Source: Thermotogota bacterium (GTDB taxonomy: Bacteria; Thermotogota; Thermotogae; Petrotogales; Petrotogaceae). Taken from it: a DNA stretch of 24,778 nt. A program made the position numbers and the translations under genes. Shown in pieces: positions 1 to 24,778 of the stretch (position 1 is the stretch's first letter; every line of letters starts with the position of its first letter). The stretch is from contig JBNJGY010000029.1 of NCBI GenBank assembly GCA_051748045.1, forward strand, positions 1-24,778. The letters run 5' to 3'. Below the pieces are notes generated by a model that was not told the DNA's origin, did not search any database, and saw nothing but the letters and a program-made list of their open reading frames with translations.

Positions 1-1
1 T

Positions 2-457
2 ATTTATTATTTTAACAAAAATAATTGGATAAACCATAATAGCAAGATAATAGCTAAAGAATTCAAAATACATAAAGTAAATGAAAATATATTAAACAAA
101 AAATATGAAAATTTAGATTTTTTGTTAGAAGAGATTAAGCTGTGGTGGGATGATTTAGAGAATTTTTTAAATAGATCATATGGTTATATAGCTTCTCATA
201 ATAATAAAATAGTAAGTTATGCGTTAGGTGATTATTTAGTAGATAATATACATCTTATGGGAGTTGAAACACTAAAAGACTATAGAAAAAATGGATTATC
301 TCAAGCATGTTGTGAAGCTTTTATAAAAAATAGTTTGTCAAACAATATTACTCCAAGGTGGGAATGTATGAGTTCTAATATAGCTTCTCAAAAATTAGTA
401 GAAAAATTAGGTTTTAACAAATCAAAGATTTATAATCTATACTCTTTTCAAATTTAA
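2..457 (+). CDS. GNAT-family acetyltransferase (5'-truncated by window edge)
   Basis: The frame of ORF 122..457 stays open back to position 2 (IYYFNKNNW...NLDFLLEEI). It has acetyl-CoA motif A (GVETLKDYRKNGLS) and a C-terminal W-x-C...N-x-AS-x-KL-x-EKLGF typical of GNATs. Confidence 0.8.
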   Translation: MYYFNKNNWINHNSKIIAKEFKIHKVNENILNKKYENLDFLLEEIKLWWDDLENFLNRSYGYIASHNNKIVSYALGDYLVDNIHLMGVETLKDYRKNGLSQACCEAFIKNSLSNNITPRWECMSSNIASQKLVEKLGFNKSKIYNLYSFQI

Positions 458-473
458 ATAAGTCGGACTTATT
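457..473. promoter_or_regulatory. Perfect 17-bp palindrome AATAAGTC-G-GACTTATT, candidate operator (or weak terminator)
   Basis: 8-bp arms are exact reverse complements with a 1-nt spacer, immediately upstream of an extended -10 box. Confidence 0.45.
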
Positions 474-474
474 A

Positions 475-483
475 TGTTATAAT
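475..483 (+). promoter_or_regulatory. Extended -10 promoter element (TGtTATAAT) for the betaine-binding protein gene
   Basis: Exact TG-n-TATAAT, 38 nt before ATG 521, which has an AAGGAGGAG RBS. Confidence 0.55.
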
Positions 484-520
484 TAAAATGATTTCAAAAA
501 ATTACATAAGGAGGAGTTTT

Positions 521-1312
521 ATGAATAAAGTGGTGATAGGAGCTAAACCTTTTAATGAACAAAAAATACTAGTTAATATTATTTCTAAGATTTTAGAGAA
601 AGAAGGATTTAGTTCAGAAATAAAAATTAGTGAACCTGTTTTAGAAGCTAATTATAATTCTTTGATAAATAAAGAAATAGATTTTTATATAGAATACTCA
701 GGTACAATTTATAATGCTTTATATAATTTAGAAGAAATGGATGAATGGGATAATGAAGTTGTTATCAAAAAAGTTAGGGATAAATTAAAAGAAGATAATT
801 TAAAATTATTAACTGATTTAGATTATGAAAGTGGATTTGTTATTACTTCTAAAGATAAAATAGAAGATATTGATAATATTTCTAAATTATCAGAAAAAAG
901 TGAAAATTATATTTTTTCTTGTCCTGGGCCTTATATTACAAGAAAAGATGGGTTACCTGCATTAAATAAGTCATATAAATTAAAATTTAAGGATATTGTG
1001 CCTTATCAACCAGATAATATGTATAAAGCTCTTTTAAGGGAAGAAGTTGATTTTATAACAGGTTTTACTACAGATTCAAGAATTATAGAAAATGATTTAT
1101 TTTTATTAGAAGATGATAAAAAAGCTTTACCGCCTTACGAAGCTATAATAATTTCCAGAAATAATTTTCCTGAAAAATTAGAAAAAATTCTTAAATCGTT
1201 AAAGGGAAAATTTAATAATAAAATAATAAGAAAACTGAATTATATGTTTGATTATGAAAATAAAAATACTAATGAAATAGCAGATTATTTTATAAAAAAC
1301 ATGGTAGGCTAA
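521..1312 (+). CDS. Glycine betaine/choline-type ABC substrate-binding protein (OpuAC/OsmF-like), no signal peptide
   Basis: Motifs IGAKPFNEQKIL, FYIEYSGT, RKDGLPAL, TTDSRI and LEDDK-x-x-LPPY match the OpuBC/OpuCC/OsmF family. Start moved from 488 to ATG 521 because of the AAGGAGGAG RBS at 508-516. Confidence 0.85.
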   Translation: MNKVVIGAKPFNEQKILVNIISKILEKEGFSSEIKISEPVLEANYNSLINKEIDFYIEYSGTIYNALYNLEEMDEWDNEVVIKKVRDKLKEDNLKLLTDLDYESGFVITSKDKIEDIDNISKLSEKSENYIFSCPGPYITRKDGLPALNKSYKLKFKDIVPYQPDNMYKALLREEVDFITGFTTDSRIIENDLFLLEDDKKALPPYEAIIISRNNFPEKLEKILKSLKGKFNNKIIRKLNYMFDYENKNTNEIADYFIKNMVG

Positions 1313-1315
1313 GTT

Positions 1316-2077
1316 CTACCATGTTTTAATAGTAAATAAAGTACTTCCTGAACCAGACATTAAACAAAATTGGTTCGATTTTATTAATTTGTTTTTATTT
1401 TCATATATACTTGGATTTTCTGGAAGAACGACTTGTTCGAAAACATTAAATAAATTGTTTTGTATTCCAATTATATTTTTATTTTTTAAAGCTTTATATA
1501 GTTCATATGGGTTTCCATTATGAACTATATTATTCCAGTTTTGATCAATTTTTTCATACATCTTTTTTGTATTTATTTCAATTTTTTGAGGAAAAATATC
1601 TATAATTAAATCTAAAGGTTCTAAAAATTCTAGATCATTTCCAATGGATTTACCAATAGCTGTTCCATTAAAAATCATAAATGGAACATCAGCTCCTATT
1701 TTTGAGGCTATTTCTATAATATCATTATTTGAAATGTCATATTCTTCTTTTAAAAATTTCAAAACAGCAGCAGCATCTGCGGATCCCCCACCTAAGCCCC
1801 CACCTTGTGGTATATATTTTTCTAAAGATATATTAAGATTAAAGTTATAATTAGTTTCTTTTCTAAAAATATCAATTGTCTTTTTTATTATATTATTTTC
1901 CCAAGGTATTTTAAAATCAGATTGTGAAAAGAAGCTGTCCTTGTTTGAAAATTGTATATCTAACACATCATGCATTTTTACTGTATTAAAAAGGGTTAAT
2001 ATGTCATGATACCCATTTTTTCTTTTACCTATTACATCTAGATATAAATTTATTTTTGCGTAGGCTTTTATTTTCAT
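1316..2077 (-). CDS. ispE: 4-(cytidine 5'-diphospho)-2-C-methyl-D-erythritol kinase
   Basis: AYAKINLYL-x-V...GYH, IP-x-GGGLGGGSADAAA, GADVPF and MSGSGST motifs. Start set at ATG 2077, which overlaps the upstream stop (TAATG). Confidence 0.93.
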   Translation of the reverse strand: MKIKAYAKINLYLDVIGKRKNGYHDILTLFNTVKMHDVLDIQFSNKDSFFSQSDFKIPWENNIIKKTIDIFRKETNYNFNLNISLEKYIPQGGGLGGGSADAAAVLKFLKEEYDISNNDIIEIASKIGADVPFMIFNGTAIGKSIGNDLEFLEPLDLIIDIFPQKIEINTKKMYEKIDQNWNNIVHNGNPYELYKALKNKNIIGIQNNLFNVFEQVVLPENPSIYENKNKLIKSNQFCLMSGSGSTLFTIKTW

Positions 2078-2682
2078 TATTCTTCCACAATCGGAACTTC
2101 TAAAGCTTTTAAGGAGACTATTGACCAAGTTTCCATTTTTGAAATATTTTGTTTTATTATTTCAGAGGGTAAAAGCCATTCATTCTCAAAATTTTCCTTT
2201 TCATTTATTTCAGCATCATTTACTTTTGCTAAAAATAAAATTCCCATGTGAACTCTAGAAACGGAATTAGAATTATCATAAATAATTCCTATATATTCTA
2301 ATTTGTTTAATTTATGTACAATCAATTCTTCATTTATCTCTCTATTTAATCCGTTAAAGAAAGTCATTTCAGAAGATTCTACTTCTTTATCTATTGGATT
2401 AATATGACCACCTATTCCAACTGATATTTTGTCATGAAGTCTTTTTTCAGATTGTTTTTTTGTTCTCTTTACCACTAATATTTCACCTGTTTCTTTTTGA
2501 AAGACAACATAAGGGATTATTTGTCTTAAGGATTCATCATTTTCTACTTCTTCTCTTTTTTTAAAATATGAGTTTTCGAAAATTTTGTTTAATTCTACAA
2601 AGGGAATGTTATTGAACTCTTTCAAGTTTCCGAAATTATTTTCAATTAATTCTGTTGGACATACCCAAACTTTTTCAGACAA
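2077..2682 (-). CDS. NUDIX-family phosphoesterase (COG4112/YmaB-like)
   Basis: R-x-E-x-E-x-D...RQIIPYVV, EKRLH-x-KISVGIGGHIN, REINEEL Nudix box, VSRVH-x-G and ME-x-WS. TTG start with GGAGG RBS. Confidence 0.8.
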   Translation of the reverse strand: MSEKVWVCPTELIENNFGNLKEFNNIPFVELNKIFENSYFKKREEVENDESLRQIIPYVVFQKETGEILVVKRTKKQSEKRLHDKISVGIGGHINPIDKEVESSEMTFFNGLNREINEELIVHKLNKLEYIGIIYDNSNSVSRVHMGILFLAKVNDAEINEKENFENEWLLPSEIIKQNISKMETWSIVSLKALEVPIVEE

Positions 2683-3213
2683 TTAAATTACCTCCACAGT
2701 TATGTTGTTGTTTGTATAAATACAAATTTCTCCAGCAATTAGAAGAGATTGTCTTGCTATTTCTTCAGCTTCCATATCAGCAAATCTTGTTAGAGCTTTT
2801 GCTGCAGCTTGAGCATATGCTCCTCCACTCCCAATTGCTAATATATCTTCTTCAGGTTCCATAACTTCACCGTTTCCTGAAATCAAGAGTAAATGTTCTT
2901 TATCTGCAACCATAAGCATAGCTTCTAGTTTTCTTAAAGCTTTATCCATTCTCCAATCTTTTGTTAATTCAATGGCAGCTTTCAATAAATTGCCATTTGC
3001 TGCTCTGTATTTCCCTTCAAATCTTTCATATAAGGCAAATGCATCTGCTACTGAACCTGCAAATCCAGAGATAACATTACCATTTCCAAGTCTTCTAACT
3101 TTTTTTGCTGTTCCTTTAAAAATTGTGTTTCCTAAAGTAACTTGTCCGTCTCCTGCAATTACAGTTTTTCCATTTTTTCTTACACCTACAATTGTTGTTC
3201 CTTCTAATTTCAT
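2683..3213 (-). CDS. hslV: ATP-dependent protease peptidase subunit HslV (ClpQ)
   Basis: Short propeptide then catalytic [25 protein letters not shown]-x-LRKLEA, AIGSGG and ICIYTN. Confidence 0.97.
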
Positions 3214-3224
3214 CTAAATCACCT

Positions 3225-4112
3225 CTATTGTTGTAAATGATTGTTTATAAAAATTTCTATCAAATCATCAAAATTTATTCCATATGCTTTAGCTGAGAAA
3301 GGAAGATCACTTAGTTTTGTCATTCCTGGTACAGTATTTACTTCTAATATATATATTTCATTATTTTTGATAATTAAGTCTATTCTGAGCATATCTCTGA
3401 AAGTCAATATATCATTTAAAATATTAAAAATATTCTTAAACTCATTATCATATTTTTTATGTATATCTTTATTTATTTTTAGTTCAGATTTTCCTTCAGT
3501 GTATTTTGCTATATAATCATAAAATTCATTTTTTGGAATTATTTCTAGTAAAGGAAGAATAATAAATTTTCCTTTATTTTCTATTATTGATAAAGTAAAT
3601 TCTCTTCCTTCTATATATTCTTGAATTAATACATCTCCAAAAAATTCTAAATTTTGCTTTAAATATTTATTATAATCTTCTTTATTATGAACTATATATA
3701 CTCCTTTACTAGAACCGCCTTTTCTTGGTTTTAGAACTAAAGGGAAATCAAAAGGGTTATCAACATACTCATTTACTTTTATTATTTTTGGTATTTTTAT
3801 TTTTTTATAAAAAAGCTTATAAAATAAATATTTATCAAAACAAACACTACATGTTTCTGATGGAGAAGAAGTATATTTTTTATTGAATAAATCTAAATAT
3901 CCTTGAATTTTACCGTCTTCACCATATTCACCATGAATCATGTTCAAAATTAAATCTTTATCTATTATCTTTTCATGAAGATTAATATCAGAACTTTCGA
4001 ATACTTCATATTCGACATTTAATTTTTTTAAACTATTTTCTGCATTTTCTAAACTCCTAAGTGAAATTTCTTTTTCCTTAGAATTGCCTCCATAGATTAC
4101 ACCTATTTTCAA
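3225..4112 (-). CDS. ddl: D-alanine--D-alanine ligase
   Basis: GG-x-S-x-E-x-EISL-x-S, HG-x-x-GEDG-x-IQG, KP-x-x-GGSS-x-GV, FYDY-x-AKY and LEVNTVPGMT. TTG start overlaps the topA stop. Confidence 0.93.
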   Translation of the reverse strand: MKIGVIYGGNSKEKEISLRSLENAENSLKKLNVEYEVFESSDINLHEKIIDKDLILNMIHGEYGEDGKIQGYLDLFNKKYTSSPSETCSVCFDKYLFYKLFYKKIKIPKIIKVNEYVDNPFDFPLVLKPRKGGSSKGVYIVHNKEDYNKYLKQNLEFFGDVLIQEYIEGREFTLSIIENKGKFIILPLLEIIPKNEFYDYIAKYTEGKSELKINKDIHKKYDNEFKNIFNILNDILTFRDMLRIDLIIKNNEIYILEVNTVPGMTKLSDLPFSAKAYGINFDDLIEIFINNHLQQ

Positions 4113-6370
4113 TCTTCTTCTATCTCCTCTTTGTCAAAAAATGCTTTTGTTTTAGGATTATATAATTTTTCTTCTTTTTGTTTAAATTTGTAGAATAAAG
4201 GGTCACCAGTATCTGGGTCATTGTACCCAGAAGGTTCATTCCAGAACATTTCTCCACAGTCTTTATTTGTACATTTAAAATATATCTTTCCTTTTTTGCT
4301 TTTATTTTTTCCAACTTCTGAACCACAGATAGGGCAATTACCTCTTGCTGGAACAGATTTTGTAAATTTACAATCTGGATAGTTTGAACAAGCAATAAAT
4401 TCTCCAAATCTTCCTTTTTTAAGAACCAGTTCGGATCCACATTTTGGACACTTTTCTCCAATCTCAACATTGTTATTTTCTTTAAAGTCTTTTAAGAATT
4501 CAGAGATATGTAATTTATTATTTAAAGTTATTCCATATGCATAAAATGGAATTTTTTGAGTTTCTTTACATTTTTCTTCGTCACAAGCTAAATAAAAACC
4601 ATATCTTCCAAATTTTAATTCCATATTTTTATCGCATTTCGAGCATTTAACATCACTTTCATAGTTTATATCTAAATTCTCTTCTTTAATTTTTTTCTCA
4701 GCTTGATCCAAAAATTCGCTAAAGTCTTCATAGAACTCATTCAATACTTTTGTTGAACTATTTTCGCCTTCTTCAATTTCATCTAAATCTTTTTCCATTC
4801 TAGCAGTAAATTTTATATCTACTATTTCAGGGAAATTATTTTCTATAAAGTCATTTACTATGAAGCCTGCTATAGTGGGTCTTAAATATTTTTTTTCAAA
4901 TTTATTAACGTATTTTCTGTTTATTAAAGTACTTATTATGGTTGAATAAGTTGATGGTCTTCCTACACCATTTGATTCTAATTCTTTTACTATTGTTGCT
5001 TCAGAAAATCTTGCAGGCGGAGTAGTTTCTTTTTGTTCAGTTTTTAAATATTTTTTATCCACTATTTCACTATTAGACATTTCAAATTCAACTTCTGAGT
5101 TTCCATACTTCCAGAATTTTTCAAAACCATCAAAAATTCTTTTTTTAGATGTTATTTCAAAATCATATTTTTTATTTTCATCAGATATAATATATTTGGT
5201 TTCATCATAAACAGATGAAGATGTTTGAGAAGCCATAAATCTATTCCAAATTAATTTATATAGTTTTAGATAATCGCCTTTTAATAATGAATTAGATTTT
5301 TTATCATCTATAAAGATATTAGTGGGTCTTATAGCTTCATGAGCATCTTGAGTTTTTTGTTTTGTTTTCTTTTGTGAATATTTACCAGAATATTTTTCTC
5401 CAAAATTATCTTTTAAATATTTTTTTGCAGCATTTTGAGCATCAGCGGATATTCTTGTTGAATCTGTTCTCATATATGTAATGAATGCTATGTGTCCTTC
5501 AGAAGTATCCATTCCTTCATAAAGTTTTTGAGCTATTTGCATAGTTTTTTTTGAGGTCCAACCTAAGTAGTTTATTGCTGCTTGCTGAAGAGTACTTGTT
5601 ATAAAAGGAGTTGGTTGTTTTCTTTTATTTTTCTTTGTTTTTGTATCTTTTAAAGATATTTCTTTTCCTTTTAAATAGTCTATAATATAATCTTTTTTAT
5701 CTTTATCTATATTTTCTTGTTTTAGTCTTTTTCCATCTTCTCTCACCAATGGAATTTTTTGCTCTTTGTAATCTAGAAAAATTTTGAAAAATTCTTTTGG
5801 TTTAAATTTAAAGATTTCTCTTTCTCTATCTATCATTACTTTTAATGCTGCTGATTGTACTCTTCCTGCGCTTGTTTTATAATTTTTCAAAACTTTCCAT
5901 ACTAAAGGACTTACTTTGTATCCAACAACTCTGTCTAAAATTCTTCTTGCTAATTGGGCATCTACTTTATTCAAATCGATTTTTTGTGGTTCTTGTACAG
6001 ATTCATTTATTGTATTTTTGGTTATTTCAGAAAAAATTATTCTGTTATTTTCTTCTTCTTTTAATTTCAAAATATTAGCCAAGTGCCAAGCTATAGCTTC
6101 ACCTTCTCTATCCATATCAGAAGCTAATAAAACTTTTTTGTTTTTAACTTTCTTTTTTATTTCAGTAATAACTTTTTTCTTACCTGGCATTATTTCAAAT
6201 TCAGGTTCAAAGTTATTTTCTAAATCAACCCCAAAAGATTTTTTAGGTAGATCTCTAATATGTCCTTTAGAGGCTATTACCTCATAGTCTTTTCCTAAAT
6301 ACCTTTCTATTGTTTTTGCTTTGGCTGGAGATTCTACTATTACTACATATTTTGAATTTTTAGCTGGCAT
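4109..6370 (-). CDS. topA: DNA topoisomerase I (type IA) with C-terminal C4 zinc ribbons
   Basis: IVESPAKAKTI, GHIRDLP, D-x-DREGEAIAWH, SAGRVQS, catalytic ITYMRTDS, QDAHEAIRPT, GVGRPSTY and three C-x2-C...C-x4/5-C ribbons. Confidence 0.98.
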   Translation of the reverse strand: MPAKNSKYVVIVESPAKAKTIERYLGKDYEVIASKGHIRDLPKKSFGVDLENNFEPEFEIMPGKKKVITEIKKKVKNKKVLLASDMDREGEAIAWHLANILKLKEEENNRIIFSEITKNTINESVQEPQKIDLNKVDAQLARRILDRVVGYKVSPLVWKVLKNYKTSAGRVQSAALKVMIDREREIFKFKPKEFFKIFLDYKEQKIPLVREDGKRLKQENIDKDKKDYIIDYLKGKEISLKDTKTKKNKRKQPTPFITSTLQQAAINYLGWTSKKTMQIAQKLYEGMDTSEGHIAFITYMRTDSTRISADAQNAAKKYLKDNFGEKYSGKYSQKKTKQKTQDAHEAIRPTNIFIDDKKSNSLLKGDYLKLYKLIWNRFMASQTSSSVYDETKYIISDENKKYDFEITSKKRIFDGFEKFWKYGNSEVEFEMSNSEIVDKKYLKTEQKETTPPARFSEATIVKELESNGVGRPSTYSTIISTLINRKYVNKFEKKYLRPTIAGFIVNDFIENNFPEIVDIKFTARMEKDLDEIEEGENSSTKVLNEFYEDFSEFLDQAEKKIKEENLDINYESDVKCSKCDKNMELKFGRYGFYLACDEEKCKETQKIPFYAYGITLNNKLHISEFLKDFKENNNVEIGEKCPKCGSELVLKKGRFGEFIACSNYPDCKFTKSVPARGNCPICGSEVGKNKSKKGKIYFKCTNKDCGEMFWNEPSGYNDPDTGDPLFYKFKQKEEKLYNPKTKAFFDKEEIEED

Positions 6371-6386
6371 TAAATAATCCTCCTAA

Positions 6387-7415
6387 CTATTGTATTTTAA
6401 ATTTTCTACCGAGTCGTTTTTCGAAATTTGTCCATTTAGATTCAGAGTTTTCATTCAAAGATTCTGTTATTGTTTGATTTACTTGAATTAATTTTGAATC
6501 AATATTATCTGCAAAATGGACTATCATAGATTCCATAGTTTTTGGTAAAATTGGTGAGCCATACTCCAATTCTCCATGATGAGACAAAATAATATGATAT
6601 ATATGATTTTTAATTTCTTCTGAAATATTTTCAAAAAATGACTCTAATATTGATATCCCAAGATTCATATGTCCAATCATTTCGCCAACTTCAGTTTTAT
6701 CTATTCCTGCTTTTGTTGTTTTATATTCTTTTATCTTACCTATATCATGTAACAGCGAACCTGCAATTAGAATATCTTTATTAACTTTATAATCATTATA
6801 ATTTTCACTAATTTTTAAAGAGAGCTCTGTCACGTTTAGTGAGTGATCCAAAAGACCATGTTTATATGCGTGATGAATTGACATAGCAGCAGGTGCTTTT
6901 TGGTATTGTTTAGATACTAATGAATTTAATAAAATATTTTTAAGTATTTCTTTTAATTTTATATCTTCTATTTGTTCAATAAGACTTTTCAGTTTTTCCA
7001 TTAAATTATTTATACTTTTATTACTTTGAGAAATATATTTATCTGTTTGTATTTCTTCATAAGCTACTTTTTTTATAGAGTTTTCTTTTTTATCTATATT
7101 AATTTGAAGTCTATTCTCAAAAACAACTATTTTACCTTTTACGCTTATAATATCTCCTATTACTAATTTTTCATTTTTTTCAGGATTAAACCAATCAATA
7201 CCCCTTAATGATCCTGTTTTGTCTGCAATAGTGATAAGTAAAAATGATTTTCCATCTTTCGTGTTCTGAGTTCTTTTGCTGATTAATTTGCCTTGAATTT
7301 CAACATTTTGACCTGGTTCTAATTCGTTAATAAGATTTATTTTCTCATATATAAAATCATTATTATTATTCGAATTATTTAGCATTTCTCCTAAAGAAAT
7401 TTCTTCATTGTTCAA
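6387..7415 (-). CDS. yhaM: 3'-5' exoribonuclease YhaM family (OB-fold + HD domain)
   Basis: N-terminal OB fold (ADKTG, VKGK...NRLQINI), PAA-x-x-IHHAY-x-x-GLL-x-HS, LLHDIGK, ILSHHG-x-LEYGSP and HFADNIDS. TTG start with AAGGAGG RBS. Confidence 0.88.
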   Translation of the reverse strand: MNNEEISLGEMLNNSNNNNDFIYEKINLINELEPGQNVEIQGKLISKRTQNTKDGKSFLLITIADKTGSLRGIDWFNPEKNEKLVIGDIISVKGKIVVFENRLQINIDKKENSIKKVAYEEIQTDKYISQSNKSINNLMEKLKSLIEQIEDIKLKEILKNILLNSLVSKQYQKAPAAMSIHHAYKHGLLDHSLNVTELSLKISENYNDYKVNKDILIAGSLLHDIGKIKEYKTTKAGIDKTEVGEMIGHMNLGISILESFFENISEEIKNHIYHIILSHHGELEYGSPILPKTMESMIVHFADNIDSKLIQVNQTITESLNENSESKWTNFEKRLGRKFKIQ

Positions 7416-8526
7416 TATAAGAACCTCCTTTTATAAATACCCTTTTAACTCTTTTTGATATTCCACAAGTAATTTCATAATTAATTGTTTGAGCTAAGCT
7501 GGCAAGATATTCTGCTGATGGCTTATCACCAAAAAGAATTACTTCATCTCCAACCATTATATCATCATTAGTTATTTCAGCAACAATTTGGTCCATAGAA
7601 ACATTTCCTATTACTTTATATAAATTGTTTTTAATCATCACATGACACTTATTTGATAATATTCTTGGGTATCCATCAGCGTATCCAAGTGGGATAATTC
7701 CAGTTTTAATATTTTTATCTATAATATGAGTTCTACCATAACCTATAGTGTCACCTTTTTTACATTTATTTATTTTAGCTATTATACTTTTAAATTTCAT
7801 AACAGGTTTTAAATTATCATCTTTCTTTATATTTGAAGGTTGAAGCCCAAAGCTGGCTATACCTGGCCTTACTAAGTCTAAACTTCTTTCTGGGTAAAAA
7901 ATACTTGCTGCTGAATTTGACATATGTTTAAACATATAATCTATATTTGATTTGTCTATATATTTTATTAACTCTAAAAAATGATTATATTGTTTATCAA
8001 CAAAATCATCTAAGCTGTCAGCTGTAGCATAATGAGAATAAATTCCTTCAATTGTAATATTTTCTTTCTTTATAATTTTTATAATTTTATCTATTTCAAC
8101 ATCTAATATACCTATTCTATTAATACCAGTATTGAAATTTAAATGGAATTTATATTTATGAATATCTTTATCAAGTACTTCTATTAAATTATTTAGATTA
8201 TCTAGTGAATGTATTGTTGGTATTAAAAAATCACTAAAATTTGAAAATTTTTTTAGTGATTTTGGATTTATGTAATTAAATATGAGTATTGGTTTTTTGA
8301 TTCCATTTTCTATTAACTGAATTGCTTCCTCTAAAAAGGCAACAGCGAATCTATCATAACCTTCTTTTATAGCATTTTTAGCAAGAATAATTTTGTCATG
8401 TCCATATGCATCTGCTTTTAAAACTGGCATTACTTTAGTATTTGTTTTTTTTGATATATAATCTAAATTATGTAGATAGTTGTCTATATTTATTTCTGCA
8501 TAAGTATCTCTTGAATCAATAAACAT
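7405..8526 (-). CDS. alr: Alanine racemase
   Basis: VLKADAYGH (PLP lysine), SHYATAD, H-x-x-NSAA, VRPG, IGYG (second catalytic Tyr), GYADGYPR, VSMDQ and TINYEI. Start set at ATG 8526 by the AGGAGGG RBS. Confidence 0.93.
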   Translation of the reverse strand: MFIDSRDTYAEINIDNYLHNLDYISKKTNTKVMPVLKADAYGHDKIILAKNAIKEGYDRFAVAFLEEAIQLIENGIKKPILIFNYINPKSLKKFSNFSDFLIPTIHSLDNLNNLIEVLDKDIHKYKFHLNFNTGINRIGILDVEIDKIIKIIKKENITIEGIYSHYATADSLDDFVDKQYNHFLELIKYIDKSNIDYMFKHMSNSAASIFYPERSLDLVRPGIASFGLQPSNIKKDDNLKPVMKFKSIIAKINKCKKGDTIGYGRTHIIDKNIKTGIIPLGYADGYPRILSNKCHVMIKNNLYKVIGNVSMDQIVAEITNDDIMVGDEVILFGDKPSAEYLASLAQTINYEITCGISKRVKRVFIKGGSYIEQ

Positions 8527-8618
8527 TTTATCCCTCCTGATTTTTTCTATATCCATTATAACCCAAAAAAACATATTAATGAAAATAGTAAAAAAGAAAA
8601 TATATAAGTTTATGTATG

Positions 8619-8627
8619 TGTTATAAT
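8619..8627 (+). promoter_or_regulatory. Extended -10 element (TGtTATAAT) for the M32 carboxypeptidase gene
   Basis: Exact TG-n-TATAAT 33 nt before ATG 8660, with an AGGGGG RBS between them. Confidence 0.5.
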
Positions 8628-8659
8628 ATTTTTATAATAATTTAATAGGGGGTATTTAA

Positions 8660-10159
8660 ATGGGCTATATTAATGAATTAAAATCGAAAATGTCTGAGAT
8701 ATCTAAATATCAACAAGTTATGTCTCTTATGCATTGGGATTTGGAAACAGGAGCACCAAACAACAGTTTTGAATATACTTCTGATACTTTAGGAGAATTA
8801 TCTGCTCAACTTTACAGAATGGAAACATCTGATGAAATTGGTGATCTTATAGAAAAACTAACTACTGAAGAAGAGTTCCAAAAATTAGAAGAAGATGATA
8901 AAAGAATTGTTAAATTGGTACAAAAAGAATATAAGAGAACTAAAAAGCTTCCTGAAGATTTTGTCAAAGAATTTTCAAAGATCACATCAAAAGCTCAAAA
9001 GTTTTGGATAGATGCAAGAAAAAATAATGATTTTACTATTTTTCAACCTTATTTAGAAAAAATTGTGAAGATGAGTATTCAAGAAGCAGAATACGTTGGG
9101 TATAAGGAAAATAAATATGACGCGTTATTGGACATATATGAGCCAGGTATGACCACTAAAGAACTTAAAAGAATTATTGGTGATTTAAAAATCAAATTAG
9201 TTGACTTTGTTAAAGAATTATCTTCTAAAGGTACAAAACCAAAGGAAGACTTTTTATTTGAAAAATATGATGTAGATAAACAAAAGGATTTATCCTTGAA
9301 GGCACTTAAACTTATGAATTACAATTTCGATGCTGGTAGACTAGATATAGCTGCTCATCCATTTACAATTAAAATTAATCCAGGAGATGTAAGAATTACC
9401 ACCAGATATCAAGAAAAAGATGTTAGAGATTCTTTTTTCTCTACAATACATGAAGGTGGACATGCTTTATATGAACAAGGCATTTCTAATAAATATTCTG
9501 ATACTCCTTTATATGATGGAGCTTCGATGGGTATTCATGAGTCTCAATCAAGATATTGGGAAAATATTTTAGGAAGAAGTTATGAATTTTGGAAATATTT
9601 TTATCCAGAAATGCAAAATACTTTTAATCAATTAAAAGATATAGAATTAGATGATTTTTACAGAGCAATAAATGTTGTTGAAAAGTCTTTAATAAGAGTA
9701 GATGCGGATGAAGTAACTTATAACTTACACATTATGTTGAGATTTGAAATAGAAGAAGCTTTAATAAATGAAAAGATTAAAGTAGAAGATTTACCAAAAA
9801 TATGGAATGAAAAAATGAAAGAATATTTAGACATAGTTCCAGAAAATAATTCTGTTGGCGTACTTCAAGATGTACATTGGTCACATGGAAGTTTTGGGTA
9901 TTTTCCTTCATACATGCTTGGAAATTTATTTTCTGCTCAATTTTATAGCCAAATGAAAAAAGATATTCCAAATTATAATGAATTAGTAAAATCAGGTAAT
10001 TTAAAAACTATCTTAGATTGGCTTAGAGAAAACATTCATAAACACGGTAAAAAATATGAACCAAATGAATTATTAGAAAAAGTGACAGGTGAAAAATTGA
10101 ATCCTAATTATTTTATGGATTATTTAAAAGAAAAATATTCAAAAGTTTATAAAATATAA
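8660..10159 (+). CDS. Thermostable carboxypeptidase, family M32 (CPase Taq-like)
   Basis: HPF, DVRITTRY, HEGGHALYEQ, HESQSR-x-WEN, IRVDADE, G-x-LQDVHW and GYFPSY motifs. Confidence 0.96.
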   Translation: MGYINELKSKMSEISKYQQVMSLMHWDLETGAPNNSFEYTSDTLGELSAQLYRMETSDEIGDLIEKLTTEEEFQKLEEDDKRIVKLVQKEYKRTKKLPEDFVKEFSKITSKAQKFWIDARKNNDFTIFQPYLEKIVKMSIQEAEYVGYKENKYDALLDIYEPGMTTKELKRIIGDLKIKLVDFVKELSSKGTKPKEDFLFEKYDVDKQKDLSLKALKLMNYNFDAGRLDIAAHPFTIKINPGDVRITTRYQEKDVRDSFFSTIHEGGHALYEQGISNKYSDTPLYDGASMGIHESQSRYWENILGRSYEFWKYFYPEMQNTFNQLKDIELDDFYRAINVVEKSLIRVDADEVTYNLHIMLRFEIEEALINEKIKVEDLPKIWNEKMKEYLDIVPENNSVGVLQDVHWSHGSFGYFPSYMLGNLFSAQFYSQMKKDIPNYNELVKSGNLKTILDWLRENIHKHGKKYEPNELLEKVTGEKLNPNYFMDYLKEKYSKVYKI

Positions 10160-10189
10160 ATTAATAGGCAGCTTATGCTGCCTATTAAT
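10160..10189. terminator. Likely bidirectional intrinsic terminator between convergent M32 and rlmH genes
   Basis: Perfect 13-bp stem ATTAATAGGCAGC / GCTGCCTATTAAT with a TTAT loop, overlapping the rlmH stop codon. Confidence 0.75.
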
Positions 10190-10652
10190 AATGATATTTT
10201 TCGTTATTAAGTATTTTATTTATTCTATATAATTGCTCTGAAATTAATAAAACCGCCATTTCATGAGTAAAAGTCATGTTTGAAAGAGAAAGATTCATGT
10301 TAGAATAATTAAAGATTTCTTTACTATGACCCAAAGGTCCGCCTATAATAAAATTAATATCTTTTCTATTATAAGTTTTAAAATGATCTATTTTTTTTGA
10401 AAAAGAAACAGAATCTAATAATTCTCCTCTTTCATCTAGAACAATATTTGTAGAATTAGAGAGATACTTTTTATAATTTAGAAAATCCTTTGTTTTATAC
10501 TCATTGTCATTAATCTTTCCAAGATTTTTAGTTAGAGGTAAACAAATATAGTCAATTTTTATAAATCGTTGATTCCACTTTTTATATTGTTCTACACCAT
10601 TTTTAATAAATTTTGTTTTAATATCTCCTGTATATATTATTCTGAACTTCAT
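10185..10652 (-). CDS. rlmH: 23S rRNA (pseudouridine-1915-N3)-methyltransferase
   Basis: SPOUT motifs LDERG-x-x-x-DS-x-x-FS, FIIGGP-x-G, LSLS-x-MTFTHEM, EQLYR and C-terminal KYH. Confidence 0.93.
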   Translation of the reverse strand: MKFRIIYTGDIKTKFIKNGVEQYKKWNQRFIKIDYICLPLTKNLGKINDNEYKTKDFLNYKKYLSNSTNIVLDERGELLDSVSFSKKIDHFKTYNRKDINFIIGGPLGHSKEIFNYSNMNLSLSNMTFTHEMAVLLISEQLYRINKILNNEKYHY

Positions 10653-11527
10653 AAGCTTTTAATTATCATTTCCTCTATAGTTTTCACATTTTCAATTTTT
10701 GAGCCTGTAATCTGTCTAAAGGAATTTATTAATATAGCAGAAGTTAGAGGTGTTGGTACTTCAATTTTTTCTAATTCACATTCAAAATGTTCAATTATTT
10801 TTCTAACATTGTAGTATAAATCAATCAAATTTACATCATCAACTGAAGCGTTTACAGAAATAACGTATTTTTTATCAGATTTTTTATCTATGAAGAACGA
10901 ACCAGGAATCTCCATAACTAATTCTCTTTTTATTTGTTCAGCGAACCATCTGTTTTTTGAATTTATATAAAAGTCTAAATTAATTAAGAAGTCTCTAACT
11001 CCAACAATAGTCGCTCCTGCTTTTGGATGGGGTTCGTTTGTACCATAATCTGGTTTCCAGTTCTCATCTTTCATTTTTCTTTTTAAAGATTCAAATTCAC
11101 CCTTTCTAATATAACTAATATGTTTACGACTATTTTTATTTGCTGATTTTTCATAAGAATAAACAGGAATATTCAATTCTTGAGATATTTTGTTTGATAA
11201 GTTTGTAGCTATTGTACTAGCTTCTTCAACAGAAACATCCATGACAGGAATTAGAGGTATAACATCAACAGCGCCTATTCTTGGATGTTCTCCCTTATGT
11301 TGTGTTAAATCAATATTTTTTGAGCAATATTCAGTTAAATCAAATAAAAAATTCTCTACACAGCTAGGTTTTCCAGCTAAAGATAACATAGTTCTATTAT
11401 AATATTCGTCCATTCTTGTTCCCAAAATCCAAATATTATCATATTTTTCTGCTAATTTAACAATTTCATCAATTAGTTCTTTATTTCTACCTTCAGAAAT
11501 ATTAGGTACAGCTCCCAATAGCTTCAT
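10649..11527 (-). CDS. ftcD: Glutamate formiminotransferase-like protein (FT domain only; C-terminal subdomain divergent)
   Basis: VPNISEGR, H-x-GEHPRIGAVDVIP, IPVY-x-YE, IRKGEFE, KPDYG and HP-x-AGAT-x-VG-x-R are present. Canonical motifs are lost after about residue 185. Confidence 0.8.
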   Translation of the reverse strand: MKLLGAVPNISEGRNKELIDEIVKLAEKYDNIWILGTRMDEYYNRTMLSLAGKPSCVENFLFDLTEYCSKNIDLTQHKGEHPRIGAVDVIPLIPVMDVSVEEASTIATNLSNKISQELNIPVYSYEKSANKNSRKHISYIRKGEFESLKRKMKDENWKPDYGTNEPHPKAGATIVGVRDFLINLDFYINSKNRWFAEQIKRELVMEIPGSFFIDKKSDKKYVISVNASVDDVNLIDLYYNVRKIIEHFECELEKIEVPTPLTSAILINSFRQITGSKIENVKTIEEMIIKSL

Positions 11528-11536
11528 AAAAAAATT

Positions 11537-12637
11537 TCACCTCTTTAAATTTTTGTTGAGCATCATCCCTTTCACTGCTAACCCAAATAACAATGAATAA
11601 GTAAGAATGGTGCTTCCCCCATTTGAAATTAATGGTAAAGGTATACCAGTAACAGGCATAATTCCAAGATTCATACCTATATTTTCAAAAACATGGAAAA
11701 ATATAAGAAAACTACTTCCAGCATAAAAGTATTTCCAAAAAATATCATAACTCATTTTATACCCTCTATACAATCTCCATATTATTAAAAAATACACAAA
11801 TATTACCGAAAAAATCCCGATAAAGCCAAATTCTTCGCCTATCACTGAAATGATAAAATCAGTATGATCTTCTGGAACAAAATTACCAAGATTCATATAG
11901 CCATTCATGAATCCAGTTCCTGAAATCCCTCCTGAGCCAATAGCTTTTATTGCTTGAGTTGTATTGTAAGAAAAATCAGAATATAGATTAGGGAAAATAA
12001 AGCCTATTAGTCTTGCTCTTTGGTAATCATTTATTAAAAAAAACATCATTGGCGATATAGCAATCCCAGATATAACCAATGTTTTCCATAATATTTCAAA
12101 TTTTCCACTTAAAAAAGTAAAAACAAACCAAATAAATAAAACTATTAAAGTAGTTCCTAGATCAGGCTGTATATATATAAGACCAGCAGATAAAACAGTC
12201 AATATAGAAACTAAATAATAATTTGTTTTTTTTGAATCGCTTAAAACTTTAGATAAGTATAAAATTAAGAATAGCTTAAAAAATTCTGATGGTTGTATTC
12301 CGAATGGTCCAATATCAAGCCACCTTCTTGCCCCTTTAGTTTCCTCACCAATAATTAAAACCACTATCAATGACAATACAATCGCAAAAAATAAAATAGG
12401 GATAAAAGTTTTTATAGTTCTTTCAGGTATAAGTAATATAATAAAAAAAGCGATTATACCCACAATGTAAAATAATAATTGTCTTTGATCTGTTCCCTCT
12501 AAATATGAATTCAAGGTAGCTGATTTTACAGCGAAGTATCCAATAATAATTAAAATAAAGAATAGAATTGTTAAAATAAATTCATATCTAACATATCTTT
12601 CTTTTGTTTTTACGTTTTCTATTTTCAATAATGACAT
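11537..12637 (-). CDS. rodA: SEDS-family peptidoglycan glycosyltransferase RodA
   Basis: GARRWL, IQPSEF-x-K, QPDLGT, YQRAR, AIGSGG-x-x-G-x-G, PE-x-HTDFI, GEEFG, H-x-x-ENIGM-x-LG-x-MPVTGIPLP-x-x-S-x-GGS and about 10 TM segments. The GM/MPVTG signature favours RodA over FtsW. Confidence 0.88.
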   Translation of the reverse strand: MSLLKIENVKTKERYVRYEFILTILFFILIIIGYFAVKSATLNSYLEGTDQRQLLFYIVGIIAFFIILLIPERTIKTFIPILFFAIVLSLIVVLIIGEETKGARRWLDIGPFGIQPSEFFKLFLILYLSKVLSDSKKTNYYLVSILTVLSAGLIYIQPDLGTTLIVLFIWFVFTFLSGKFEILWKTLVISGIAISPMMFFLINDYQRARLIGFIFPNLYSDFSYNTTQAIKAIGSGGISGTGFMNGYMNLGNFVPEDHTDFIISVIGEEFGFIGIFSVIFVYFLIIWRLYRGYKMSYDIFWKYFYAGSSFLIFFHVFENIGMNLGIMPVTGIPLPLISNGGSTILTYSLLFGLAVKGMMLNKNLKR

Positions 12638-12670
12638 ATTAATCTCCTTCCATTACTTAAATCAGATTAT

Positions 12671-12679
12671 ATTATACCA
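12671..12679 (-). promoter_or_regulatory. Extended -10 element (TGgTATAAT) for the rodA-ftcD-rlmH unit
   Basis: Reverse complement of attatacca, 34 nt upstream of the rodA ATG, with an AAGGAG RBS between them. Confidence 0.5.
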
Positions 12680-12775
12680 TTTTAAAGAAATATTGAATAG
12701 AATGAAAAGATAATATTATAACAATTATTCTAAATTTAATTTTGTATAAATATATTCAAGATTATAAAATGATTA

Positions 12776-12784
12776 TGTTATAAT
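12776..12784 (+). promoter_or_regulatory. Extended -10 element (TGtTATAAT) for birA-hpt-PNP
   Basis: Exact TG-n-TATAAT 40 nt before ATG 12824, divergent from the rodA promoter. Confidence 0.5.
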
Positions 12785-12823
12785 TTATATAAAAAAACAG
12801 TAGATAAGCAAAAGGGTGTTTTT

Positions 12824-13555
12824 ATGATTGGAGATAGAACAATAAAACTTTATAGTATAGATTCAACAAATGCTTATTTAAAAAGAAATTATAAAGAGTT
12901 CCCTTCTGAAACTGTTGTTGTTGCAAAAAAACAAACAGATGGTTATGGAAGAAGAGGGAATTCTTGGGTGTCAGATTATGGAGGACTTTGGTATTCAACT
13001 CTTTTTAAACCACTTAAAAGGCCAATGAATCCTTGGCATTATGTTAGAATATTTTCTTTAGCGATATATGACACACTTGAAAAATATAGTATAAAGTCCA
13101 AAATAAAATGGCCTAATGATATTCTTGTAGATGATAAAAAAATATGTGGTATTGCATCAGAAGGAATTATCAAAGGGAAAAAACCTGAGGCTATTATTGT
13201 TGGTATTGGAATGAATGTCAACAACGACATCCCTGATGAATTAAAAGATGTTGCTATATCTTTAAAACAGTTAATAAAAAGAGAAGTAAAAATTGATAAG
13301 TTGCTATATGAAATAAATCATAGGGCTTACAATTCTTATTATGTGAAATATTTAAAAGATAAATCTGTTTCCATAATAACAAAAAAATGGTTAGAGAGAT
13401 TAAATATTTCCAAAGGTGATATGGTAAATATAAAATTCAGTGATAATATAGAAACAGCAAAGATTCTAGATATTACTCCAGATTATGTTTTAGTTTTAGA
13501 TAAAAATAATAATGAAAAAAAATTATATGCAGGTGATATAAGCATTAAGAAATAA
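12824..13555 (+). CDS. birA: Biotin--[acetyl-CoA carboxylase] ligase, class I (no N-terminal HTH)
   Basis: IDSTN, QT-x-G-x-GR-x-G-x-x-W-x-S, KWPNDI, KKICGI, GIGMNVN and C-terminal AGDIS. No DNA-binding domain. Confidence 0.92.
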   Translation: MIGDRTIKLYSIDSTNAYLKRNYKEFPSETVVVAKKQTDGYGRRGNSWVSDYGGLWYSTLFKPLKRPMNPWHYVRIFSLAIYDTLEKYSIKSKIKWPNDILVDDKKICGIASEGIIKGKKPEAIIVGIGMNVNNDIPDELKDVAISLKQLIKREVKIDKLLYEINHRAYNSYYVKYLKDKSVSIITKKWLERLNISKGDMVNIKFSDNIETAKILDITPDYVLVLDKNNNEKKLYAGDISIKK

Positions 13556-13567
13556 GGGAGGTTCAAT

Positions 13568-14080
13568 ATGGCGATAAAGACTCTAATATCTGAAGAAGAG
13601 TTAGAAAGTAAAGTAAAAGATCTTGGAAACAAAATAACTAACCATTATAAAGAAAAAACAGATGAAATAGTAGCTTTATGTGTTTTAAAAGGTTCTATTA
13701 ATTTTTATTCTGATTTAGTAAAGAGAATTGACTTGAATGTTTTATATAATTTCATTCAAGTATCAAGTTATTCAGGAACAAATACAACTGGAAGAATAAA
13801 AGTCAAAAGTTGGGTTGAAGAATCTTTAGAAGGTAAACATGTATTAATAGTAGAAGATGTAGTTGACACTGGTAATACATTAAAATATATAATAAAATAT
13901 TTGGAAAGACAAAATCCAGCTTCTATTGAAATTGCATCAATCGTAGTAAAAAATGTTTATCCTCATGGAATTAATGTAAAGTTCCCTGGCTTTGATATAG
14001 GTGATTATTTTATAATTGGTTATGGTTTGGATTATGATGAAAAATATAGAAATCTCCCTTATATAGGATATATTGAATAA
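13568..14080 (+). CDS. hpt: Hypoxanthine-guanine phosphoribosyltransferase
   Basis: VLKGS-x-x-F-x-x-DL, VSSY, PRPP loop LIVEDVVDTG-x-TL and GYGLDY-x-E-x-YRNLPYIG. Confidence 0.95.
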   Translation: MAIKTLISEEELESKVKDLGNKITNHYKEKTDEIVALCVLKGSINFYSDLVKRIDLNVLYNFIQVSSYSGTNTTGRIKVKSWVEESLEGKHVLIVEDVVDTGNTLKYIIKYLERQNPASIEIASIVVKNVYPHGINVKFPGFDIGDYFIIGYGLDYDEKYRNLPYIGYIE

Positions 14081-14097
14081 AACAAGGAGGAATAAAA

Positions 14098-14931
14098 ATG
14101 TCATTTAATATGGAAGAATATGTATCTAAAGTCAAAAGTGCTGCTGAATATTTAAAAGAAAATATTGATATACAACCAGATATAGCAATTGTTTTAGGAA
14201 GTGGATTACAAGGTATTTCAGAATCTCTAGAAGATCCAAAAGCTATTTCTTATGATGAAATACCAAATTTCCCTGTTTCTACAGCTCCAGGTCATAAAGG
14301 TGAAATGATATTTGGTAAGATAAAGAATAAAAACGTTATGTTAATGAATGGTAGATTTCACTATTACGAAGGATATTCTATGAAAGAAGTAACATTTCCT
14401 ATTAGAGTCATGCAAGAAATTGGGATAAAAACATTTATTGTAACTAATGCAGCAGGTGGAATGAATCCTAATTTTGAAAAAGGTAAACCATGTCTTATTA
14501 CAGATCAAATTAACTTCTTTGGAGATAATCCGTTATTGGGAGAAAACAATGAAAAATGGGGACCTAGATTCCCTGATATGAGTGAAGTTTTTTCAAAGAG
14601 ATTAAGAGATTTAGCAATAAAGGCTGCTAAAAATGTTGGAGAACAAATTTTTACTGGGGTTTACTTAGGTATTACAGGACCTACTTTTGAAACACCTGCA
14701 GAATTAAAAATGATGAGAAACTTTGGTGCAGATTTAGTTGGTATGTCTACAGTCCCAGAGGTAATTGTTGCTAGACACGCTGGAATGGAAATATTAGGGT
14801 TTTCAGCCATAACTGATATGGCTATAGCTGAAGGTTTAGAAGAAGTAACTGCTGATGATGTTATAGCTGTAGCAAATAAAACTGGTGAAAAAATAGCAGC
14901 TATTATTATGGAGTTAATTGAAAATATTTAA
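14098..14931 (+). CDS. punA: Purine nucleoside phosphorylase, trimeric (PNP I/XapA-type) family
   Basis: VLGSGL, IPNFP-x-ST-x-PGH-x-G, GRFHYYEGY, TNAAGG, GPRFPDMS, GP-x-FETPAE and GADLVGMSTVPEV. Confidence 0.93.
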   Translation: MSFNMEEYVSKVKSAAEYLKENIDIQPDIAIVLGSGLQGISESLEDPKAISYDEIPNFPVSTAPGHKGEMIFGKIKNKNVMLMNGRFHYYEGYSMKEVTFPIRVMQEIGIKTFIVTNAAGGMNPNFEKGKPCLITDQINFFGDNPLLGENNEKWGPRFPDMSEVFSKRLRDLAIKAAKNVGEQIFTGVYLGITGPTFETPAELKMMRNFGADLVGMSTVPEVIVARHAGMEILGFSAITDMAIAEGLEEVTADDVIAVANKTGEKIAAIIMELIENI

Positions 14932-14947
14932 ATTTAGATAAAATCAT

Positions 14948-14989
14948 GATACAATAGAAAAAATTTCTATTGTATCTTGTTTTTGTTTT
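14948..14989 (+). terminator. Intrinsic terminator after PNP
   Basis: 13-bp stem GATACAATAGAAA / TTTCTATTGTATC with a 3-nt loop, followed by TTGTTTTTGTTTT. Confidence 0.65.
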
Positions 14990-15002
14990 GGAGGGTTAAT
15001 TG

Positions 15003-15986
15003 ATGAAAAAAATATTCATCATAATTTATATCTTACTTATTTATATAATTTCTTTTTCTTACTTATCTGAATATAATCTTTTCTTTAAAAAACCAGGAAC
15101 ATTTTTTGATTATTCTTTTAATACTAATAAAGAATTAAGTATATCATTAGGTATAGTTGATAAATATAAAGTTATGGATTCTAAAGAAATTTTAAAAACA
15201 GTATGGTCACAAGAAAGAGATTTAATAGGTGGGCAATTACAAGTTGAATCAAGTTATTATACTCACGCAATATCTAGTTCAAATGCGCTTGGTTTATTAC
15301 AAATGAAATATATGACAGCTGAAGATTTGTATGTATATAACTTGTTCGATCCTTTTGATAATCTAAAAGGCGCTTTAGAATACCATGGCTATCTAAGAAG
15401 GTTATTCGGAGAAGAAAAAAAACAAATAGCTGCTTATCATGACGGGCCAGGAGCAATACAAAGAGCTGGAATGACTGAATCGGGCGAATTATACTATTTA
15501 AAAGTGAAAAAAGCTCAAAATAATTATCAAAATACAAGTATTTATTCACCTCAAGTATATGGAGTTAATTTAGATTTTTTAGGTGACGAAATAAATACTA
15601 ATTTTTATTATAATATTGCTTATAGAAAAATGGAATTATATACTCAATTAAATGCTAATATTTCAAAAAATAATGGTATAATAAATAGTGAAATGGGTTT
15701 GGAATATTCATTTTTGTATTATCCAAGGACTAATTTTGCTTATGGAATTAACAATTTGAATGGAGTTATTAGATTGGGGTTACCTTGGGAATTTTTTGTA
15801 TTAAAATTTAATAAAGAAAGTCAATTTTATTTCCAGAAGATAATTGGAGATAATTTTGTAATTAAAACAGATATAAAAAACAATTCTGCATACTTTGGTG
15901 CAGGTTTTCTTATTTATAATATAAAAAGCATGTTAGGGTATGAATTATTTGATAAAACATTATCTTTTGAAGTTCAAATTTATTGA
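15003..15986 (+). CDS. Exported lytic transglycosylase (SLT domain) flanked by amphipathic beta-strand regions
   Basis: Signal peptide (MKKIFIIIYILLIYIISFS). SLT motifs QVESS (catalytic Glu, codon 15246), A-x-S-x-x-x-ALGLLQ-x-x-x-x-TA, LFDP-x-x-N and AAYHDGPG. C-terminal half has alternating-hydrophobic strands ending LSFEVQIY. ATG 15003 preferred by RBS spacing. Confidence 0.8.
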   Translation: MKKIFIIIYILLIYIISFSYLSEYNLFFKKPGTFFDYSFNTNKELSISLGIVDKYKVMDSKEILKTVWSQERDLIGGQLQVESSYYTHAISSSNALGLLQMKYMTAEDLYVYNLFDPFDNLKGALEYHGYLRRLFGEEKKQIAAYHDGPGAIQRAGMTESGELYYLKVKKAQNNYQNTSIYSPQVYGVNLDFLGDEINTNFYYNIAYRKMELYTQLNANISKNNGIINSEMGLEYSFLYYPRTNFAYGINNLNGVIRLGLPWEFFVLKFNKESQFYFQKIIGDNFVIKTDIKNNSAYFGAGFLIYNIKSMLGYELFDKTLSFEVQIY

Positions 15987-16001
15987 GAGGGGTTATTTTG
16001 A

Positions 16002-17549
16002 ATGGGTGAAATTATTGAAAGAATAAAAGAATGGTGGAATAGCCAAACAAAAAATAGAAAAACAATTTATATTTCAATAGCTTCTGCCATATTGCTAATA
16101 ATAATAATTACTGTGATTCTTTCAACAAGAATTACTTATAAATTCTTGATGGGCGGAGTTACAGAGGCTAATGGCGGTAGAATAATAACCACTTTAGACG
16201 AAATGGGTATTAAATACAATATCAGACCATCAGGATCTATTTATGTTGACTATAACAATGTAGAAGAATTAAGAATGAGGTTAGCTACTCAAGGTGTTCT
16301 TGGAGGTACAAATCAAGGATACGAGTTACTCCAAAACCAAGGATTTGGTGCAACAAGTTATGATAAACAAGTTAATTACCAAATAGCCTTAGAAGGAGAA
16401 TTATCTAATACTATTTCATCAATAAGTGGTGTTCAATTTGCAAAAGTTCATCTTGTTATTCCACCTAGAACTTATTATCAAGTTGATGAAAATTCTGTAG
16501 CTAAAGCTTCTGTTTTATTAATGCTAGATAATAATTATAGGATGAAAGATGAGCAAATAAGAGGTATAGTTAATTTTTTAACAGGATCCGTTCAAGGGCT
16601 TACTTCCGAAAATGTTAAAGTAGTCGATAATTTCTCAAATAATCTTACTGACCAAATAGGTAGTTCAGAAGTTGGTAGTGCAGATACTAAATTTAAATTA
16701 AAGACTCAAATAGAAGATTACTATTCAAAAAAAGTTGAACAAAATCTACAATCTGTTTTTGGTCTAGGAAATGTAGTTGTTATATCTGAAATAAATTTAG
16801 ATTGGGAGAAATTAGAGGAAGAATCTAGACAGGTTGAACCAGTTGTTGATGAAGATGGAATAATACTTTCACAGCAAACTCAATCAGAAAGCTCTTCTTC
16901 AGGAGGGGAAGGTCAAGCACCTGGAACAACATCTAACATACCTCCTTTTACATATGAAACAGAAGAAAGTACAGGAGATTATTATAGCAGCAGTAATACA
17001 ATAACGAATTATGATGTTAATGAAATATACAGAAAGACTGTTCAAGATAAAAGTGGAGATATTTCAAATAAGAGTATCACAGTATTTATTGATTTTGCCA
17101 ATGCAAATATAACTGAAACAGATGAGTTGAGGACTCAAATTAATAAAGCCGTTTCAACAGCTGTCGGAACAATGGATCAAAATATAACTGTTTTATCAAT
17201 GGCATTTAACAGAGCTGCAGAAACTCAAAGAGCCCAATATGAACAAGACATACAAGAAAGAAATAAGAGAATTATTATGGTTATAACAATAATAATTGCT
17301 ATTGTTTTAATTACTTTCTTATTATATATTTTCACAAGAATTATTAAAAAGAGAAGAACATTCAAATTTATTGAAGAAAGAAAAAGAAAACTTGAAAATA
17401 GAGTTCAAGAAATAGTATCAGAAGGTGAAGAAGAAGAAATAGAAGAATATACACCTTCTCAAGAAGCGCAAAGAAAATTAGAAGATATTGTAAAGAAAAG
17501 ACCTGACGATGTTGCTGAAATTTTAAAATTATGGTTAAACTCCAAATGA
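16002..17549 (+). CDS. fliF: Flagellar MS-ring protein FliF
   Basis: Two TM segments, GYELL-x-x-x-x-FGAT, ALEGEL-x-x-TI, AKVHL-x-IP, ASVLL, ENV-x-VVD, G-x-x-PGT-x-SN, NY-x-V and C-terminal P-x-x-VA-x-ILK-x-WL. Confidence 0.96.
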   Translation: MGEIIERIKEWWNSQTKNRKTIYISIASAILLIIIITVILSTRITYKFLMGGVTEANGGRIITTLDEMGIKYNIRPSGSIYVDYNNVEELRMRLATQGVLGGTNQGYELLQNQGFGATSYDKQVNYQIALEGELSNTISSISGVQFAKVHLVIPPRTYYQVDENSVAKASVLLMLDNNYRMKDEQIRGIVNFLTGSVQGLTSENVKVVDNFSNNLTDQIGSSEVGSADTKFKLKTQIEDYYSKKVEQNLQSVFGLGNVVVISEINLDWEKLEEESRQVEPVVDEDGIILSQQTQSESSSSGGEGQAPGTTSNIPPFTYETEESTGDYYSSSNTITNYDVNEIYRKTVQDKSGDISNKSITVFIDFANANITETDELRTQINKAVSTAVGTMDQNITVLSMAFNRAAETQRAQYEQDIQERNKRIIMVITIIIAIVLITFLLYIFTRIIKKRRTFKFIEERKRKLENRVQEIVSEGEEEEIEEYTPSQEAQRKLEDIVKKRPDDVAEILKLWLNSK

Positions 17550-17562
17550 GGAGAGATTAAAA

Positions 17563-18573
17563 ATGGCTGACAAAAATGAATTAAATGGAATTAAAAAATC
17601 TGCTATTTTATTAGTATTAATGGGACCTGAGAATGCGGGTAATATTTTGCAAAAATTAGATGATGATGATGTAGAACAACTTACTTTAGAAGTTGCTAAT
17701 TTAGATAGTGTGAATGAAGATTTAAAAGAATCAGTAATGAACGAATTTTTTGAGTATGCAAAAGTAAAAGAATTTATAAATAAGGGTGGAGTAGATTATG
17801 CTAAACAACTATTAGAAAAAGCATTTGGCCCTGAAAAAGCGATGGAAATAATTGAAAAATTAGTTTCAAATTTACAAGTGAAACCTTTTGATTTCCTAAG
17901 AAAGGTTGATATAACTCAAATGGTTAATGTTCTACAAAATGAACATCCTCAAACCGTTGCTCTTGTATTATGTTATTTACCACCAAATACTTCATCCCAA
18001 ATAATAGCAAATTTACCTGAATCGTTTCAAGTAGATGTAATTAAAAGAATTTCTGTTATGAATTCCGCTACACCTGATATTGTAAAAGAAGTAGAATCAA
18101 AAATGAAAGATAGACTTTCTTCTTTTACAGTTCAAACATTTTCTCAAGTTGGTGGAATTGAAGTATCAGCTGAAATTATGAATAGTATTGATAGAGTTGT
18201 AAGTAAAAACATTTTTGATAGATTATCAGAAAGAGATCCTAAATTATCTGAAGAGATTAGAAAGAGAATGTTTGTCTTTGAAGATATTATTAAACTAGAT
18301 GATAGAGCAGTTCAAAGGGTACTTAGAGAAGTCGATCAAAAAGATCTTACTTTGAGCTTAAAAGGTGCTTCAGAAGAAGTTAAAGATATTATTTTCAAGA
18401 ACATGTCTAATAGAGCTTCACAGATTATAAAAGAAGAACTAGAATTTATGGGTCCTGTTAGGGTAAAAGATGTAGATGAAGCTCAACAACGTATAGTTTC
18501 TGAAATTAGAAAACTTGAAGAATCCGGTGAAATTATAATTTCCGGAGGAGGAGGAGAAGAGTTAATTGTTTAA
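17563..18573 (+). CDS. fliG: Flagellar motor switch protein FliG
   Basis: K-x-AILL, GG-x-x-YA, EHPQT-x-AL, GG linker, MFVFED, NMS-x-RA, MGPVR-x-x-DV-x-x-AQ. Confidence 0.97.
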   Translation: MADKNELNGIKKSAILLVLMGPENAGNILQKLDDDDVEQLTLEVANLDSVNEDLKESVMNEFFEYAKVKEFINKGGVDYAKQLLEKAFGPEKAMEIIEKLVSNLQVKPFDFLRKVDITQMVNVLQNEHPQTVALVLCYLPPNTSSQIIANLPESFQVDVIKRISVMNSATPDIVKEVESKMKDRLSSFTVQTFSQVGGIEVSAEIMNSIDRVVSKNIFDRLSERDPKLSEEIRKRMFVFEDIIKLDDRAVQRVLREVDQKDLTLSLKGASEEVKDIIFKNMSNRASQIIKEELEFMGPVRVKDVDEAQQRIVSEIRKLEESGEIIISGGGGEELIV

Positions 18574-19267
18574 TAAAAGAATAATTAACAACAAATTTGT
18601 AGTTCTTGATTCTCCTATTGAAATAAATAATGAAGAATTAAATCATTTTGATGATGAAAGAGATGACATAAGTGAAGAAATAATTAAAAAAATTGAAGAA
18701 GCAAATAAAAAATCTGATTCTATTATTGCAGAAGCAAACCAAAAAGCTGATGAAATAATAAAAAAAGCTAAAAAACAAGCTGATGAAATGTTTGAGAGTA
18801 AAAAGCAAGAAATAAAAAAAGAATTTGAAGAAAAATATGAAAACCATCTAAATATTTTGAAGGAAAGTATTTCTGAAAATTTAGAGAATGTTCAATCCCA
18901 AATAGACTATTTTATTGACAACACTAACGAATTCTCAGTAACAGCTATAAAAATTATTATTAAAAAATACCTTGAAAATGAAATCTTCAATAAACCCCAA
19001 TGGGTTAATGTTATATTACATAAGCTTAGAAACAAATTAAGCACCTATAAAAAAGTATTATTAAAAATGAATTCAAAAATGTCTGATAAATATGGCCATA
19101 TTTTTGAAGATATGATGTCAGATTCTTTTATAATAAAAGAAGATAACTCCTTAAAAGAAAATGAAATTACTGTAGAAACAGAAATGGGGGCTTATGAATT
19201 AGAACCTGAATCATATATAGAAGACATTATGGAATCCTTAGAGGAGTCTTTCAATGAAGACGATTAA
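18566..19267 (+). CDS. fliH: Flagellar export apparatus protein FliH
   Basis: Lies between fliG and fliI with overlapping ends, has an N-terminal coiled coil and a C-terminal D-x-x-L-x-x-x-x-x-x-VETE-x-G motif. Divergent sequence. Confidence 0.75.
   Translation: MFNKRIINNKFVVLDSPIEINNEELNHFDDERDDISEEIIKKIEEANKKSDSIIAEANQKADEIIKKAKKQADEMFESKKQEIKKEFEEKYENHLNILKESISENLENVQSQIDYFIDNTNEFSVTAIKIIIKKYLENEIFNKPQWVNVILHKLRNKLSTYKKVLLKMNSKMSDKYGHIFEDMMSDSFIIKEDNSLKENEITVETEMGAYELEPESYIEDIMESLEESFNEDD
18695..18793 (+). repeat. Three imperfect 33-nt (11-aa) tandem repeats within fliH
   Basis: EEANKKSDSII / AEANQKADEII / KKAKKQADEMF, with repeated gaagcaaa and aagctgatgaaat DNA words. Confidence 0.55.
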
Positions 19268-20585
19268 TTATAAAAAAATAATCGATAATTTTCAAGAAAA
19301 AATTGAAGAAAAACCTTATCTTTCATTAGAAGGAAAAGTATCTAGAATAATTGGTGTAACCATAGAATCTACTGGCCCAGATTCAGCAGTAGGAGATTTA
19401 TGTAAAATAAAATTAAAAAATAACAAAGATGCTTTGGCTGAAACAGTAGGCTTTTCTGACAATAAAGTTTTACTAATGCCTTTTGAAGATATTAGTGGGC
19501 TTTATGTTGGGGCGCCAGTTAAAAAAGTAGGACACAACGTCACCATAAAGGCAGATGAATCAATTTTAGGTCATGTATTAGATGGGTTAGGAAGACCAAT
19601 AGATGATCTTAGATTTAATCCTAAAGAAAATGTAAAATTATACAATGATCCTCCAAATCCTTTAACAAGAAAAAAGATTGAAGAGCCAATATCAGTAGGA
19701 GTTAGAGCTATAGACGGAATGCTTACTCTTGGAAAAGGTCAGAGAATTAGTATTATGGCAGGTAGTGGTGTTGGGAAAAGTACATTACTTGGTATGATTG
19801 CAAGAAATACTGAAGCAGATATAAACATAATAGGACTAATTGGAGAAAGAGGAAGAGAAGTAAGAGAGTTTATTGAGAGAGACTTGGGAGAAGAAGGGTT
19901 AAAAAAATCTATTGTAATTGTATCTACATCTGATCAACCAGCATTAATGAGAGTAAAAGCTTTATTAACTGCTACAGCTTTAAGTGAATATTTTAGAGAC
20001 AAAGGCCATAATGTTATGTTAATGGTAGATTCTTTAACAAGATGGGCTATGGCTCAAAGAGAGATAGGGTTATCAATAGGCGAACCTCCTGCAACAAGAG
20101 GATACACTCCAAGTGTTTTTGCCAATTTACCTAAAATTCTTGAAAGAGCTGGAAACTCAGAAAAAGGAAATATGACAGCTATATATACTGTTCTTGTAGA
20201 AGCTGATGATATTAATGATCCAATTGGAGATACAGTTAGAGGAATAGTTGATGGTCACGTAGTATTATCAAGGAAACTAGCTGATTCAGCTCATTATCCT
20301 GCTATTGAAATTCTTGGAAGTATTTCCAGGTTGATGACAACAGTTGCCTCAGAAGAACATATAGAAGCTGCAAGAAATATCAAAGAAATCTATGCGGTTT
20401 ATCAAGATGCTAAAGATTTAATAGATGTTGGAGCTTATAAAAAAGGATCAAATCCAAAAATTGACAAATCTATTGAACATATTGAAGAAATTAATGATTT
20501 TCTTACTCAATTGACTAACGAAAAAATAACTTATTCTGAAACCATTGAGAAAATGATTTCAATAAACAATAAGATAAAAAATTAA
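19254..20585 (+). CDS. fliI: Flagellum-specific export ATPase FliI
   Basis: Walker A AGSGVGKSTLLGMIAR, LIGERGREVREF, DSLTR-x-AMAQREI, GEPP-x-x-RGY-x-PSVF and DGH-x-VLSR, in fliFGH context. Confidence 0.96.
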   Translation: MKTINYKKIIDNFQEKIEEKPYLSLEGKVSRIIGVTIESTGPDSAVGDLCKIKLKNNKDALAETVGFSDNKVLLMPFEDISGLYVGAPVKKVGHNVTIKADESILGHVLDGLGRPIDDLRFNPKENVKLYNDPPNPLTRKKIEEPISVGVRAIDGMLTLGKGQRISIMAGSGVGKSTLLGMIARNTEADINIIGLIGERGREVREFIERDLGEEGLKKSIVIVSTSDQPALMRVKALLTATALSEYFRDKGHNVMLMVDSLTRWAMAQREIGLSIGEPPATRGYTPSVFANLPKILERAGNSEKGNMTAIYTVLVEADDINDPIGDTVRGIVDGHVVLSRKLADSAHYPAIEILGSISRLMTTVASEEHIEAARNIKEIYAVYQDAKDLIDVGAYKKGSNPKIDKSIEHIEEINDFLTQLTNEKITYSETIEKMISINNKIKN

Positions 20586-20611
20586 AATATTAAAACTTGG
20601 GGGTCAGTTTA

Positions 20612-21976
20612 ATGGGTATACCTGCAGAATACGCAATTCTTTTAATCGCTTTCGCGATAATCGTAATCCTATTGGTTTTAAAAAGAGTATTAAGGACTAC
20701 TTTAAAACCTTCTAATTATAGAAAAGCTAGAGAAAGCATAACAGCTTATCTATATTTGTTACCAGCCTTTGTAGTTCTTTCAATCTTTATATTTTGGCCA
20801 GTTTTTTATTCATTTTTTCTCAGTTTCTTTAAATGGGATTTCCAAACTCAAGGGAACCCTATTTTCATTGGAATTCAAAATTATACAAAACTTTTTCAAT
20901 TAAATCATCCTATTGAAATGTCTTTTGATGTTGCTTTTTTTAATACCATTTTGGTTTTAATGTTTTTCATTTTCTTAATGCACTTCCTTTTAGATATGAA
21001 AAAAATAAAAGAAAAAATCTATAAAAAATCTATAACAATTGGTGTTGTTATAGGATTAGTAGGTATAATCTTTACTAATATAATGTCAATATTTGGTATA
21101 ATATCTTCTTTGATATTACTTGGTATTTATACTGTATTATTAGCTAAAAAATTCATTTACAAAAATCCTGATAAATTAATGGCTAGATTATTTATTTTTG
21201 CTGGGGTTATTGCATTCACTAGAATACTTGGCGTAAATGAAATATTTGCATATATTTCTCAAGCAAAACAAGAAGCTGATTTTATAAAAGCATTATGGAA
21301 TACTGCTTATTATGTACTTTTATCAACACCTATAACAATTTTCTTGGCTTTAATAATAGCTATGCTCTTAAACAATCAAATAAAAGGTAAAACTGTTTTT
21401 AGAACAGTTTATTTTATTCCTTTTGTAACAAGTGTAGTTGCAGTATCCCTTGTTTGGCAATGGATTTTTAATGATAATGGTTTACTAAACTATATTTTGT
21501 CTATGTTTGGAATAGATAGGCTTTTATGGTTAAAAGATGAAGCATATACAATACCAACAATCGCAATAATATCTATTTGGAAACTTGTTGGTTATTATTC
21601 TGTTATATTTTTATCTGGATTACAGAATATTGATAGAAGTTATTATGAAGCAGCAGAAGTTGATGGTGCAAGTTTTATGCAGAAATTTAAATTTATTACT
21701 TGGCCATTATTATCCCCTACAACATTTTTCATATTGATTGTTTCTATGATAAATGCTTTTAAGGTTTTCTCAGAAATATTTGTTCTTTATTCTGGAATGC
21801 CTGGACCATATAATAATAGCGGATTAACAGTTGTTTATTATATTTATGATAAATTTTATAGTCAACAACGAATGGGACAAGCTAGCGCCGCTGCTTATGT
21901 ATTATTCGGAGTTATATTGCTATTTACTTTTGTTCAACTTAAAGCAGGTAAAAAAAGAGTCCATTACGATTCATAA
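20612..21976 (+). CDS. Carbohydrate ABC transporter permease (MalF/UgpA-type) with extra TM helices
   Basis: AYLYLLPA...WP, FIG-x-x-NY, ALWNT, FRT-x-YFIP, GLLN, EAA loop LQ-x-I-x-x-x-YYEAAEVDGA, F-x-x-IT-x-PLL-x-PT. ATG 20612 chosen by the GGGGG RBS. Confidence 0.9.
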   Translation: MGIPAEYAILLIAFAIIVILLVLKRVLRTTLKPSNYRKARESITAYLYLLPAFVVLSIFIFWPVFYSFFLSFFKWDFQTQGNPIFIGIQNYTKLFQLNHPIEMSFDVAFFNTILVLMFFIFLMHFLLDMKKIKEKIYKKSITIGVVIGLVGIIFTNIMSIFGIISSLILLGIYTVLLAKKFIYKNPDKLMARLFIFAGVIAFTRILGVNEIFAYISQAKQEADFIKALWNTAYYVLLSTPITIFLALIIAMLLNNQIKGKTVFRTVYFIPFVTSVVAVSLVWQWIFNDNGLLNYILSMFGIDRLLWLKDEAYTIPTIAIISIWKLVGYYSVIFLSGLQNIDRSYYEAAEVDGASFMQKFKFITWPLLSPTTFFILIVSMINAFKVFSEIFVLYSGMPGPYNNSGLTVVYYIYDKFYSQQRMGQASAAAYVLFGVILLFTFVQLKAGKKRVHYDS

Positions 21977-21987
21977 GGGGGATATAG

Positions 21988-24222
21988 ATGACTTATTCAA
22001 ATTTTTTAAAAATTATAACTAAAATAATTATATATATATTAGTAGCTGGTGGAGCTTTTATAATGATTTTACCATTCGCTTGGATGATAATGACATCATT
22101 AAAAACAGATGGAGAAGTCAATTCTTGGCCGCCAACTTGGACATCAAAGAATTTTCTGTCAGAAAGAGAACTAAATATGGAACTTTCCACTTCCACAATA
22201 TCATCAAGAGGAACATTGAATTTATCTGAATTTAGATCAATATCTAGAAATAAAGAATTTGATAAAAATAAAATTGTTTATTATATAAATGATGATGATG
22301 TGATGAGAGGACAATTTTTAATAGATTTTGGAAATGTTGACTATGCATCAGAAGATTCATTAAATAAACTGTACAATGAAATTGAAAACTTAAAATCAAA
22401 TTTAGATTTAGATCCAAATCTTGTATCTTATATGCGATACGATGAAGAAAATGTCAAAAATTTTGAAAAAATATATTTTAATCTATTTTCAAATAGCAAT
22501 GGTTTTTTCAAGAAAACTAATATAGGAAATTCCATAAAAAATAATATTACTTCATCAATTCGATTCATAGATAATATGTTAGAAAATAATATAGATAGAT
22601 TACCATATCTAAGAGTAAACAACAATACACCAGAAACTCAAAAAGAATATATCGAAAGTAGAAAAGAGTACCTAAGAAAATATCTTAATAAATTAAAAGA
22701 TGAGTTACAAGAAATGAATGATTATGTTACTGAAAACGCAAAAGGTTTAGGACTCATTTCAGATAATGAGGCTCAGAATTACATATCATTAATGAATGAA
22801 TATTTATCTTTGCAAGAAAATTTTGAAGAAGACGATATACTTTATAGAACAAATGCTTTATTAAATAATAATTTAATATCACCATTTATTACAAACTTTA
22901 ATTCTTTAACAGTTTTTAATAGGCTGACGAATGCTATAGATAATATTCAAAACGAAGAAGTTCAAAATTTAAGCCTATCTGTTAAAATACCAACATCTGA
23001 AATGATGTATGAGAATTTTATAAATGATTTTAAACAGAGTAATTTTGATGAAGAATTGAAAGAAATGGTTATGCGAGTAGTTTCTGAATCAAATATAAAA
23101 TTTTTAAAAGATGTTATTACTACTGAAATTGAAAGTACAATTATAGAAGAAATATCATCAAATTTAGCTGATCAGGGTTCAAACGTTTCCGTATATGCAA
23201 ATATACTGAGAAGCTTATCTGAAAATGAAGCTAATTTAGATAACTATAATTATGTGTTATCTTCAAGTAATTCAAACTTTTTAGATTCTCAATTATCAGA
23301 AAAAAGAGATGAACTACAAAGAATTCTAAATTTAAGAAAAAAATATGATAATTTTATTGGTGAATTTTCAGATTTTTATGGAGAATCAACTAGTATAACT
23401 AAAATAATTGAGGGTCATGAATTAGTAGAAAAAGTATTATTTAAAGAAAACTCAAAAATTGAAGTTCATTTAAATGGAATAATATCAACTTGGATGCTTG
23501 ATGAAATTCCTAATGTAAAAGTAGAATTTTCATTTTCTGAAATTTTTAAGAATATTTTCCAGAATTACGTAACAGCATGGAATGCAGCTCCCTTTTCTCA
23601 ATATTATGTCAATACAGTTTTCATGGCAACAACAACAACAATATTCGAAATTATAATAGCAAGTATGGCTGCATTTGCTTTTGCAAAATTGAAATTTTGG
23701 GGTAAAAATGTCATTTTTACCATATTCTTAGCTACCATGATGGTTCCAGGAGAAGTATTGCTAGTACCTAATTACATAACAATATCAAGATTTCAATGGA
23801 TAGATAGTTACTATGCTTTAATTGTTCCTTGGGTTGTTAGCGTATTTGCTATATTTCTTTTGAGACAGCAATTTATGACAGTTCCAAACGATCTTTGGGA
23901 TGCAGCTAAAATAGATGGTTCATCATCTTGGAGATTTTTATGGACAGTAATGGTTCCACTAAGCAAACCTGCTCTTTTAACAGGAGCTTTATTAAAATTT
24001 GTAGGTTCATGGAACGCATTCTTATGGGTATTAATTGTAACTAAGAGTCCAGAAATGAGAACATTAGCTGTTGGATTGCAGACATTTAGAAGTGAATCTG
24101 GTGAAATCTATAATTTATTAATGGCAGCATCAACATTTTCGATGATTCCAATAGTTATAATTTTTATTGTTTTACAAAGATATTTTGTTGAAGGAATTGC
24201 AAAAAGTGGTTTGAAGGGATAA
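21988..24222 (+). CDS. Carbohydrate ABC transporter permease (MalG/UgpE-type) with ~470-aa extracytoplasmic insertion
   Basis: N-terminal LPF-x-WM-x-x-TSLK...PP, then a long soluble insert, then FQNY...NT, AAFAFAK-x-x-F-x-GK, TMMVP, FLLRQ-x-F and the EAA loop DAAKIDG, WN-x-F-x-W and LQRYFVEGI-x-x-SGLKG. Confidence 0.9.
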   Translation: MTYSNFLKIITKIIIYILVAGGAFIMILPFAWMIMTSLKTDGEVNSWPPTWTSKNFLSERELNMELSTSTISSRGTLNLSEFRSISRNKEFDKNKIVYYINDDDVMRGQFLIDFGNVDYASEDSLNKLYNEIENLKSNLDLDPNLVSYMRYDEENVKNFEKIYFNLFSNSNGFFKKTNIGNSIKNNITSSIRFIDNMLENNIDRLPYLRVNNNTPETQKEYIESRKEYLRKYLNKLKDELQEMNDYVTENAKGLGLISDNEAQNYISLMNEYLSLQENFEEDDILYRTNALLNNNLISPFITNFNSLTVFNRLTNAIDNIQNEEVQNLSLSVKIPTSEMMYENFINDFKQSNFDEELKEMVMRVVSESNIKFLKDVITTEIESTIIEEISSNLADQGSNVSVYANILRSLSENEANLDNYNYVLSSSNSNFLDSQLSEKRDELQRILNLRKKYDNFIGEFSDFYGESTSITKIIEGHELVEKVLFKENSKIEVHLNGIISTWMLDEIPNVKVEFSFSEIFKNIFQNYVTAWNAAPFSQYYVNTVFMATTTTIFEIIIASMAAFAFAKLKFWGKNVIFTIFLATMMVPGEVLLVPNYITISRFQWIDSYYALIVPWVVSVFAIFLLRQQFMTVPNDLWDAAKIDGSSSWRFLWTVMVPLSKPALLTGALLKFVGSWNAFLWVLIVTKSPEMRTLAVGLQTFRSESGEIYNLLMAASTFSMIPIVIIFIVLQRYFVEGIAKSGLKG

Positions 24223-24231
24223 GGTGATTAG

Positions 24232-24549
24232 ATGCCTTTTGTAAATATGAACAAGAATGAAGACAAAACTAAGAAAAAAAATAAAGCAAAAAACAATTAT
24301 AAAAAGTCATTGTTAATAATGACATCTATAATATTATCTTTTTTTATCTTACAGATTGGCAGACAAATCCATTTATTCATATCATTAGAAGAAGAATATA
24401 AACAAATTAAAACAAGACAAAATCAGTTACAAGAAGTGTTTGATGAAAAAAATGCAATTTTAAATAAATTAGAACAAAGATTAGAAAAAAGAGGAGTCGG
24501 AGTCACAGATGACACATTCTATCAATTGGATATTCACAACATCCCATAA
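24232..24549 (+). CDS. Small bitopic membrane protein, FtsL/FtsB(DivIC)-like septum formation initiator
   Basis: Lys-rich N-terminus, one TM helix (SLLIMTSIILSFFILQIG), then a leucine heptad coiled coil. AAGGTG RBS. Confidence 0.5.
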   Translation: MPFVNMNKNEDKTKKKNKAKNNYKKSLLIMTSIILSFFILQIGRQIHLFISLEEEYKQIKTRQNQLQEVFDEKNAILNKLEQRLEKRGVGVTDDTFYQLDIHNIP

Positions 24550-24778
24550 GCCTAATAAAAAACAAATACAAAAAGCTTATGAATTAGCAAAATATTATAA
24601 TACAAATTATAGAAACAGAAGACATATTAGAGACGTTGATAAAAAAAAAGGTATGTTTATAATTGAAAAAGATTTAACTGTCAAATTTATAGACGAGAAA
24701 AGCGAGTTTTTTTATCATCCATCAATTTCCAAAATTCGATATAATAATTATGAGAATTCAAAAAATGATTACCTAATA
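24509..24778 (+). CDS. Probable class I SAM-dependent methyltransferase (YpiP/RsmJ-like), 3'-truncated; not in ORF track
   Basis: ATG 24509 after GGAG, open to the window end: MTHSINWIFTTSHKP...AYELAK...RNRR...EFFYHPSISKIR...NDYLI. TT-S...A-x-x-LA...R and FFxHP-x-x-x-x-x-R...D-x-LI resemble the N-terminus of the SAM_MT family. Confidence 0.6.
   Translation, partial: MTHSINWIFTTSHKPNKKQIQKAYELAKYYNTNYRNRRHIRDVDKKKGMFIIEKDLTVKFIDEKSEFFYHPSISKIRYNNYENSKNDYLI

Follow-up and report, generated by a model that had tools for sequence, protein, structure and literature searches.

Which protein heads the flagellar fliF, fliG, fliH and fliI genes of this Thermotogota bacterium (Petrotogaceae), how would it be held in the cell envelope, and does it serve the flagellum alone? 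In the window, by which we mean the whole 24,778-nt stretch of DNA analysed, the gene concerned is a forward-strand open reading frame of 327 amino acids plus stop (15003-15986; ATG at 15003, TGA at 15984-15986), which a previous sequence-only reading had taken for a lytic transglycosylase inserted into an outer-membrane beta-barrel. We found the gene to be real, with every motif quoted in that reading present in its translation. Its surroundings are as follows.

14948..14976, + strand: terminator-like hairpin with a 13-bp stem and a 3-nt loop, then TTGTTTTTGT, between the purine-nucleoside-phosphorylase-family gene and the transglycosylase gene
14990..14995, + strand: Shine-Dalgarno-like GGAGGG, separated by 7 nt from the start codon (15003), read from the sequence
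15003..15986, + strand: coding sequence of the predicted barrel-anchored lytic transglycosylase, 327 aa plus stop
15987..16001, + strand: 15-nt spacer with GAGGGG, a putative ribosome-binding site for fliF, and no terminator-like site
16002..20585, + strand: fliF (16002-17549), fliG (17563-18573), a fliH-like gene (18566-19267) and fliI (19254-20585), assigned by Pfam and tightly packed downstream

The hairpin likely marks the boundary of a transcription unit; the region 14000-21000 holds 8 terminator-like sites, compared with 2.0 +/- 1.4 in shuffled sequences. The gene upstream of it belongs to the purine-nucleoside-phosphorylase family. With the hairpin on one side, a gap of only 15 nt to the ATG of fliF (16002) on the other, and the same adjacency in 45 genomes, the suggestion that this is the first gene before fliFGHI was borne out. 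Within the protein, the following parts can be told apart.

15003..15062, + strand: signal-peptide-like N-terminus, residues 1-20 (MKK, a hydrophobic run, S-F-S), with pLDDT <50 and a presumed cleavage
15096..15179, + strand: predicted barrel strands 1 and 2, residues 32-40 and 44-59 (DSSP of the AF2 model; the VIA alignments span model residues 30-327)
15180..15536, + strand: inserted SLT, or family-1 lytic transglycosylase, domain, residues 60-178 (79-157 in Pfam), from Pfam and the models
15246..15251, + strand: codons of the catalytic Glu82-Ser83 (GAA TCA), invariant in 94/94 family members
15537..15980, + strand: predicted barrel strands 3-14, residues 179-326, with connections of 2-4 residues in the AF2 model and Tyr327 as the last residue

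The enzyme domain is the part most readily recognised. Pfam SLT (PF01464) covers residues 79-157 (E 1.8e-13; 50.5 bits, with the cut-off at 21.3), no other family matched the 327-aa protein even at E<=1, and all the motifs on which the SLT assignment had been based were located, namely E82-S83, G97-L-L-Q100 and A144-Y-H-D-G148 (the names G-L-x-Q and A-Y-N-x-G follow PMC8517470). E82-S83, S91, A95, G97, Q100, Y145, G148 and Y164 are invariant in all 94 family sequences, which argues for retained catalysis; judging from these residues, the domain appears catalytically intact and lytic activity is predicted. The ES and GLxQ motifs, like the SLT domain itself, are shared with Slt70, MltC, MltD and EmtA/MltE of E. 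coli and with MltF of P. aeruginosa. The third motif differs, since the query has AYHDG where known SLT enzymes have AYNxG, with the Tyr and the Gly kept; residue 146 is His in 44, Asn in 24 and Tyr in 21 of the 94 sequences. In the AF2 model of the query, pLDDT is <50 across the core of the SLT domain (residues 67-117), and the model's SLT fold matches in VIA reach only Z 7.3. The model of an ortholog from another family, f7, has its SLT domain at pLDDT 80-95 and matches the structures of Slt (5o2n, Z 14.3), MltF (5aa1, Z 14.2) and MltC (4c5f, Z 14.1), at 23-29% identity in the superposition. Sequence searches of the PDB returned only weak matches in the SLT region (E at least 0.044), the MltC and EmtA matches in NCBIfam were all below threshold, and a protein atlas look-up gave glucosaminidase and SLT clusters with scores that were all <=0.80.

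Known family-1 lytic transglycosylases are usually soluble or lipid-anchored. How might this one be placed? The N-terminus consists of MKK and a 15-residue hydrophobic run, as read from the sequence, and would be a Sec-type export signal that is probably cleaved. Residues 1-30 contain no Cys that could belong to a lipobox, so that this is not a lipoprotein signal, and a lipid anchor of the MltA-E type is rejected. Anchoring in the inner membrane through an uncleaved signal is unlikely, there being only about 12 residues between the hydrophobic run and strand 1. No match to LolA was found in this genome, and with the lipobox Cys absent as well, a barrel would offer another way of anchoring than a lipid. 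The genome does have a BamA/Omp85 match, in a 753-aa ORF on contig C2.

The remainder of the protein is predicted to form such a barrel. Two N-terminal strands had been proposed, and the segments named (PGTFFDYSFNT and KELSISLGIVD) correspond to AF2 strands 32-40 and 44-59; about 12 more had been expected after the SLT domain, and AF2 gives exactly 12 in residues 179-326, with pLDDT of about 85-92. The model joins the 2+12 strands into a single barrel with the SLT domain between strands 2 and 3. The best VIA match is Omp33 (6gie; Z 16.9, rmsd 2.1 A over 164 residues), ahead of a FadL homologue (Z 16.2), PorV (15.3) and OmpG (13.4), with CymA also within Z 13-16. Omp33, FadL/TodX, OmpG, CymA and PorV, which we take to be 14-stranded outer-membrane barrels, resemble the query in predicted fold and in strand number (Z 13-17), at only 5-13% identity. 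Moreover, the f7 ortholog, which is about 20% identical in the full-family alignment and was folded from an alignment of its own, again gave two strands, the SLT domain and twelve strands, with barrel matches to CymA (Z 13.8) and OmpG (Z 13.6); its C-terminal half is left unaligned by the family profile. An insertion after strand 2, as the earlier reading had it, is thus the layout of both models.

Could the beta-rich parts instead be a soluble periplasmic domain, binding wall or protein for example, which AlphaFold closed wrongly into a barrel? The input alignments were shallow (28 rows for the query, 27 for the ortholog), and in Foldseek no PDB entry reached E <=0.001; its rows are mostly membrane barrels with a few unrelated folds of low probability, and all are weak (E at least 4.4e-3). 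The connections between strands are very short throughout, whereas classical porins have long outer loops, and LolA-like soluble folds do appear in VIA, if only at Z 7.2-7.3. The 180-degree hydrophobic moment of the strands averages 1.574, compared with 0.824 +/- 0.165 when residues are shuffled within strands (0/2000 shuffles reach it); such a dyad alternation by itself fits a membrane barrel and a sandwich alike. We nevertheless consider the soluble domain improbable, given that two independent models of sequences about 20% identical arrive at the same 14 strands and that membrane barrels top the VIA matches at Z 13-17, far above the soluble folds. The protein also ends in LSFEVQIY, with an aromatic final residue, and 58 of the 94 family members likewise end in Phe, Trp or Tyr (16, mostly of family f8, end in Lys); bamA is a neighbour of the gene in family f6. 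Residues 176-327, used as a query without the rest of the protein to represent the barrel, returned 4 close relatives, all with an SLT domain, within the reach that the word index allows. The claim of an outer-membrane barrel in place of a sandwich therefore stands as a prediction: the non-SLT parts are predicted to be one closed 14-stranded barrel of the outer-membrane type.

On which side of the outer layer would the enzyme then lie? Barrels assembled by BAM usually have their termini on the periplasmic side, and an even number of strands puts the SLT insertion on the same side as both termini, so that, if the usual orientation applies, the domain would face the periplasm. We infer a location of the protein in the toga. 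Cryo-ET of T. maritima shows a lateral periplasm of ~70 nm with ~50 nm fibres in the space that separates the toga from a thin wall (PMC10160955). With a toga-wall gap of ~50 nm, a domain only a few nm under the toga would reach the wall only at local contact sites. This geometry is that of T. maritima, which is without this protein, and it may differ in Petrotogaceae; the word 'transglycosylase' is absent from the main text of the T. maritima toga proteome paper, and that lineage apparently has no such gene. A barrel in the outer layer with a periplasmic domain that recognises peptidoglycan recalls OmpA and Pal, and by this likeness, which is our own inference, the SLT domain could be considered mainly a non-catalytic tether from toga to wall. 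The likeness goes only so far, as the query domain is an enzyme with conserved catalytic residues and is inserted within the barrel, not appended to it. Thermotogota moreover already have tethers, of the SLH/coiled-coil kind, according to that same source (PMC10160955), and two SLH-domain ORFs occur in this genome (G000). Given also the Glu-Ser and further active-site motifs, unchanged in 94/94 sequences, we regard the tether as very improbable.

Turning to the flagellum, this genome offers several points of contact. After flgH-flgI there is a FlgJ-like ORF of 90 aa, with a rod-binding match (E 7.4e-4) that lies below the Pfam cut-off and with no hydrolase domain. Other candidates for glycan cleavage in the genome are a 200-aa SLT protein and a 282-aa glucosaminidase-domain protein, neither of them near flagellar genes. 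A complex prediction of the presumed mature protein (residues 22-327) with the 90-aa FlgJ-like protein, run without controls, scored 0.00 against a mark of 0.32 and speaks neither for nor against a contact between them. Metatranscriptome contigs from four runs of one study contain exact pieces at 15697-15977 in one run, none over 15039-15696 and none bridging 15986-16002, and two start at 15992 and 15995; as assembled RNA contigs, they cannot show transcription or the ends of transcripts.

Across the phylum, a genome-by-genome survey (a search for related loci from one alignment had given only 7) found the family in 96 of 151 Thermotogota genomes, conserved throughout the phylum and compact at about 290-370 aa. 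Geotoga petraea and Petrotoga mobilis have orthologs with 79% and 45% identity to the query. The sequence-only reading looked to linkage with fliF across Thermotogota as a check, and the outcome was divided. Both genes occur in 87 genomes, and in 45 of these fliF follows the gene immediately and in the same orientation; this adjacency spans five families, holds in 25/25 genomes of this organism's family and is tight, with a median gap of 15 nt in the 43 loci measured (<=34 nt in 40 of them). In the other 42 the gene is not beside fliF. In 13/17 genomes of family f6 the gene precedes bamA by 2-3 kb, in the same orientation, and in f7, g34, g42, g43 and g46 it is linked to neither fliF nor bamA.

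Nor is occurrence of the gene tied to that of flagella. The gene is intact in nine genomes that lack fliF (four g39, four g27 and one that is 74% complete), and the four g39 genomes, at 96-99% completeness, are also without FlhA. Conversely, 27 genomes have fliF and lack the family gene, with only short SLT-only ORFs. In view of these two sets and of the f6 genes beside bamA, a dedicated flagellar role, which the gene order had suggested, is not supported in full, and flagellar dedication is only partly supported. The same observations are compatible with a general housekeeping enzyme, a toga-anchored wall cutter active in wall turnover, in separation of daughter cells, in clearing loose glycan from the wide periplasm or in making room for envelope-spanning machines, whose position at fliF would be owed to shared timing or to genomic inertia. 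Such an enzyme would readily persist with its catalytic residues invariant where fliF is gone, be dispensed with where fliF is kept, and stand beside bamA or unlinked to either gene. Against it speak the tight same-strand linkage to fliF in five families, the lack of a hydrolase domain in the FlgJ of this genome, and family f2 of the same order, all 25 genomes of which have neither fliF nor the barrel-SLT protein, gene and flagella having been lost together. We consider a purely housekeeping role possible but less probable than the explanation that follows.

The explanation that we prefer, with a confidence only a little better than even, combines both sides: an SLT enzyme held by a barrel in the toga, which opens the wall for the flagellar rod in this organism and is a general wall cutter in the phylum as a whole. 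The protein would be exported by Sec, and strands 1-2 and 3-14 would close into a 14-stranded barrel in the toga, leaving the family-1 (SLT/GH23) domain where strand 2 connects to strand 3, on the periplasmic side if assembly by BamA is the usual one. From the side of the outer layer the enzyme would then cleave the MurNAc-GlcNAc bonds of peptidoglycan, cutting only at sites with no more than a few nm between toga and wall. The gene would head a unit with fliF-fliG-fliH-fliI in this Geotoga-like genome, and because it shares that unit with fliF while the FlgJ-like protein has no hydrolase domain, its most likely job here would be opening the wall for the rod and the LP-ring. At the level of the phylum, lineages may have wired a general toga-anchored wall cutter either to flagellar or to BamA expression.

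A more far-reaching version, which we put forward as a rather unlikely speculation, is that proximity itself acts as a licence. An enzyme fixed in the toga would cut the wall only at points where the toga has been pulled to within a few nm of peptidoglycan, and with a periplasm of ~50-70 nm, cutting could be confined to nascent envelope-spanning machines. Co-translation with FliF could put the enzyme at new basal bodies, where opening of the wall would be coupled to the LP-ring and to penetration of the toga, standing in for the missing FlgJ hydrolase, and the BamA-linked version might do likewise at assembly sites of the outer layer.

Leaving aside this licensing idea, the preferred reading can be set against known systems. 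SltF of Rhodobacter sphaeroides and PleA of Caulobacter are flagellar lytic transglycosylases that serve a single-domain FlgJ. LTase(Bb)/BB0259 of Borrelia burgdorferi is another flagellar lytic transglycosylase found with a single-domain FlgJ, as described in the portion of PMC8517470 consulted. The query resembles these enzymes in being an SLT enzyme with a Sec-type export signal, with flagellar gene linkage and with a FlgJ-like protein that lacks a hydrolase domain; unlike them, its family extends to genomes that have no flagellar genes, and a barrel anchor is not described for them in that portion of the source (PMC8517470). From the known family-1 enzymes in general it differs in having no lipobox and in the insertion of its domain in a predicted 14-stranded barrel. 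From the solved barrels it differs in turn by having no sequence-family match to them, by very short loops on both faces, and by an enzyme domain of ~120 residues in its first turn.

Taken together, this appears to be a real and undescribed anchoring variant of a known enzyme, with location and activity predicted from models; among the titles and abstracts that the literature searches brought up, none describes a lytic transglycosylase built into a barrel. Both predictions are directly testable, since the family is compact and conserved and E82Q is an obvious point mutant. If true, an integral barrel of the outer membrane with an enzyme domain in one of its turns would be a novel solution to anchoring, and it occurs in a phylum that seemingly lacks the Lol route for outer-membrane lipoproteins, as far as the lack of LolA in this genome goes. 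It would also offer a candidate answer to what replaces the FlgJ hydrolase domain in Thermotogota, and to how the rod and the LP-ring may get through both the wall and the protein-rich toga, layers that are tens of nm apart.

For the gene just ahead of fliF, two features define the reading frame in the window:

15003 to 15984-15986, + strand: enzyme coding sequence, from the ATG at 15003 to the stop, 327 residues
7 nt 5' of that ATG, + strand: GGAGGG, read from the sequence

Read from the sequence, the product begins with MKK, a hydrophobic run of 15 residues and S-F-S, and since this region holds no cysteine it looks like the N-terminus of a signal-peptidase-I substrate and not of a lipoprotein. 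The lytic transglycosylase (SLT) domain of Pfam (PF01464) was matched at residues 79-157 (E 1.8e-13; 50.5 bits versus a cut-off of 21.3). No other Pfam family was found in the protein, even at E<=1, and no Pfam profile spans its barrel part, while NCBIfam and PDB sequence searches gave only sub-threshold MltC and EmtA matches over the catalytic motif. Each motif quoted in the sequence-only reading is there (E82-S83, G97-L-L-Q100, A144-Y-H-D-G148 and, at the C-terminus, LSFEVQIY).

That reading had proposed a barrel with the SLT domain inserted after strand 2, and structure prediction bore this out. An AlphaFold2 model from 27 homologs aligned with the enzyme protein (mean pLDDT 74.5) places two strands at residues 32-40 and 44-59 and a further twelve between 179 and 326 (pLDDT ~85-92), all joined by connections of 2-4 residues except the one holding the SLT domain, whose core (residues 67-117) was modelled poorly (pLDDT <50). 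Hydrophobic or aromatic residues alternate with polar ones along the strands (mean moment 1.574 versus 0.824 +/- 0.165; 0/2000 within-strand shuffles reach 1.574), a pattern that by itself cannot tell a barrel from a sandwich. Foldseek gave no match at E <= 0.001, its weak rows being mostly membrane barrels alongside a handful of unrelated, low-probability folds. In an exhaustive VIA structure search the best match was Omp33 (6gie; Z 16.9, rmsd 2.1 A over 164 residues, model range 30-327), followed among barrels by a FadL homologue (Z 16.2), PorV (15.3), TodX (13.9), OmpG (13.4) and CymA (13.2); LolA-like soluble folds reached only Z 7.2-7.3, and SLT enzymes matched at Z 7.3. The matched barrels are 14-stranded, in agreement with the 2+12 found here.

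Moreover, the layout was repeated in f7, the most divergent branch, in which the family profile aligned the N-terminal and SLT parts only. A 366-residue f7 member, folded from a separate alignment of 27 f7 and f6 sequences (pLDDT 78.2), comprises a signal helix, an additional short strand (26-29), N-terminal barrel strands at 50-55 and 61-75, a well modelled SLT domain (86-194, pLDDT 80-95) and then twelve strands (200-365). It matches both SLT enzymes (5o2n Z 14.3, MltF Z 14.2, MltC Z 14.1) and 14-stranded barrels (CymA Z 13.8, OmpG 13.6, FadL homologue 12.9). Because this independent model recovers both layout and matches, the predicted 2+SLT+12 architecture is a property of the family and not an accident of a single model, and as a prediction a barrel with an inserted SLT domain is well supported. 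Homologs are publicly named either 'hypothetical protein' or 'lytic transglycosylase domain-containing protein'. At the level of titles and abstracts, including searches aimed at the architecture, we could not find a description of this known enzyme domain built into a barrel as an anchoring architecture, nor does the T. maritima toga study mention a transglycosylase in its main text.

A 14-stranded barrel has its two termini on one face, and in the predicted barrel the connection between strands 2 and 3 lies on that face too. Barrels inserted by BamA usually have their termini in the periplasm; if this one follows suit, the enzyme domain would sit on the periplasmic side, where its substrate is. 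Proteobacterial Mlt enzymes use a lipid anchor, whereas the window enzyme has a predicted barrel, and since the window genome has an Omp85/BamA gene and gave no LolA match, the barrel may stand in place of that anchor.

In the window, FliF starts 15 nt 3' of the enzyme stop and is followed by FliG, a FliH-like protein and FliI; a phosphorylase-family gene lies 5', separated by one feature:

14948-14976: terminator-like hairpin between the phosphorylase-family and enzyme genes, 13-bp stem and T-run

The 15-nt spacing noticed at first sight thus holds, and among the 87 genomes having both genes, 45 have the enzyme gene as the immediate 5' neighbour of fliF in the same orientation (43 confirmed with the window FliF as query, 2 by coordinates), with a median gap of 15 nt (<=34 nt in 40/43). 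By family, this adjacency holds in 25/25 genomes of the window organism's family, 11/17 of f8, 3/3 of f11, five of f9 and one of f10. As for the proposal that the gene heads the fliFGHI unit, gene order supports it and RNA does not: metatranscriptome contigs leave most of the gene uncovered, and none bridges the junction to fliF. Two such contigs (two runs, one study; window 15992-16225) start at 15992 and 15995, just past the enzyme stop and short of the fliF ATG by 7-10 nt; as contigs cannot show transcript ends, these starts hint at most at a 5' end belonging to fliF alone or at a processing site. Family f6 differs: in 13/17 genomes bamA lies 2-3 kb 3' of the gene in the same orientation, the remaining four being on short contigs. 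In f7, g34, g42, g43 and g46 the gene is linked to neither fliF nor bamA.

Several further observations concern these neighbourhoods. At 14927-14976, a promoter-like site (TTTAAA and TACAAT 17 nt apart, the latter with a TG 5' of it) shares sequence with the left arm of the hairpin, so that a transcript from this site would carry it incomplete; terminator and promoter may be compactly joined here, or the site may be chance in AT-rich DNA. A weaker terminator-like stem-loop (15885-15904; 7 pairs, then TTTTCTTATT) lies within the coding sequence, ~80 nt before the stop. The flagellar block of the window consists of fliF-fliI only, two large ABC-permease-family genes (20597-24222; 459 and 744 aa; BPD_transp_1) standing directly 3' of fliI instead of more flagellar genes. 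In one f6 genome (G010; L047 2310-3761) the minus strand carries, in this order, the enzyme, a 141-aa ORF with the Cys-rich motif CHSCNSKVLCGV, and bamA. The fliF adjoining the enzyme gene seems broken in three genomes (G074:C11:232617-233140; G131:C1:326293-326821; G125:C2:291466-291993), two split into two frames and one with an in-frame TAA, which may reflect decaying flagellar genes or assembly errors.

To place the gene across the phylum, a profile of 14 diverse members was run against 151 Thermotogota genomes, one per species and the window genome included, and loci were fetched and ORFs extracted. The barrel-type ORF was found in 96/151 (94 fetched loci, one genome by coordinates and one contig-end fragment), the N-terminus being doubtful in 4 of the 94. 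The catalytic Glu-Ser and seven further SLT positions are invariant in 94/94; the protein ends in an aromatic residue (F, W or Y) in 58/94 and in K in 16/94, mostly of one family.

Barrel-type gene and FliF (PF01514), hand tally over genomes related to each other, no statistic given
Barrel-type gene present, fliF present: 87 genomes
Barrel-type gene present, fliF absent: 9 genomes
Barrel-type gene absent, fliF present: 27 genomes
Barrel-type gene absent, fliF absent: 28 genomes

The last set takes in all 25 genomes of f2, the sister family in the window organism's order. The nine enzyme-only genomes are four of genus g39 (96-99% complete, FlhA also absent), four of g27 (96, 96, 96 and 82% complete) and one 74% complete. 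The g39 genomes (L044 3460-4434 in G127; L069, L073, L078) keep an intact 324-aa enzyme without fliF and flhA. The DUF177-like/plsX pair adjoining this gene is found next to fliF in the related genus g36, which gives the appearance of a clean deletion of fliFGHI that spared the enzyme. The 27 fliF-only genomes have short SLT-only ORFs of 150-230 aa. Among them, in distant g45, the genes directly 5' of fliF are an ABC-ATPase gene and a birA-like one (the latter at L040 1128-1835); since a birA-like biotin-ligase-family gene also lies 5' of the fliF region in the window (12824-13555), the neighbourhood seems to be old and conserved, with the enzyme gene either lost from it or gained.

The flagellar link therefore stood only in part: adjacency to fliF in 45/87 genomes speaks for it, and the 9 enzyme-only and 27 fliF-only genomes against it, so that across the phylum flagella do not require the enzyme, nor is it confined to them. 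In the window genome, flgH and flgI are followed immediately by a 90-residue FlgJ-like ORF (rod-binding match E 7.4e-4, below the Pfam cut-off), so that FlgJ here lacks the hydrolase domain. Two more glycan-cleaving candidates, a 200-aa secreted SLT protein adjoining an amylase-like gene and a 282-aa glucosaminidase-domain protein adjoining a deacetylase-like gene, are not near flagellar genes. According to one source (PMC8517470), bacteria with a single-domain FlgJ use a separate SLT enzyme, e.g. SltF or LTase(Bb), that opens the wall and binds FlgJ, the closest functional precedent for the window enzyme. A dedicated flagellar function in the window organism is plausible, roughly an even call; its main rival, possible though less likely, is a general toga-anchored wall cutter, which the enzyme-only genomes favour and the close linkage to fliF speaks against.

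The envelope location and lytic activity of the enzyme are predicted. Two SLH-domain ORFs (331 and 282 aa) are present in the window genome. A cryo-ET study of T. maritima describes a lateral periplasm of ~70 nm, with ~50 nm fibres between toga and thin wall (PMC10160955). This is a difficulty for a simple model: an enzyme anchored directly beneath the toga would meet the wall only at points where the two layers come close, e.g. at an LP-ring, the spacing being that of T. maritima, whose lineage lacks the barrel-type enzyme.
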